A stretch of 63,377 bases of DNA, filler included, from Candidatus Woesearchaeota archaeon (GTDB lineage: Archaea > Nanobdellota > Nanobdellia > Woesearchaeales > WJIZ01): assembly GCA_018221205.1 (NCBI GenBank). It is 4 parts of 4 records of this genome, joined end to end, with 100 filler letters (N's around TTAATTAATTAA, not from the genome) between each part and the next. Parts side by side here need not be neighbours in the genome. Positions count along the whole stretch, not along the records: positions 13,707 to 36,394 come from JAAOYF010000030.1; 3 more parts are not named here. One strand, 5' to 3'. The notes beneath the pieces were generated by a model. The model saw only the letters and a program-made list of their open reading frames with translations, had not been told where the DNA came from and did not search any database. Both the position numbers and the translations under genes were made by a program. This document shows, one piece after another, positions 1 through 63,377 of this stretch (its first letter is position 1; each line of letters starts with the position of its first letter).

Positions 1-1
1 A

Positions 2-1099
2 TCACTCTCTCTTCTCGGAAGCACTGGCAGCATCGGTACGCAGACATTGGATATTGTCAAGAATAATCCTTCTCAGTTTTCGATCAAGACATTAGCTTGC
101 CATTCTAATATTGCATTATTGGGGCAGCAGATCAAAGAGTTCAATCCAGAACTGGTCTGTGTGTTTGACAAAGAGAAGGCAGATCTATTGAAGAGTGATG
201 TTTCTGTTGTTTCTGGGATGGATGGATTGAAGAAATTAGCTAAAGAAGGGGACATGGTTGTCAATTCTTTGGTCGGCAGCATCGGCATATTGCCGACAGT
301 AGAAGCGATCAAAGCTAAAAAAGATGTTGCGCTTGCGAATAAAGAGACTCTTGTTGCTGCAGGGTATATTGTCATGGATATGGTGAAGAAGAATGATGTC
401 TCTCTTGTTCCGATCGATTCTGAGCATTCTGCCATCTTCCAATGCCTGCAGGGGCATAAGAATCCTAAGAAGATCATCATCACCTGCTCTGGCGGTCCTT
501 TTCGTACAAAATCATTGGTCGAATTAGAAGCAGTCACTAAACAAGATGCTTTGAAACATCCGAATTGGGCTATGGGGAACAAAATCACGATTGATTCTGC
601 TACACTGATGAATAAAGGATTAGAAGTTATCGAAGCGCACATGCTTTTTGGCATGGGTTATGATGATATCGATGTTGTGGTTCATCCTCAGAGCATTGTC
701 CATTCACTTGTTGAGTTTAAGGATACTTCTGTTCTGGCGCAATTAGGCTGGCCTGATATGAACATCCCTATCCAATATGCATTGAGTTATCCTCAACGTC
801 TTACCTCTGGCTGGAAAAGCCTTGATCTTGCTGCTGTCTCTCAGCTCCATTTCGAGAAGCCTGATTTAAGCCGGTTTCCTTCTCTTGCTTATGCCTATGA
901 TGCTGGCAAAGCAGGAGGGAGCATGCCTTGTGTGATGAATGCTGCGAATGAAAAAGCTGTCTGTCAATTCTTGAATGATGAAATTGCTTTCTTAGATATC
1001 GCAAGATTAATAAAAGAGGAGATGGAAAATCATACTATAATCAAGAATCCTGAACTGGATGAGTTATTGGCACTTGATACAAAGATAAAAAATGACTAA
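2..1099 (+). CDS. dxr: 1-deoxy-D-xylulose-5-phosphate reductoisomerase (5'-truncated by window edge)
   Basis: Frame is open from position 2 (SLSLLGSTGSIGTQTL, NADPH-binding motif). Also LANKETLV, PIDSEH, SGGPF, HPNWAMGNKITIDSATLMNKGLEVIEA and NAANE motifs. Confidence 0.97.
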   Translation, partial: SLSLLGSTGSIGTQTLDIVKNNPSQFSIKTLACHSNIALLGQQIKEFNPELVCVFDKEKADLLKSDVSVVSGMDGLKKLAKEGDMVVNSLVGSIGILPTVEAIKAKKDVALANKETLVAAGYIVMDMVKKNDVSLVPIDSEHSAIFQCLQGHKNPKKIIITCSGGPFRTKSLVELEAVTKQDALKHPNWAMGNKITIDSATLMNKGLEVIEAHMLFGMGYDDIDVVVHPQSIVHSLVEFKDTSVLAQLGWPDMNIPIQYALSYPQRLTSGWKSLDLAAVSQLHFEKPDLSRFPSLAYAYDAGKAGGSMPCVMNAANEKAVCQFLNDEIAFLDIARLIKEEMENHTIIKNPELDELLALDTKIKND

Positions 1100-2249
1100 T
1101 TATGCATTGATCACTGCTGCTGGCATCGGCAAACGGATGAATTCTGAGATGAATAAGATCTTCATGCTGCTTGAAGAGCAGCCTATCATCGCCATGGTAG
1201 TGAAGAAATTCAATGATTCTCCAAGCATCGATAAGATCATCTTGATTGCTCGTGAGGAAGATCATGAGGAACTGAAGAAGATCAAAGAGGATTATCAGTT
1301 TGACAAAGTAGAGAAGATCGTCCTTGGAGGAGAGAAGAGGCAGCATAGCGTGTATAACGGCATCATCTCTCTTGAAGGTGCGAAAGCAGATGATATCCTG
1401 GTTATCCATAATGGTGTGAATCCTTTCATCGATGAGAAGACTATAAGAGATTCGATCGAAGCTGCTAAAAAGTATGAAGCGTCTGTTGTCGGTTTTAAGG
1501 CACGCGATACTATCAAAGAAGTTGATGAGAAAGGGTTTGTCGTCAAGACGCTTGAACGAGATAATCATTGGCAGGTGCAGACTCCTCAATGCATCAGATA
1601 TGGAACAGCTAAAAAAGCATTCAAGAAAGCATTTGATGAGGAGTTCATCGGCACTGATGATGTCATGCTAGTCGAGAGATTAGGCAAGAAAGTGAAGATG
1701 ATTGAATGTCCTTATGAAAATATCAAGATCACTTTGCCGAATGATATTGAGTTTGCAAACAAATTACTGAAGCATTCCCGTATAGGATTCGGCATGGACA
1801 GCCATCGGTTTGTCAAAGAAGAGCAGAAAGAGCTTGTCATGGGCGGAGTTAGCCTTCCTGGGAAAGGTTTTGATGCAAACTCTGATGGTGATGTCATCCT
1901 TCATGCAATCTTCAATGCCATTTCCCAAGGTCTTGGAGAAAAATCCTTGGGGCATTATGCTGATGATATGTGCCAGAAAGGCATCACTGATAGTGAAGAA
2001 TATCTTAAGGTCATGCTGAAGATCATGACTGATCGGGGATATAAAGTAAATAACATCGGTTTGATGCTTGAAGGCAAAGAACCGAAGATTCGAGATCATG
2101 AAGACAAGATCAAAGAGAATTTGGTTCGCATCTTGGGCATCTCTGAGGAGAATATCGGTATTACGGCCACGACTGGAGAGGGATTAAGTGCGTTTGGTAA
2201 AGGATTGGGCATACAATGCTTCTGTGTTGCTACGTTGAGTAAGAAATAA
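1092..2249 (+). CDS. ispDF: Bifunctional IspD/IspF (MEP cytidylyltransferase + MEcPP synthase)
   Basis: N-terminal AAGIGKRM, GGEKRQHSV, VQTPQ, TDD, NIKIT (IspD). C-terminal RIGFGMDSHRF, SDGDVILHA, ITATTGEGL (IspF). Confidence 0.95.
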   Translation: MTNYALITAAGIGKRMNSEMNKIFMLLEEQPIIAMVVKKFNDSPSIDKIILIAREEDHEELKKIKEDYQFDKVEKIVLGGEKRQHSVYNGIISLEGAKADDILVIHNGVNPFIDEKTIRDSIEAAKKYEASVVGFKARDTIKEVDEKGFVVKTLERDNHWQVQTPQCIRYGTAKKAFKKAFDEEFIGTDDVMLVERLGKKVKMIECPYENIKITLPNDIEFANKLLKHSRIGFGMDSHRFVKEEQKELVMGGVSLPGKGFDANSDGDVILHAIFNAISQGLGEKSLGHYADDMCQKGITDSEEYLKVMLKIMTDRGYKVNNIGLMLEGKEPKIRDHEDKIKENLVRILGISEENIGITATTGEGLSAFGKGLGIQCFCVATLSKK

Positions 2250-2255
2250 GAGGGG

Positions 2256-2366
2256 ATTGAGACGGTCAAAAAGAAAGGATTTTTCGGCAAGTTATTTGAT
2301 AACATTGACAAGAAGCTTGAGAAGAAGTCAAAAGATAAGAAATGCTGCTGTCAAGACTCTAAATAA
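2256..2366 (+). CDS. Putative small Lys-rich protein with CCC tail (non-ATG start)
   Basis: Open frame [36 protein letters not shown]. Its TAA overlaps the permease ATG (TAATG). No ATG/GTG/TTG in frame. Confidence 0.5.
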
Positions 2367-3319
2367 TGTTACAGAGAATTGTCGATTGGATAGTGTATTC
2401 TGTTCTTGGATTACATCCTGAAATGCGCTGGGTGGAATCACTTCATTTTTTCATCTATGATTCGATAAAAATACTTTTGTTGTTATTTGTGATGATCTTC
2501 ATCATCGGATTTCTCAGGACCTATCTGCCCCAGACTAAAGTAAAGAAATGGATCAGCGGAAAGAGATATGGTGTAGGCAATGTAACTGCCTCTTTCTTCG
2601 GCGCTGTGACTCCTTTTTGCTCCTGTTCATCAATCCCTATCTTCATCAGTTTTCTAGAAGCTGGCGTACCATTAGGTGTCACGTTCTCTTTTTTGATCAC
2701 TTCTCCATTGGTCAATGAATATCTTGTTGTCTTGATGCTCGGATTTTTCGGTTGGAAGATCACTCTGGCTTATGTGATAAGCGGAATACTTATCGGAACA
2801 ATCTCTGGATTGATCCTTGGCAGGATGAAGCTTGAGAAATACCTGGTCAAAGACCTGATATCAGGAAAAAGGGCTAAAGATATTGTCTATGATCGAATCA
2901 AGAAAAGAGTAGCATTTGGATTCAATGAAGCGATCTCTATCATAAAGAAATTATGGTTGTGGATCCTTATTGGTGTAGGCATTGGAGCAATCATCCATAA
3001 TTATGTCCCTGCAGAAGTGATCCAATCTATAGTAAGTAAAGGAGGAATATTTGCTGTGCCTATTGCCGTCCTGTTGGGCGTTCCTTTATATGGGAGTTGT
3101 GCAGCGATTGTGCCTGTTGCTGTTGTCTTGTTCCAAAAAGGAGTTCCTCTCGGCACTGCATTGGCCTTCATGATGGCTGTATCGGCATTGAGCTTTCCAG
3201 AGGCTATCATCCTGAGAAGGGCCATGAAACTGAAATTGATCGCCATATTCTTTGGGGTAGTGGCAATAGCGATAATCCTAACCGGATATATCTATAATCT
3301 CTTACAAATGATGCTTTAA
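2366..3319 (+). CDS. ArsP/DUF318-family permease
   Basis: Multi-TM protein with [39 protein letters not shown] signature motifs. Confidence 0.88.
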
Positions 3320-3357
3320 TCGAGATAGTAAGTTTTATTAAAAGAACATTCTTGGTC

Positions 3358-3687
3358 ATGCTTATGCTAGGAAAAGTTTTTGGTATCGTGATGCTGCCGA
3401 TCAGCATCCTGATCATTCTTGGGGAGATTGGAATTGGATTTAGCTTGCCATTCAATCTTGCCTTATTAGGGGCGATACTTATGATCGCTCTGCAGTTGGT
3501 CAATATGGTTGCAGCAAAATCACATAATGGCCACCTAAGAATTATGCAGATAGTTACCGCAATCTTCTTCATCGCACCGGCACTGGCGCTGATCGCTAAG
3601 GAATTTTTTGGACTTATAGTTGTTGATTCGCTGCCGCTTATCGTAGGGGTGATCATGCTCGCTGAAGCATTGTACGCTTTGCATTGA
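3358..3687 (+). CDS. Hypothetical 4-TM membrane protein
   Basis: Hydrophobic ORF filling the intergenic space; exact start uncertain (3352/3358/3364). Confidence 0.7.
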   Translation: MLMLGKVFGIVMLPISILIILGEIGIGFSLPFNLALLGAILMIALQLVNMVAAKSHNGHLRIMQIVTAIFFIAPALALIAKEFFGLIVVDSLPLIVGVIMLAEALYALH

Positions 3688-3716
3688 TTGTTATCACTTA
3701 TTAATAGTTACATATA

Positions 3717-3730
3717 GAAAGATTTATAAA
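3717..3730 (+). promoter_or_regulatory. Archaeal BRE/TATA promoter element
   Basis: GAAAGATTTATAAA upstream of the HD-domain gene; identical 14-mer at 30879-30892. Confidence 0.55.
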
Positions 3731-3771
3731 TGGATTATTGTCTTCTTAATGCATAGAAATTCATAGCTAAA

Positions 3772-4446
3772 ATGAACAAAGAAACAATCCAGAATTGGGC
3801 GCGGGAATTAGTTGAAGCTAACCCAGATAATTTTCATTCTCCTGAGGATTATATACGCCATCTTGGAGAAGTCTATGATGTAGCAGAAGTTGTCGTGGGG
3901 AATATTCTAGCGAAATATCCTAATATTCCTCTCATTGCAGAAGAAATTTCTTTAGCGGCAGGACTGCATGATATCGGAAGGCCTCTAGAAAAGGATCAGA
4001 CTTTTCATGAGTTACGGGGTGCCCGGTTAATCGAAGAAAATGGATTGACTAAAGGTGTTGCCCCTTCTTTAAGAGAGGTAGACCGGATAGCGCAGATGAT
4101 CAGGCCCCATGGATTCGTATATGAGATGTGGCATGATCCAGATTGTGCTGATCAACGATCAGAATATGAACCATTGGATGATATCCTTTTATTGCCGCGG
4201 ACATGGCAAGAAGCAATTGTCGCATATGCTGATATGGCAAACCTTGGTGGTGAACGAGTCCGTGTTGCAGAACGGATGGATGAACTGATACATCGTTATG
4301 AACATGATCCGAAGTACAAGAATGAGATGATAGTACGTACTGCTCAAACAGCTCTTGACCGTCTTTTATCTTTAGCAGAACGGGTTGAGCTGTTAGAACA
4401 AGGGAAAATGAATGACAAAGAGATCGTACAATATGGATTTCTCTGA
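3772..4446 (+). CDS. HD-domain metal-dependent phosphohydrolase
   Basis: RH...AAGLHDIGR...HELRGA...RPHG...IVAYADM motif set. Confidence 0.85.
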   Translation: MNKETIQNWARELVEANPDNFHSPEDYIRHLGEVYDVAEVVVGNILAKYPNIPLIAEEISLAAGLHDIGRPLEKDQTFHELRGARLIEENGLTKGVAPSLREVDRIAQMIRPHGFVYEMWHDPDCADQRSEYEPLDDILLLPRTWQEAIVAYADMANLGGERVRVAERMDELIHRYEHDPKYKNEMIVRTAQTALDRLLSLAERVELLEQGKMNDKEIVQYGFL

Positions 4447-4489
4447 TCCTCTAAAAAGTATTAAATAGTCCTACGCTTATTTTTGCATC

Positions 4490-5839
4490 ATGCTAAAAAA
4501 AAGGGGAACTTATATTATCTGCTTTTTAGCTTTGATTCTTATTGGCTGCCAACCTGCAGATGACCAAAAGTGTGATCAGGGTTTTATTTGGGATATCGAT
4601 GATTGCTGTCCTGATGGGAATAACGACGGGAGATGTGATGTGATAGAAGAGCCTCGCTTAGAAGATGTAGCTACAAGAGATATCATCGCTGAAGAAGATA
4701 AACCCTTTGAACAAGATTATAAGAAGATGGGATTATTTGGAGGGCAATGTGAAGGCACTGGCTCTTTCAAATTCAAGACATTTCCTTTAGATATTGAGGA
4801 TGTTGAAGCGATCATCCCTATGGGAAGGGTGCAGGATTCACATGTCACGCCGACAGACCATCAGTATATACTTCCTAAAGGCATCACAAGCGGCTCGATG
4901 TTGACAGACAATCCTGAACAGTATGAGATAAAGGCTCCGGCTGATGGATATATCATCAGTGTAGAGATATTCAAAGAGCCCATTGAGGAAGATTATCGGG
5001 ACCAGGAATATGAAGATAATTACTTGGTCATCATGGAACACTCCTGTACATTTTATTCAGAGATGATCCACCTCTCTACTTTAAAGCCTCAAATTTTATC
5101 ACAGATCAACTTTCAGAATCCTGATTCACAGCATCCTTTTGGCAGTGGCAGAGTAGCTGTCAAAGAAGGAGAAGTCATCGGTACGATGGGTGCACGATCA
5201 TTTGACTTCTATATCATTGATACAGACATTAATCTGGATTATATCAATCCAGAACATTTCTCTGGAGATTTTCAGGCATGGAAAACACATGTTGTTGATA
5301 CGTTTGATTATTTAGAAGAACCTTTACGAAGCCAGTTGCTTGCAAAGAATATCAGAAAAGTAGAACCTTATGGTGGAAGGATTGATTATGATGTTGATGG
5401 AACTTTATTGGGTAACTGGTACACTGATTGGGATCCTGAGAAAGTCCAAGAAATAATATGGAATTATTGGACCAGGGAAATCAGCATTGTCTATGATTAT
5501 ATTGATCCAAGTCAAATAAGGATCTCATTGGGAGAATTTGGAGGGTATCCCAGGGCTCATGGTGTTTTGGGTAATACACCCGATCCTGCTGATATTAGTG
5601 TTGAGGATGGCATGGTCAGATATGAACTCGTAAAAGTTGACTATTTTGACGAAGATGGAAATAAGTGGGAAGGTTTCAATTATGCAGATGGTGTCTATGC
5701 GCAAAATTATGATGAAGTCCAAGGTGTTGTTCTATTGCAGATGATTGAAGATAGCAAATTGAAAGTTGAGGTTTTTGCTTATGTTGATCCTTCTACAGTA
5801 ACAGGATTTACTGATAATGCATTGATTTATGAAAGGTAG
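4490..5839 (+). CDS. Acidic lipoprotein with peptidase M23-like fold (degenerate)
   Basis: Lipobox LIGC; CCPDGNNDGRCD motif; HVTPTDH, IKAPADGYI, MEHSC..SEMIHL, VKEGEVIG resemble M23/LytM segments. Confidence 0.6.
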   Translation: MLKKRGTYIICFLALILIGCQPADDQKCDQGFIWDIDDCCPDGNNDGRCDVIEEPRLEDVATRDIIAEEDKPFEQDYKKMGLFGGQCEGTGSFKFKTFPLDIEDVEAIIPMGRVQDSHVTPTDHQYILPKGITSGSMLTDNPEQYEIKAPADGYIISVEIFKEPIEEDYRDQEYEDNYLVIMEHSCTFYSEMIHLSTLKPQILSQINFQNPDSQHPFGSGRVAVKEGEVIGTMGARSFDFYIIDTDINLDYINPEHFSGDFQAWKTHVVDTFDYLEEPLRSQLLAKNIRKVEPYGGRIDYDVDGTLLGNWYTDWDPEKVQEIIWNYWTREISIVYDYIDPSQIRISLGEFGGYPRAHGVLGNTPDPADISVEDGMVRYELVKVDYFDEDGNKWEGFNYADGVYAQNYDEVQGVVLLQMIEDSKLKVEVFAYVDPSTVTGFTDNALIYER

Positions 5840-5885
5840 ACTTGTTACGTTCTTTTCCGGTGTGAAAAATTTTCGTCCGAAAAGT

Positions 5886-6025
5886 CATAGAAATCTGCCG
5901 GAGTGTCCTACCTCGCCTTAAAAGGCGAGGCTTGAACGGACACTTCTTTTGATAGGCAGATTTCTAGGACACAAAAAGCCATTCATCTCCTAGCTAAAGC
6001 AAGGAGCTTTCTGGCTTTTTCGTGT
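5886..6025. repeat. Structured intergenic element, family I, copy 1 (nested stems, IS200/IS605-end-like hairpins)
   Basis: TAGAAATCTGCC/GGCAGATTTCTA, GAGTGTCC/GGACACTT and CCTCGCC/GGCGAGG nested stems, then ACACAAAAAGCC...GGCTTTTTCGTGT. Homologous to 20463-20576. Confidence 0.75.
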
Positions 6026-6317
6026 AAAATTTGAGTTCCCCATAAATTCGCCCGAAGGGAGTCTAATTGTCCGAAAGATTAGGGGTTTCGTTCAAAAGAG
6101 CTTTAACGATACATAAAGAAAAAGTAATTAGGGAAAGTTTTATTATTTTGCATGAAAAGATATTTATATCTTCTAGTTATTATTTTCTTATGCTTAAAAA
6201 GAATGACAAAAATGACCATTACTATTATCATTGCAATAGATTCGGGGATGGGTGGCATTTCATTGTTCAAAAATCGGTAAAGGTACATTTATAAACCACT
6301 TGTTGTACACTGTTTCT

Positions 6318-7043
6318 ATGAGAAAATTATTGTTGCTCTCAATTCTTCTGGTATTGGTTATACCTGCTTTTGCACAAATCTCTGGATTAGTGAATGACCA
6401 AGCTAATGTACTATCAGCCCAGGATAAAGCAAGGATAGAAAGTGTATTAAAAAATATTTACGATAGCAAACAAGCGGAATACGCTGTTGTAATTGTGCAA
6501 AGCCTTGAAGGACAGGATATAGAAGGTTATGCCTTAAATCTTGCCCAGGGAAATCTAGGGGATACAGAAAAGAATAATGGCCTCCTTTTGCTTGTTGCAG
6601 TTGAAGACAGACAGTATAGGTTTGAGGTTGGAAGAGGCATCGAGCCTATTCTCAATGATGCAAAAGTCGGCAGAATCGGGAGGAATTTTCTCGTTGAGAA
6701 TTTTCAAAGTGGAAACTATGGGCAGGGTATTTTAGAAGCAAGTGTAGCTATAGCTGATGAATTAGGTGTTGGGCTCACAGGGGATATTCCGAGAGTCACA
6801 CAAAGAAGATCATCATCGTTGGGCACCTGGATCTCATTTTTTATGTTCTTTATATTTTTCTCATCTTTATTTGCAGGAACGAGTAGAAGATACAATAAAA
6901 GAAACCGATTTTTTAATGCTGCCCTCATGGCTGGACTGATGTTTGGCGGCAGAGGCCGAGGTGGCCTTGGTGGAATGGGCGGCATGGGAGGAGGTTTCGG
7001 CGGTGGTGGATTTGGAGGCGGTGGAGCTTCTGGGGGTTGGTAA
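6318..7043 (+). CDS. TPM-domain protein (YgcG-like) with Gly-rich tail
   Basis: Signal peptide MRKLLLL, VNDQANVLS, NNGLLLLVAVEDR..RFEVGRGIE, C-terminal GGGFGGGGASGGW. ATG at 6318 follows TTTATAAA. Confidence 0.92.
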   Translation: MRKLLLLSILLVLVIPAFAQISGLVNDQANVLSAQDKARIESVLKNIYDSKQAEYAVVIVQSLEGQDIEGYALNLAQGNLGDTEKNNGLLLLVAVEDRQYRFEVGRGIEPILNDAKVGRIGRNFLVENFQSGNYGQGILEASVAIADELGVGLTGDIPRVTQRRSSSLGTWISFFMFFIFFSSLFAGTSRRYNKRNRFFNAALMAGLMFGGRGRGGLGGMGGMGGGFGGGGFGGGGASGGW

Positions 7044-7044
7044 A

Positions 7045-7245
7045 ATGTTTTTCAAGAATAAGATCAAAAAAGTACATAATGAAGACTTGCTTACTTGTCC
7101 GAGATGCAATGTCAAGATGGAAAAATTAAAAAAGAATGATGTTATCATCGATATCTGCAAGAAATGCAATGGAATGTGGTTGGATGATGGAGAGATCCAA
7201 AAGTTAGCAGAAATGTCAAAAGGTGAAAAAAATGGCAAAGAATAA
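7045..7245 (+). CDS. zf-TFIIB-type zinc-ribbon protein
   Basis: CPRC...IDICKKCNGMWLDDGE motif. Confidence 0.85.
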   Translation: MFFKNKIKKVHNEDLLTCPRCNVKMEKLKKNDVIIDICKKCNGMWLDDGEIQKLAEMSKGEKNGKE

Positions 7246-7840
7246 GATGAGCACCGGGAAAACAGTACTCATTGTTGTTGCAGTACTAGTTCTTCTTAGC
7301 ATTTTCTGGTTTATCGGCAGTTACAACGGCTTAATCAGGGCAGATGAAACAGTGAATGAAAAATGGGCGAATGTGCAGAGTGCATACCAAAGAAGGGCAG
7401 ATTTAATCCCTAATCTAGTGTCAACGGTTCAAGGAGCTGTAGAATTTGAAAAAGAAACCCAGACAGAGATTGCAGCACTACGATCAGGGGCCATCGCAGC
7501 AAAACGAGCTTTAGAAAATGCTCAAACACCTCAAGAGCAGATGGCTGCTGCAAGAGAGATAGATTCCATCGTCAACAGGTTTAGCGGCCTAAACATCAAT
7601 GTTGAGAATTATCCACAACTTAAGGCCACTGAGAATTTCTTAAGTCTGCAGGATGAACTTGCAGGCACTGAAAACAGGGTCAAGGTGGATAGGGACATCT
7701 TTAATAAAGCAGTCAGAGACTTGAATATCAAAGTGAGAAGATTTCCGACCAATATAATTGCAGGAATGTTTGGATTCGAGAAAAGAGAATTGTTTGAAGC
7801 TGAAGCAGGTTCAGATCAAGCTCCAGATGTGGAATTTTAG
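7232..7840 (+). CDS. lemA: LemA family protein
   Basis: N-terminal TM; YN..WANVQSAYQRRADLIPNLV, VENYPQLKA..NFLSLQDELAGTENR, FPTNIIAGMFGF. Confidence 0.95.
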   Translation: MAKNKMSTGKTVLIVVAVLVLLSIFWFIGSYNGLIRADETVNEKWANVQSAYQRRADLIPNLVSTVQGAVEFEKETQTEIAALRSGAIAAKRALENAQTPQEQMAAAREIDSIVNRFSGLNINVENYPQLKATENFLSLQDELAGTENRVKVDRDIFNKAVRDLNIKVRRFPTNIIAGMFGFEKRELFEAEAGSDQAPDVEF

Positions 7841-7909
7841 ATAAGATTTTATTGTTGCCCAGTTGCGCAACATGGAAACGTTTATAAAACCCTCTACTGA
7901 TTTTACGTT

Positions 7910-8191
7910 ATGCCAGACGAAAAGCTTGCAAGAGCAATAAGATCAAAGATAAGAAGAGATATTTTACATATACTTTATCAGAAGGAAAAAGCCTCTGTCC
8001 ATGAAATAGCAAAAAAACTGAGCATAACTGAGTCTTCTGCGTCTAAGCATCTAAAGCTGCTGTATGATCTGGGATTTGTAAGTTTTGAGGATCATCCCCC
8101 TGAAAAATTCTATTTTCTTAAAATAAAAGAGATCAGGGAGCTGTTTAAGGTTTACGACAAGGTTGTTGAAAGATTAAAACAGGCAAATTGA
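7910..8191 (+). CDS. ArsR/SmtB-like winged-HTH regulator
   Basis: IRRDIL..L...SVHEIAKKLSITESSASKHLKLLYDLGFV. Confidence 0.85.
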   Translation: MPDEKLARAIRSKIRRDILHILYQKEKASVHEIAKKLSITESSASKHLKLLYDLGFVSFEDHPPEKFYFLKIKEIRELFKVYDKVVERLKQAN

Positions 8192-8227
8192 TGGGACCGA
8201 TAAGTCCTATCAAGCAATTGAAATAAA

Positions 8228-9940
8228 ATGGAAGTATTCATCGAACTAAGTATAATCATCGGGATAACTTTTCTGATAGCCACTATTATGAGGATATTGA
8301 AACAACCTTTGATAATCGGATATATCATTACAGGGATCATTGCAGGTCCTCGTCTTTTTAATGTTATCAGCTCAACAGAATTAGTATCTCTTCTTTCGCA
8401 TATCGGTATTGCGTTGCTTCTTTTTATCGTCGGATTAAGCTTGAATCCAAGAATCATAAAAGATGTCGGTAAGGTCTCTTCTATCACTGGTGTCGGTCAA
8501 GTCATATTTACCTTCATCATTGTATTCATCATATCTACGCTTATAGGGTTTTCAAAGATTGCATCATTATATGTTGCGATTGCCATGACATTCAGCAGCA
8601 CCATCATCATCATGAAGCTACTTTCCGATAAGAAAGATATGGAGACATTATATGGAAGGATAGCCATTGGTTTCTTAATTGTTCAGGATTTGATCGCAAT
8701 ACTTGTTTTGATGGTCATTTCAGCAATCCCTGAAGGACTAAACTTCACTCACTTAATCTTTGGAATAATCTTGAAAGGGGCTGGTCTACTAGCTGTCCTC
8801 TCTTTGATAGGGATCTTCATTTTGCCAAGAATAACTAAGTTGATTGCAAAATCACAAGAATTTCTATTATTATTCTCGCTTGGCTGGTGTTTGGTATTGG
8901 CTTCCACCTTTGATTATTTTGGCCTGTCGATGGAAGTCGGAGCCTTACTAGCGGGAGTTACTTTATCTTTATCTCCCTATCGTTTTGAGATCAGTTCAAG
9001 ATTGAGGCCGCTCCGGGATTTTTTCATCGTACTCTTCTTCATATCACTCGGATCACAGATGGTATTCTCAGATATAATGCTCTACATAGTCCCTATACTA
9101 CTTTTCTCAGCATTCATACTGATCGGAAATCCGCTGATAGTGATGACACTTATGGGATTGCTGGGCTATACAAAAAGAAATAGTTTTTTAGCCGGGCTTA
9201 CTGTGGCCCAGATAAGCGAATTCTCCCTCATTATCGTCGCAATGGGCGTTAAAGTAGGGCACTTGCCAAATGAGATATTATCTGTCGTGACCATCATCGC
9301 TTTGATCACTATTGCAGGCTCAACGTATATGATCCTCTATTCTAATAAGATCTACCCTTATCTATCAAGATACTTAGGAGTATTTGAGAAAAAGGGCAAA
9401 AAAGTCGATGAACATAGATACCATAAAGATAGAAGTTATGATATCCTCCTCTTTGGCTATAATAGGGTGGGCTATAATATCCTAGAGTCATTCAAAAAGA
9501 TAAAAAAGAAATTTTTAGTCATAGATTTCAATCCAGAAACAATAACTAAATTGGTAAAGGAAGGCTTTGATTGCAAATATGGGGATGCAAATGATTCGGA
9601 ACTTCTTAATGAACTAGACTTTTCAAAAACTAAGATGGTCGCTTCAACAATACATGATATAGACACAGATCTTTTGCTGATCAATAAGGTCAGGGAATCC
9701 AATAAGAAAACAATCATCATAATCGTCTCCCATGAGATCGATGAAGCAGTGAGATTATATGATGCCGGCGCCTCTTATGTGCTTATGCCACATTTTTTAG
9801 GTGGACATCATGTATCCACCATGATTGAAGAACACGGATTAAATCCCACTAAATTTCTGAAAGAGAAGATTGCGCACCTTGAACATCTGAGCAGAAGAAA
9901 AGATATGGGGCATAAGCACCCTACACATTATGGGCATTAG
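8228..9940 (+). CDS. CPA2 cation:proton antiporter (KefB/KefC-like) with TrkA-N/KTN domain
   Basis: Multi-TM N-terminus (FSSTIII.KLL, LIVQD, QISEFS) plus GYNRVG and YGDA KTN domain. Confidence 0.92.
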   Translation: MEVFIELSIIIGITFLIATIMRILKQPLIIGYIITGIIAGPRLFNVISSTELVSLLSHIGIALLLFIVGLSLNPRIIKDVGKVSSITGVGQVIFTFIIVFIISTLIGFSKIASLYVAIAMTFSSTIIIMKLLSDKKDMETLYGRIAIGFLIVQDLIAILVLMVISAIPEGLNFTHLIFGIILKGAGLLAVLSLIGIFILPRITKLIAKSQEFLLLFSLGWCLVLASTFDYFGLSMEVGALLAGVTLSLSPYRFEISSRLRPLRDFFIVLFFISLGSQMVFSDIMLYIVPILLFSAFILIGNPLIVMTLMGLLGYTKRNSFLAGLTVAQISEFSLIIVAMGVKVGHLPNEILSVVTIIALITIAGSTYMILYSNKIYPYLSRYLGVFEKKGKKVDEHRYHKDRSYDILLFGYNRVGYNILESFKKIKKKFLVIDFNPETITKLVKEGFDCKYGDANDSELLNELDFSKTKMVASTIHDIDTDLLLINKVRESNKKTIIIIVSHEIDEAVRLYDAGASYVLMPHFLGGHHVSTMIEEHGLNPTKFLKEKIAHLEHLSRRKDMGHKHPTHYGH

Positions 9941-9973
9941 ATTGAATTTGACATCGGGATCCTTGTTATTTTC

Positions 9974-9998
9974 TTTGACCATACGAAGTATGGTTAAA
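9974..9998. other. Intergenic hairpin (possible terminator or REP-like)
   Basis: TTTGACCATAC-GAA-GTATGGTTAAA inverted repeat downstream of the antiporter. Confidence 0.4.
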
Positions 9999-10055
9999 TT
10001 TTTGAAGTCCGTCCTAATAGGTATATTAATAAAGCAATAATACTTTTAAAAATAT

Positions 10056-10517
10056 ATGGGTAGCAGATATAGTTGGGCGGTTGGGAGAAAAGCTGAAAAA
10101 TTAGCTTCAGAAATGATGGAGGAATTAGGATTTATAGTTGTCCCATATGGATATGAATATATTTTAAGTCAGTTTAAGGGTAAGAAAAAACTACTAGAAG
10201 GTCCTGCTGGAAAAATTGTCAGAAGCCAACCAGACTTTTTAATAGTGGATCCAGAAAATAATTATGCATATTTCGTTGAAGTAAAATATCGGTCTAGTGG
10301 AAAAATAAGTCAAAAATCAGTAAAACCTTATCCTAAGAATTACATATTATTGGTAACCCCTAAAGGAATACTCATTGCTGATTGGGAGTATTGGAATGAG
10401 CATCAAGAAAAAAATTGCTTTAAACTTCTCTCAGAAATTGGTCCTTTTAAAAATAGGGATAAATCAATTATTTTGAAGTATGTAGAAAAAGCTAAACATA
10501 GTTTTACTAAATCTTAA
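10056..10517 (+). CDS. PD-(D/E)xK nuclease-family protein
   Basis: G..AE, QPDFLI, FVEVKYRS catalytic motif pattern; AT-rich. Confidence 0.8.
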   Translation: MGSRYSWAVGRKAEKLASEMMEELGFIVVPYGYEYILSQFKGKKKLLEGPAGKIVRSQPDFLIVDPENNYAYFVEVKYRSSGKISQKSVKPYPKNYILLVTPKGILIADWEYWNEHQEKNCFKLLSEIGPFKNRDKSIILKYVEKAKHSFTKS

Positions 10518-10641
10518 AGGAATTCAAAAATTTTGTATAGCATATATTAAGAGTATTTCTGAGTTGCTTTGGTTAGAATTATTGGCTTACTATATGTTAT
10601 AACGCAATATTTTTATAAGAGCGATGAAATTAACGTAGCTT

Positions 10642-11436
10642 ATGAAATCCTATGCGAAGATCAATCTTACTTTAGACATTCTCGGCAAGAGAGATGATGG
10701 ATTCCATGATGTTGAAACGGTGTATCAGCAGGTTGACCTGTATGATACTATTGAGATACAGGAAGAGAATGGTGTCAAAATTAAGTGTAATCTCGAGTTT
10801 CTCGAGAATGAACATAATCTCGCCTATCAGGCTGCTGAATTATTGCGGAAGAAGTATGCTGTTGCGAATGGGGCTTTGATCACGCTCACTAAACGCATTC
10901 CCATCGGTGGGGGATTGTCAGGGGGGAGCTCGAATGCAGCTACTGTTTTACGAGGATTGAACGCGCTCTGGGATCTGCATCTGAGCGAGGATGAATTGAT
11001 TGAGATCGCTAAAGAATTAGGGAGCGATGTCGCTTTCCATATCTTAGGGGGAACTTGTTTAGGAAAAGGCAAAGGAGAGCGATTAGAGAAGATAAAGGAT
11101 TTCCCTTCTTATCATGTTGTTATCGTGTATCCTGGGTTCCATATCAGCACCAAGAAATCATACAGCCAGCTTGATTATGATCAGACCGGCAAGATACGGG
11201 CAACCAAGAGATTCATGGAGAGCTACGATCCTCAATATCTGCATAATGACTTTGAGTATTCTGTGTTCAAGGGATACCCTGAACTCGGGCAGCTGAAGAA
11301 GGAATTAGGGAGGAATTCTTTACTGTGCGGCTCTGGAAGCTGCATGTTCGGATTATTCAAGGAGGAAAAAGAGGCAGAAGAGGTGGCAGAAAGACTAAAG
11401 CATAAATATAAAGACGTATTCCTATGCAAAACATGA
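10642..11436 (+). CDS. ispE: 4-diphosphocytidyl-2-C-methyl-D-erythritol kinase
   Basis: AKINLTLDILGKRDDGFH, KRIPIGGGLSGGSSNAA, LGSDV, GKGE, NDFE, GSGS motifs. Confidence 0.95.
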   Translation: MKSYAKINLTLDILGKRDDGFHDVETVYQQVDLYDTIEIQEENGVKIKCNLEFLENEHNLAYQAAELLRKKYAVANGALITLTKRIPIGGGLSGGSSNAATVLRGLNALWDLHLSEDELIEIAKELGSDVAFHILGGTCLGKGKGERLEKIKDFPSYHVVIVYPGFHISTKKSYSQLDYDQTGKIRATKRFMESYDPQYLHNDFEYSVFKGYPELGQLKKELGRNSLLCGSGSCMFGLFKEEKEAEEVAERLKHKYKDVFLCKT

Positions 11437-12494
11437 AAGAGCTCGCCAGATATCAAAAGATCATCGATAAAGAATTAGAACAGTTCTTTGATTTCTCTCT
11501 TGAGGAAGAATTTTTACAGAAAAGCTATGGTTTCTTGAAAGAGTATGTCTTGCGAGGGGGAAAACGGCTAAGAAGCATTGCCTGCATCAAGGCATATGAG
11601 GCGTTGACAGGGCAGAAAAATAAAGAGATCATCCTTCCTTCTTTAAGCCTGGAATTAGTGCATGCTTCTTCGTTGATCCATGATGATATCATGGATGAGG
11701 ATGAAAAGAGAAGGGATAAGGCAAGCACACACAAGCTCTTCCAGAATTACTATCTGAAGCATTTTCCTGAGAAAGAATATCAAGGGAAGATATTCTCTTT
11801 GCAATCAGCCAAATTTGGGACCAGTTCTGGTATTTTGCAGGGGAATATACTCTTTCTATTGGCATCTAAAGCATTCCACCTATCGACCCTTTCGGAGAAC
11901 ATCAAGATGCAGGCACTGCTGGTGCTGCATCGGTGGTATCTAGAGGTGAACGAGGGGCAGCAGCTTGATCTGCTGTATGAAGTTGAGGATGTGAGCGAGA
12001 AAGAATATATCGAGATGGTCGCCAAGAAGACTGGGGGATTATTTATCGCTTCTCTGGAGATGGGGGCATTATTCGCGAAAGCGACTGAAGCGAAGAGGAA
12101 GCTGTTTCGGGAATATGGCAAGAACCTTGCTATTGCGTTCCAGATCTCTGATGATCTCTTAGATATCACAGAAGGAAAGGGCCATGATATTGCTTCAGAC
12201 ATCAAGCAAGGCAAAAAGACCATATTGATGATCAATGCATTGAAGAAAGCTGATGAAGAAGAGAAGGAGTTCCTCCTCTACATGCTCGGCAATGTCAATG
12301 GAACCCAGAAAGACATCACTACTGTCATCGAGATATTTCAGAAAACAAAGGCTTTCCATAATGCAGGGGCCCTTGCACGATTCTATGTCGAGAAAGCCAA
12401 AAAGAATCTGAGATCATTGAAGAGATACATGACAACAGAAGGCTATAGGTTTTTCTCTGAACTGACAGAATATGTAATAAAAAGAAAAAAATGA
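11433..12494 (+). CDS. trans-Polyprenyl diphosphate synthase
   Basis: GGKRLR, FARM LIHDDIMD..RR, GQQLD, KT, SARM FQISDDLLD, DIKQGKKT. Start 11424 or 11433. Confidence 0.93.
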   Translation: MKELARYQKIIDKELEQFFDFSLEEEFLQKSYGFLKEYVLRGGKRLRSIACIKAYEALTGQKNKEIILPSLSLELVHASSLIHDDIMDEDEKRRDKASTHKLFQNYYLKHFPEKEYQGKIFSLQSAKFGTSSGILQGNILFLLASKAFHLSTLSENIKMQALLVLHRWYLEVNEGQQLDLLYEVEDVSEKEYIEMVAKKTGGLFIASLEMGALFAKATEAKRKLFREYGKNLAIAFQISDDLLDITEGKGHDIASDIKQGKKTILMINALKKADEEEKEFLLYMLGNVNGTQKDITTVIEIFQKTKAFHNAGALARFYVEKAKKNLRSLKRYMTTEGYRFFSELTEYVIKRKK

Positions 12495-12496
12495 TT

Positions 12497-12952
12497 TTAT
12501 TCCAGGAACATTCCTGCTTTTGACGGATCATACTTCCAGTCTTCAGCAATCCTTCCGTTTTTCTTATAGTATTTGATCAAGCGCTTGATCTTTGACTCTG
12601 TCAACTGCAAGCCACGCTTAGCAGTCATGTCCTGCTTGTTCTCATTCATGTGCTTATGCAGCGCAACGCTTCTCTTGATCAGTGCAAGCATATCCTCAGG
12701 AAGTTCTTTCACCAATTTCTTTGCTTTGAGCACTTCTGTTATCTTCTTCTTCAGGAGAACTCGTGCATCAGGGATGCCATAGGCGTCTCTCAGTGTGAGA
12801 CCTATCAATGAAGCAGGCTTTCCCTCTTTGGCCATCTTCACTATCAACATCTCTACTTCTCTCGGTTTATAACTTAACCAGGCATAGCCTGTCTTTCCAC
12901 TTGGTTTTGTCGAGCCTGATTTTCCTTTTGCTCCACCATGCATTCGTGCCAT
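12497..12952 (-). CDS. rps15: 30S ribosomal protein uS15 (archaeal S15/S13e type)
   Basis: MARMH..KGKSGS, IGLTLRDAYGIP, LPED, KRGLQLTESKIKRL.KYYK, WKY. Confidence 0.97.
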   Translation of the reverse strand: MARMHGGAKGKSGSTKPSGKTGYAWLSYKPREVEMLIVKMAKEGKPASLIGLTLRDAYGIPDARVLLKKKITEVLKAKKLVKELPEDMLALIKRSVALHKHMNENKQDMTAKRGLQLTESKIKRLIKYYKKNGRIAEDWKYDPSKAGMFLE

Positions 12953-12972
12953 TTTTAACTCCGATATATTTT

Positions 12973-13080
12973 TTCAAGACAGAGAATCATCATCTCTCCA
13001 GCATACCTAAGCTACAGTCGAAAACCAATGGTTTTCTCCGTACGTTCATAGATGAACGTTTCACCGAGGTATCTCTTGAA
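12973..13080 (-). promoter_or_regulatory. Putative structured 5' leader of rps15
   Basis: Minus-strand nested stems TTCAAGA/TCTTGAA, ATACCT/AGGTAT, ACGTTCA/TGAACGT, GAAAACC/GGTTTTC, AGAGA/TCTCT. TATA (TTTATAAA, 13103-13110) lies about 23 nt upstream. Confidence 0.55.
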
Positions 13081-13111
13081 TGGATTGAGAGTAATTAAGT
13101 GATTTATAAAG

Positions 13112-13570
13112 CTATCCCCCGTTTCTGTGTTTGCTTTGGAAACGAGCTGTACGGGATCTCCTTCTCGGTACTGGCGAACCTCGAACAGGCGTTTTTCTAC
13201 TTTCTTTATCGCTCAAGCTGCCATTTCCCATATGGTAATTTTCGTTTTTTTCAGATAATCCTATTAAATATTGTGGGAAAAACTTGAGATTTCCAGTTAA
13301 ACGTGCAGCATATTCTTCACTGCCTTTTCGTTTCGTTCCTGAAAGAGCTTTAGCAAGATGCTCATTGACAAGGGCATCTGCTTTTCTTGCCAATTCTTTT
13401 GTCTGGCCTGATACCAGCAGTTCATCAAGAGGAATCTTCATGTATCCGAGTGATTCATCGGCTCCCTTTGTATCATCAGGCCTTCCAGTCAGATCGACAT
13501 CCTTATCGTGATAGTCTCCAAGGGGTCTGGTCGTTGATGGAGAGCTGCGGAAGTTTTCAGCTAAATTCAC
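13112..13570 (-). CDS. Hypothetical protein (probably 5'-truncated at contig end)
   Basis: Open frame next to the N spacer; no recognisable motif. Confidence 0.45.
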   Translation of the reverse strand: MNLAENFRSSPSTTRPLGDYHDKDVDLTGRPDDTKGADESLGYMKIPLDELLVSGQTKELARKADALVNEHLAKALSGTKRKGSEEYAARLTGNLKFFPQYLIGLSEKNENYHMGNGSLSDKESRKTPVRGSPVPRRRSRTARFQSKHRNGG

Positions 13571-13606
13571 AGAATGGCCATAGAAGAATATATCATCAAG
13601 GCTGCA

Positions 13607-13706
13607 NNNNNNNNNNNNNNNNNNNNNNNNNNNNNNNNNNNNNNNNNNNNTTAATTAATTAANNNNNNNNNNNNNNNNNNNNNNNNNNNNNNNNNNNNNN
13701 NNNNNN
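13607..13706. other. Artificial contig spacer
   Basis: 100 nt of N with central TTAATTAATTAA (stops in all frames). Confidence 0.98.
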
Positions 13707-14396
13707 ATGGATCTTCAGTATGTCCTGTCAGATTTCAAGGTCGTTTCAGTCAAGAACGAGACAGGAAGCTATACTGATAGGGGCCTGAGATTGGACAAAG
13801 ATGATCCAAAAGGCTCGTTTCTTATCTATGTCTCGAAAGAGAAAGAACAGGCAGAAAAAGCCAGATTGCTGGAAGAAAAGAATGACCATAAAGGATTAGG
13901 AAAGGCGCTTGGCTATCCTGAATGCTGCTGCGATTTCTTCGGGAAGCATTTCTCCTCCGAAAACACAGATCTGACAACAAGATCATTCTCGCAGCTGAAC
14001 AATCCCTGGCAGACGAATATCTGCTTAAGAAGTTTCGATATCAGTCTTATCTCTCATTTTCCCTGCAGTTTCCATTGCGAAAAGACAAAGGGGATCGCTC
14101 TAAGAAACCTTGAAGTCATAAGAAAGCACAGCATCGATACGTTAAACTATTTCCAGCATGCATTGAAGACCGCAGTCCTCTATGCAGAAGGTGTCGGCGT
14201 AGTCAGCATAAAGAAGTTTGCATTATCGGATAACATGATTCTCTATGATCCAAAAAGCGTCATCGCTTCTGTCGAGAATGATCTCACCAGGATGATAAGG
14301 GATAATTCCTCGATTGCGATCAGCGATAAGAACAGGTATATAATCGGAAAGCACCTTGTTCACGACGATAAGACTTTCTTGGCCTTGTTCTCATAG
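13707..14396 (+). CDS. DUF483-like conserved protein (probably 5'-truncated)
   Basis: LGKALGYPECCCDFF and ISHFPCSFHCEKT motifs; begins at the contig edge. Confidence 0.7.
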   Translation: MDLQYVLSDFKVVSVKNETGSYTDRGLRLDKDDPKGSFLIYVSKEKEQAEKARLLEEKNDHKGLGKALGYPECCCDFFGKHFSSENTDLTTRSFSQLNNPWQTNICLRSFDISLISHFPCSFHCEKTKGIALRNLEVIRKHSIDTLNYFQHALKTAVLYAEGVGVVSIKKFALSDNMILYDPKSVIASVENDLTRMIRDNSSIAISDKNRYIIGKHLVHDDKTFLALFS

Positions 14397-14908
14397 ACAC
14401 ATACAGTGAAATAATGTGTCTCAAATTCATCGATTTTTTTGAGTGTTTTCGGTTGGAATATGGAAGAATAGACGATAAGTATACCGTCCAGTTCATCGAG
14501 GATTTTCTTCTCTAGTCTCAAGGAGAATTCCTTATCTGGTGCGATGAACAAGACATCATAAGAGGAAAAAGAAAGCTTGAGAAAATCTTCCTCGATAAAA
14601 CGGACATTTGACAGACCAAGCTTCTTTTCCATCTGCAAGGAGATGTCAAAGAATTCCTTCTCGACCTCTACACCGTGGGATTCGTTGAAGAATAGTGCTG
14701 CTACCATGACTACAATACCGTCGCCAGAGCCTAGATCGAGAAATTTCTTTTCTGTGCTGCCATACTTCTTGAATATCTTATACAATTCTTTAGGAAGGGA
14801 TGGTGCCCATACATTCTCACCGAGATATTTGACCAATGTCGGATGCTTCTGCAGAAAAGAAGAATGCAATTCTTGATATGTCTCTTTGATCAGGTCAAAA
14901 GAATCCAT
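14360..14908 (-). CDS. Class I SAM-dependent methyltransferase
   Basis: FLDLGSGDG, GVE, EEDFL motifs; ATG at 14908 directly follows the upstream gene. Confidence 0.85.
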   Translation of the reverse strand: MDSFDLIKETYQELHSSFLQKHPTLVKYLGENVWAPSLPKELYKIFKKYGSTEKKFLDLGSGDGIVVMVAALFFNESHGVEVEKEFFDISLQMEKKLGLSNVRFIEEDFLKLSFSSYDVLFIAPDKEFSLRLEKKILDELDGILIVYSSIFQPKTLKKIDEFETHYFTVCVYENKAKKVLSS

Positions 14909-14909
14909 C

Positions 14910-15347
14910 TTATCCTTTCGTATATTTCTTGATATGCTTGTCTGCTGCCCGCGATGCATCAAGCTCTTTTCCTTTTTCTGAGGCGCTTTCATACTTGATT
15001 CCATCTTCCATCTTCACTGCCGCAATGACATCCTCATCTACTTCAGCTGGCTTATAGTCAGAACTTGGAGTATATTTGACCGAGACAGTCTCTTCCTTAG
15101 AAGGTTCTTTTGAGACTGTTCCCTCAAGATTATCCTCTGCTTCAAATTTTTTCGATATATCGACAGGTTCAAGCAGTGGAACTTCCATATCAGGTATGTC
15201 CTTGGTGCGTTCGATCTCTGCCTCAGTCTTCTTGATAAGGTCTTCTGTCTCCTCAAGGTCTTTTTTTCGCTGTTCTTCAATCTCTTTCAGCTTCTTTATC
15301 CTCTCTTCTGGAGCAAGTTTCTTGAACTCATCTTTGTCCAGCGGCAT
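14910..15347 (-). CDS. Hypothetical charged/coiled-coil protein
   Basis: KKLAPEERIKKLKEIEEQRKKDLEE coiled-coil N-terminus. Confidence 0.75.
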   Translation of the reverse strand: MPLDKDEFKKLAPEERIKKLKEIEEQRKKDLEETEDLIKKTEAEIERTKDIPDMEVPLLEPVDISKKFEAEDNLEGTVSKEPSKEETVSVKYTPSSDYKPAEVDEDVIAAVKMEDGIKYESASEKGKELDASRAADKHIKKYTKG

Positions 15348-15447
15348 ATCCGGTATAAGTCGAGAACACTATATAAATATGCTGTCCGCAACCACAAAGT
15401 TTATATACCACATCGCTACTATCATTCTTAATTCTTGGAGTTCTACC

Positions 15448-16086
15448 ATGGAAGATACTAACATAAAGAAAACGGGTACAACGACAGTAGCAATGAAATG
15501 CAGAGATGGTATTGTACTCTGCGCAGATAAGAGAGTGACAGCTGGCTACTTGGTTGCACATAAGAAATTTAAGAAGATCATCAACATCACCGATAAGATT
15601 GCTGTTACTGTAGCTGGTACGGTCTCAGATGTCCAGCTCTTGGTGAAGCTTCTCCAAGCTGAACTGCGCTTGAAGGATATCAGGACAAAAAGAGAGACCA
15701 AAGTGCATGAGGCAGTCAATCTGCTCTCAAGTATGGTCTATCATAATATTCGGAAATTCTCAGTCATACCAGGCATCAGCCACTTCATTGTTGGCGGTGT
15801 GGATAATGATGGCTTCCATGTCTACGATGTGGGGGCTGACGGCAGTATAAATGAAATCGATGATTATGTCTCATCTGGTTCTGGGTCTGTTATGGCCTAT
15901 GGAGTTCTCGAGACACTGTATAAAAATCAATTAAGTGTAAATGAAGCCATCGAGATTGGAAAGAAGTCTATCAACGCTGCAGTACAGCGGGACATAGCTT
16001 CAGGAGAGGGCATTGACATTATGTCAATCACCAAAGATGGTGTCAAACACGTATTGACGAAGCAAATTTCTTACAAAATCGAATAA
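15448..16086 (+). CDS. psmB: Proteasome subunit beta
   Basis: Propeptide KTG|TTTV, ADKRVT, GTVSD, SGSGS, RDIASG. Confidence 0.97.
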   Translation: MEDTNIKKTGTTTVAMKCRDGIVLCADKRVTAGYLVAHKKFKKIINITDKIAVTVAGTVSDVQLLVKLLQAELRLKDIRTKRETKVHEAVNLLSSMVYHNIRKFSVIPGISHFIVGGVDNDGFHVYDVGADGSINEIDDYVSSGSGSVMAYGVLETLYKNQLSVNEAIEIGKKSINAAVQRDIASGEGIDIMSITKDGVKHVLTKQISYKIE

Positions 16087-16090
16087 AAAC

Positions 16091-17992
16091 ATGGCAGATA
16101 TCATAAAAGAAATCTTAAAGGACTTGCCACAAGGTAAAATCTCCGAGGCATGTTATGAGGCAGCCAATATAGTCCTCTATACAAAGGATGAGGATTTTTT
16201 CTTGAACAACAGCGGCATGATTAAGCAGGTAGTCGATAAGATAAAAAAACGGGTAGAGTTGCGACCTGATCCCTCAATCTGTATGGGCCAGGAAAAAGCA
16301 GAGAAGGTGATCAGAGAAATCCTTACTGAAGACGCAGGTATCGATCAGATCATCTTTGATCCTCAACGCTCAACAGTCATCATTGAGGCTGAAAAGCCAG
16401 GATTGGCCATCGGCAAGCAAGGCTCTTTGTTGAGAGAGATCCGGCAGAAGACGTTATGGGTGCCCCATATCAAGCGCAAGCCTGCAATAAGATCAAAATT
16501 GATCGAGAATATTCGCGCAGTCTTATATCAGAACTCTGATTTTCGAAGAAAATTCCTGGATAAATGCGGTCATCGTATCTACGACGGCTGGATTCGCGAG
16601 AAAAAACATGAATGGGTCAGATTGACCTATCTAGGCGGCGGAAGACAGGTGGGAAGATCATGCATCTTGCTGCAGACACCAGAATCACGTGTGTTATTGG
16701 ATGTGGGTGTGAATCCTGCGAAAAATTCTGACAATCCTGAAGCATATCCTTATCTAGAGGCTCCTGAATTCAAGATCAATGAATTGGATGCTGTCGTGAT
16801 CAGTCACGCACATTTGGACCATCATGGATTATTGCCTTATCTTCTGAAGCTGGGTTATGAAGGCCCTATCTATTGTACTACTCCTACAAGGGATGTCATG
16901 GCTTTATTGCAACTGGACATGATCAAGATCATGCGCAATGAAGGTAAAGAGCCCCTCTATAGCTCAGAAGATGTCAAGAATGTAGTGAAGCAAGTGATCA
17001 CCCTTGACTACAATGAAGTAAGCGATATAACTCCTGATATCAGGATCACCATGTATAATGCCGGCCATATTATAGGAAGTGCTATGGTCCATCTCCACAT
17101 CGGAAATGGCTTGCACAATCTATTGTACGGAGCAGACATGAAATTCGGTCGGACCGCTTTATTGGAGCCCGCAGTCTGTGAGTTTCCAAGATTAGAGACA
17201 CTGATGATCGAAGCAACTTATGGTGGAAAAGACAACATCCTTCCGAGCAGGAAAGAATGTGAAGAGCAGCTGAAGCATATCATCGAAGATACGATCAAAA
17301 GAGGGGGCAAAGTCTTGGTGCCTGTCTTGGGAGTAGGAAGGGCGCAAGAAGTCTTGATTATCATCGAGGAGATGGTAAGGACTGGGCTGATTGATAAGAT
17401 TCCTGTCTTCATCGACGGTATGGTATGGGACATAACCGCGATCCATACTGCCTATCCTGAATATCTCAATAACTCAATCAGAAAATTGATCTTCCATAAG
17501 GATCAAAATCCGTTCTTGAATGAGATGTTCAAGAGGGTCGGCTCTCAGAAGGAAAGGACAGGAGTGGTCCAGGATGAAGGGCCTTGTGTCATTCTCGCAA
17601 CATCTGGCATGCTGGTAGGAGGACCTTCTGTCGAGTATCTTAAGCGGCTGTCTGATAATCCAAAAAACTCCATGGTCTTTGTCTCGTATCAGGGAGAAGG
17701 CTCATTGGGAAGACGTATCCAGAGAGGCGAGAGAGATATCAATATGGGCTCTGCGACCAAACCCGATATGTTGAAGATCAAGATGGACCTGTACACTATT
17801 GACGGCTTTTCAGGCCACTCAGGAAGGAATCAATTGATGAGCTTTGTCCATAAATGCTCACCACGCCCTAAGAAAGTCCTCGTGAATCATGGCGAAAGCT
17901 CACGATGTTCTGATTTAGCAAGTTCAATCCATAAGCAGAATAGGATCGAGACATCTGCTCCAAGAAATCTAGAGACAGTAAGATTAAAGTAA
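16091..17992 (+). CDS. fttA: Archaeal CPSF1/FttA beta-CASP ribonuclease with KH domains
   Basis: KH region (KPGLAIGKQG), SHAHLDH, AGHIIGS, TSGMLVGGPS, GFSGHS, NHGE; conserved position after psmB. Confidence 0.96.
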   Translation: MADIIKEILKDLPQGKISEACYEAANIVLYTKDEDFFLNNSGMIKQVVDKIKKRVELRPDPSICMGQEKAEKVIREILTEDAGIDQIIFDPQRSTVIIEAEKPGLAIGKQGSLLREIRQKTLWVPHIKRKPAIRSKLIENIRAVLYQNSDFRRKFLDKCGHRIYDGWIREKKHEWVRLTYLGGGRQVGRSCILLQTPESRVLLDVGVNPAKNSDNPEAYPYLEAPEFKINELDAVVISHAHLDHHGLLPYLLKLGYEGPIYCTTPTRDVMALLQLDMIKIMRNEGKEPLYSSEDVKNVVKQVITLDYNEVSDITPDIRITMYNAGHIIGSAMVHLHIGNGLHNLLYGADMKFGRTALLEPAVCEFPRLETLMIEATYGGKDNILPSRKECEEQLKHIIEDTIKRGGKVLVPVLGVGRAQEVLIIIEEMVRTGLIDKIPVFIDGMVWDITAIHTAYPEYLNNSIRKLIFHKDQNPFLNEMFKRVGSQKERTGVVQDEGPCVILATSGMLVGGPSVEYLKRLSDNPKNSMVFVSYQGEGSLGRRIQRGERDINMGSATKPDMLKIKMDLYTIDGFSGHSGRNQLMSFVHKCSPRPKKVLVNHGESSRCSDLASSIHKQNRIETSAPRNLETVRLK

Positions 17993-17993
17993 T

Positions 17994-20417
17994 TTAAGGC
18001 AAGTTCTCATAACAGTTGATGCTGAACTCTACATCTGCACTGGCGACATCAATCGTCTCAACGATAAAATTCATGCCTGTTATAGTGCCGCCGAACTGGC
18101 ATTCCTGATCGGTCAATAAGAAACTAGATATATAATCAAAGATATGGTGCTCAGGATAGAATTGCTCCAAGTCGACCGTGCACATCGCAATGCCGCCGCT
18201 GGATAAAGATGAGGTGAAGCTGCTGAAAGACACAGGAGCCATCCCTTGAGTCTCGACAAAGATCTGGACATCAGGGCCGAATGCAATAGGACTGGGAAAC
18301 ATGACCTGTCCTTGAACACTTGCACCATTGGTGTTTAAAATAGCAGTATTCTCATCAACCTGTGTGAAGCCGCCTGCAAACGTTAATGTCGGACAGCGAT
18401 TGACTTGTTGAGGACCGCAATTATCATCAGGTATGGTATCACAATTTTGATCAATCCCATCCGAGCAAATTTCCGGTGCACCGGGATAGATCGTTGAATC
18501 AAAAGGATCGCAGTCTAGATCATCAATAACTCCATCTCCATCAGAATCTGGTGCGTCTAGGGCTTTGCAGATACCGCATGGTATTCCTCGTTCATTTGAG
18601 GCAAAATCACAATCGCCAGTCTGTCCAGTGGTATAATCGCACACTGGTGTTTCATCTGGGCAATCTGTATCAGTGCTGCAGCATGAATCTCCAGTAGTGC
18701 TGTCATAAGCATCAAGGCATTCATTTACCGGAGGAGGGAGTTCGCACATACATTCAGCGTTGCAGATATAGTCATCATCACAACCTCCACCATCACATTC
18801 CTCTCCTTCTTCTTTAACATCATTACCGCATTCAGGTGGTGCGATACAAGTACCGCATTGTCTACCGTATTTGCTTTCACATCCACTATTCTCAGTGCTG
18901 CAGATTCTGCCGCTATCACAATCAGTGTCTGTTGTACAACAACCTGTCTCAATAGTTACAGGTTCTGGTTGACCTACATCAACTTCCATCTCAAAGTCTG
19001 GAAGTGCACCGCAAGCTGGCAGTTGATTTGGTGGCTGGCCTCCTCCACCTCCTATTGTTCCTCCTGGCTCTTCTCTGAAATAACAATAACAATCAAAACA
19101 ATTGGAAGGAACACCTAAGAGCAGTGTGCATGCATCACTTAAGCCTTCACCCTCACATTCCTCACCTTCTTCAACAGCTCCATTGCCACAGAATTCTCCA
19201 GGTGTATAAGTATAACAATTCTCATCTATCGTGCCATCACAATTATTATCAATACCGTCGCAGATTTCCGCAGCCTGATCCTGTACTGTGTAGAGATTGC
19301 AGTCAGACCATTGGCCAGTATCTTCACACACCTGCATATAAGTCGTACATTCATCAATTTTATCACATGCCTGCTGAGTTCCTGGTTGACAGCTTTGGCA
19401 CACACTATATTCATCAATAGCAATATCACAATCATTGTCTACAGCATCGCAAACTTCATCTGCAAAAGGATTAATCTGATCATTAGTATCATCGCAATCC
19501 ACACCCTTAGCGCAACCCTCTCCAAATTCATCTCCATCATTATCAACACATGCGCCTTGGCATGCTTCATCGATCTCCCCATCACAATCATCATCTGCAC
19601 CATTACAAATTTCTGCAGCACCAGGATTGACCGTAGGGATAAAATCATTACAATCTGGAAGCCTATATTGACAAGCATCTGAAGGTATTGCCCCGTAGCC
19701 ATCCTGATCCTTATCTTCGCACAGTGCCCCTTCAAAAGTGAATCCGACAACAGGTCCGAACACTCCATGAGTGATCGAAACAACCGTCACTGAAATGCCC
19801 CCCATATAAGTGTGTGTGCCATCAATAAAGATCTCAGCAGTTTCCCCATTTACCTTGAGGATAGCTCTTCCGATCACATCATCCATATCAACGAGCTCAA
19901 ACTCGAATTCAAGGCCTTGATAGACATATATCTTTACCAAACCCAAAATAATGAAACCTGCTTCTTTGAATTCACAGGGTTGTTCATCGACGATAAAGTC
20001 ACAATTGTTATCACGGCCATCAGTACATAATTCATCCATCTGCGGATGCATCATCAGATTTGCATCATCGCAATCACCTTCAATATTGGTGAAGCCATCC
20101 CCATCATCATCAACATCATCTGATCCTGGGTATTCCACAGGATCCGTGTCATCCGGATCCTCTCCTTCTTTATAATTATCAAAATCCCGATCAACAGTTC
20201 CATAATTGGTCGCTACATAGCGTAGATCATCAAAAGTGATCTCCCCATCCTCATTTGTATCGAGATATTCGTTGGTAAATTCTGTCTTTCCGAAATGGAA
20301 TGCTACATTGACAATATCCTTGAACGTCGTCTCACCATCACGATTCACATCAGAAGGAAAAGCATAAGCTACACTGCATAATAGAATAAATAGGATGAAC
20401 ACGCTCTTTTTCTTCAT
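17994..20417 (-). CDS. Large secreted Cys/Asp-rich surface protein with dockerin-like EF-hand pair and MopE-like repeats
   Basis: Signal peptide MKKKSVFILF; DVNRDGETTFKD and DTNEDGEITFDD; repeated DxDxDG..DCxD....PGAxEICDGxDNxCDGxIDE; CGNGxVExGEEC. Confidence 0.85.
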   Translation of the reverse strand: MKKKSVFILFILLCSVAYAFPSDVNRDGETTFKDIVNVAFHFGKTEFTNEYLDTNEDGEITFDDLRYVATNYGTVDRDFDNYKEGEDPDDTDPVEYPGSDDVDDDGDGFTNIEGDCDDANLMMHPQMDELCTDGRDNNCDFIVDEQPCEFKEAGFIILGLVKIYVYQGLEFEFELVDMDDVIGRAILKVNGETAEIFIDGTHTYMGGISVTVVSITHGVFGPVVGFTFEGALCEDKDQDGYGAIPSDACQYRLPDCNDFIPTVNPGAAEICNGADDDCDGEIDEACQGACVDNDGDEFGEGCAKGVDCDDTNDQINPFADEVCDAVDNDCDIAIDEYSVCQSCQPGTQQACDKIDECTTYMQVCEDTGQWSDCNLYTVQDQAAEICDGIDNNCDGTIDENCYTYTPGEFCGNGAVEEGEECEGEGLSDACTLLLGVPSNCFDCYCYFREEPGGTIGGGGGQPPNQLPACGALPDFEMEVDVGQPEPVTIETGCCTTDTDCDSGRICSTENSGCESKYGRQCGTCIAPPECGNDVKEEGEECDGGGCDDDYICNAECMCELPPPVNECLDAYDSTTGDSCCSTDTDCPDETPVCDYTTGQTGDCDFASNERGIPCGICKALDAPDSDGDGVIDDLDCDPFDSTIYPGAPEICSDGIDQNCDTIPDDNCGPQQVNRCPTLTFAGGFTQVDENTAILNTNGASVQGQVMFPSPIAFGPDVQIFVETQGMAPVSFSSFTSSLSSGGIAMCTVDLEQFYPEHHIFDYISSFLLTDQECQFGGTITGMNFIVETIDVASADVEFSINCYENLP

Positions 20418-20462
20418 TAGAGGATTTCTTTGATTTTTCCTTAATAAAGATTTCGATTTCAT

Positions 20463-20576
20463 CATGAAAATCCATCATCGGTGTCCTACCCCTCACTTTA
20501 GTGGGGGGTTTAATCGGACACCTCCATCTATAGGTGGATTTTTAGGACACTTAGAAATCCTTAGGATTTCTAGTGT
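20463..20576. repeat. Structured intergenic element, family I, copy 2
   Basis: AAAATCCATC/GGTGGATTTT, GGTGTCC/GGACACC and ACCCCTCAC/GTGGGGGGT nested stems, then ACACTTAGAAATCC-TTA-GGATTTCTAGTGT. Confidence 0.75.
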
Positions 20577-20641
20577 GCCAAAATTCCAAAGCAATTTTGA
20601 GCATGCTCGGAGTCCAGTCCATTTAGGCCCGACTCCGACAT
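20575..20641. repeat. GAGCATGCTC-centred double-hairpin (REP-like) unit
   Basis: GTGCCAAAATT..AATTTTGAGCATGCTCGGAGTC..GACTCCGACAT; same architecture as the cores at 47174 and 49237. Confidence 0.6.
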
Positions 20642-20674
20642 AAGCTTTAAAAATCGTAAGAATTCTCAGGCACT

Positions 20675-21559
20675 ATGGACGAAGAAATCCTTGAGAAACA
20701 GAAGAAAGCAGGCAGGATAGCGAAAGAATGCCTGCTCTATGGAAAGGATCTTATCAAGAAAGGCGCTTCTATGGAAGCTGTTACGGATAAGATAGAAGAT
20801 AAAATCTTCCAGTTAGGTGCCCGACCAGCCTTTCCTACGCAGTTGAGCGCTGATGAGATCGCAGCCCATTATTGTGCATTCAAAGACGACTCCATAATTT
20901 TCGAAGACCAGCTTGTTTGTTTAGATATCGGTGTGCATGTCGACGGCTATATAGGGGATAATGCGCTGAGTGTCGATCTCTCAGGAAACAATACAGACCT
21001 GCTAAAAGCATCCAAAGAAGCATTGAAAGCAGCAACAGAGATTCTTGCTCTGGGTGTCAAGACAGCAGAGATAGGTAAAGCAATAGAGACAACCATAACC
21101 AATGCAGGATTCCAGCCAATAAGAAATCTTTCAGGACACGGCCTTGCCCAGTATAATGTCCATAATCCGCCTACCATACCCAATTATGATACAAAAGATG
21201 ATATCAAGCTTGAAGAAGGCTTTATCGCGATAGAGCCATTCGCTACAACCGGTGCTGGAATGATCCATGAGCTGGGAGATCCGAATGTCTTTGTCATGAA
21301 AGCCAAGAAATCAGTCCGTACAGGTTTTGTCAGAAACATCCAGAAAGAGATAGAATCGTATGAAGGCCTTCCTTTTACCAAGAGATGGCTCTTGAAGAAG
21401 TTCTCAGATGCCCAGGTGAGCTACGCGTTCAAGCAATTCAAGCAGCTTGGCATTCTCAAAGAATACCCTCCATTGGTGGAAAGAAGCAACGGTTTGGTCA
21501 GCCAGGCAGAAAACTCGTTCTATATTGGTGATGAAGTCATCCAGCTTACTTCTGTTTAA
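20675..21559 (+). CDS. map: Methionine aminopeptidase, type II
   Basis: AFP, AAHY, LDIGVHVDGYIGDNA, NLSGH, AIEPFAT, LKEYPPL, VSQAE. Confidence 0.96.
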   Translation: MDEEILEKQKKAGRIAKECLLYGKDLIKKGASMEAVTDKIEDKIFQLGARPAFPTQLSADEIAAHYCAFKDDSIIFEDQLVCLDIGVHVDGYIGDNALSVDLSGNNTDLLKASKEALKAATEILALGVKTAEIGKAIETTITNAGFQPIRNLSGHGLAQYNVHNPPTIPNYDTKDDIKLEEGFIAIEPFATTGAGMIHELGDPNVFVMKAKKSVRTGFVRNIQKEIESYEGLPFTKRWLLKKFSDAQVSYAFKQFKQLGILKEYPPLVERSNGLVSQAENSFYIGDEVIQLTSV

Positions 21560-24188
21560 GTTTTTTAAGATTCATATCATATCCTATCTGTGCAGTTGAC
21601 TTCCTCAAAGTTGCCTCGACATTAGAAGGGTCAATTTGAAAAGCATTTCCTATCTCCGACGTAGGACGACCTTGCACAAAATACAATATCATGGCTAATC
21701 TCGCTTGATCGGGAAGAGATCGTGATAGTTCCCTAATATGATCAATAGGAAATGTTCTTGAAGATTGAATACCTGATTTGCCTAAAGAACCTAAAGTGGA
21801 TATTTCCTCATCCAGCTGGGTATTGATATAAGCATCTAAAACTCCTAAGAAATCATCGATATGGGCATCTTCAACCATCATGATAGGGTCATCAGGTGTA
21901 TTGATATTTCTCAAGTAGTCCAATGTAAATATTTCATCTTGGAGAAACGTATCAGGTCTCAAGATCCATCGTGATCTAAGAACTGAAGAGATACCTTCTT
22001 TATCCGCAAGATACTCTCTGACAAATTGACCTGCATAAGAAAGTCCTTCAGTTTCAGTTGCCAATTTCTCAAGTGAAGAAGTATGGAAAATACTTTTTTG
22101 AGGATGTCGTCTATCAAGCTTCGCTGGATCAATATAATTGACTGCCATCAAACGCTGGAGAAAATAAGGTACAAGATTATAATGAGCACATGCATCAGGC
22201 ACACTCATCCGTTTAGGTAGGACATCAGTAACCTTAAAATCCTCTTGTCTTTCTTCGGCTTCTTGAGGTGGTGCTTCAGGAAGAGCTACTTCACCTTTGA
22301 ACACTTGTTCCAGCATTTGCAATGGAACTTTTCTCTGGCCTTCAGGAGCAGGATGATCCTTGGTAGATCCTTTTTTCTGCGCCAAATGGGCTGGTATGAT
22401 ATTACCGTATTTTTTTCCGCCTCCAAGCCATTGCTTTTCCACTAACGCTTTAAACGTATTGATATAAGTCTTATCAATAACAAACACATGGCCTCCTTCA
22501 CCGACTTCGCTGACATATTCTAACTGTGGAAGATGGATGGCCAAACGTGCTTCAATATTCAATACAAATTGCCCGGCAATTGTCCGTTGGTTCCTTTTTC
22601 CTGCATGGCGTTCATTGGCTAATTCCCTAAGAACGTCATACGCAAACACTGTGCCTTTGAAATTCGAAACCATCTCCTTAAGATCTTGACCAAGATAAAG
22701 TCCGCTTTCAGCATCGGGATTAAGAAGACCTGCTCGTTGCATCCTATTAGTGAGGGCACTAGACCATCCCCCTATTTCTCTGATTTGTGGTTCACCATAA
22801 AGCCTGCCTTTGGAGAACGTAGATGGATGTCCATTACCATCGTAGCCGAGTAATTTGGTAAGTGTCTCTGTTCCCCGGAAAGTCGATCTTGTCTGCTCAC
22901 CCATCCTAAGGACATATTCATCAAGTCCATCTGCATGACCATCTAGCAGCTGTCTGGTCATTTCAATTGCTGTCGCATCCATTGCCCCCATTCTCATAGA
23001 GTGTAGTAAAGGCGAGGTCTGTCCTTTAGGGAGACGATAAAAAGGATTATCTACAGGAAAGTCAAAGCCTTGAGGAGTAAGTGCAGCCAATGCCCCGTTA
23101 TCTACAGCCTCGACAAGCCTGATTGATTCCTTTCCTTGGATCACTACCCTTTCAGTATCAGGAAGTGTCGCTCTGATATCATCGAGTTCATCAAAAGTTT
23201 TATCCAACTCCTCCTGTGCTTGCGCAACAATTTTTGGTATTCTATAACGTGACTCCTTTCTTCGGCTATGCCGGAACGATTGTTGAATGTCGCTCCTCAT
23301 GCTATTGACATTTGCAGTGAGAACTGCCTTCACTCCATGTACAACACTATTCGATTTGACATCAGACCAATCATAACCAATATGGCTATGGAGACCTGGA
23401 GCCTCAACAATTCCCAAAGTCTTGTCGGTAACAATACGTTGCATATCAGGAGTCATAAAAGTAGTATGATCTCCAACTTTTCTCCCCCGTACATAAACGA
23501 GAATCCCGGAAAGAGGTGGCCTGCCCTTAAAGACATGGTACTTTTGTGTCACTGTTCCCGCACTCGTCTCATCCTTGAATTGATATACTGTTTCTGAATT
23601 AATATCCCCTGGAGTGATCCTTACATTGTTCACTATTAACTCTACACTGTCAAGTAAAGGAAGAAATTCCCAGAGGTAATAATTAGCAAGTTGTTCCGCT
23701 AAGGTACTAAAGTCACCCCCAAAATTCTTGAGCTTTCTCAATACGAGTGTGGTGCCGTGGTCTTCAGGGTCTGCTTCGAGCACTTGATAATCAAAACCCC
23801 TAAAATCCTCTCCATCTATGAATGGTATGGCGGGGGCAAAAATCGTTTCTCCTTTTTGAGTAGTAGTAAATCCGATCTCCCCACAAATCTCTTCTAGTAT
23901 AGATGTTTCAATTCCGAACTGGCCGATGGTTTCCTCGTCATCAGGTGCAAGATGTTCATGATCTCCTCTCCTCCAGAATGCATGGATTCCCCTCTCCTCG
24001 TCCATGCCTATACCATTATCTTTAACAGTCAGACTATCATTGAGTGCTAAAACCTCTATACGTGTTGAACGCGCATCAAGAGCATTGGTCACTAATCCTC
24101 CGGTTCCCTGTTCAAAACTAGAAGGCAATGAAGAAGAGAACCCTTTCATATAACCAGGGAATACTTTGCTCTTGATTTCGTTGGCCAT
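21546..24188 (-). CDS. GHKL/MORC-like ATPase-domain protein with two MerR-like HTH modules and a C-terminal sigma70 region-4-like HTH
   Basis: GLVTNALDA, VKDNGIGMD, IGQFGIE, HGTTLVL; C-terminal LPDQARLAMILYFVQGRPTSEIGNAFQIDPSNVEATL. Confidence 0.7.
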   Translation of the reverse strand: MANEIKSKVFPGYMKGFSSSLPSSFEQGTGGLVTNALDARSTRIEVLALNDSLTVKDNGIGMDEERGIHAFWRRGDHEHLAPDDEETIGQFGIETSILEEICGEIGFTTTQKGETIFAPAIPFIDGEDFRGFDYQVLEADPEDHGTTLVLRKLKNFGGDFSTLAEQLANYYLWEFLPLLDSVELIVNNVRITPGDINSETVYQFKDETSAGTVTQKYHVFKGRPPLSGILVYVRGRKVGDHTTFMTPDMQRIVTDKTLGIVEAPGLHSHIGYDWSDVKSNSVVHGVKAVLTANVNSMRSDIQQSFRHSRRKESRYRIPKIVAQAQEELDKTFDELDDIRATLPDTERVVIQGKESIRLVEAVDNGALAALTPQGFDFPVDNPFYRLPKGQTSPLLHSMRMGAMDATAIEMTRQLLDGHADGLDEYVLRMGEQTRSTFRGTETLTKLLGYDGNGHPSTFSKGRLYGEPQIREIGGWSSALTNRMQRAGLLNPDAESGLYLGQDLKEMVSNFKGTVFAYDVLRELANERHAGKRNQRTIAGQFVLNIEARLAIHLPQLEYVSEVGEGGHVFVIDKTYINTFKALVEKQWLGGGKKYGNIIPAHLAQKKGSTKDHPAPEGQRKVPLQMLEQVFKGEVALPEAPPQEAEERQEDFKVTDVLPKRMSVPDACAHYNLVPYFLQRLMAVNYIDPAKLDRRHPQKSIFHTSSLEKLATETEGLSYAGQFVREYLADKEGISSVLRSRWILRPDTFLQDEIFTLDYLRNINTPDDPIMMVEDAHIDDFLGVLDAYINTQLDEEISTLGSLGKSGIQSSRTFPIDHIRELSRSLPDQARLAMILYFVQGRPTSEIGNAFQIDPSNVEATLRKSTAQIGYDMNLKKLKQK

Positions 24189-25960
24189 TATTTCACTACT
24201 AGTCTTCGATAATGTCTTCTCGCTTTATCTTCATGCCCTCTTTTAATCCATTGGAATGGTTGTGAAACTCCCATTTCCTTTGCCCAAGAAGGACATTTCA
24301 TTTTAGCTATGCGCGCTTCATAGGGATGAAGTCCTGCACCTGTTCCTTCAGTAGTACGACTTCGCATATTATAGCCGTCAGGGTCAAGATGCATCATTAA
24401 TGGAGTGTATCCTTCAACCTTCTTTAGGGCGGCTAAAATATCATTGCGAAGAAATTTGACAATCACTGCGTCAGGACGTTTCACTCCCTTGAGTATGCCA
24501 CTAGCATACATTCCCCGAACAGTTGGTACATTCAGACCGCTGTGATAAGCAACTTCCTCCTGAGAATATGCTCGATGCTTATCAAATCTCACTTCGGAGA
24601 CAGGCACAGCGACATTTTGGCGAGGGCTAAGCATCAACCGCACAGCGGTATCTATGCCTTCAGTGTCAGAAAAGAAATGCTGAGCAGCCCTCCATCGCGC
24701 ATTATCAAGCTCATCGAGATATTCTAGGGACCCGTCCATTTCAGATCGGACATAAGCATCATTAGCAGCATAGAGTATCCCTGTTATGAGTCGATCGACA
24801 AAACCGCCTTTCCCTCCCCTAGTTAAAAAAGGGGCTGCGGCATTGATATAGATTGTTTTTCCATCCATTCGGGCCATTTGCTTCGAATCATCATCTACTT
24901 CCCATTCAAAGGAAAAACTCGCGGGACTGCGTTGCGTGCCTACTCCTGTGTTAAAGGCCTGTTGCGCCCTCTTCAATGAGCTTTTGAGTGTCGGGAAAAT
25001 TCGATCCTGATCTGAAAAATACCTTCTCGACCCCACAAGATTATCGATACTATAAGAGATTTCGCCAAGAAATCTTCTGAATACATCCTGAAAACTTTGG
25101 TATGCTTCGCTGTCTTGCTTAAAGCGAAGTCCGCCTAACCCCAAGCTATCTTTCATTTTACTGACATCAATCATGCCCAGTATTCTGTTTTGGGCTCGAA
25201 AGGGAAGTGCACTCATAAACTCAGATGGATTTCCTACTGTTCTTCCATCCATATAGAGATAGAGGCCTGATGCCTGAATATCTAATCTGGCATTGTAATA
25301 TACTGATCCTTGTACTCTGCCTACTCCGGGTACTATTTCATCAAAAACAAACTCTGTGCAGTACTGTATGATTCCGCGTTTCGAAACAGGTTTATCTCCG
25401 ACATAAAGGTCAAACCCTGGTTGACCTGGAAATCCCCATTGCAATGTTGAGAAGAGCTGATCAAACTCAAAATCATGCTTCAGCCCTGATAGAGTAATCC
25501 TTGTTCCCACTAATCCTTCAGTATTCTTTTTTGTCCGATACTTAAAAGTATGGGAACGTGCAGGATCAGCAAAAGATCCTCGAGCAATGTGGACTGTTGT
25601 ATCACCATAAGATTCAATGAGGAATTCAGTAGCAAGTGCCTCAAGGGCGACACGTGGTGCGATCCCTGTATCGATCCTCACTCTTCTTCCAGGAGTACGA
25701 ATCGGAAAACCAGGGTCTCCGCCTCGTCTAAGAAATACCTCTAACTCCTTTTTATCAAGTACTGCTCCATCATCATCAAGAACAAGGGTATCATCAACAC
25801 ATTCTGCACTGAATCCTGAAGAATCCCTATTCCAAGACTCTGATCCGAGATCGATAATAGGGCGGTATCCATCAGGATAGACAGAACGGGCCATGCTGCT
25901 TTCTAGAGAATCCCCTATAGTTGGAGTTAACGATCCTGTTCTCAGTACTTTTTCGCTCAA
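24188..25960 (-). CDS. Degenerate GHKL/MORC-like paralog with MerR-like HTH module
   Basis: DLGSESWNRD, LDDDGAVLD, DTGIA, VGTRITLSGL, GLYLYMDGRTVG align with the downstream paralog. TTG start; stop overlaps the next ATG. Confidence 0.65.
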   Translation of the reverse strand: MSEKVLRTGSLTPTIGDSLESSMARSVYPDGYRPIIDLGSESWNRDSSGFSAECVDDTLVLDDDGAVLDKKELEVFLRRGGDPGFPIRTPGRRVRIDTGIAPRVALEALATEFLIESYGDTTVHIARGSFADPARSHTFKYRTKKNTEGLVGTRITLSGLKHDFEFDQLFSTLQWGFPGQPGFDLYVGDKPVSKRGIIQYCTEFVFDEIVPGVGRVQGSVYYNARLDIQASGLYLYMDGRTVGNPSEFMSALPFRAQNRILGMIDVSKMKDSLGLGGLRFKQDSEAYQSFQDVFRRFLGEISYSIDNLVGSRRYFSDQDRIFPTLKSSLKRAQQAFNTGVGTQRSPASFSFEWEVDDDSKQMARMDGKTIYINAAAPFLTRGGKGGFVDRLITGILYAANDAYVRSEMDGSLEYLDELDNARWRAAQHFFSDTEGIDTAVRLMLSPRQNVAVPVSEVRFDKHRAYSQEEVAYHSGLNVPTVRGMYASGILKGVKRPDAVIVKFLRNDILAALKKVEGYTPLMMHLDPDGYNMRSRTTEGTGAGLHPYEARIAKMKCPSWAKEMGVSQPFQWIKRGHEDKARRHYRRLVVK

Positions 25961-26083
25961 TTTACCACTTATTAAGAGAGATTACCATACATAAAGCTTA
26001 AGATTTATAAAAATTATTAATATCTAATATAGAGGTTCTACCGAAGCGCAATTTATTTAAACCTCATTCTTCAAAAAACCACC

Positions 26084-27325
26084 ATGGATTATCGAAAGTA
26101 TAAGGCAGAGCAGGAAAAGAAGAAGAAAGTCCATGAAAAACACCATAAAGTGGCATTGGTGGCAGTTACCATAGCCGCTATCCTGGTTGTTTCAGTCATC
26201 TCCAATTTCTTCGGCTCTGAGACAACAGGGTATGTCAGCCTCACAAGAGATAAAGTCGAACTGAATGAGCTTGCCTATACAGATTCTGAATTCCTTCTGA
26301 GTGCTGATGCACCATTGACCATGTCTTCAGCAAGGATTTCCGGCAAGATCCTTGGCAGCGGCTCTGTCAAGGTCTATCTAGTCAATGACGAAGAGAAAAA
26401 ACTGGTCTATACCAATGAGATAAGGCCAAAACACATTCCATTGATAACTGGTTTTGCAGTGAAGAGTGAATATCTGGATTATGTGCCTGAATCAAGGCTC
26501 CGGGTCAACCTGGATAATCTTCAGATCATAGGAAAGGGCAACACCCTGACAGGCATCCTTCTGCAATCTGAAGGAAATCCGCAGGGCATGTATGTAGAAG
26601 ATGCCAGACTGTCTTGGACTCCTGATAATGGTGAGCATATTGAAGGGATAACCATAAACGATGTTGAGTTCTGGGGATATGGAAAAGCAGGTTTTCCAGT
26701 GGAAAAACAGCCTTCTGGCTCAGCGCTGAACGGCTGGGGCCAGAAGCTGCCTGAAAACACGCCGAGAAGGATAAGCAGCATTGATTTTGATGCTCCTATC
26801 CAGGACAAAGAGATCACCATAGAGATCATGTTCCATGATTATCTGCCTGGTTTCAGATTAGCAGATGAACGGAGTGTTAAGATATACATCGACCTCTCAG
26901 GGAGCAAAGAATCTTATGTCGAAGAGGATGGCCAGAGAATCCAGACATTTGATTTAGTGAAGATTGAGCTGCCCGAAGTGAATTTCACCACTCCTGATCC
27001 AATAGATGAGACTGAATGGACAGTCAATCCATTATACCCTGGCTTTGAGGCAACTGATGATGTTGACGGCCGCATCAGGAAAAGAAAGGTATTGGGTACA
27101 ATCGCATTTGCATCTACTCCAGACGCGATTATAAGCTTCCAGGTCATAGAGAATCCCCTAGCAAGAGATATTTTTGAGCAGACTCCTATTGATACTATAA
27201 CAGAGATTCTGAGCGAGTGTGAAGAGACCTGCGTCTTAGACCCTCTGCTCTTAGACGAATATGAATTCGAATTTGAGATCGAAGAAGGCACCGCAATTAA
27301 TGTGTCGACTATAGAGTTTTCCTGA
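26084..27325 (+). CDS. Hypothetical membrane-anchored extracellular protein
   Basis: Basic N-terminus, single TM, TTGYVS motif, C-terminal CEETC. Confidence 0.75.
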   Translation: MDYRKYKAEQEKKKKVHEKHHKVALVAVTIAAILVVSVISNFFGSETTGYVSLTRDKVELNELAYTDSEFLLSADAPLTMSSARISGKILGSGSVKVYLVNDEEKKLVYTNEIRPKHIPLITGFAVKSEYLDYVPESRLRVNLDNLQIIGKGNTLTGILLQSEGNPQGMYVEDARLSWTPDNGEHIEGITINDVEFWGYGKAGFPVEKQPSGSALNGWGQKLPENTPRRISSIDFDAPIQDKEITIEIMFHDYLPGFRLADERSVKIYIDLSGSKESYVEEDGQRIQTFDLVKIELPEVNFTTPDPIDETEWTVNPLYPGFEATDDVDGRIRKRKVLGTIAFASTPDAIISFQVIENPLARDIFEQTPIDTITEILSECEETCVLDPLLLDEYEFEFEIEEGTAINVSTIEFS

Positions 27326-27327
27326 AG

Positions 27328-27558
27328 ATGCTATACCCAGAACCGAGAAAAGTAGTGATATATGCAGCAGTAATAGGCACCACTCTCTTAGTATCTTTTC
27401 TTACCCTGCTAAAAGCCCGTTCTGGCATAACGGGTTATGTGATCAGAGAGACAACAACCGATCAGATTGGATTATTTGTAGTCTTCTTGGCCATAGCATT
27501 TGTCGCAGCTGGGATGTTCGTCCTCTCATCCCTCTACAAAAGATATCATCGATATTAG
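27328..27558 (+). CDS. Small 2-TM membrane protein
   Basis: Two hydrophobic helices flanking ITGYVI. Confidence 0.65.
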   Translation: MLYPEPRKVVIYAAVIGTTLLVSFLTLLKARSGITGYVIRETTTDQIGLFVVFLAIAFVAAGMFVLSSLYKRYHRY

Positions 27559-28760
27559 AATGCTTCTTTAGTCTCTTTTCCGCTGGATAGGTCCTTGACA
27601 GTATACTTTCCTGTCTTTATCTCTTCTTCACCCACAAGAATGACCTTTCTTGCCTTGATCTTATTCGCATATTTCAGTTGATTGCCCAGATTCCGCTCCA
27701 TGAGATCGATATCCACAGCATATTTGTCCCGTAATCTTGAAGCAAGCTTCATCGCTTCAGGAATCTCTTTCTTCGAGACCGCTGCTATATAATAATCAAC
27801 ACCTTCTCCTGACCGAGGCAGAAGCTCTTTCTCTTTGAGGAGCAATGCTAAAGTCGCATAACCTACTGCAAAGCCAGTAGCAGGGGCCTTCTGTCCGCCG
27901 AACAGCCCGACTAGATCATCATATCTCCCACCACCTAAGATAGATCTGAATTTATTTTCCCGATCAAATATCTCAAAGACGATTCCAGTATAATAGGCCA
28001 GTCCCCTGGCTGTGGAAAGGTCAAATTTCACATATTTTTTCTTGTCGCCGAGCAGTTTAAGGATAGTTTTTATTTCATCTGCCTCTGGACCGAGATCATC
28101 CAACTGTTTAGTAAAGAGTTCAGACACTTTACGGGCATCTACTCCATCTTTTTTCAGCTCTTCTTCAAATGCAGCCTCAGATATCTTTGCTTTCTTGTCG
28201 ATGGTCCTGATGACATCTTCCATCTTATTTTCAGGGACAAACTCAGAAAGCAATGCTTGCAAGAGCTTCCTGCTGTTCAGCTTCAGATAAAAGTCATTCT
28301 CTGTCAATCCTAGATCAGTCAAGCAGTCGATAGCTAAGGAGATGATTTCGACATCTGCGACAATGCTGTCTGCACCGAATAGCTCAACACTTAATTGATA
28401 GAACTCCCGTAATCTTCCTTTTTGGGGTTGCTCATATCTCCACATCCTGTCTATCGCAAACCATTTCACCGGCTTGGTGATGGATTTCTGCTGCTCCATG
28501 AACATTCTGGTTAAAGGGACAGTCAGATCAAATTTCAAGCCAAGCTGCTCATTGCTTCTTTTCTCTAAAGAAAAGATCTGCCCGGTTATCTCCTCACCTT
28601 CTTTCCTTGATAGCAGACTTATGCTTTCAAAAGCCGGACTGCTCACTTCTTTGTAGCCATAACGGATAGAGGTCTTCCTCAGAGAATCAAAGATCCTGTT
28701 CCTTATTTCCATATCCTGTGGGTAAAAATCCTCAGTACCCTTCGGCTTTTGAAATGACAT
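27555..28760 (-). CDS. hisS: Histidine--tRNA ligase
   Basis: KPKGTEDF, DLTVP, WRYEQPQKGRLREFYQ, ARGLAYYTG, GGGRYD. Confidence 0.97.
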   Translation of the reverse strand: MSFQKPKGTEDFYPQDMEIRNRIFDSLRKTSIRYGYKEVSSPAFESISLLSRKEGEEITGQIFSLEKRSNEQLGLKFDLTVPLTRMFMEQQKSITKPVKWFAIDRMWRYEQPQKGRLREFYQLSVELFGADSIVADVEIISLAIDCLTDLGLTENDFYLKLNSRKLLQALLSEFVPENKMEDVIRTIDKKAKISEAAFEEELKKDGVDARKVSELFTKQLDDLGPEADEIKTILKLLGDKKKYVKFDLSTARGLAYYTGIVFEIFDRENKFRSILGGGRYDDLVGLFGGQKAPATGFAVGYATLALLLKEKELLPRSGEGVDYYIAAVSKKEIPEAMKLASRLRDKYAVDIDLMERNLGNQLKYANKIKARKVILVGEEEIKTGKYTVKDLSSGKETKEAF

Positions 28761-28864
28761 ATGTTCTTTGACTCTATCGAGATATATAAAGCTTTTGCGC
28801 AAGCGTTAGCTTTATAAACTGTCAATCAGCTAGGAGCTTGAAAAAGAGGTTCTAGAGGTATTAT

Positions 28865-29269
28865 ATGGGTTACCGACCAACAGAGAAAGCTACAGGAGTA
28901 CCATTCAGAGAGAAACATCTCTATATTGGCATATGGAGAAACGATGATGGTAGCAGATCAATACCTGAAAGAGGACAAGTTGCAGGACGTTTCGGCCAGC
29001 CAGGATTAGATTCTTATGTCTTCCTCCAAAGGAACTCTTCTACTCAACATGGAAGAGTGCGTGTTGGTTACGATGATATAAAAGGGATCAGATATAGTCT
29101 CCATGACATTGTGCGTGTCGCCCTTAGCAGGGATGATCCAGAAGTGATTGTTGTAGAAACTCATGCCCAAAGAAAAAAGATTGAAGACATTGTCCGTTAT
29201 TACGGTGGTCGGGTAGAAATGCTGAGTGAAAGAGAAAGAAGAATGCATTTCCCCCCTTCAGAAAATTAA
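28865..29269 (+). CDS. Hypothetical protein
   Basis: ORF with GAGGT RBS-like site and upstream TTTATAAA; no recognised motif. Confidence 0.6.
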   Translation: MGYRPTEKATGVPFREKHLYIGIWRNDDGSRSIPERGQVAGRFGQPGLDSYVFLQRNSSTQHGRVRVGYDDIKGIRYSLHDIVRVALSRDDPEVIVVETHAQRKKIEDIVRYYGGRVEMLSERERRMHFPPSEN

Positions 29270-29272
29270 GAA

Positions 29273-30805
29273 TCATTCATATTCTATAGTTCCAGGAGGT
29301 TTTTGTGTGATGTCATACACGACTCTGTTAACTCCCTTGACTTCATTCACAATCCTCGAAGAAATTTTCTCTAATAAATCTGAAGGCAATTTTGCCCAGT
29401 CTGCAGTCATCGCATCTATTGACGTTACTGCTCTGAGAGAGATGATATATTCATATGTTCTCGAATCTCCCATCACTCCCACTGACTTTACAGGAAACAA
29501 AGCAGCAAAAGCCTGCCACGTCTTGTCATAATAGCCTGATCTCTTCAATTCCTCAAGATAGATAGCATCGGCCTCTTGTAAGATAGCGACTCTTTCATTG
29601 GTGATCTCCCCTAAGATCCTGATCGCCAAACCGGGCCCTGGGAAAGGATGCCTGCCGAGTATCTTTGCAGGAATGCCCAATTCCTTGCCCAGTTCCCTTA
29701 CTCCATCTTTGTAGAACTCTTTCAATGGCTCGATGACTTTCAGATTCATCTTCTCAGGCAGCGTGACATTATGATGGCTTTTGATCTTGGAAGCTTGCTT
29801 ATTCGGCTGTGCGCTTTCAATCCTATCCGGATAGATCGTTCCTTGCCCTAAAAATTTGATTTTTGGATATTTCTTCTCAAGTTCTTTTGTTTTTTTCTCA
29901 AAGACCTCGATAAAAGTATGTCCGATGATCTTCCGTTTCTTTTCAGGATCTGAAACACCTTTCAGTCTGCTCAAAAAGATCTTAGAAGCATCGACAGAAT
30001 AATAATGCTTGAACTGGAAATTATCTTTGTATGCCTTATCTACTTCCTCTTTTTCATTCTTGCGGACCAGGCCATGATCAATGAAGATACAATGCAATCT
30101 ATTTCCGATAGCCTCATGCAGTAAAACTGCAGCAACAGTTGAGTCGACTCCGCCTGATGTGCCCATCAGTACTTCATCATCCCCCACAGTATCTTTGATT
30201 TCTTTTATCAGCCTTTTCTTCATGCTGCCGATATTATAGTCTTTCTTGGCCTTGCAGATATCAAAAAGAAAATTGCTCAGGATCTTCATCCCTCTCTCAG
30301 TATGGACGACCTCTGGATGGAATTGAACACCATAGATTTTTTTCTTATTGCTCTCGATCGAAGCCATTTTGCAGCTTTTCGTAGAAGCGATGATATCAAA
30401 ATCTTTCAGATTCGTGATGGCATCTCCATGGCTCATCCACACCTGTTCCTTTTTCTTCAGTCCTTTTAGCAATTTGCCTGTCTTCTTGACATTCAGGATA
30501 GCTTTCCCATATTCCTTGATCAGATGATTCTCAACTTTGCCGAATCTCTTGCCTATCAATTGCAGCCCATAACAGATGCCCAAGATAGGGATGCCTAGAT
30601 CAAATACCTTTGGATCAAGTTTAGGTGCATTCTTCTCATACACAGAATCAGGCCCTCCAGACAGGATGATGCCTACAGGCTTCATCGCTTTAAGCTTTTG
30701 AGCAGAGATATCGCTTGGAACAATCTCAGAATAAACACCTAGCTGTCGCACCCTTCTTGCTATCAGATGCGCCACTTGAGAACCGAAATTGATCACTATC
30801 AGCAT
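29273..30805 (-). CDS. guaA: GMP synthase, fused GATase + synthetase
   Basis: SGGP, GICYG, MSHGD, QFHPEV, SGGVDS, GTIYPD, IKSHHN, PFPGPGL, KPPGTIEYE. Confidence 0.97.
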   Translation of the reverse strand: MLIVINFGSQVAHLIARRVRQLGVYSEIVPSDISAQKLKAMKPVGIILSGGPDSVYEKNAPKLDPKVFDLGIPILGICYGLQLIGKRFGKVENHLIKEYGKAILNVKKTGKLLKGLKKKEQVWMSHGDAITNLKDFDIIASTKSCKMASIESNKKKIYGVQFHPEVVHTERGMKILSNFLFDICKAKKDYNIGSMKKRLIKEIKDTVGDDEVLMGTSGGVDSTVAAVLLHEAIGNRLHCIFIDHGLVRKNEKEEVDKAYKDNFQFKHYYSVDASKIFLSRLKGVSDPEKKRKIIGHTFIEVFEKKTKELEKKYPKIKFLGQGTIYPDRIESAQPNKQASKIKSHHNVTLPEKMNLKVIEPLKEFYKDGVRELGKELGIPAKILGRHPFPGPGLAIRILGEITNERVAILQEADAIYLEELKRSGYYDKTWQAFAALFPVKSVGVMGDSRTYEYIISLRAVTSIDAMTADWAKLPSDLLEKISSRIVNEVKGVNRVVYDITQKPPGTIEYE

Positions 30806-30914
30806 ACCGAGGGAAAGGAATACCGCTATAAAAAGCTATTGGTCAGCTATTTCACTATCACACAGTAATGAAAATATGGAAAGATTTATAAAGGGATTTG
30901 GATTGCATCAATAT

Positions 30915-31307
30915 ATGAATGATTTACACACCCCGATCATGAGAAGATATAGTATTAGTGATAATGCTTCTTTACCTATGGGTTCAGATATCCAGGACCA
31001 ACCAGAATATAATGCTATTTATACTGCCATAAGAACAAGGGCACTTATTCCTACAATCAAAAAAGATGAGATTTTATTGGGCGAGGGTGCAGTCATATTA
31101 TATGATAAAGATGGGCTTTCGTTACATGTTAGTCCGACCAATGTACAACGGGACTGGTCACAATTTGCAACTGATATTGTAGCACTGATTGATCCAATAA
31201 ATGACCATAGTGAAGAAGAAGTAATAAGTCCAGATACATCCACTTTCAGAGAAAAACATCCAAGACTAGGACAAATTGTTAGTGCAATGACATTTGGCAA
31301 ATTCTAA
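30915..31307 (+). CDS. Hypothetical protein
   Basis: ATG about 23 nt after GAAAGATTTATAAA (30879-30892); no recognised motif. Confidence 0.6.
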   Translation: MNDLHTPIMRRYSISDNASLPMGSDIQDQPEYNAIYTAIRTRALIPTIKKDEILLGEGAVILYDKDGLSLHVSPTNVQRDWSQFATDIVALIDPINDHSEEEVISPDTSTFREKHPRLGQIVSAMTFGKF

Positions 31308-31357
31308 AAAAACCTAAATTCAACAAATTATTTAAACTTCACTTCTAAAAGCTGCTT

Positions 31358-31969
31358 ATGAAAAAAATAATCTATCTCGGTTTGTTTATCTTGCTGTTTT
31401 CCTTTGTTTCAGCAGAATGCTTGGATTCTGACAACGACGGCTTTACAACGTGTAAAAACGACTGCAATGACCAAGATGCTTTAATCAACCCTGCTGCTAC
31501 TGAGTTATGCGGTGATGGCATCGATAATGACTGCAATACGCAGATTGATGAAAATTGTCCGCCAGAAGAGACATTCATAGAATCATGCGGCAACTTAGTT
31601 TTAGAGCCAGAAAAGGGTGAAGAATGCGAAGTCAAGGAGCATTGTATCGAGGATATCGAACAGAGGGATTTGTACATCTGTACTCGATGTGAGTGCTGGC
31701 TATTGGTTGATGACGAACCTCCGGTGAGAGATCCGCAAGACCCTGAAGGTCCTCCTGGTGCGGTCTGTACAAACCATGTCGCTAACTACAATATCGGCGG
31801 AGGCAATTTCCGAATGCAACAATGCTGCTCAGTAGATAGAAATGCGCCTTGTTCGAATCCCGATGAGGTATGTATGCCATCAGCGACTGCCTGTATCGGT
31901 GGCGGACGAGTGCCTGGTAACTGTGGAACGTGTGTACCCAAGAATACAGCAAAGATGATGGAAGCATAG
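31358..31969 (+). CDS. Secreted Cys-rich protein with MopE-like repeat; frame continues past TAG to 32068
   Basis: Signal peptide; DSDNDG..DCND....INPAATELCGDGIDNDC; CGN..GEEC; QCC..CGTC shared with the 17994-20417 protein. Confidence 0.85.
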   Translation: MKKIIYLGLFILLFSFVSAECLDSDNDGFTTCKNDCNDQDALINPAATELCGDGIDNDCNTQIDENCPPEETFIESCGNLVLEPEKGEECEVKEHCIEDIEQRDLYICTRCECWLLVDDEPPVRDPQDPEGPPGAVCTNHVANYNIGGGNFRMQQCCSVDRNAPCSNPDEVCMPSATACIGGGRVPGNCGTCVPKNTAKMMEA

Positions 31970-32065
31970 TATGATATTGACGAAGTTCAGCCAATTGGAG
32001 AAAGATTCGCTCCCGAAGAAGGCCTCCTCGTGAAGATCTGGAGCTGGTTTGTAAGCATATTTAGT

Positions 32066-32079
32066 TGATGGACTGGCCG
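32066..32079 (-). repeat. 14-bp direct repeat, copy 1 (tRNA 3'-end-like att site)
   Basis: TGATGGACTGGCCG, identical at 32941-32954; reverse complement CGG-CCAGTCC-A-TCA. Confidence 0.7.
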
Positions 32080-32097
32080 ATTGTGAGGGGCATCAGG

Positions 32098-32232
32098 TCA
32101 TTTTGGAGTAACAGTTGGATGAATTCCAATTGAGATTAATTCCTGTTGTTTGTCTAATGGTATTAAATGCCAGCTATTTAGCAAGATTTCCTTGAAGTTT
32201 TTGGCATCTAATAGGATTTTTTGGGTTTGCAT
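32098..32232 (-). CDS. Putative 44-aa protein
   Basis: MQTQKILLDAKNFKEILLNSWHLIPLDKQQELISIGIHPTVTPK*; TATA-like TTTTATA just upstream. Confidence 0.45.
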   Translation of the reverse strand: MQTQKILLDAKNFKEILLNSWHLIPLDKQQELISIGIHPTVTPK

Positions 32233-32361
32233 GTAGATGTAAAGGATGTGATAGTATAAAAGGGGATGTCGGAATACTGATAACTTATCGGAAATTTAAT
32301 GCGAACGTAGTGAGCACATGGGTTTAATTTCCCGACCTTTAGGTCAACTTCTTAGAAATGA

Positions 32362-32880
32362 TTAACTACAATCCTTTGGACAGTTATTTTTGTCTTCAGG
32401 TCCGATACATCTATCATCACCACATCTAATACATACACTTAGATTTTGCTCATCCCAATCAGGATTAATATATTGAACTTCATTCAATCCTTCACAACAT
32501 GGAAGGGATATATTTGATAAATTGGGAAATGGCCTTCCATAGGGGATACAGATCTCTTTCCCACTACATTCATTATTTTCACAAACAGGAATAAATTCAC
32601 CAAAACGTATGCATATAGAACATTCATATCTAACCCATATAAATGATTCAACAAATAAGCTCTTACTGCTAAATGAATTATATGAATCATTAAAATCACC
32701 ATTAATTACAAACGGTTCTCCGCAGCTGCAAGGACCATATGATTCCACAAAAATACAATCAACATCTGATTGGCAAGTAAGCCAATCTGAATTAAATTTA
32801 GGAGTAAAAACACTCATCTGTAAAGCAAACCATAGAATAGAAATTGCTACAACAACTAGAACTATATATCTTACCCTCAT
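32362..32880 (-). CDS. Cys-rich membrane-anchored hypothetical protein
   Basis: N-terminal TM; CQSDVDC, CSC, CCEGL, CGDDRC..PEDKNNCPKDC; AT-rich. Confidence 0.75.
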   Translation of the reverse strand: MRVRYIVLVVVAISILWFALQMSVFTPKFNSDWLTCQSDVDCIFVESYGPCSCGEPFVINGDFNDSYNSFSSKSLFVESFIWVRYECSICIRFGEFIPVCENNECSGKEICIPYGRPFPNLSNISLPCCEGLNEVQYINPDWDEQNLSVCIRCGDDRCIGPEDKNNCPKDCS

Positions 32881-32940
32881 AATGCATAATTTAATTTACT
32901 ATTATAAAAATCTTTCAGTGTTTGAGGTCACAAAGTAATA

Positions 32941-32954
32941 TGATGGACTGGCCG
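32941..32954 (-). repeat. 14-bp direct repeat, copy 2
   Basis: TGATGGACTGGCCG identical to 32066-32079. Confidence 0.7.
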
Positions 32955-33044
32955 TCATTGGGATAGTTTTGTGACCTTACTCAGTGAAAAATAATTTTTT
33001 CTAAAGGTTATTATATTGAAATACATTGATCTATTTCAAGTTTT

Positions 33045-33776
33045 CTAATGAGTTGCTTTACTCCATTTCTCTAAAAAGAATTGTTTATGTGAATTGTAAA
33101 TAGTTTTACTCTGAATAGTAAAAGCTGTAGGCACTTCCCCCCAATCTAACTGCAGTATTTTGTTTTTGTATATTACCACAACTGTAGGTGCAGGACTATC
33201 TAAGTAACGAAGATCAGTATCTGATAGTTTGTAGATCTCTTTCATTAGATGCTTACATTTTGGGGATGCTATACCTTTTACTTTAATACCTTTTTCAACT
33301 CTCTTTAAATGAAAGTTTCTCAAAAAAAGAAGCACTTGTTCATTCTGCAATTTTTCATAAGGAAACTGAAAGAAATAATATTCCTCACCTTTTTTCATTA
33401 CTTCTAAAATATCATTAAATGCGGCTTGAATACCTTTAATGCCCTCATATATCTTTGCATTTTGCTTTGTCCTACTTAATTTTTCCATTTCATTAAGTTC
33501 TGGAATGATGTTAGAAATCTTCTTTTTCTTTTCATTAAGAAAAGAAAGTAAAATATTTGGTGACTCAGCTTGATAGAATTTAATTTTTCCTTTATGAATA
33601 TATGTAACAATCCCTTTTTCAATTAGTGAACCCAATACATGATACACTGTGCTACTTTGTAGTTTAGTTACATCAATAATCCTGCCTGTTTTGGATTGAC
33701 CTAATCTTATCAAAGCTAGATAAATTTTAGCTTCTGCCTCTGATAAACCGATTTCTTCCAATATTCTTAAGTCCAT
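33045..33776 (-). CDS. TrmB-family transcriptional regulator
   Basis: LEEIGLSEAEAKIYLALIRLG, STVYHVLGSLIEKGIV, YEGIKGI. Confidence 0.9.
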   Translation of the reverse strand: MDLRILEEIGLSEAEAKIYLALIRLGQSKTGRIIDVTKLQSSTVYHVLGSLIEKGIVTYIHKGKIKFYQAESPNILLSFLNEKKKKISNIIPELNEMEKLSRTKQNAKIYEGIKGIQAAFNDILEVMKKGEEYYFFQFPYEKLQNEQVLLFLRNFHLKRVEKGIKVKGIASPKCKHLMKEIYKLSDTDLRYLDSPAPTVVVIYKNKILQLDWGEVPTAFTIQSKTIYNSHKQFFLEKWSKATH

Positions 33777-33863
33777 ATCTCAATATAATATCTTGTTCTT
33801 TATAATACTTTCCGATATTGGAGAGTGAATATTAATAAGCCTAATCTCAACCACCATATAGTA

Positions 33864-34601
33864 ATGAAATTTGAAGATATGGATAAGAAAAGAAAAGAAC
33901 AAGTTACAAGACAAGTTGCTGAATTTAATCGTAGATTTGAAAATAGGGAAGACAGTTATGACCTTACAGATATAATTCTGACCCCAGAACTAACTCTTGA
34001 CAATTACACTATACACAAAGACGCTTTCCAATCAGACAAGATGACTTCTGTTGAGTTTGCAAGATGGGTTGCATATAACAATGGAGAATACAATGGAAAA
34101 GAAGTTATTGACATGTTTTGTGGAGGAGGAATTCAAGGCATTGTGGCCTTAATGCGCGGTGCAGCACATGCGACATTTGTTGATTATTGTGCTGAAGCAT
34201 GTCAGACTACTGTAAAGAATCTAAATCAATATGGACTAAGAGAAAGAGCCACAGTAATCCAAAGTGACCTATTTGACAATATAGTGGACAAAGCAGATCT
34301 CATAGTGGCTAATCCTCCTTTTTTCCCTTGTGAACCAGTTGAAGGTGAACCTATTTCAATCGGCATGTGTTTACCAGTTGAGAAAATGGAGGAGTTCTAC
34401 AGAAAAGCTGCTGATTATGCTCCAATGTTGGCTGCATGTCATTGGGATTTTGCTGGACCAGAAAATGATCCTGAAACATTAGGTCCAAAAACAGGATGGA
34501 AAACTACAACTCGATTGTTGATCCCCATAGGATTTGGAATACAAAAGGCAACTGAGCGAACCGATGAATACCATTTCAAAGTAAGCATGTTAGAAAGATA
34601 G
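33864..34601 (+). CDS. SAM-dependent N-methyltransferase (HemK/MTS-like, NPPF motif)
   Basis: VIDMFCGGGIQG, FVD, QSDLF, DLIVANPPFF. Confidence 0.85.
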   Translation: MKFEDMDKKRKEQVTRQVAEFNRRFENREDSYDLTDIILTPELTLDNYTIHKDAFQSDKMTSVEFARWVAYNNGEYNGKEVIDMFCGGGIQGIVALMRGAAHATFVDYCAEACQTTVKNLNQYGLRERATVIQSDLFDNIVDKADLIVANPPFFPCEPVEGEPISIGMCLPVEKMEEFYRKAADYAPMLAACHWDFAGPENDPETLGPKTGWKTTTRLLIPIGFGIQKATERTDEYHFKVSMLER

Positions 34602-34625
34602 TTAAGTTGTTGTCGAGGGTTTAAA

Positions 34626-35594
34626 ATGAAAAAAATATTTATTGCAATTGTAATGGCAGTATTGGTAGCCATATTAGGATGCACAAGTGCAGATGTAACT
34701 GGAAAGGTTGTGTTAGAACCTAAAGAGAAAGTATCAGTTAGGTTACCTATACCAGTTGTAGAAGCAGGACAAACTCCCTTTTATGTAGCAGATGATTTAG
34801 GATTCTACGATGAGGTGGGTTTAGATGTTGAATTCAATCTGGGATCTCCTGAAACAAACCCAGTCAAGATGGTTGCTTCGGGTTCAGATGATTTTGGAGT
34901 GTTAGGCGGACCAGATACTTTGCTGGTAGCAAGATCAAAAGGACAACCATTGGTTGCAGTATCTGTAATTCATAGAAACTCTGATTTCCCAGTGATACTT
35001 ACACTTAAGGATTCTGGTATTGATACACTTGAAGAATTAGAAGATAAAAAAATTGGATTTTTTTATGGACATATATCTACAGATGTATTGAGAAATCTAT
35101 TGAGCAATACAGAGTATGAAGAAATCGATGTTGGATTTGATTATAGTCAATTGATTTCAAAGAAGATAGATGCAGAATGGGCTTTTAGAGTTACAGCTGG
35201 ATTGAACTTACCGGAGAAAGGTTTAGAGATCAATACAATCTCACCAAGTGATTATGGAATCAATACACATGGCTATACTATATTTGTAACTGAAGAGATG
35301 ATAGAAGAAAGACCTGACGTAATCAAGAAATTTATAGAAGCCACTGGAAAAGGAATCCAAGCTACGTTAGATAATCCTTCAAAAGCTGTAGATACACTTG
35401 CTAAACGAAGTGACAAACTGAATAAAGAGCTGGAATACAAGAGGCTTTTGCTGTATAATGAAGTTACATCCGAAGAGATTGGTTCCATGGACTTTATTAT
35501 GTTTAAAGAGACCTATGATAGACTGAAAGAAGAGAAAGTTATTGCTAAAGACTTTGATGTAAGAGAGGCATTCACAACTGAATTTATAAAATGA
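34626..35594 (+). CDS. ABC transporter substrate-binding lipoprotein, NMT1/THI5/SsuA family
   Basis: Lipobox ILGC; PFYVADDLGFYDEVGLDVE, LEDKKIG, ERPDVIKKF. Confidence 0.88.
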   Translation: MKKIFIAIVMAVLVAILGCTSADVTGKVVLEPKEKVSVRLPIPVVEAGQTPFYVADDLGFYDEVGLDVEFNLGSPETNPVKMVASGSDDFGVLGGPDTLLVARSKGQPLVAVSVIHRNSDFPVILTLKDSGIDTLEELEDKKIGFFYGHISTDVLRNLLSNTEYEEIDVGFDYSQLISKKIDAEWAFRVTAGLNLPEKGLEINTISPSDYGINTHGYTIFVTEEMIEERPDVIKKFIEATGKGIQATLDNPSKAVDTLAKRSDKLNKELEYKRLLLYNEVTSEEIGSMDFIMFKETYDRLKEEKVIAKDFDVREAFTTEFIK

Positions 35595-36316
35595 TAACCA
35601 TCAATAATTTGGAAAAGGGATGGAGAAAGAATGGATTAGAGTTGAAAGCAATAGGAGAAATTAGCCTTTCTGTAGAGAAAGGTGAGTTTATTTCTTTTAT
35701 CGGTCCATCTGGTTGTGGAAAGACTACTTTGTTGAGATTGGTTGCTGGTCTCTTAAAACCAAGTAGAGGAGAAATCTCATATAACATGGAGAAAAGAAAC
35801 TCTGTGAAGAAATTGAGTATAGTTTTTCAAAATCCAGTTTTACTTGCCTGGAGAAATGTAGTAGAAAATGTAAATCTTCCCTTAGAATTAAGGAATAAAA
35901 AAGGTAATATTGATGATAAGCTAAAGTTAGTAGGATTGGAAAATTTCAAAGATCATTATCCTAATGAATTATCTGGAGGAGTGGCACAGAGAGTAGCAAT
36001 AGCCAGAGCATTAGTTCTTAATCCAGATCTTCTGTTAATGGACGAACCATTTGGGTCTTTAGATGAGATGAGAAGAAATAAGTTGAATCTGGAACTCCTT
36101 AAGATTCACAAAAAGATTAGGCCCACAATTATGTTTGTTACACATTCAATAAGTGAAGCAGTTCTACTCTCAAATAAGGTTGTTGTGCTATCCGATAGTC
36201 CTACCAGGATTAAAGAAATTGTTGAGATAAACCTTGATGAAAGAACAATAGCAACAAAAGAAACATTGGATTTCCAGGAGTATGTTAAATGCTTAAGAGA
36301 AAAGCTGGAGCCCTAA
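35591..36316 (+). CDS. ABC transporter ATP-binding protein (TauB/SsuB-like)
   Basis: GPSGCGKT, LSGG, LLMDEPF, FVTH. Confidence 0.93.
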   Translation: MITINNLEKGWRKNGLELKAIGEISLSVEKGEFISFIGPSGCGKTTLLRLVAGLLKPSRGEISYNMEKRNSVKKLSIVFQNPVLLAWRNVVENVNLPLELRNKKGNIDDKLKLVGLENFKDHYPNELSGGVAQRVAIARALVLNPDLLLMDEPFGSLDEMRRNKLNLELLKIHKKIRPTIMFVTHSISEAVLLSNKVVVLSDSPTRIKEIVEINLDERTIATKETLDFQEYVKCLREKLEP

Positions 36317-36394
36317 TAGTCTTTGTAGTTGCCATTGTTTTATGGTTCTTAGTAGATATAACACTTGATATAAAAGAAATTATCCTACCTAATC
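36289..36394 (+). CDS. ABC permease (SsuC/TauC-like), N-terminal fragment at contig end
   Basis: MLKRKAGALIVFVVAIVLWFLVDITLDIKEIILPN runs into the spacer; overlaps the ATPase 3' end. Confidence 0.65.
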
Positions 36395-36494
36395 NNNNNN
36401 NNNNNNNNNNNNNNNNNNNNNNNNNNNNNNNNNNNNNNTTAATTAATTAANNNNNNNNNNNNNNNNNNNNNNNNNNNNNNNNNNNNNNNNNNNN
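36395..36494. other. Artificial contig spacer
   Basis: N run with TTAATTAATTAA. Confidence 0.98.
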
Positions 36495-36533
36495 CACTCA
36501 TGAGGGAGGAAAAGCATGTCGGATTTATAAGCT

Positions 36534-37100
36534 TTACTGGTGCTGAGAACACATTTGTAAGAAGAGTTCATGGATTCTTGTGTCATCTGTCAGTTCTGGG
36601 TGGAAGGTGCAGATGAGGATGTTCTTCTGTCTTGCTAAGACGGGTGAGCTGTTATATTCTGCAAGGATCTCTACTTTTTTACCTGTTGATTCTATCCTGG
36701 GTGAGCGGATAAAGATGGAATGAAAAGGCTTGTCAAAGACTTCTAAGGTGGTCTCAAAGCTCTCCTGCTGTCGGCCGTAGGCATTTCTTTTTATTTCTAC
36801 GTCGATGAAATTGAGATGAGGCTGTGTTGATCCTTTGATCTTTTTTGAAAGCAGGATTGCGCCAGCGCATGAGCCGAAAATCGGGAAGTTTTTCTTATTT
36901 TTCTTCTCTAATTCTATCTTCAGGCCGTTCTTTACCAATAAATTTCCTATAGTGGTTGATTCACCGCCTGGAATGATAAGGCCTTTGACATCCTTCAAAT
37001 CTTTTTTCGTGCGGACTTTGACTGGTTCTACTCCTAATCGTTTCAGGATGTCCATATGCTCCCTAAAATCGCCCTGCAAGGCTAAAACGCCAATCTTCAT
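36534..37100 (-). CDS. pdxT: PLP synthase glutaminase subunit
   Basis: GVLALQGDF, PGGESTT, GSCAG, RNAYGRQ, FHPEL. Confidence 0.96.
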   Translation of the reverse strand: MKIGVLALQGDFREHMDILKRLGVEPVKVRTKKDLKDVKGLIIPGGESTTIGNLLVKNGLKIELEKKNKKNFPIFGSCAGAILLSKKIKGSTQPHLNFIDVEIKRNAYGRQQESFETTLEVFDKPFHSIFIRSPRIESTGKKVEILAEYNSSPVLARQKNILICTFHPELTDDTRIHELFLQMCSQHQ

Positions 37101-37975
37101 TACCATCCTCTTTTCGCTAATTTCGTATCTAATTTAGAAATCTCCAATCCTTTCATGGCCTTTCCCAGGCCTTCTGACACTCTTGCCAGGACTTTTGCGT
37201 CATCATAATGCGTTGTTGCTTCGACGATAGCTTTTGCCATCTTCAGAGGATTTGAGCTCTTAAAGATTCCGGAGCCGACGAAAACACCGTCTGCTCCCAG
37301 CTGCATCATCAACGAAGCATCTGCTGGAGTGGCCAAACCGCCAGCCGCAAAATTAACTACTGGAAGTTTACCTTCTTTCCTCACTAATTTAACTAATTCC
37401 AAAGGAACTCGCTCTTCTTTTGCGTATTTTTTCAATTGACCATTTGTTTTTTTCTTGAGTTCTTTGATATGATTGAATAAATAGTTCATATGCCTGACTG
37501 CTTCTACTACATTTCCTGTACCAGCTTCTCCTTTTGTCCGGATCATCGCAGCTCCTTCATTGATTCTTCTCAACGCTTCTCCTAAATAAGTGCAGCCGCA
37601 TACAAAGGGAACTTTAAATGGCTGCTTATCCACATGATTATCCTCATCTGCTGGTGTAAGAACTTCTGATTCGTCTATATAATCCACCCCTAAAGATTCT
37701 AAGATCTGGGCTTCTGCAGTATGGCCTATACGGCATTTTGCCATGACTGGAATGGTTACGGAACGTAAGATCTCTTTTATCAATCTAGGATCAGACATCC
37801 TGGCTACACCTCCTTGTGCGCGGATATCAGAAGGGACCCTTTCGAGAGCCATAACGGCTACGGCGCCTGCTTTCTCTGCTAACTTTGCCTGCTCTGCTGT
37901 GACAACGTCCATGATCACTCCGCCTTTGAGCATCTCAGCAAGGCCAGATTTTAGTTTCAAAGTGCCTGTTTTCAT
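37100..37975 (-). CDS. pdxS: PLP synthase lyase subunit
   Basis: [48 protein letters not shown]. Confidence 0.97.
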
Positions 37976-38018
37976 AAGGATTAGGGTTGACTGGCGATTT
38001 TTAAAGTTAATGGGCTTT

Positions 38019-38678
38019 TCAATTATTTTTCTTGCAGATAAACATGCAATGGTCCTTCTCAAAGGGATCGAGAATGCGATAATCGATGATAGTGAGATGC
38101 TTCTCTAGTTCTTCCCGCACTTGATTGAATATCTGCTTCGGCTTTTTTGTTACATCAACAGAACGGGCCTTGACTGCAATCAATGCATAGCCGCCTTTCT
38201 TGAGGAATCGAAGATTCTTGATGAATATCTCAGCCTGATTGCGCTGGGCAATGTCCTGATAGAGGACATCTACCTCGCAGATCTTATCTGCATAGTTTTC
38301 AGGATGGTTGGCATCTTCTAAAAGGGCAGTCATGTTCTTCCTCTTCTCGCAGAGAAAGACAAATTCCCGTAAAACGCGGGGAGCAGGATCAATGCCAAAA
38401 AGAAATCCATCTTTGCCGATGATATCAGAGACGTGAGAGGGAGTTGTACCAGTAGAACAGCCCAGATACAAGACAACATCTCCTTTTCGTATGCCAGTAT
38501 TGGGGGTTCCTTTCAAGATTGAGGCTGCTAACTTGCTTTTCTCGGGATCCCACCTGCGATATTCGATATTAGCGTCTTTGACAAGCCATTCATCATAGAC
38601 CCTTTTTCCAGGAGTGAGATTCTTGGTATAGATATCTCTCCTTCGCTCATACACTTCGAAAATCTTTGATTTTTTCAT
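38019..38678 (-). CDS. flpA: Fibrillarin-like rRNA/tRNA 2'-O-methyltransferase
   Basis: [40 protein letters not shown]. Confidence 0.95.
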
Positions 38679-38703
38679 TTTTTACCTTGTAAAAAATGGA
38701 ACC

Positions 38704-38773
38704 CGTAAATCCTACAAGAATCCATAGATTCTTGAGGTTCAAAAATCTTTGATTTTTGTAACTTTGATTTACG
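38704..38773. repeat. Double-hairpin element between nop5 and flpA
   Basis: CGTAAATC/GATTTACG enclosing CAAGAATC-CATA-GATTCTTG and CAAAAATC-TTT-GATTTTTG. Confidence 0.6.
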
Positions 38774-38778
38774 TTGTT

Positions 38779-39630
38779 TCATTTGAATTTCTCTTCCAGC
38801 TGCTTCTTGAGCTTCTTTCCTAAAAATTCTCCTTTGAAAAAGTCTAATTTGACTGCCATGGAGAGCTTGTCAGCCAAAGCGCGAGCTCTTCTGCCTCGTT
38901 CTTTCTGCGGAGCAGAGGAAACAAAAATATGCTGTAAGATGAGACCGTGTCTTGGAGGACGGGCTCCAGTCTTCAGATGCCTGAACAATGCTTTTTCTGC
39001 GCCTAAGATCTGGATAGTGGAAGCTGGAAACATGACGAGTTTCCTTAATGAACCTGTATGCTCAATCAATTTTGCTCCTACAGTCACTCCTGCCACTTCT
39101 GTCAGATTAGGACAGTAGATCTTCATGATATCTTCAAGATAATCAAGGGTCTCGTTCTTCAATTGGACAAGTGAGTCTATTTTTTTAGCGAGATTCATCA
39201 TCGCATCAAGATCTTTCTTCGGAAGGTCTTTTCCCATAGACACTTTCACATTGGTCTCTTTCAATAATTGCTGTTTTGATTTTCTGGCCACTAATTCAGC
39301 ATATTTCTCATTATTCGCAACTGAAAACTCAGGATTGTAGAGTGCATACCATTCTCGCAGCCTTTTTACCAGTGTATTGAGTACTTTATCGGTCTCTGCA
39401 ACTGTATTGATGGCCTGGCAGATCAGATTATCCTCATTGACTGATTCGCGGATCTTTATCTTCGTCAGCTGAAGATTGAAATCACGTAACTTAGAGAAAT
39501 ACTTGGAATCTTTCGGCAGCACTTCTTTGCTTTCGGTAGATTTGTACTGTGCTGCATCCTTATAGAGCTTCAGCTCTTTCAGGTTTCCTTTTTCCAATGA
39601 AAATTCGCCTATCAGATGGGTGAAATGCAT
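38779..39630 (-). CDS. nop5: C/D box sRNP protein Nop5 (Nop56/58)
   Basis: RLREWY, PNL, PASTIQILGAEKALFRHL, PPRHG; start uncertain. Confidence 0.93.
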   Translation of the reverse strand: MHFTHLIGEFSLEKGNLKELKLYKDAAQYKSTESKEVLPKDSKYFSKLRDFNLQLTKIKIRESVNEDNLICQAINTVAETDKVLNTLVKRLREWYALYNPEFSVANNEKYAELVARKSKQQLLKETNVKVSMGKDLPKKDLDAMMNLAKKIDSLVQLKNETLDYLEDIMKIYCPNLTEVAGVTVGAKLIEHTGSLRKLVMFPASTIQILGAEKALFRHLKTGARPPRHGLILQHIFVSSAPQKERGRRARALADKLSMAVKLDFFKGEFLGKKLKKQLEEKFK

Positions 39631-39702
39631 AGCTTTCTGAAATATGAGGGAATTTTTAAATGTATGCAAAGATTAATAAAGAACATTTTCTCCATTGGAA
39701 GA

Positions 39703-40005
39703 ATGGCTTTCGCATATATCACGTGCAAGGATAAGAAAGAAGCACGGAAGATAGCGCATCAATTACTGAAAAAAAGACTCATCGCATGCGCAAACATCTT
39801 TCCTATCGAAAGCATGTATCGGTGGAAGAAGAAGAAGATGGTGGATGACAAGGAAATCGTCATCATGGCCAAGACATTGAAGAAGCATTATCCCCAGATC
39901 AAGAAGATTGTAAAGAAAATCCATAGCTATGACATTCCCTGCGTATGCTTATTGGATTCAACGGCCAACAAAGAGTACCTGGCCTGGGTAAAAAAAGAGG
40001 TTTAG
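39703..40005 (+). CDS. cutA: Divalent-cation tolerance protein CutA
   Basis: YITC, LIACAN, SMYRW, HSYDIPC, YLAW. Confidence 0.93.
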   Translation: MAFAYITCKDKKEARKIAHQLLKKRLIACANIFPIESMYRWKKKKMVDDKEIVIMAKTLKKHYPQIKKIVKKIHSYDIPCVCLLDSTANKEYLAWVKKEV

Positions 40006-40006
40006 G

Positions 40007-41650
40007 ATGCTGAAGAAGGAAATCGCTGATTTTAAGAGATTCAAAGACATCTTGACAATCATTTTTGAGGAAGGGTTCTCTTTTTTCCTGAGCAACCTTA
40101 AATTACGCAAACACATCCCTCTGAAGAAGCAGCTGAAAAAGAAAAAAATTGCGCTGACGAATGAAAAAAGATTAAGGAGAGTTCTTGAACGGCTGGGACC
40201 GACTTTTGTGAAATTCGGCCAGATCTTAAGCATACGGCCTGACTTTGTCCCTAAGAACTATATCAAAGAGCTTGAAAAATTACAGAATGAAGTAAAACCA
40301 GTGGCTTTTTCAGACATCAAGAGGGCTGTTGTGAGAAGCACTGGCAAGAAGATCGAAAGCACGTTCAAGAGCTTCGATGAGAAGCCATTAGCGAGCGCTT
40401 CAATAGCGCAGGTGCATAAGGCTGTCCTCAAGACAGGGGAAGTGGTAGCGGTCAAAGTGAGGAGGCCTGGCATCAAGAGAGTGATGAGGAGCGACATTGA
40501 GATCATGCATTTCTTAGCAGCATTGGCTGAGAAGCATAACAAGGGCATCCGAAAATATAATCCAGTCAGCCTTGTCAAAGAATTCTCCCAATGGACCGGG
40601 AAGGAGCTTGATTTCAGGAATGAGACTGAAAATCTGCAGCTATTCAAAGAGAACTTCAAGCACAGCACGTCAACCATGATACCAGAAGTGTATCCAAGAC
40701 TATGCACTGAGGAAATTATCGTGATGGAGTTCATCGACGGCATTGAACTGAGCAAAGTGCATAAGCATACGATGAACATCAAGGAAGCCCTGGTGAACGG
40801 CTTCTACTCTGTCTTAGAGCAGGTATTCGTGCATGGGCTGTTCCATGGCGATCCCCATCCTTCGAACATCTTTGTGCTGCCTGACGACCGAGTAGGATTT
40901 GTCGATCTGGGCATCGTGGGGAGATTCGATGATGAACTGAAGAACAAGGCCACTGACCTCTTCATCGCGATAACCGAGGGAGAGACAGAGCGGGTTGTCG
41001 AAAGCCTGATGGACCTGGGCATTGTCGATGAAGGTATAGATGTCATCGGTTTCAAATCTAAAATACGAGAGGTGATCTATCCTTTCACCAGCAGCAGCAT
41101 CAGGAACATCAAGATAAGCAGAGTATTGGAAGAAGTATGGGACACTGCTTTAGATTATGGCATCAGGATGCCGAGGGATTTTGTTCTCATGGGCAAAGCT
41201 ATCGTCACTTTAGAGGGTGTCGGATTATTGTATTATCCTGATTTCAGATTTGCTGAAATGACGAGGCCTTTCCTCAAAAGATTACTGGTCAAACGATATA
41301 CTCCGACGAAAGTGTTAAAAGGAATGTTCTTCAGTCTCTTCGCCATGAAGAAGAGCCTAGAGAAGATCCCTGCACAGGCAACACGGGTCTTAGATAAACT
41401 AGAGCAAGGACGGATAAAAATTGAGATGAAAGATACCGATGTTGAACGATTATCCACGAATATTGACAAATCAAGCAATAGGGTTGCCTATGCGATGATC
41501 TTGGCTGCATTATTAGTAAGCGGCAGCCTGGTGATCAATCTTGGAGAGCCTTTCTTTGCAGGACTTCCTGTGGCAAGCCTGATCATCTTTGGCCTGGCTT
41601 CTGTCATCAGCCTATTCTTATTGGTCTCCATATTCAGAGAGGGACGATAG
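40007..41650 (+). CDS. ABC1/AarF/UbiB-family atypical kinase
   Basis: LGPTFVKFGQ, ASASIAQVH, VAVKV, ELDF, FHGDPHPSN, DLG; C-terminal TMs. Confidence 0.93.
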   Translation: MLKKEIADFKRFKDILTIIFEEGFSFFLSNLKLRKHIPLKKQLKKKKIALTNEKRLRRVLERLGPTFVKFGQILSIRPDFVPKNYIKELEKLQNEVKPVAFSDIKRAVVRSTGKKIESTFKSFDEKPLASASIAQVHKAVLKTGEVVAVKVRRPGIKRVMRSDIEIMHFLAALAEKHNKGIRKYNPVSLVKEFSQWTGKELDFRNETENLQLFKENFKHSTSTMIPEVYPRLCTEEIIVMEFIDGIELSKVHKHTMNIKEALVNGFYSVLEQVFVHGLFHGDPHPSNIFVLPDDRVGFVDLGIVGRFDDELKNKATDLFIAITEGETERVVESLMDLGIVDEGIDVIGFKSKIREVIYPFTSSSIRNIKISRVLEEVWDTALDYGIRMPRDFVLMGKAIVTLEGVGLLYYPDFRFAEMTRPFLKRLLVKRYTPTKVLKGMFFSLFAMKKSLEKIPAQATRVLDKLEQGRIKIEMKDTDVERLSTNIDKSSNRVAYAMILAALLVSGSLVINLGEPFFAGLPVASLIIFGLASVISLFLLVSIFREGR

Positions 41651-42160
41651 ATGCCTTATGCTGTTACCCATGTCTTGCTGACCATCATCGTCATCGATCT
41701 GTACCGAGACTATATCGCCAAAAAAGGCAGCATAAGCCTTCACACTGTCCTGATCGGAGGGATAGCCGGACTGTTGCCGGATATCGATATTTTGGCCGAT
41801 TGGATCCTGAGTTTTTTCGGTTATGGGGTTATGCATGGCACGATAACGCATACACCCTGGTTTGCCCTTCTGTTCCTCATCCCTGGACTGGTGTTCCAGC
41901 ATCGAAGAGAGAAGAAAAAGGCAATGCTGTACTATGTCATCAGCTTCGGTGTGTTCTTCCACCTCTTCCTTGATTGGTTCTTAGGAGGAGGATACCATCT
42001 CGGAGTGATGTGGCTATATCCCTTCTCATTCTGGACGCATAAGATCCATCTCCTGAATATGTTTGGTTGGAATCATGTGCCTGCTGCGTTAGATGCCCTG
42101 ATATTGATCCTTTGGCTGTGGCATGAAGAAGTAAAACATAAGATAAAGGATTTTATTTGA
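41651..42160 (+). CDS. Membrane-bound metal-dependent hydrolase (YdjM-like)
   Basis: TH, LLPDID, HGTITHT, HLFLD. Confidence 0.88.
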   Translation: MPYAVTHVLLTIIVIDLYRDYIAKKGSISLHTVLIGGIAGLLPDIDILADWILSFFGYGVMHGTITHTPWFALLFLIPGLVFQHRREKKKAMLYYVISFGVFFHLFLDWFLGGGYHLGVMWLYPFSFWTHKIHLLNMFGWNHVPAALDALILILWLWHEEVKHKIKDFI

Positions 42161-42821
42161 TCGTTGTGCCGTCGAACTCTTTGCCTTCGAGAATCTTCTT
42201 CAGATTGTCAAGATTCTTGCCGATGATGATCACCGTAAGGCCATAATCTGCAGCTTTCTGCGTGGCGATAGGATCAAAAGGAGTATTCAAGCCTGGAATC
42301 CATTCTGTCCCGACAATCTTCTTGAAGTCATCCCATGTCGAGACTGTTATAGGCTTGGCATCATCTGCCTTTTTAGGGTCTTTGTCATAGACAAAGTCAA
42401 TGTTGGACATATTGACGATGATCTGCGCTTTGAGATTCTTGGCCATCATGACTGCATCGAAATCTGTTGACCAGCCGGGCTTCCAGCCTGAGCAGACGAT
42501 GATCTTCTTATCGGTATCGATCTTCTCTGTAGGGTCTTTGACGATCTTTGCATACACATCCTTGAACAATGATCTTACGAGAACTGCATTCATCTTTGTC
42601 GCCTGGATGCCGATCCAGTCCTTCTGCTCGTCATTGAGATCGACCATCTCAGAAGCAGCTTTCTGATAATTCCTCGCCAATCTTCCGCCGCCGCAGAAAA
42701 TAACGAAGGAGTGGCCTTTCTTGACATATTCCTCGATGACAGTCTTGAACTGCTTAAGAAAATCAATATCTAATTGTTCTGGATAGATCAATGATCCGCC
42801 TAGGGAAATTATCACTTTCAT
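42153..42821 (-). CDS. pyrH: UMP kinase (archaeal type)
   Basis: ISLGGS, GGGRLARNY, PGWSTD, VYDKDP, PFDP, GTTI. Confidence 0.95.
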   Translation of the reverse strand: MKVIISLGGSLIYPEQLDIDFLKQFKTVIEEYVKKGHSFVIFCGGGRLARNYQKAASEMVDLNDEQKDWIGIQATKMNAVLVRSLFKDVYAKIVKDPTEKIDTDKKIIVCSGWKPGWSTDFDAVMMAKNLKAQIIVNMSNIDFVYDKDPKKADDAKPITVSTWDDFKKIVGTEWIPGLNTPFDPIATQKAADYGLTVIIIGKNLDNLKKILEGKEFDGTTIK

Positions 42822-42822
42822 G

Positions 42823-43170
42823 TTATGCACCTAATCCGATGAAGGAAACGCCTACGATTATTAAAACTATCCCAAACCATTTCAGCCTGTTCATCTTTTC
42901 ATTGAGGAACCTCATAGATAACAACGAGACCCAGACATACACCAATGCAACTAAAGGATAGAGGACTGACAGGTCGCCTCCTTTCAATGCTGGGATGAAC
43001 AGGATCGTACCGAGAGCATAAAACAGGATACCGATATAGAGATGATAGTTCGTTATAAGCTTCTTGACATTCCTGGTCAGCTTATGGGAGGCCTTTTTCA
43101 GGAAGATAGGGCCGAAGCTTCCTACCGTGGTCGCGATCAACACTAAGAGGACTGCCCATAATTCAGTCAT
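42823..43170 (-). CDS. EamA/DMT (SMR-like) transporter subunit
   Basis: 4 TM; ALKGGDLSVLYP. Confidence 0.85.
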   Translation of the reverse strand: MTELWAVLLVLIATTVGSFGPIFLKKASHKLTRNVKKLITNYHLYIGILFYALGTILFIPALKGGDLSVLYPLVALVYVWVSLLSMRFLNEKMNRLKWFGIVLIIVGVSFIGLGA

Positions 43171-43535
43171 GCTACCACCGCTGTCTTGCTGCCGACGCCT
43201 ATGGAAACGACGCCTGCGACGATGAAAAAGATACCGAGCCACCTCAAGAAATTCAGGGGTTCGTTGAAGATGAACAATGAAAGAAGGCCTACCCAGATAT
43301 AGGAGGTCGCGATGATGGGATAGAGGACTGACAGGTCGCCTCCTCTTAACGCGAGAATCATCAAGGCTGCGCCCAATGCATACAGTGAGATGCCTATGAG
43401 GAGATTATAATTGGTGAGGATGGCTATGAAGTCGAATGTTAATGTCGCCACACCGAACTTATAGAACACCTGGGCAGTGGAAGTAAGAAAAGTAGTCAGA
43501 ATCATCAAGACGATTGCCCACCACTTTGTTTTCAT
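43167..43535 (-). CDS. EamA/DMT (SMR-like) transporter subunit, paralog
   Basis: 4 TM; ALRGGDLSVLYP; stop overlaps the start of its paralog. Confidence 0.85.
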   Translation of the reverse strand: MKTKWWAIVLMILTTFLTSTAQVFYKFGVATLTFDFIAILTNYNLLIGISLYALGAALMILALRGGDLSVLYPIIATSYIWVGLLSLFIFNEPLNFLRWLGIFFIVAGVVSIGVGSKTAVVA

Positions 43536-43536
43536 T

Positions 43537-45114
43537 TTAATCGTTTGTCAGAATCTCAATGATCTTCGCGTATGTAGGGCGGGTGATGAAGACACCGATA
43601 GAGACACCGATAATCGTCGTTATGGCAAACCCTTTCAATAATCCTGCTCCTGCGAAGACCAATGGCAGCATCGCCACCACTGTCGTGAAATAAGCGCCCA
43701 TGATGATAAAAAATGCTCTTTTGAGCCTTTTTTTCCAGTCATAGATACGTTCTGATTCCCCTTTTAAAGTCTCATCTGTGATGACGATCTGGTCGTCCAC
43801 TCCTGTTCCCACTGCTATGAGTATTCCTGCGATGGCTGCAAGGTCAATATTCCAGCCGATCAATGCTGCTGTCCCTAGCAATAGGATGACTTCGCTCACC
43901 ATAGTGACTACCATAGTGAGGGAGATCTTCAGCTTCCGATATCGGATAAAGATCACCAAGGCGACTGCGAGCATCGCCAACACACCGATGAAGATGGCGT
44001 TGTTGATGAATGCCTCTCCAAGCAACGGAGAAGTGGTGTCGGTCTTGATGATGTTGATCTTGACCGGCAAAGAGCCTGTGATCAATATGGTCTGGAGGCG
44101 CTTCATATTATCCAATGCCACCTGTATCGCATCCTGACGGTTTATCCCTACTCCAGAACCTGAGATGGAGATCTCTGTTACAGCGCTTCCTTTAAGCTCA
44201 GAGCCGATATTCAGCTGATCGACTTCTGCATCATCGAGCACCATGATAAGCTGCTGATCCAGATAGGTACGGCCGTTCTCTTCTGTTATGATATTGAGTG
44301 TCCTTGTGATATCTGCCTGCCTCTCTGCTGCTTCCTGAGAAAGTGTTATCGAGAACCTGAAAGTACAGACAGATCCGCCTTCTGCATCAGAGCAGCCCCG
44401 CTGGGGATCTATCCCTGCGCAATCTGGAGTCCGGCAGACATAGCGGATGTCATCTCCTCCTGTAAAGGCGGTCTTGTTCGCTATCTTTGCCTCGAATTTG
44501 CCCTGCTTTGCCAGCAATTCAGAGACCTCCTCTTTTGTCGCACCTGCTATTTCCACAACGATGTACTGGTTTCCGGTGCCAAAAGGAGGCGGTAGATCAT
44601 CTGACTGCCTTATGATCAGATCAGAAAGTCCATAGACATTGAGCCTTTGCTTCATGTTTGCTATGAGGATATCAATATCTTCCTGAGAAAGCTTCTCTTC
44701 TGGCTGAAGCAATACTCTTGTTCCGCCCTGCAAGTCAAGCCCTTTCCTGATATTTGACTGAGGAGCATTCTGCACAGACAGGCCGAGCTCTTCTTCCAGA
44801 CGCAGATTATAGACTGCCCTGTTGGTAACGATGTTTATGGTCGAGTTCTGCTCTAAGGCTTCGACCTTATTGAAATAGTCTTTAATATCCCTGATAGGGG
44901 TATTGTCGATAGATTCGATGACCTCTCTGGTCATAGGAGGGGCTGTCGGATTTGGAGAAAGAATCCCTGCTTGTGCGGCTGAGCTATTTTGCACCACATT
45001 GCCTATCGCAACCCCTCTCCTCATCGGATTTGGGTTGATGCTGACAATAGCCAAGATGAGTGCAATGATTAAGAAAATCACCCTGAAACTGGTAAAGATC
45101 TTCTTGGCTTTCAT
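43537..45114 (-). CDS. secD: Protein translocase subunit SecD (with PDZ-like insert)
   Basis: GLDLQGG, RLNVYGL, GSLPV, GTGVDDQIVITDE, GFAITT, ITRP. Confidence 0.95.
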   Translation of the reverse strand: MKAKKIFTSFRVIFLIIALILAIVSINPNPMRRGVAIGNVVQNSSAAQAGILSPNPTAPPMTREVIESIDNTPIRDIKDYFNKVEALEQNSTINIVTNRAVYNLRLEEELGLSVQNAPQSNIRKGLDLQGGTRVLLQPEEKLSQEDIDILIANMKQRLNVYGLSDLIIRQSDDLPPPFGTGNQYIVVEIAGATKEEVSELLAKQGKFEAKIANKTAFTGGDDIRYVCRTPDCAGIDPQRGCSDAEGGSVCTFRFSITLSQEAAERQADITRTLNIITEENGRTYLDQQLIMVLDDAEVDQLNIGSELKGSAVTEISISGSGVGINRQDAIQVALDNMKRLQTILITGSLPVKINIIKTDTTSPLLGEAFINNAIFIGVLAMLAVALVIFIRYRKLKISLTMVVTMVSEVILLLGTAALIGWNIDLAAIAGILIAVGTGVDDQIVITDETLKGESERIYDWKKRLKRAFFIIMGAYFTTVVAMLPLVFAGAGLLKGFAITTIIGVSIGVFITRPTYAKIIEILTND

Positions 45115-45998
45115 TTTCTCTGTACGTACCAGACCAACAGACCTGCGTTCTGGATCCATGTGTTGATGATATCAACAATCAGGCCCACTAATAATACAGT
45201 CATGATCTGGCGGATGACCTCTGATTGGGAAAAGACTAACGCGACAATGACTGCTGCTAAAGTTGTTAGGGTCATGGTCATACCGGTCTTGAATGCGGAT
45301 ATGAACGCCGGCTTAAGTTCTGTCTCTTGTCTCTTGAGCATTTTTGTGGTGAGCATGATGTCGGTATCGATGGAATAGCCTATCAGCATCAGCAAGGCTG
45401 CGATGCTTGCTGTGCCCATCTTGATGCCGATGATATTAAGTATAGCTACGGTCACTATGATGTCTGACAATGCTGAAAGGATCACTGCTGCACTCGGGAC
45501 GAAATTCCTGAAATAGAGGAAAACGACAATGCCCATGAAGATAAAAGCCATGATCATCGCCCTGATCGTCTGATTGAAGAAGGAAGTTCCTAACGAAGAG
45601 CCGATGCTCTCAATGGAATAATCCTGCTCTTTCAATTCGGTGTTGAGCTGGTTCTCGATAAAGCCGATTATCTGGGCAAGTCTTGTCGAGGAGAGATCCT
45701 GCGCGTCTGACTCAATCAGGAAGCCGATCTGGCGGGCTGCTGAATTCAATATTCTTATGGTGACTTCTCCGCCAAGCTCACTTTCCAAAGCAGTCCCTAA
45801 GGAAACTTTGTCAAACTGGCCATCATAGAGAATAGTTATAGCGACGCCCCCTTCCAGAGTGATATCACGGTTGATGAAATCTCCTGTGGTCTGGGCCTTA
45901 ATGCCTATCAGAATGAATGCAATCAGTAATATGATAAAGGGGATGTACAGGAATTTTTTGTAATTCTTTAAGTAAAAATCGAATATCTTCTCATTCAT
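45111..45998 (-). CDS. secF: Protein translocase subunit SecF
   Basis: LEGG, IGSSLG, LMLIGYSIDTDI, TGMTMT, NTWIQNAG. Confidence 0.95.
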   Translation of the reverse strand: MNEKIFDFYLKNYKKFLYIPFIILLIAFILIGIKAQTTGDFINRDITLEGGVAITILYDGQFDKVSLGTALESELGGEVTIRILNSAARQIGFLIESDAQDLSSTRLAQIIGFIENQLNTELKEQDYSIESIGSSLGTSFFNQTIRAMIMAFIFMGIVVFLYFRNFVPSAAVILSALSDIIVTVAILNIIGIKMGTASIAALLMLIGYSIDTDIMLTTKMLKRQETELKPAFISAFKTGMTMTLTTLAAVIVALVFSQSEVIRQIMTVLLVGLIVDIINTWIQNAGLLVWYVQRK

Positions 45999-46035
45999 GC
46001 AGGCTATGGTTTAGGAATGGTTTTTAAAGCTATCG

Positions 46036-46096
46036 GAGGTCTTTCAAAGACCTCGGAGAAGAGCACAGGGGGGAACTTCAGGAAATGAAGTTCCCC
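46036..46096. repeat. Tandem hairpins upstream of secF
   Basis: GAGGTCTTT-C-AAAGACCTC and GGGGAACTTCA-GGAAA-TGAAGTTCCCC. Confidence 0.5.
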
Positions 46097-46100
46097 AAGG

Positions 46101-46727
46101 CTAAAATAAGAAGGAAAATAGGCTTGTAATAAAACCGAAGCCGTCAAAGCCCGGAAGGGGGATGAGATTGAATATCCCCAGGAAGAGGTTTATCTTGGCG
46201 AAAGGGATAAGATAGGGAACGTACTTGCTTTTTACCCACTTGTTCTTGACTGCCTGGATAGCGAGGTACCAGAGCAAGAAATTCATGGCCGGACCGGCTA
46301 TAGATACTAGCGCTGAAGGTAGTGGTGGTAATGGTGTATGAGAGACGAAGCCTCCTACGAAAAAGAGGAAAGGAAAACCAACTGCCTTGAGGATGATGAT
46401 GAGCGCGTAGAAACCGTATGGCGCGAATAAGACTGCCTTTGCTCCGAAGAGCATGGCTATGGCCTTGTGAGAGAGCTCATGTAGGATGACTGCCGGTCCG
46501 GCTGCCAGTGCTGCGAACTTTACATTTTCCCATTTTCCATGCTTGTAGAATTTCAGCGGGTCAAAATTTTCAGTCACTGGCTTCCTCAATACATCTGAGA
46601 AGATATAGCCTATCGCAAGGGCCATGATGATCATATCGATGATTTCAAAGAAAAAGGAAGCAGTAAACTGCTGCAGGCCGAATAAGGCAAGCACATCTGC
46701 CCTAGTGAAATTAAGAAGAGATAGCAT
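46101..46727 (-). CDS. M50 (site-2 protease) family metallopeptidase
   Basis: HELSH, AGP..N, FNLIPLPGFDG. Confidence 0.92.
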   Translation of the reverse strand: MLSLLNFTRADVLALFGLQQFTASFFFEIIDMIIMALAIGYIFSDVLRKPVTENFDPLKFYKHGKWENVKFAALAAGPAVILHELSHKAIAMLFGAKAVLFAPYGFYALIIILKAVGFPFLFFVGGFVSHTPLPPLPSALVSIAGPAMNFLLWYLAIQAVKNKWVKSKYVPYLIPFAKINLFLGIFNLIPLPGFDGFGFITSLFSFLF

Positions 46728-46802
46728 AGCACTTTGAGGAATATTTTTCTTTATAAAGTTTGAGGTAGTAAGCTTTATAAAAATCCTGAGTTTCCAAAAG
46801 CC

Positions 46803-47153
46803 ATGACAGATTTAATCGCATTCATCGGCTCTGGCAAAGGGACCATCGCCCATGTCCTTAAGGTAATTGAAGGAGATGAATGGGAGAAAGTATACATCCT
46901 TACTTCTGAAGAATTCAAGAAAGAGGTCCCTGAGGGTGTTGAGATGATCCTCATCGATAATAAGAAGACTGTCTCTGAGATGACTGAGGACATCAAGAAT
47001 GCCCTTACTGGAAAAGTGAAGATCATGGAGAGCGCAGTGAACATCATCTCTGGAGAAGGGAAAGAGCACATGGCCCTTCTGAGTGCGCTTCTTAAGCTGG
47101 GTTGTGGTATCAGATTTGTTGCCCTTACTAAAGAAGGTGTTAAAGAGGTCTAA
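46803..47153 (+). CDS. Hypothetical protein, possible standalone CARF-like Rossmann domain
   Basis: LIAFIGSG..EKVYILTS..AVNIISGEGKEHMALL beta-alpha pattern. Confidence 0.6.
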   Translation: MTDLIAFIGSGKGTIAHVLKVIEGDEWEKVYILTSEEFKKEVPEGVEMILIDNKKTVSEMTEDIKNALTGKVKIMESAVNIISGEGKEHMALLSALLKLGCGIRFVALTKEGVKEV

Positions 47154-47289
47154 CGACTGGTTACGCTCGGTCGACATGTCAGGAATCAAAGATTCCTGAG
47201 CATGCTCAGAAACCTTCAGTTTCTGACACGCAAGATGGGGCTAAAGCCCCATGACGTGGCACGCTGTATCATTAAAGCCACGAACGATG
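47153..47289. repeat. Structured intergenic element, family II, copy A
   Basis: 64-nt core (47170-47233) matches 49233-49296 at 63/64; flanking hairpins covary. Confidence 0.85.
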
Positions 47290-47291
47290 AT

Positions 47292-47882
47292 TTATTTTAC
47301 TTGACTATAATAGATGTGATATCCTGACTGTCTTCCCAATATTTTCACATTGCCGAAGACTGATTCCATCTTTTTTGCTAAATCTTTTCCGCCTTTCTTG
47401 CTTCTTGCCACTAATTGCAGAGAGCCGCCTTTCTTCAGGAAGGTATAAGAATCTTCTATCAGCTTGAAGCAGAGCTTCTTGCCTGCATGCTGGGGCGGAT
47501 TCGAGAGGATGATATCAAAGGTCTCGTTGATGCTGTCAAAGAGGAAGCTTTTCAGGACGTCAGCATGACATACATTCAGCTCGCAGTTCTTCTTCGCAAG
47601 AACCACTGCACGCGCATTGACGTCAGACATGACTATCTTTGCCTTCGGGTAGACCTTTGCAAGCACTATGCCGACAGCACCATAGCCGCAGCCAAGGTCA
47701 AGGATCTTCTCCTTTCCTTGGATCTTTGATTCTCTGATCAACAGGTCAGTGCCTTTGTCGATCCTGTTCCGAGAGAAAACAGAAGAAGAAGTGAGGAAAT
47801 TAAAAGTGAGATTCTCTACTGTATAGCTGAGAGTCTTTCTCTTCTGGCTGCTTTTCGGCTGTTTTGAAAAATAGTGCTCCAT
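47292..47882 (-). CDS. RsmC/MTS-family small methyltransferase
   Basis: MEHYFS, VFSRNRIDKGT, LDLGCGYG, DVNARA, SNPP. Confidence 0.9.
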   Translation of the reverse strand: MEHYFSKQPKSSQKRKTLSYTVENLTFNFLTSSSVFSRNRIDKGTDLLIRESKIQGKEKILDLGCGYGAVGIVLAKVYPKAKIVMSDVNARAVVLAKKNCELNVCHADVLKSFLFDSINETFDIILSNPPQHAGKKLCFKLIEDSYTFLKKGGSLQLVARSKKGGKDLAKKMESVFGNVKILGRQSGYHIYYSQVK

Positions 47883-47883
47883 T

Positions 47884-48558
47884 TTAAGACATCAGGCCAA
47901 GCAGTGTGTACAAAGCCCGGTCAGTCGCTTTGAAGAGCTCTTCCTGCTTTCCAGTCATGATGATGCAGTTATCTATAAAGAGGACATTGGTCTCTTCTTC
48001 AGTGGAAAAGTAAAAGACAGGTGCATCAGTGGAATCGCAATCGACTATTGGTCTATCGACGCATGCAGTGTCTTCATCAGTGGTGCAGGCGCCTATCACT
48101 CCCTTGCCGAAGACATCAGTCAAGACGCGGGCTGCTTCTCCTGTCGAGACTGCGATGAAACCAAGATCCTCATCCTTCGGGTTGAAGGTCATATAGAAAG
48201 CTTTGAAGCGGTTGAAGGCAGAGGCATTCCATGCGCCTACTGGCTGGATGTCTTCCACTTCTCTCGGGGAGAAATGAAAAGGGACGTTGTACTCTGCAGT
48301 GGCTTGAGGATTCGACAAGCGGGCATACCAGCTTTCCTGATAGTAGACAAAACTATATGCCCCTTTATAGAGATAGCCTTCATCCGGAGAGAGCTTTCCT
48401 GCGAGGTTTTTCTCATGCAGACTATCCAGCGTATCGATCTCTCTTGGAATCAGTCTCGGCACAAAGATGATCGATGCAAAAATGATAACCATGATGATAA
48501 GGGCATAGATCAAGGTAGAATCCTTCTTCTTCATCTCTTTTTCAATTTCTTCTTCCAT
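47884..48558 (-). CDS. Hypothetical membrane-anchored protein
   Basis: N-terminal TM; PIVDC..P..NCII..DRALY.LLGLM; paralog of the next gene. Confidence 0.78.
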   Translation of the reverse strand: MEEEIEKEMKKKDSTLIYALIIMVIIFASIIFVPRLIPREIDTLDSLHEKNLAGKLSPDEGYLYKGAYSFVYYQESWYARLSNPQATAEYNVPFHFSPREVEDIQPVGAWNASAFNRFKAFYMTFNPKDEDLGFIAVSTGEAARVLTDVFGKGVIGACTTDEDTACVDRPIVDCDSTDAPVFYFSTEEETNVLFIDNCIIMTGKQEELFKATDRALYTLLGLMS

Positions 48559-49133
48559 CAGACAATACCCAATATCTTATACGCAATAAGATTGGTATGA
48601 GAAAGGATGAACTGGGGATCCACTGAATTGATGACAATGCAGTTTCCCTGATGAGTTATGGTATCCATAGGGGTAGAATTATAATACAATATAGGCACGA
48701 AAGAAGAGGAGCTCTCGCAGGTTATTGTCGGATGCCTTATGGACGCATTGGTGGTAAAACCGAGGCGGACGAAGATGTCCTTGTTCACAAGGACGTTGCC
48801 CAGCTCAAACGTAGCTCGGGCGATATCCTCATTGGCTGTCGAATTGAATTCTGAGGTGATGTCCAACTGGACAAGATTGCTCAGGTCTATAGTCGAAGGT
48901 AAAGAAAGGAACTCGACATCTTGGGGAATATAGGAGAGAGTATAGCGCTGGCCTTCATGGCTGAAATCCCAGCCATTCTGGGAAAGGGTGAATTTAGTGC
49001 CCTCATATCGTGATGTGGGGTTTGTGGTGTTGAATGAGCCGCCGAAAATGAAGCCCAGTATAGAGGTGACCATAATCAAGGCAAGAAATATTGACATGGC
49101 ATATTTTCCATGGTTCTTCTGTTTCTTTCGCAT
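48558..49133 (-). CDS. Hypothetical membrane-anchored protein (paralog)
   Basis: N-terminal TM; PTITC..VP..NCIVI..YKILGIV. Confidence 0.78.
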   Translation of the reverse strand: MRKKQKNHGKYAMSIFLALIMVTSILGFIFGGSFNTTNPTSRYEGTKFTLSQNGWDFSHEGQRYTLSYIPQDVEFLSLPSTIDLSNLVQLDITSEFNSTANEDIARATFELGNVLVNKDIFVRLGFTTNASIRHPTITCESSSSFVPILYYNSTPMDTITHQGNCIVINSVDPQFILSHTNLIAYKILGIV

Positions 49134-49172
49134 AGCGTGGAGAGTGGGCAAAGCATATTTAAGTGTTGTGGG

Positions 49173-49351
49173 ACGACTGGTTACATGTCGGAAATCAAGA
49201 TTTCCGAGCACATTCAGCGAGCTGAATGCTCTGTCGACATGTCAGGAATCAAAGATTCCTGAGCATGCTCAGAAACCTTCGGTTTCTGACACGCAAAGTA
49301 GGGCATAAAGCCCTACGCCGTGGTTGGCAGCTTACTAGATAACCACGGATG
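49173..49351. repeat. Structured intergenic element, family II, copy B (with 43-nt insert)
   Basis: Same core as copy A plus an extra two-hairpin insert at 49185-49227. Confidence 0.85.
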
Positions 49352-49441
49352 TTTCTTTTTTTATTATATTTTAAATATTTCAAATATTCTATATATTTGA
49401 TAACCATTAAATATATAAATGAGGAATTATGTACAGGCACC

Positions 49442-49900
49442 ATGGCTGATCTGGATCATGATGTCATAGACCTTTTTCTCTACTTAGGAGAATTCCATGG
49501 TTGGGATGCTTTGACGAGCACTATCTGCGCCATCCTGTTCATCGAGCCTAAAGAAGTTGCGCTCACTGATCTGGCAAAGAAAACAGGATACAGCTTGGCA
49601 AGCTGCTGCATCAAGGTTCAGCAGCTTGAGAAAAGCGGCCTGGTGAAGAAATTGAGCAAGCCCGGCAGCAAGAAGGTATATGCCAGCATGGAGAAAGACC
49701 TCTTTGCGCATTGGATGAACATGATAAAACGGGCTATGACGTATAAAGTGGGCCATATCAAGAATGTCCTTCCTGATATCATCAAGAGGCATAAGAATGC
49801 AGATAAGAGGAAAATAAAGATACTTGAAGGATGGCACAAAGACGTTGTGCGGATAGAAGGAATCTTTCAGGAACTGATAAAGAGGATGGAACATGACTAA
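49442..49900 (+). CDS. GbsR/MarR-like transcriptional regulator
   Basis: LTDLAKKTGYSLAS...LEKSGLV..PGSKKVY winged HTH. Confidence 0.82.
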   Translation: MADLDHDVIDLFLYLGEFHGWDALTSTICAILFIEPKEVALTDLAKKTGYSLASCCIKVQQLEKSGLVKKLSKPGSKKVYASMEKDLFAHWMNMIKRAMTYKVGHIKNVLPDIIKRHKNADKRKIKILEGWHKDVVRIEGIFQELIKRMEHD

Positions 49901-50582
49901 AGCATTTTTGGATTTGCAGAAGGTATGGAAGATCTACAAGATGGGCAACGTGGAAGTGCCTGCGTTGAGCGGATTGGATTTCAGCGTGAAGAGGGGGGAA
50001 TTTGTAGGCATCATGGGACCTTCTGGCTCTGGCAAGAGCACAGCGATGAATATGATCGGACTGTTGGATGTGCCTACGAAAGGACACATCTATTTCGAGG
50101 GAAAAGATATCTCTCTGTTCAGTGAGTCTGACCTTGCGCAGATGAGGGGGAAGAAGATAGGATTCATCTTCCAGCAATTCAACCTGATCAATACCCTTTC
50201 AGCCTTGGAGAATGTGATGCTGCCAATGATCTTTCAGGATGTACCCAGAGCTGATCGGGTAAAAAAAGCAGAAGAGCTGCTCAAACTTGTTGATCTGGGA
50301 GAGAGGATGCATCATCGGCCGACTGAACTATCGGGCGGTCAGCAGCAGAGAGTCGCTATCGCAAGAAGCCTCTGTAATGATCCTGAGATTGTGCTGGCAG
50401 ATGAGCCTACAGGCAATCTGGACCAGAAAACAGGGGGAACGGTCCTAGATTTCCTGAAGAAGCTGCATCGGGAAAAGAAGAAAACCATCATCATGGTCAC
50501 ACACGATCTGAATGTCGCGAAGAAAGCGGATCGTGTTGAATATCTTATAGACGGAAAAATAACCAAGAGGAGGGTAAAATGA
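49893..50582 (+). CDS. ABC transporter ATP-binding protein (LolD/MacB type)
   Basis: GPSGSGKS, IGFIFQQFNL, LSGGQQQR, ADEPTGNLD, VTHD. Confidence 0.95.
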   Translation: MTKAFLDLQKVWKIYKMGNVEVPALSGLDFSVKRGEFVGIMGPSGSGKSTAMNMIGLLDVPTKGHIYFEGKDISLFSESDLAQMRGKKIGFIFQQFNLINTLSALENVMLPMIFQDVPRADRVKKAEELLKLVDLGERMHHRPTELSGGQQQRVAIARSLCNDPEIVLADEPTGNLDQKTGGTVLDFLKKLHREKKKTIIMVTHDLNVAKKADRVEYLIDGKITKRRVK

Positions 50583-51847
50583 AGAAAAATATAATGTATA
50601 CTATGGTGCTATTAGTAATTATAAGTATGGTGAATGCATTAGTCACTGAAACGATAGCTGATGATACCAATATTGTCGTCACGCTGATCAATCAAGAGCC
50701 TGACCCTGTCGCACCTGGCGACGTCGTAGACTTGCGCTTCAGAATAGAGAATAAAGGAGCGGAGCCTGCTGAGGAGATGTGGGTGAAAGTCATACCGAAA
50801 TTTCCGGCAAGCATCTACTCTGATGAAGAGGAGGTGTATATCGGCACGGTTGTCGGAGGACAACGTGACAGCTTGGGGGTGAGAGAGAAATATCGCCTTC
50901 TTGTTGATGAGGCTGCGGTTGCTGGATTGAATACTGTTGAGTTCTGGTACAAGACTAAATTCAATTCTTGGACAAGAGCAGGGCAATATGATATTGAAAT
51001 AAGAGAAAGAGATGCGGTTCTGGCGATCAATGAGATTACCACTACTCCTCAGACCATCACGCCAGGAAGCACCACCAAAGTGAGCTTCAGGCTGGAGAAC
51101 CTTGCAGAGAGCCTGCTCAAGGACATCAAATTGAGCTTGGAAGTGTATAGTGTATTTGCGACGACCACTACTATTACGACTGCTGAGCTGCCTTTTACTC
51201 CTATCGGTTCTGGGAATGAGAAAACATTGAGGAGTATCGGCGCACGAGAGGCGAAAGATGTTGTCTTTGACCTCTTCACTGATGCAGATGCAGAATCAAA
51301 AGTGTACAAAGTTCCCTATATCTTGACGTATACTGATGAGCCTGGAAATAACTTCACCCGTTCTGGTGTTGTGGGGTTGATCGTCGATGCAGAACCTGAC
51401 CTGTCAGTCAGTATTGAGGACACCCAGATATTGAGTGATGGTGCTAAGGGCACGGTAAGCATCAAGTTCGTGAACAAGGGTTTCAGCGATGTCAAATTCC
51501 TGAACGTCATATTGAAGGAGACAAAGGAGTTCGATGTCCTTTCAAACCAGGAAGTGTATGTGGGCAATCTGGATTCAGATGACTTCGAGAGTGCTGAGTT
51601 CGATCTTCTGGTGCAGAAAGGGGGAAGCGGAGATATGACCCTTCCTTTGCAGATAGACTATAGAGATGCGAACGGACAGCTCTTTGAGAAAGACATCGAC
51701 CTTATACTGCCCTTATACTCAGGGAAAGAGCTGAAGAAACGGACAGATGATGGAGGAAATACCTTTGGAGGAATCCTCATCGTGCTGGTAATAGTCGCTG
51801 TCGGCATCTTTGTGTACAGAAAATATAGAAAGAAGAAAAAGAGATGA
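50579..51847 (+). CDS. COG1361 S-layer-domain protein
   Basis: Signal peptide, QEPDPVAPG..FRIEN.G Ig-like repeats, C-terminal TM plus basic tail; typical position within an ABC cluster. Confidence 0.82.
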   Translation: MKKNIMYTMVLLVIISMVNALVTETIADDTNIVVTLINQEPDPVAPGDVVDLRFRIENKGAEPAEEMWVKVIPKFPASIYSDEEEVYIGTVVGGQRDSLGVREKYRLLVDEAAVAGLNTVEFWYKTKFNSWTRAGQYDIEIRERDAVLAINEITTTPQTITPGSTTKVSFRLENLAESLLKDIKLSLEVYSVFATTTTITTAELPFTPIGSGNEKTLRSIGAREAKDVVFDLFTDADAESKVYKVPYILTYTDEPGNNFTRSGVVGLIVDAEPDLSVSIEDTQILSDGAKGTVSIKFVNKGFSDVKFLNVILKETKEFDVLSNQEVYVGNLDSDDFESAEFDLLVQKGGSGDMTLPLQIDYRDANGQLFEKDIDLILPLYSGKELKKRTDDGGNTFGGILIVLVIVAVGIFVYRKYRKKKKR

Positions 51848-53061
51848 ATACAGACTATTTTGTACTGGCTCTCAAGAGCCTGATACATAAAAAAGTACGC
51901 AGCTGGCTCACGCTTCTAGGCATCTTCATAGGGGTTGCTGCTGTTGTTTCTTTGATCGGTCTGGGAGATGGATTGCGCACAGCGATCAATTCCCAATTCG
52001 GCATCAGCTCTACAGAAGTCTTGACTGTGCAGGCCGGAGGCATCTCTGGGGCAGGACCTCCGGGCACGGGAGTGGTCAACAAACTGACGCAGGCAGACAA
52101 CGATGCTATCGAGAAATTATCTGTGGTGGATAAGTCTATCCCCCGTCTCGTACCCCAGGGAAAGCTCGAGTTCAATGATGTTGTCGGCTTCGGCATGGCG
52201 ATGAGCATTCCAGATGGTGAGAAACGCGATCTTGTCCATGAGATATTGGAAATAGAGGCTGAAGTAGGGAGACTGCTCAAGGACGGGGACTCGAACAGGG
52301 TCGTTTTGGGCTATAATTTCTACAGTGGAGATGCAGATTTCGGCAAAGACATGCATGTAGGCAACACTGTCCTTGTCCAGGATAGGAAGTTCGAGATCGT
52401 CGGCTTCACCAAAAAGAAAGGCAGTTTCATCTTCGACAATATCGTGCATATGAATGAAGATGTTGTGAGGGATCTCTTTGAGATAGAAGAGGAAGTAGAT
52501 GTAATCGCGGTATTGGTGAAAGACAAAGAACTTATCCCTAAAGCAAAAGAAGACATCGAGAAGCTTCTCAGGAAGAGACGGGATGTAAAGATAGGGGAAG
52601 AGGATTTTGAAGTGCAGACACCTGACCAGGCATTAGCAGACCTGGATTCCATCCTTGTCGGTGTGCAGATATTCATCATACTCATCGCGAGCATCTCTAT
52701 GGTCATCGGAGCAATAGGCATCGTCAACACCATGTTCACCTCTGTTATCGAACGAAGAAGGCAGATAGGCATAATGAAATCAGTAGGAGCACGAAACAGC
52801 CATATCTTCTATCAATTCTTCATCGAGGCCGGCCTGATGGGATTCATCGGCGGGCTGATCGGAACGATCATCGGAACTCTCGTCGCTTATGTCGGGACAC
52901 AAGGTATCAATGCCTGGATAGGCTCATCTGCCTCGCCAAGCATCAATTTCGGCCTCATACTCTTTGCCCTGCTCGGGAGCTTCATTTTAGGGGCTGTCTC
53001 GGGAATCATACCTGCGTTGCAGGCAGCACACCAACATCCTGTAGATGCGTTGAGGAGCTAA
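51844..53061 (+). CDS. ABC permease (MacB/FtsX family)
   Basis: RSWLTLLGIFIG, GIVNTMFTSVIERRRQIGIMKSVGA, PVDALR. Confidence 0.93.
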   Translation: MNTDYFVLALKSLIHKKVRSWLTLLGIFIGVAAVVSLIGLGDGLRTAINSQFGISSTEVLTVQAGGISGAGPPGTGVVNKLTQADNDAIEKLSVVDKSIPRLVPQGKLEFNDVVGFGMAMSIPDGEKRDLVHEILEIEAEVGRLLKDGDSNRVVLGYNFYSGDADFGKDMHVGNTVLVQDRKFEIVGFTKKKGSFIFDNIVHMNEDVVRDLFEIEEEVDVIAVLVKDKELIPKAKEDIEKLLRKRRDVKIGEEDFEVQTPDQALADLDSILVGVQIFIILIASISMVIGAIGIVNTMFTSVIERRRQIGIMKSVGARNSHIFYQFFIEAGLMGFIGGLIGTIIGTLVAYVGTQGINAWIGSSASPSINFGLILFALLGSFILGAVSGIIPALQAAHQHPVDALRS

Positions 53062-53062
53062 T

Positions 53063-54280
53063 ATGTTCAACCCAGAAATAATCAGATATACCATGGAAAA
53101 CATCATATCGCGCAAGACAAGGAGCGCTCTCACTATCCTTTCCATACTCATCGGCATCGCTGCCATCTTCATCTTTGCCAGTTTCGGACTAGGATTATAT
53201 TCTTATGTAGGGGAGATCGCTGAATCCTCGGGAATAGATAAGATCATCGTGCAAGCTCGGGGAATTGGGGCTCCTGGCCTGGATGATACGTTCAAGCTTG
53301 AGGAATCTGACCTTGAAGAAGTCGAGGGCACGAAGGGGATAAAGGAAGCCACCGCCTGGTATGTTAAAGCGATAGAGATCGAAAAAGATGATATCAAGAA
53401 ATTTGTCTTCGCTGCAGGTGTGCTGCCAGAGCCCAAGGATATCAGAATCATAGAAGCGTTGATGGGTGTCGATATCATTGAAGGAAGGCAGCTGAAGAAA
53501 GGGTTGGATGGTAAAGTAGTATTGGGATACAATTATCTCCTCCCTGACAAAATCTTCCCCAAGCCCATAGTGGTCGGTGAAAAGATACTCATCAATGACG
53601 AGAAATTTGAGGTCATAGGTTTCTATGACTCGATAGGCAATCCTGCGGATGATGCGAATGTCTATCTCTTGGAGGATGACATCAAGAAATTATTCGGTGA
53701 GGACGTCTCTTATGGTGCGATCATCGCAAGCGCGCAGGATGTCAGCCAGATCGATAGCACGGTAGAGCGGGTGGAGAAGAACCTCAGGAAAAGCCGCGAC
53801 TTGGAAGAGGGGAAAGAAGATTTCTTTGTCCAGACGTTCCAGGATGCATTGGAGATGTTCACCAATGTGATCAACATCGTCGTCGGATTCATCTTCTTTA
53901 TCGTGCTGATATCTGCGATTGTCGCTGCCATCAATACTGCCAATACCATGGTCACTTCGGTATTGGAGAGGATCAAAGAAATCGGAGTCATGAAGTCTAT
54001 CGGAGCGAGAAACAGCACTATCCGGGATCTCTTCCTGGTTGAGTCTGGATTTCTCGGTCTGATCGCTGGAATATTTGGTGTGTTCATCGGGTGGGGATTC
54101 TCATCAGTAGGTGGAACATTGCTCACAGAATTGGGGTGGGGATTCCTCAGTCCAATCTTTCCTTGGTGGCTGTTTGCATTTTGCATCGGTTTGGCTGTGG
54201 TTGTGGGTGCGGTCTCTGGGGTTATTCCGGCTGTGTATGCGTCCAAACAAAAGCCCGTAGATGCGCTACGATACGAATAA
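53063..54280 (+). CDS. ABC permease (MacB/FtsX family), paralog
   Basis: RSALTILSILIG, NTMVTSVLERIKEIGVMKSIGA, PVDALRYE. Confidence 0.93.
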   Translation: MFNPEIIRYTMENIISRKTRSALTILSILIGIAAIFIFASFGLGLYSYVGEIAESSGIDKIIVQARGIGAPGLDDTFKLEESDLEEVEGTKGIKEATAWYVKAIEIEKDDIKKFVFAAGVLPEPKDIRIIEALMGVDIIEGRQLKKGLDGKVVLGYNYLLPDKIFPKPIVVGEKILINDEKFEVIGFYDSIGNPADDANVYLLEDDIKKLFGEDVSYGAIIASAQDVSQIDSTVERVEKNLRKSRDLEEGKEDFFVQTFQDALEMFTNVINIVVGFIFFIVLISAIVAAINTANTMVTSVLERIKEIGVMKSIGARNSTIRDLFLVESGFLGLIAGIFGVFIGWGFSSVGGTLLTELGWGFLSPIFPWWLFAFCIGLAVVVGAVSGVIPAVYASKQKPVDALRYE

Positions 54281-54289
54281 GGTGATACC

Positions 54290-54526
54290 CTGTTTGAAGA
54301 ACATAAAGACATATTAGGACAGATCAATGAAAGATTGGAGAACTGCCTCAGATTGATGAGCATCCCTGAATTGGGCAAAGAAGAGAAAGATGATGTCCGG
54401 AAAGATCTTCTGGCAGCTTATCGAAAAGTGGCTACGCTGCGCATGATGCATGAAGAATTCTCAGAAGTACTGAAACGGGTAGGGGAATTTGCCAAGAGCG
54501 CAGAATTATTGGGTGAGCGATTTTAG
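54290..54526 (+). CDS. Small helical hypothetical protein (possible CTG start)
   Basis: Frame open from the permease stop; GGTGAT-ACC-CTG mirrors GGTGAT-ATC-ATG at 58400-58411. Confidence 0.5.
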   Translation: MFEEHKDILGQINERLENCLRLMSIPELGKEEKDDVRKDLLAAYRKVATLRMMHEEFSEVLKRVGEFAKSAELLGERF

Positions 54527-54733
54527 CTATTTCCTTATGGACATGACGATGCCGCCGCCTATGACGATGCCGATAATAAAGCCAAGCACGATGCCTGTTA
54601 TCATGTGATCAGGGAAATACCTATCAGCGATAATTGCTCCTGCTATGACTCCAGCAAAAAGCGAGATATATACTATGATGGAATGCAGCCTTCTTTGGTC
54701 GTCTACTGCTTCTGGGTTTCCTAAGACATCCAT
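54527..54733 (-). CDS. Small 2-TM membrane protein
   Basis: Two Gly-rich hydrophobic helices. Confidence 0.65.
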   Translation of the reverse strand: MDVLGNPEAVDDQRRLHSIIVYISLFAGVIAGAIIADRYFPDHMITGIVLGFIIGIVIGGGIVMSIRK

Positions 54734-54804
54734 ATTGCCTTTTTTGATGTTTTGATATTTAAATTTAACTACACAAAAAGCTTATAACTAAGCACCATTC
54801 TAAA

Positions 54805-57558
54805 ATGGTCATGAAAAGGGTTTTCAAATATTATCCTGAGGATTTCAAGGAAACCACGATTGATGTGGTGCATATGGACCTTGATTTCGATATCTATGAT
54901 GACCATACCAAAGTTGTGTCGCATCTTCGCGGCCGGACCAGGAAGGAGATCAAGGAACTAAGCCTTAATGCGAAGAATCTTGAGATCGTCTCTGTCAGTT
55001 CCAGTGTCGGAGAGGTGACGTTCGACTATAAGAAGGATATGCTCCTCATACGATTTCCTGAAACGATCCCTGCTGACAAGGAATTCAGCATCATGACTGA
55101 AACCATATGCAGGCCTACAAAACATATCCTTGAAGGATTGTATTTTGATGTGACGCCTTCGGAAGCTCCTCCTCAGCAGATAACCCAATGCCAGCAGTGG
55201 GGCTTCCAGCGCATCGTGCCTTGTATCGATGCGATGACTGCGAAATGCACGTATACTACCCGTATCACTGCTGATTCTAAGTATACCAATCTTATCACCA
55301 ATGGTGACATCATCGAGGAGAGGCACTCTATCGGCGAGGGAAGAGACACCATTGTCTATGATAATTCAATCACTCCGATGGCACCTTACGTATTCTTTTT
55401 GGGAGTGGGGACGTATGCTACCTTCACCAAGGAATTTGAATATCCTGACGGTGGAAAATTCATGTTAGAGCTATTGGTCCCTCCTGACTCTGATAAAAAA
55501 CGGGCTGAGAATGCCCTTCAGGTGCTTTATGACTCTATCATGTGGATCTATCTTTTTACAGGCCCTGATACCTATAAGAATCATCCTACCAGCCTGGAGA
55601 TCAAGAAACTTGTTGAGCGTCGGGATAATGGGGAGGATGTCCAGGATGAGATCACCAGCAAGATCAAAGGCATGACTCTCGGTTACAAATACACCGGAAC
55701 TGTCTACAGGGAAATCGGCATGCAGAATGCTGACTGTGGCGGCATGGAGAATGTCGGGAATACCACTATAACGACCAACAGGATCATGCCTTTTGCTGAG
55801 ATGACTGATTCTAGTTTTGAATATATGATAGATGTTAAAGTTCATGAGTTCTATCATAATCTTAATGGCTCGGAGGTTACGGGCTGGAGCCCTTTTGAAT
55901 TATGGCTGAATGAAGCTGTTACGGTTGTTATCGAGAAACAATATCATGCATTCTTATTTGGGGAGGATTATTCCCGGTTGGATGTTGTCTTGGGAATCAT
56001 GAGCCCTTTCGGAGGAACGCTAAGTGAGGATGATTCTGCTCTTTCAATGCCTATCGAACCAGATGGCTTCAACACGCCAGATGAGCTGATCACGGGCGTC
56101 ACCTATTCCAAAGCTCCTGAATTCATCCGGATGATCACCCTGCTCATGGGCAAAGAGAAATTTGTCGAGGCGTTAGATGTGTATCATCGACGGTATAAGC
56201 ATGGAAACGCTACACGGGCGCAATGGTTAGCATGCATGGAAGAAGTCTCCGGGATGGATTTCAAAAAAATGGCCCAGATGTGGCTGAAACAGCTGAAATA
56301 CCCTAACGTACATGTTGTCCGCTCTTATCATGAGAAGAAACTGACGCTGAAGCTCACTCAGTCTGGGCATTGGGAGTTTCCTTTTGCTGTTGCCTTGGTG
56401 GATGAGAATGGTGAAGATATCGCTGAGAAGACTGAATGGATCAAGAATCCTCAACAGGAGATTGTGTTTGAGAATGTTGAGCCATCGTTCATCTCTTTGA
56501 ATCGTGGTTATTCGTTCTTCGGCAAAGTTGATTTTGACGCTGGTGATGAGGAGCTGTATCTGCAAGTGCGGAAAGATAAGGATATGGTGAACAGATATGT
56601 TGCGTTCAGCAAGATCGCGAATAAGGTCAAAGAGAGACTATTGCGGAAAGAGGAGGTTGATGAACAGTTCATTGATCTGTACTTTGAATTATTGGATGAT
56701 AAGGATCTGATGCAGAATGCCTGCACGGGCATGCTGGCTATTTTCGAGCATGTCGATGATCCTGAATTTGAATATTGCTATCAAGAGCTTTATGATGTGA
56801 AGAAAGAGCTTTTGACCCGGATAGCGCGGAAATATGAGAAAGAGATCCGAAAGCTGTATGCTGAGCATTCTCATGAGAAAACAGACGGCAGCTATATGGA
56901 GAATCAGGTTGCCAACATCAAACAGAGGCAGGTGAAGAATACTTGCTTAGGTCTATTGGCTAAACTAGATACTCCAGAGATCCATTCCCTCATCAAGAAG
57001 CAGTTTGATTCAGCCAAGTGTGCGACAGACAGATATGTTGCGTTCAGCAATTATATCAACAGTTCTGCTCCTGACAAGATCGCCTTTTTAGAGGCGTATG
57101 AGAAGGTTGCACGAGAGAATCTCGTCAGTTGGGAGGCATTTTTGGGCATGATCTCGGGGAATGACAGCTCAGATGCTTTGGATATCATGAAAAGAGTTCA
57201 GGAGAGTGAGTATTTCAAGATCGAACAGACAAATGATCAACGCGCTCTTTATGGAAGGTTTGCTCTGAACAAGAAGAAATCTTTGTTGACTGAGGAAGGA
57301 AGGGGGTTCATGAAAAATGCTCTTATCAAGCTCTGTCCTGTCAATGAATATACTGCGATGCATATCTTGAGTGTGTATGGCATCATCGACAAATTGAAAG
57401 AAGAATATCATGTCCCTCTGGTGAAGATGCTTGTTGAGGTTCTTTCTACCTTAGATAAGGATAAGCAGGCAAGTGCGTATAATAATATACGACGGATCCT
57501 TTTGGGGAATACAAAGTCTGTTTCTGCATATGAGAAAGCGTTCGGGAAGATTGAATAA
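54805..57558 (+). CDS. pepN: M1-family aminopeptidase N
   Basis: LEGLY, ITQCQ, GGMEN, HEFYH(x18)E (WLNEA), YSKAPE. Confidence 0.92.
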   Translation: MVMKRVFKYYPEDFKETTIDVVHMDLDFDIYDDHTKVVSHLRGRTRKEIKELSLNAKNLEIVSVSSSVGEVTFDYKKDMLLIRFPETIPADKEFSIMTETICRPTKHILEGLYFDVTPSEAPPQQITQCQQWGFQRIVPCIDAMTAKCTYTTRITADSKYTNLITNGDIIEERHSIGEGRDTIVYDNSITPMAPYVFFLGVGTYATFTKEFEYPDGGKFMLELLVPPDSDKKRAENALQVLYDSIMWIYLFTGPDTYKNHPTSLEIKKLVERRDNGEDVQDEITSKIKGMTLGYKYTGTVYREIGMQNADCGGMENVGNTTITTNRIMPFAEMTDSSFEYMIDVKVHEFYHNLNGSEVTGWSPFELWLNEAVTVVIEKQYHAFLFGEDYSRLDVVLGIMSPFGGTLSEDDSALSMPIEPDGFNTPDELITGVTYSKAPEFIRMITLLMGKEKFVEALDVYHRRYKHGNATRAQWLACMEEVSGMDFKKMAQMWLKQLKYPNVHVVRSYHEKKLTLKLTQSGHWEFPFAVALVDENGEDIAEKTEWIKNPQQEIVFENVEPSFISLNRGYSFFGKVDFDAGDEELYLQVRKDKDMVNRYVAFSKIANKVKERLLRKEEVDEQFIDLYFELLDDKDLMQNACTGMLAIFEHVDDPEFEYCYQELYDVKKELLTRIARKYEKEIRKLYAEHSHEKTDGSYMENQVANIKQRQVKNTCLGLLAKLDTPEIHSLIKKQFDSAKCATDRYVAFSNYINSSAPDKIAFLEAYEKVARENLVSWEAFLGMISGNDSSDALDIMKRVQESEYFKIEQTNDQRALYGRFALNKKKSLLTEEGRGFMKNALIKLCPVNEYTAMHILSVYGIIDKLKEEYHVPLVKMLVEVLSTLDKDKQASAYNNIRRILLGNTKSVSAYEKAFGKIE

Positions 57559-57562
57559 GCCC

Positions 57563-57662
57563 NNNNNNNNNNNNNNNNNNNNNNNNNNNNNNNNNNNNNN
57601 NNNNNNTTAATTAATTAANNNNNNNNNNNNNNNNNNNNNNNNNNNNNNNNNNNNNNNNNNNN
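57563..57662. other. Artificial contig spacer
   Basis: N run with TTAATTAATTAA. Confidence 0.98.
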
Positions 57663-57663
57663 G

Positions 57664-58365
57664 ACCTATTTCCATCTGACAAATATCTCAGACATCCATT
57701 TCATCGAATCTTTTCCAAAAGAATTTGTCCTCAAGCCGAATAGGGGTTTCGGCGGAAATGGCATCATGATCCTCCATAAAGAAGGAGATTCCTTTACCAC
57801 CCTTACTGGAGAGGTCAGCAGCCTGCATGCGATCAAGATGCATATCGAGAAGATCCTTGACGGCCAGTTCGCAGAGTATGCTGAGGACGATTCTGTCCTT
57901 GTTGAAGAGCGCATCAATCCTTCAAAAAAGCTGATGTTCAAAGGCATTGTGGGTGTGCCTGATATCAGGATAGTATGCATCAATGCAAAAGCAGCATTCT
58001 GCATGATCCGTCTGCCAACGCTGATATCAGGAGGTAAGGCAAATCTCTCTTCAGGGGCCATAGGTCTTGCTGTAGATATCTCAACAGGCACGATGTACAA
58101 AGCATACTCAAAATTCGCCAAGAAGTATATCTCATTGAAGGCATTAGGCATATCAAATGGTCAGAAACTGCCTAAATGGAAAAAGATTATGAAACTCGCA
58201 GAATACGTCGCCTATTACTCAGAATTAAGGTTTACAGGCATCGATATTGTCCTGGATAAAAATGAGAATCTTCTTGTTTTCGAAGCCAATGGATATCCTG
58301 GACTGGAGATCCAGAACGTGACCGGATGCTCCATCACCGAATGGATTGCTCATGCCTTCAACTAA
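57664..58365 (+). CDS. ATP-grasp ligase (RimK-related / alpha-L-glutamate ligase-like), 5'-truncated
   Basis: Frame open from the contig edge: FVLKPNRGFGGNGI, PDIRI, RLPT..SGGKANL, GIDIVLD, EANGYPGLEIQ. Confidence 0.85.
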   Translation, partial: TYFHLTNISDIHFIESFPKEFVLKPNRGFGGNGIMILHKEGDSFTTLTGEVSSLHAIKMHIEKILDGQFAEYAEDDSVLVEERINPSKKLMFKGIVGVPDIRIVCINAKAAFCMIRLPTLISGGKANLSSGAIGLAVDISTGTMYKAYSKFAKKYISLKALGISNGQKLPKWKKIMKLAEYVAYYSELRFTGIDIVLDKNENLLVFEANGYPGLEIQNVTGCSITEWIAHAFN

Positions 58366-58408
58366 AATTTTATATAGGGCTTATCTCTCCTTTGGTGAAG
58401 GTGATATC

Positions 58409-58954
58409 ATGAGTTTGATGCAATCTGATCCAAAGACATTAGAAAAAGGGAGCCCTGCTCCAGAATTCTCTTTAGAGAACACTGATGGAAAAACAGTCCC
58501 CTTATCGGATTTTAAAGGAAAGCCGGTAGTGATCATCTTCATGTGCAATCATTGCCCTTATGTCAAGCCAAAGATGGATGAGATAGCTGCCATACAGAAT
58601 GATTATGATGATAAAGCAGCAGTCATCTGCATCAATCCAAATGATCCTGATTATGATCCAGATGATTCTCCAGAACAGATGAAAAAGATCGCAGCGAAAT
58701 ACGGCTACAGATACTATCTGTTTGATGAGACCCAAGAGACTGCAAGATCATATGGCGCTACCTGCACTCCAGATCCGTTTGTCTTCGATAAGGACCATAA
58801 ACTCGTTTTCCACGGCCGTATCAATGATGCCATGAATCCTGATGACAAGCCGACAAAGGCTGTCATAAGAGAGGTCTTGGATAAGACGCTCAAAGGAGAG
58901 GATATCGAAGAATGGTTCCAGCCGAGCATGGGCTGCAGTATCAAATGGAAGTAG
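58409..58954 (+). CDS. Thioredoxin-family (AhpC/TSA-like) protein
   Basis: FMCNHCPYV, INPND, GATCTPD, GRIND, SMGCSIKW. Confidence 0.92.
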   Translation: MSLMQSDPKTLEKGSPAPEFSLENTDGKTVPLSDFKGKPVVIIFMCNHCPYVKPKMDEIAAIQNDYDDKAAVICINPNDPDYDPDDSPEQMKKIAAKYGYRYYLFDETQETARSYGATCTPDPFVFDKDHKLVFHGRINDAMNPDDKPTKAVIREVLDKTLKGEDIEEWFQPSMGCSIKWK

Positions 58955-58995
58955 TACCAAAAGTTTAAATACCTTCTCGACTGCAACATGCTAAA

Positions 58996-59658
58996 ATGAG
59001 ACACAAAACCCTTACTCTAGGAATAATTTCACTATTGATTCTCTCAGCCTTTGTTTTTGCTGCAGGGACAAGTACAGAGACAGAAACACCAGAAGAGACT
59101 TCTACGCCGCCAGGAACACCTCCTGCTCCACCCATAGACGTTCCGGACAAGAATACCCGGTCAGAAGGCTTCGGCTATGAAGAAAAATCAGAAGAATTCA
59201 AATCAGATTGTGATAATAAGATAACTCTGCCGTTAAGGATCCGATGCAGGCTTGAAAACAAAGTAGAAGGTGAGGGTACACCAGAAGCATGTGCCTCGGC
59301 CAAGAACCCCGAAGCATGTGCACAACTGTACAAGAACAGTGAATCTTGTTACATGAACAAAGGAAAGGCAAAAGATGCATGCTTCAGAAGAATGGCTGGC
59401 TTTGCCCGATCCAATCTTGCTGAGCAAGGAGCCCATGATAAAGAAGCAGTAAGAAATTATCTTGTTCTGCTTCTCTACGACTTGCAAGAGAGAGTAGAAA
59501 AAGCCTACGAAGGAGAGAAACTCGAGTCTGATAAAGCAGCTGGATTGATAAGTCAGATTGTACAGATCAAACAGGCTGTATTGAAAGAGACGTCTTCTTC
59601 AGAGATCAAACTGCTCATGAGCAGATTCAAAGACCAATACAAAGGTGAGATGCAATGA
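58996..59658 (+). CDS. Secreted hypothetical protein (Pro/Thr linker, Cys-containing helical domain)
   Basis: Signal peptide; RIRCRL and PEAC repeats. Confidence 0.75.
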   Translation: MRHKTLTLGIISLLILSAFVFAAGTSTETETPEETSTPPGTPPAPPIDVPDKNTRSEGFGYEEKSEEFKSDCDNKITLPLRIRCRLENKVEGEGTPEACASAKNPEACAQLYKNSESCYMNKGKAKDACFRRMAGFARSNLAEQGAHDKEAVRNYLVLLLYDLQERVEKAYEGEKLESDKAAGLISQIVQIKQAVLKETSSSEIKLLMSRFKDQYKGEMQ

Positions 59659-59843
59659 GACATATAATCGCAGCACTATTCCTGATGGTCCTTCTGATAG
59701 GATGCCAAGCACCAGAAGAAGTGATGGAAGAGCCGACAGTCGAAGAGCCTGTTGAACCAGAGCCTGAAGCAGAAGCAGCTGATCTACAGACTGATGATGA
59801 TGTCTTCGATACCATAGATGAAGCCTTGGATGCTTTAGGATAA
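59655..59843 (+). CDS. Small acidic lipoprotein
   Basis: Lipobox LIGC; E/P-rich; start overlaps the upstream stop. Confidence 0.7.
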   Translation: MRHIIAALFLMVLLIGCQAPEEVMEEPTVEEPVEPEPEAEAADLQTDDDVFDTIDEALDALG

Positions 59844-59874
59844 GGTTTTTAAGACAGAGTAGAATTCTCTCCTT

Positions 59875-60786
59875 ATGGATAGTGGTTCACAGCTATTGGT
59901 AAGGGTCCATAATCTTGAGCTAGGGGGCACTCCGAATCATGAAAGGGACTGTGATATTCTTGAAGAGACCCTTAGAGGAGCTGATGGGAAAAATGCACTT
60001 GCCCAGCTTGCGCTTGCTAGGCTTGCTATGCTCACCCAGAAGGAGTATGGAAGAAACAACATAGATCAATTGCTCGGAGCAATTGGAGCAGCCGTATCAG
60101 GAGATCTTCCTTCTGGCTATCGCAATGATGCACTAATATTGGAAGGTAAAGCTTTTTTTCTCGCTGCAGGATCATATCGTCCTAACAACCTATTAGATGC
60201 ATACGATGCAATCGATGACGCAGTCGCCGCTTTCGAGCAAGTATCACAGAAGAGTCCCGGTACTCAATTCCTATTTGGCACTGCTCTCTATGATCTAGGC
60301 CAGTTTATGCTATGGCAAAGTGAAGATGCTAAGCAGTCATTTCAGCGGGCTTATGAAGTGCTAGAAGAAGCTCGCACTGCATCAACTCGACCAAAAGATT
60401 TAGCAAGAATACATCATCTGCTTGCATGTGTTATAATGAGTTCACAATTGGTCGGCCTTGAAGGAGATCTCGGTTTGGCGAACAATTATGCTACTGATGC
60501 AGTGTACAGCACCGCAACAGGTCCAAGATTGATCACTCTGGCAGACACGTTGAGACTCCAAGAGGATAAGAAGCAGGCAAAGCGATTATATAGCGAAGCG
60601 CTTTCTGCGATAAGTGAAAACAGCCCATATAGAAGATTATGCCAACGAGTAAGAGTCTTGCTTGGTTCAAAAGAAGTAGGATTCCGATATACTGTTGATG
60701 AAGGATCGCTGAGGAGAGATTACGATACATTAAGCGAGAAAGATGGTCAAGTGGAATTCATAGAGAAGAACTTTGTCCCTACTTGA
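59875..60786 (+). CDS. TPR-like helical-repeat hypothetical protein
   Basis: Ala/Leu-rich helical repeats (LGQ..AKQSFQRA, LADTL..AKRLYSEAL). Confidence 0.6.
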   Translation: MDSGSQLLVRVHNLELGGTPNHERDCDILEETLRGADGKNALAQLALARLAMLTQKEYGRNNIDQLLGAIGAAVSGDLPSGYRNDALILEGKAFFLAAGSYRPNNLLDAYDAIDDAVAAFEQVSQKSPGTQFLFGTALYDLGQFMLWQSEDAKQSFQRAYEVLEEARTASTRPKDLARIHHLLACVIMSSQLVGLEGDLGLANNYATDAVYSTATGPRLITLADTLRLQEDKKQAKRLYSEALSAISENSPYRRLCQRVRVLLGSKEVGFRYTVDEGSLRRDYDTLSEKDGQVEFIEKNFVPT

Positions 60787-61159
60787 TTTGGATATACTTG
60801 CTGCAGACATCACATTTTTTTGGTACAGCAGCATCATGTTTTCGATGTGCCTTGCAGAGTGTCTCAGATCCTCTGAAGAGAACAGAAAGCTCATACATAT
60901 ATTTCGAAGCATTCTTACTGTCCTTCACCATCTTATCAGCGCATTTCTTGATGTTCTTGAGTTCAGGAGAAGTAAATTTCACTTGCTTTGCTCGTTTAGA
61001 GCTCCGATATTGAGAAACTGCAGATTCGGTGATATCAAGGATAGAAGCAGCCTCTTTCTGGCTCAATTTGTGATCGTTGATAAAGCAACTGACGAGCTCC
61101 CTTCTTAAAGCAGGTATCAAGTACCACACTTCAATCTCCTGAGGCATAGACAAGGTCAT
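60779..61159 (-). CDS. Archaeal HTH transcriptional regulator (COG2522-like) with Cys/His tail
   Basis: PQEIEVWYLIPALRREL, SQKEAASILDITESAVSQY, LCKAH..CDVC; divergent from sufB. Confidence 0.85.
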   Translation of the reverse strand: MTLSMPQEIEVWYLIPALRRELVSCFINDHKLSQKEAASILDITESAVSQYRSSKRAKQVKFTSPELKNIKKCADKMVKDSKNASKYMYELSVLFRGSETLCKAHRKHDAAVPKKCDVCSKYIQIK

Positions 61160-61246
61160 AGACTTAACAGGGGTAAAGCAGTATATAAAACTTTATCCCT
61201 TAATACAGCAAAACCTTTATAAAAGCACTCTTAACTATCGTTAAGT

Positions 61247-62662
61247 ATGGCAGATGCAGTAGAGATGGAATCCTTTGAGATCAATAGAGAGAACTATGAC
61301 CATCATAATGAAGAGAAACTAGCATATAAAGCCAAACCTGGAATAGATGAAGAACTCGTAAAAGAGATCTCCAAACAGAAAAAAGAGCCCGGATGGATGC
61401 TCAAGAAAAGATTAGAAGGTTTTAGGACATTCCTCAAGCTCAACATGCCTAATTGGGGTCCTTCATTAGAAAGACTCGATCTCAATAAGATATACTTCTT
61501 CATGCGGCCTGACGCCAAGAAGAACGCTGACAATTGGGAAGACGTCCCAGAAGACATCAAGAAGACCTATGAGAGGCTAGGCATTCCTGAAGCAGAGAAG
61601 AATAGCTTAGGAGGAGTAGGTGCCCAGTATGAATCTGAAGTCATCTACCATAGCATCAAGAAAGAGCTGGCAAAGAAAGGTGTTGTGTTCGTCGATATGG
61701 ATGAAGCAGTGAAGAAATATCCTGATCTCGTAAAGAAATATTTCATGACCTCTTGTGTTCCTATTGGCCTGCATAAATTCTCAGCTTTGCATGCAGCAGT
61801 ATGGTCTGGAGGCACCTTCATCTATGTGCCGAAAGGAGTGAAAGTCGATCTGCCGTTGCAGGCATATTTCAGGATGAATGCACGGGCAGGGGGACAGTTT
61901 GAGCATACATTGATAATCGTCGATGAAGGAGCAGAAGTTCAGTATATCGAAGGCTGTTCAGCTCCTTTATACACTGAAAGCGCTTTGCATGCAGGCTGTG
62001 TCGAGATCCATGTCCTGAAAGGCGCACGGACACGATATTCCAGCATCGAGAACTGGAGCAAGAATACCTTCAACCTCAACACAAAGCGTGCTGTTGTCGA
62101 GGAAGATGGTGTTATAGAATGGATAAACGGCAACATGGGTTCTGCTGTTACCATGCTGTATCCTGCTTCAGTCTTGAAAGGAGACCGTTCAAAAGCCGAT
62201 TTCATCGGTATAGCATTTGCAGGAAAAGACCAGAATCAAGATACTGGATCCAAGATTATCCATATCGGAAAAGATACCTCTTCAACAATAACATCAAAAT
62301 CCATAAGCAAAGCCGGCGGCATAACCTCATACAGAGGACTATTGAGTGTCAAGAAAGGCGCGACTAATGCCTCCTGCAATGTTGAATGCGATGCATTGAT
62401 GATGGACAATGAATCCCAATCAAATACCTATCCCTACATGGATGTGAAAGATAATACCGTAGATGTCGCCCATGAAGCCTCTGTGGGAAAGATAAATGAT
62501 GAGCAGATCTTCTACCTGATGAGCCGTGGTCTAGATGAAGAATCAGCCACAAAGATGATTGTCTCTGGCTTTGTCGAGCCCATAGTGAAAGAGCTTCCTT
62601 TAGAATATGCTGTCGAATTGAACAGGTTGATTGAATTGGAGATGGAAGGCTCGCTGGGGTAA
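61247..62662 (+). CDS. sufB: Fe-S cluster assembly protein SufB
   Basis: GAQYESE, AVWSGG, QFEHTLI, YIEGCSAP, HEASVGKI, YLMSRG, LEMEGSLG. Confidence 0.97.
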   Translation: MADAVEMESFEINRENYDHHNEEKLAYKAKPGIDEELVKEISKQKKEPGWMLKKRLEGFRTFLKLNMPNWGPSLERLDLNKIYFFMRPDAKKNADNWEDVPEDIKKTYERLGIPEAEKNSLGGVGAQYESEVIYHSIKKELAKKGVVFVDMDEAVKKYPDLVKKYFMTSCVPIGLHKFSALHAAVWSGGTFIYVPKGVKVDLPLQAYFRMNARAGGQFEHTLIIVDEGAEVQYIEGCSAPLYTESALHAGCVEIHVLKGARTRYSSIENWSKNTFNLNTKRAVVEEDGVIEWINGNMGSAVTMLYPASVLKGDRSKADFIGIAFAGKDQNQDTGSKIIHIGKDTSSTITSKSISKAGGITSYRGLLSVKKGATNASCNVECDALMMDNESQSNTYPYMDVKDNTVDVAHEASVGKINDEQIFYLMSRGLDEESATKMIVSGFVEPIVKELPLEYAVELNRLIELEMEGSLG

Positions 62663-62664
62663 AG

Positions 62665-63377
62665 ATGGGGTGGTTTACAGATTATCAGAAAGAGAATCTT
62701 GAACAGTCGAAAAAAGCAGCTTTGCCCTCGACAAGATATGGTCTTTCTATTTTCATCAAACCAGAATTTGATTTCTCGACACTCTCTGCTAAAGAGAAGG
62801 CTGACGTTAAGGTCGAGACAAAGAATGCAGGGGATATTGAAATAGGTATAGGCACTCCTGACGATTGGAAACCCTTTCTGACAGAAGAATGGAGAACAGA
62901 AGAGGATGATCATAAGCTCTACTATCTTCATCAGGCACATATGAATGATCATTTATTTATCAAGATCCCTAAAGGGAAGATAGTTGAGGATCCTATCGAG
63001 ATAAATCAAGAGATGGACGATTCTACAATCTTTTCTTCAATAATGATACTCGCAGAAGAGAACAGCCAAGCGAAAATTCTTCTGACCCGGACAGGCAAAG
63101 AAAAGAAAGCCTATATCAGCGACGATATCAGGATTCTCGCAAAAAAAGGGAGCCGGCTTGACTTTGTTTCCATCCAGGATCTGCCGAAAGGCAACGCGAC
63201 CATGCAGAAACGGACAGCACTGGTAAAGAAAGATGCGCATGTCGATTGGATCGACTGTGTGCTAGGCTCTGTCTATACAAAATCCAATAATGTCAACAAA
63301 CTCATAGAAGAAGGAGCGACCGGCAACATCAGGGTTATCTTTTCAGGAAATGACAAGCAAAAGTATGATCTCTATAC
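62665..63377 (+). CDS. sufD: SufD-like Fe-S assembly protein (3'-truncated by window edge)
   Basis: Frame MGWFTDYQKENLEQ... is open to the window end directly after sufB, with beta-helix-like ILAEENSQAKI, VKKDAHVDWIDCVLGS. Confidence 0.75.
   Translation, partial: MGWFTDYQKENLEQSKKAALPSTRYGLSIFIKPEFDFSTLSAKEKADVKVETKNAGDIEIGIGTPDDWKPFLTEEWRTEEDDHKLYYLHQAHMNDHLFIKIPKGKIVEDPIEINQEMDDSTIFSSIMILAEENSQAKILLTRTGKEKKAYISDDIRILAKKGSRLDFVSIQDLPKGNATMQKRTALVKKDAHVDWIDCVLGSVYTKSNNVNKLIEEGATGNIRVIFSGNDKQKYDLY

Follow-up and report, generated by a model that had tools for sequence, protein, structure and literature searches.

A degenerate GHKL and helix-turn-helix gene pair of a Woesearchaeota genome belongs to a family linked to bacterial sigma-70 and CarD by gene neighbourhood and fusion

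What could a pair of coupled genes do in an archaeon, if their products resemble GHKL ATPases and have altered catalytic motifs, and do they belong to a described system? This question is raised by genes A and B of a Candidatus Woesearchaeota archaeon, a tiny organism of symbiotic type (assembly GCA_018221205.1; completeness 94.8%), located in the window, i.e. the whole analysed stretch of 63,377 nucleotides, filler included.

Gene layout of the insertion

Both open reading frames are present and full-length (Table 1). Gene A starts with a TTG codon, and a TAATG motif couples its stop to the start of gene B, base 24188 being common to both; gene B overlaps the 3′ end of map by 14 bases. These coordinates agree with the first-pass annotation, which had described two co-oriented, TAATG-joined genes lying tail-to-tail with map. 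Its term "inserted" is borne out by synteny: in the related genome G006 a counterpart of the 413-aa gene (45% identical) directly follows map, and only genes A and B separate map from this conserved neighbour here. The annotation had also recognised no nuclease or methylase motif nearby, and the two-gene insertion indeed holds neither, nor the SFII helicase, methylase or endonuclease genes of a MORC/paraMORC restriction-modification (R-M) operon.

Table 1. Features of the insertion and its flanks (positions in the window)
Feature	Positions	Strand	Basis or remark
map, type II methionine aminopeptidase	20675..21559	+	TIGR00501 above cut-off; left flank of insertion (synteny)
Gene B, 880 aa, B-type	21546..24188	-	position and nearest tree rows; alignment, tree, AlphaFold2 model
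Gene B sigma-70 region-4-like HTH (ECF-like), residues 818-863	21600..21737	-	PF08281, TIGR02937
Gene B second, diverged HTH module copy, residues ~662-785	21834..22205	-	weak alignment
Gene B first HTH module, residues 452-588	22425..22835	-	profile and structure match
Gene B middle domain, residues 316-438	22875..23243	-	model resembles TTHA0227 (2ejq)
Gene B S5-like domain, residues 154-308	23265..23729	-	AlphaFold2 model
Gene B GHKL domain, residues 1-153	23730..24188	-	Pfam PF13589 (HATPase_c_3), E 2e-8
Gene A, 590 aa, A-clade member	24188..25960	-	tree; AlphaFold2 pLDDT 89.9
Gene A two-part HTH module, residues 458-588	24197..24589	-	profile match; conserved-column score
Gene A middle helical/beta domain, residues 312-448	24617..25027	-	I-N-x-x-x-P motif; model
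Gene A S5-like domain, residues 161-306	25043..25480	-	F-D-R arginine replaced by Gly277; alignment and model
Gene A degenerate GHKL (Bergerat) domain, residues 1-160	25481..25960	-	alignment and AlphaFold2 model
TATA-like box TTTATAAA, archaeal, putative promoter	26004..26011	-	43 bases upstream of gene A TTG; picked by eye, chance occurrence not assessed
413-aa gene	26084..27325	+	right flank of insertion (synteny)

Domains and catalytic residues of the two proteins

The AlphaFold2 models of both proteins match GHKL+S5 proteins (a Bergerat fold, then S5), in line with the fold proposed earlier. The GHKL+S5 part of gene B superimposes on MORC3 (Z 23.2, rmsd 3.3, 287 residues) and MORC2 (Z 22.6), and its middle domain on TTHA0227 with a middling score (Z 7.1, rmsd 3.1, 103 aligned). 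Gene A matched no Pfam family, and its residues 330-590 had no match in the ESM Atlas; residues 2-585 align with intact GHKL relatives (E 2e-60).

The HTH modules of both proteins are excisionase/MerR-like, the first half of the first gene B module resembling the GIsul2 excisionase (8c3t; Z 7.2, rmsd 2.0, 53/57 aligned). The modules predicted by the first-pass annotation were thus found in A and B, the second gene B copy being a weak match (112 columns, probability 66%, E 6e-5; 5.4 bits against the profile) within residues 590-813, where the model is of low confidence (pLDDT <50). The region-4-like HTH of gene B matched PF08281 with E 9e-5 in the whole protein, under the Pfam cut-off there; the isolated tail scored 26.6 bits, over the cut-off, and TIGR02937 matched with E 2.5e-7. 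This type of HTH also matches in archaeal controls. Against the region-4 profile of the operon sigmas the tail scored just 7.9 bits and the sigma N-module and core were unmatched, so that a fused remnant of an operon sigma was rejected; gene B has the region-4-like HTH alone, whereas Sigma-70 members combine regions 2 and 4 in a single chain.

All altered motifs quoted earlier are present. Gene A has lost the motif-I Asn (Glu41), the second Gly of DxGxG (Val67) and a lid Gly (Ile96), and is predicted to be unable to bind nucleotide. In gene B the motif-I Glu is replaced by Gly31, the lid S and K by His77 and His79, and the S5 Arg by Trp274, with the nucleotide-contact residues Asn35, Asp57, Gly59, Gly61 and G-x-F-G kept; the protein is predicted to be hydrolysis-dead. 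The conserved S5 arginine, whose presumed role derives from conservation (R/K in 98/102) and an analogy with MORC/MutL, and the lid S-x-K are missing from both proteins. Hence the pair lacks the full residue set of an active GHKL+S5 ATPase (Glu and Asn of motif I, DxGxG, the glycines of the lid, a basic residue in S5) and, judged from sequence, is intact as open reading frames yet likely enzymatically dead. The first-pass annotation had overlooked the S5 arginine and lid S-x-K losses, the region-4-like HTH and the sigma/CarD ties described below.

The family and its ties to sigma-70 and CarD

A word-index search of 5.8 billion proteins with the gene B protein recovered only gene B itself among 8000 scored candidates, so a full HMMER search was needed; it yielded 125 proteins, 106 of them with the HTH module. 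A whole-protein query of the ESM Atlas gave generic HATPase_c_3 clusters only, all <0.9. The resulting family (GHKL, S5, middle domain and HTH module; Nanoarchaeia, Woesearchaeota-type; ~106 sequence clusters) includes genes A and B, both of which encode all these parts. In a quick tree search without bootstrap, the family forms a clade apart from R-M-linked GHKLs (SH-aLRT 98), and an A clade of 16 rows was distinguished (SH-aLRT 98). None of 78 other genome loci had a GHKL gene with the HTH module.

Five other lineages also have A+B pairs, with catalytic residues intact, and every tested catalytic residue is kept in 87 of 102 relatives. Pseudo-ATPase character, proposed by the first-pass annotation for the pair, is therefore not a family trait, and the pair described here is the most eroded. 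It keeps the lowest share of conserved GHKL columns (0.50 against a mean of 0.84; minimum 0.54 among 98 others) and has the longest branches of the family tree. The loss in gene A is concentrated in the nucleotide site, its HTH module being near the family average in conserved columns (0.67, mean 0.70), while gene B is eroded beyond the active site (S5 0.53, HTH 0.53).

Such erosion might mark a relic, i.e. a pair that lost its sigma partner and is under relaxed selection with no current function. The low column scores, the long branches and the lack of any close relative among the scored candidates fit this, as does the source genome, in which no Sigma70_r2 match and no operon-type sigma was found. 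Nevertheless, we consider a relic quite unlikely: although their branches measure 1.5 and 1.9 substitutions per site, no stop interrupts the 4.4 kb of the two genes, and TAATG coupling and putative promoter are intact; gene A gives a model of pLDDT 89.9 and its loss centres on one site; gene B gained domains; and P0035 and P0108 have, independently of this pair, also lost both Glu and Arg.

Bacterial-type sigma-70 factors are prevalent in Woesearchaeota; the relevant passage of PMC8204110 reports no anti-sigma factor and calls their control unclear. A sigma-70 gene is adjacent to the family gene in 6 of 22 other GTDB genomes (G062, G245, G347, G461, G499 and G529) and one gene away in another (G465). 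Chance adjacency is ~8e-4 per locus, giving a nominal P of 3e-14 for 6/22, with kin not independent. The partner sigmas, which bear their own N-terminal HTH appendage, are FliA/WhiG-like, RpoD-like or ECF; this variety suggests repeated recruitment. A-B-sigma operons (G245, L190/L191, L195 and L196/L200) end after the sigma gene. Fusions were also found: one family protein carries a full CarD (G445; CarD_C E 1e-24, RID E 2e-11), another ECF sigma regions 2 and 4 (P0101; E 7e-11), and four have Tudor/RID-like tails, of which P0027 (PF21196, E 1e-3) and P0083/G347 (PF02559, E 0.012) gave profile matches and P0006/G369 and P0113 were recognised by alignment. Its gene neighbourhoods and fusions thus link the family to bacterial sigma-70 and CarD, and point to transcription via bacterial-type sigma-70/CarD.

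The tie is one of loci: at genome level co-occurrence was rejected (Sigma70_r2 in 6/16 family genomes of the order sample, 146/401 in the background), 10 of the 22 other genomes have a locus with neither a sigma gene nor a sigma-type appendage nor a fusion, and the G369 pair has no sigma gene. A hidden bacterial polymerase in the carriers was likewise rejected, with no bacterial rpoB match over the cut-off in 23/23 family genomes.

Comparison with known systems and possible roles

No match to a catalogued system was found for either protein, and the GHKL+S5+HTH family is uncatalogued. Within the literature covered, from which subscription journals were mostly absent, we found neither the family nor its link to sigma described, a negative bounded by the possibility that Supplementary Table 3 of PMC8204110 lists the family. 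The family shares N-terminal GHKL+S5 and sporadic distribution with MORC/paraMORC1-5 (Iyer, Abhiman, Aravind 2008, PMC2292703), and the best structural match is to MORC3/MORC2. It differs in its C-terminal excisionase/MerR-like HTH, A+B paralog pairs, sigma/CarD links and, at the loci read, the lack of any nuclease, methylase or SFII helicase, whether fused or in an adjacent gene, and the present pair also in its lost catalytic residues. The MORC S5 motif GhXhhpXXRhl (PMC2292703) occurs in 0/102 relatives and in neither A nor B, and no nuclease or TIR Pfam match was obtained (72/123 relatives scanned), paraMORC2-5 being marked by ExxxH in S5 and a RecB-type nuclease, TIR or HxH domain at the C-terminus. 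Among NCBIfam models, the ATPase part comes closest to BbrUII/HgiDII-type GHKL restriction enzymes (NF050001; E 1e-15 to 7e-28 in relatives), the match spanning the first ~200 of 659 positions at less than one fifth of the cut-off. The family has HTH modules in place of the nuclease and no methylase; by sequence similarity, its ATPase module likely originated from such enzymes.

MZA, judged from NCBIfam names, likewise places a sigma-70 protein (MzaA) beside a GHKL ATPase (MzaB). This parallel, the mostly R-M-linked prokaryotic MORC/paraMORCs (PMC2292703) and the patchy distribution of the family (16/401 genomes of the order sample) would suit a nuclease-free anti-virus module that senses or blocks viral transcription. 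MZA, however, comprises five genes (mzaABCDE) and acts through the MzaD nuclease, according to part of bioRxiv 2022.06.16.496414; MzaC, MzaD and MzaE are absent from the locus, and no MzaA or MzaB ortholog scored above its cut-off. Relatives match only the first 100-200 residues of the MzaB/REase models, far below NCBIfam cut-offs (~25 bits against 850 for MzaB), and the partner sigmas are of other types (FliA-, RpoD- or ECF-like, with the appendage), in archaea without a bacterial polymerase. The family is therefore neither MORC proper nor MZA. Moreover, PADLOC gave 0 matches for A and B, there is no defence island, the only nuclease, methylase or helicase at the family loci read is an SNF2 helicase three genes away in G281, and the GHKLs that are linked to methylases in the same genomes have no HTH module and form separate branches. 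Defence, one of three roles proposed by the first-pass annotation, is the least supported of them and appears distinctly improbable.

The family might instead regulate or organise the chromosome of its archaeal carrier, with sigma/CarD parts co-opted as modules for archaeal RNA polymerase and the present pair serving as an ATP-independent repressor or chromatin protein. Consistent with this are the archaeal TATA-like promoter, a codon use ordinary for the genome, multiple HTH modules, the lack of any noticed secretion signal, family loci among housekeeping genes and outside islands, and DNA compaction by eukaryotic MORCs (cf. PMC12216690). Yet region-2 sigmas, the CarD RID and PcrA-type Tudor domains are known to contact bacterial polymerase subunits (cf. 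PMC4374960, PMC5397179), and archaeal initiation uses TBP/TFB/TFE (PMC7289017). The patchy distribution is unlike that of a core chromatin protein, and a sigma-encoding 331-kb viral record contains a family member. We regard this role as unlikely.

The explanation we prefer, tentatively, is that the pair forms an ATP-independent DNA-binding heterodimer on bacterial-type RNA polymerase promoters, the most plausible source of these promoters being a bacterium that serves as host or prey. Intact members would clamp DNA bound to their HTH modules by closing a GHKL dimer under ATP control, and would recruit or rearrange a sigma/CarD-polymerase complex. A and B may pair as a heterodimer; here the sigma core would have been lost from the genome and the ATPase gate would have decayed, while gene B would have gained extra DNA readers (the second HTH module and the region-4-like HTH). 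The outcome would be a static clamp occupying promoters. Delivery to another cell is suggested by the absence of a matching polymerase, its sole basis. A bolder version of this promoter-clamp reading, possible though on the unlikely side, is that a MORC-like ATPase and sigma-70/CarD toolkit is delivered into bacterial hosts and takes over or shuts down transcription, as large phages do, the pair being an ATP-independent, sigma-4-tipped repressor form.

The family is the first recurring partner for Woesearchaeota sigma-70 genes, whose role is stated to be unclear in the passage of PMC8204110 (Castelle et al. 2021) on the orphan DPANN sigma-70 (fam00359). That passage names no partner, whereas here a subset of such sigmas lies in operons or fusions with a GHKL-HTH ATPase, making their role testable. 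The CarD and Tudor/RID-like fusions point at bacterial RNA polymerase, which the carrier genomes lack. The family probably offers a clue to the presence of bacterial sigma factors in such archaea; it may act on bacterial host genes and bears on whether such archaea parasitise bacteria. The pair is predicted to supply a natural pseudo-ATPase heterodimer of MORC type.

Generic GHKLs turned up at 42 loci in a first viral scan, and the HTH module at none of these. The 331-kb record, which encodes a FliA-like sigma, was called viral on its IMG/VR class and phage-like neighbours; Terminase_6N was not found in it with the query used. In this record and in G088 the coupled partner of the family protein is a different, 1050-aa protein.

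The gene pair and its chromosomal site

The first-pass annotation had described two co-oriented ORFs of 590 aa (A) and 880 aa (B). Both were confirmed, A having a TTG start, and so were their coupling by TAATG, the tail-to-tail arrangement with map, which overlaps B by 14 bases, and every quoted motif. The pair lies wholly within one contig (C4) of the four that are joined by N spacers in the window; gene order across these joins is not genomic. Flanking genes are of archaeal type (aCPSF1, type II MetAP, hisS), and relatives of the proteins that carry names come from Candidatus Woesearchaeota and Nanoarchaeia, so the genome probably belongs to the order Woesearchaeales. In the related genome G006, a homolog of the 413-aa gene (window 26084) starts 43 bases after map, while in G004, G001 and G003 hisS comes after map; since none of these relatives carries the pair there, A and B form a clean two-gene insertion. 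It contains no integrase, methylase or nuclease, in agreement with the earlier observation that no nuclease or methylase motif was recognised nearby. A TATA-like box (putative promoter) was found 43 bases ahead of the A start codon. Codon use of the pair is ordinary (52nd and 23rd percentile), with GC3 at the 8th-9th percentile. Between aCPSF1 and map, the window encodes an 823-aa Cys- and acid-rich, repeat-containing surface-type protein, and relatives carry another gene at this site.

Coordinates of the distinguished features
Feature	Location	Strand
A	window 24188-25960	-
B	window 21546-24188	-
map	window 20675-21559	+
823-aa surface-type protein	window 17994-20465	-
Spacers (N)	window 13607-13706, 36395-36494, 57563-57662	
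Further Sigma70_r4 match	G000:C55:871-975	
GHKL-CarD fusion (G445)	L208:2743-5826	
RelA/SpoT gene	L194:8090-9979	
Two-HTH appendage	L110:9940-10350	
Fis-like HTH protein and ArdC-like domain (G245)	L025:5122-7029 and 1892-2509	
GHKL and 1042-aa protein (viral record)	L221:4794-9855	
GHKL and partner protein (G088)	L031:5691-10837	

Family membership and degeneration of the pair

The GHKL N-termini claimed for both proteins were borne out by structural models. B matches HATPase_c_3 (Pfam). In the B model, whose pLDDT averages 67 and drops at residues 590-813, residues ~3-308 best resemble MORC3 (Z 23.2, rmsd 3.3, 287 aligned), and also MORC2, GRP94, SMCHD1 and MutL. No Pfam family matched A, the model of which (pLDDT 89.9) resembles TRAP1, MORC3/4 and MutL. 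Further along B, residues 316-438 resemble TTHA0227 (Z 7.1) and residues 461-513 the excisionase 8c3t (Z 7.2, rmsd 2.0, 53/57 aligned). The second HTH-module copy proposed in B is present, its similarity being weak. A sigma region-4-like HTH at the C-terminal end of B had been overlooked; this match is weak and of a generic HTH type.

Full-length family members were identified in 16/401 genomes of the order (the same 16 also formed the rows of the search alignment) and in 13/331 genomes of a phylum sample, seven of them new and three of these from other orders of the class. Two further matches of that sample, G472 and G257, are neighbours of cytosine methylases, and neither carries the HTH module. 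A HMMER search of 1.84 billion representatives gave 124 matches; with A included, 106 of the 125 proteins carry the HTH module. In a quick tree built from the first 420 residues of 74 rows, with SH-aLRT as the sole support measure, the family is split from R-M-linked GHKLs (SH-aLRT 98), and A falls in a 16-row clade of the first genes of pairs (SH-aLRT 98). B forms a long branch of unresolved placement, its nearest rows being second genes of pairs. The coupled arrangement recurs (G245, G369, L190/L191, L195, L196/L200), and all of these pairs retain the motif-I Glu and Asn and DxGxG. About 20 members (e.g. P0038, P0052, P0059, P0109) have a ~150-aa uncharacterised alpha/beta C-terminal domain in place of the third HTH, duplicated in P0109. 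At another locus, a full bacterial-type RelA/SpoT gene immediately follows the family GHKL gene.

Degenerate motifs, initially considered a potentially conserved trait, proved not to be one in the family: among 102 relatives having the HTH module and motif I, 87 are intact at all seven residues tested. The motif-I Glu position holds Glu in 94, Gln in six, Gly in one and Asp in one; Asn and Asp are each present in all 102, and the lid Lys and the S5 F-D-R Arg/Lys in 98 each. The role of the S5 Arg is assigned by analogy with MORC/MutL, alongside its conservation here. B is altered at Gly31, His77/His79 and Trp274 and retains Asn35, Asp57, Gly59, Gly61 and G-x-F-G, while A is altered at Asp37, Glu41, Val67, Ile96 and Gly277. 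From these residues and established GHKL chemistry, B is predicted not to hydrolyse ATP and A not to bind it. Both proteins retain a 0.50 fraction of conserved GHKL columns, compared with a mean of 0.84 and a minimum of 0.54 in the others (n=98). B is eroded along its whole length, and the HTH module of A is at family-average conservation (0.67 vs 0.70). That the pair is a relic appears rather improbable. P0035 and P0108 likewise lack both Glu and Arg, and P0035 branches elsewhere in the tree, so this loss occurred more than once.

Association with sigma-70 and CarD

The main value of the finding is its tie to the orphan sigma-70/CarD of DPANN archaea. Sigma factors in DPANN were reportedly first described by Rinke in 2013; excerpts of PMC8204110 present sigma-70 as prevalent in Woesearchaeota, its control being unclear. 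A sigma-70 gene adjoins the family locus in 6/22 other GTDB genomes (G062, G245, G347, G461, G499, G529) and lies one gene off in G465. In G339 and G313 the coupled gene begins with the N-terminal HTH appendage of operon sigmas; the former gene is cut by a contig end (in a genome flagged unpublished) and the latter has no sigma core. Ten of the 22 (G006, G088, G098, G124, G145, G204, G281, G336, G478, G522) have neither a sigma gene nor such an appendage or fusion at the locus, and that of G076 is cut. The chance level is ~8e-4 per locus, taking two neighbours and the 237 Sigma70_r2 matches that the 401 order genomes contain; the nominal P of 3e-14 for 6/22 is overstated because kin genomes are not independent.

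One further GHKL-sigma locus, L110, came from pattern scans that are biased to the seed clade; among 13 metagenome loci from such scans, three cut and two duplicate loci included, the order A-B-sigma occurs in L190, L191, L195, L196 and L200, an appendage-bearing gene in L192, and no sigma link in L193 and L194. The operon sigmas are FliA/WhiG-like, RpoD-like or ECF-like, and P0101 includes an ECF sigma in the same polypeptide. In the archaeal genome G445, a single 1027-aa protein combines a family GHKL with CarD in its entirety, RID as well as C-terminal domain. The B protein of G369 has a Tudor-like C-terminal tail, and Tudor/RID-like ends occur in P0027 and P0083 (weak Pfam support) and in P0006 and P0113 (alignment). 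CarD RID matches in 2/201 order genomes (G079, G049; L213-L215) belong to long Mfd-like ORFs on contigs bacterial-looking by eye, possibly bacterial Mfd genes from bin contamination; with such a background, the G445 fusion is not a background match.

At the genome level there is no sigma enrichment (Sigma70_r2 in 6/16 family genomes vs 146/401 of the order), and bacterial rpoB gave no match over the cut-off in any of the 23/23 family genomes. In the window's genome, Sigma70_r2 has no match and a sigma of the operon type is lacking; a further Sigma70_r4 match, barely above the cut-off, lies in a 318-aa frame.

The ~135-aa two-HTH appendage (L110, L025, L028, L190, L196, L203, L202) occurs N-terminally on FliA-like and RpoD-like cores, and also on an 892-aa protein without a sigma core. 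It matches no Pfam family and bears a weak resemblance to the GHKL HTH (E 6e-4). Next after the A-B-sigma operon of G245 comes a 635-aa protein that contains several Fis-like HTHs; an N-terminal domain like that of the anti-restriction protein ArdC is encoded nearby. The record of L109 / L205 (G529) is titled Methanosarcinales, and the same ORFs occur in a genome of the window's order; the RpoD-like sigma of G529 is split by an assembly frameshift.

Possible function and a relative in a viral record

No description of the family was found in the literature searched. It resembles MORC/paraMORC DNA clamps in its proposed working; however, the MORC S5 motif, as given in PMC2292703, is absent (0/102 relatives), and the R-M context outlined there does not apply. 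MZA likewise couples sigma-70 with a GHKL, but the family fails the MZA models and lacks its gene set, to which the MzaD nuclease belongs according to excerpts of bioRxiv 2022.06.16.496414; an MZA-like defence role of the pair is improbable.

Intact members may act as ATP-gated GHKL dimers (homo- or A/B hetero-) that would hold DNA via their excisionase/MerR-like HTHs and deliver bacterial polymerase bound by sigma or CarD to promoters, or remodel it there. Region 2, CarD RID and PcrA-type Tudor domains are contacts for bacterial polymerase. Archaeal initiation relies on TBP/TFB/TFE (part of PMC7289017). For these two reasons a bacterial host or prey would be the likeliest target. Both predatory traits and peptidoglycan hydrolases have been described in these archaea (excerpts of PMC12352652, PMC9723730). 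Regulation of the archaeon's own chromosome by the pair, which lies among archaeal-type genes, is unlikely. We tentatively favour the pair as a derived static form, in which the gate and the sigma core may have been lost and DNA readers added.

A 331-kb IMG/VR record, of jumbo-phage size, encodes a family GHKL coupled to a 1042-aa protein, which shares 34% identity with its counterpart from G088, a Woesearchaeales genome. Phage-like genes surround this family member, and a FliA-like sigma gene, followed by a MerR-like HTH gene, lies 30 kb away; one query found no terminase in the record. Together with G088, it represents a second operon type, family GHKL plus a ~1050-aa partner, the latter with no Pfam match and a weak C-terminal exonuclease/phosphoesterase-like match.
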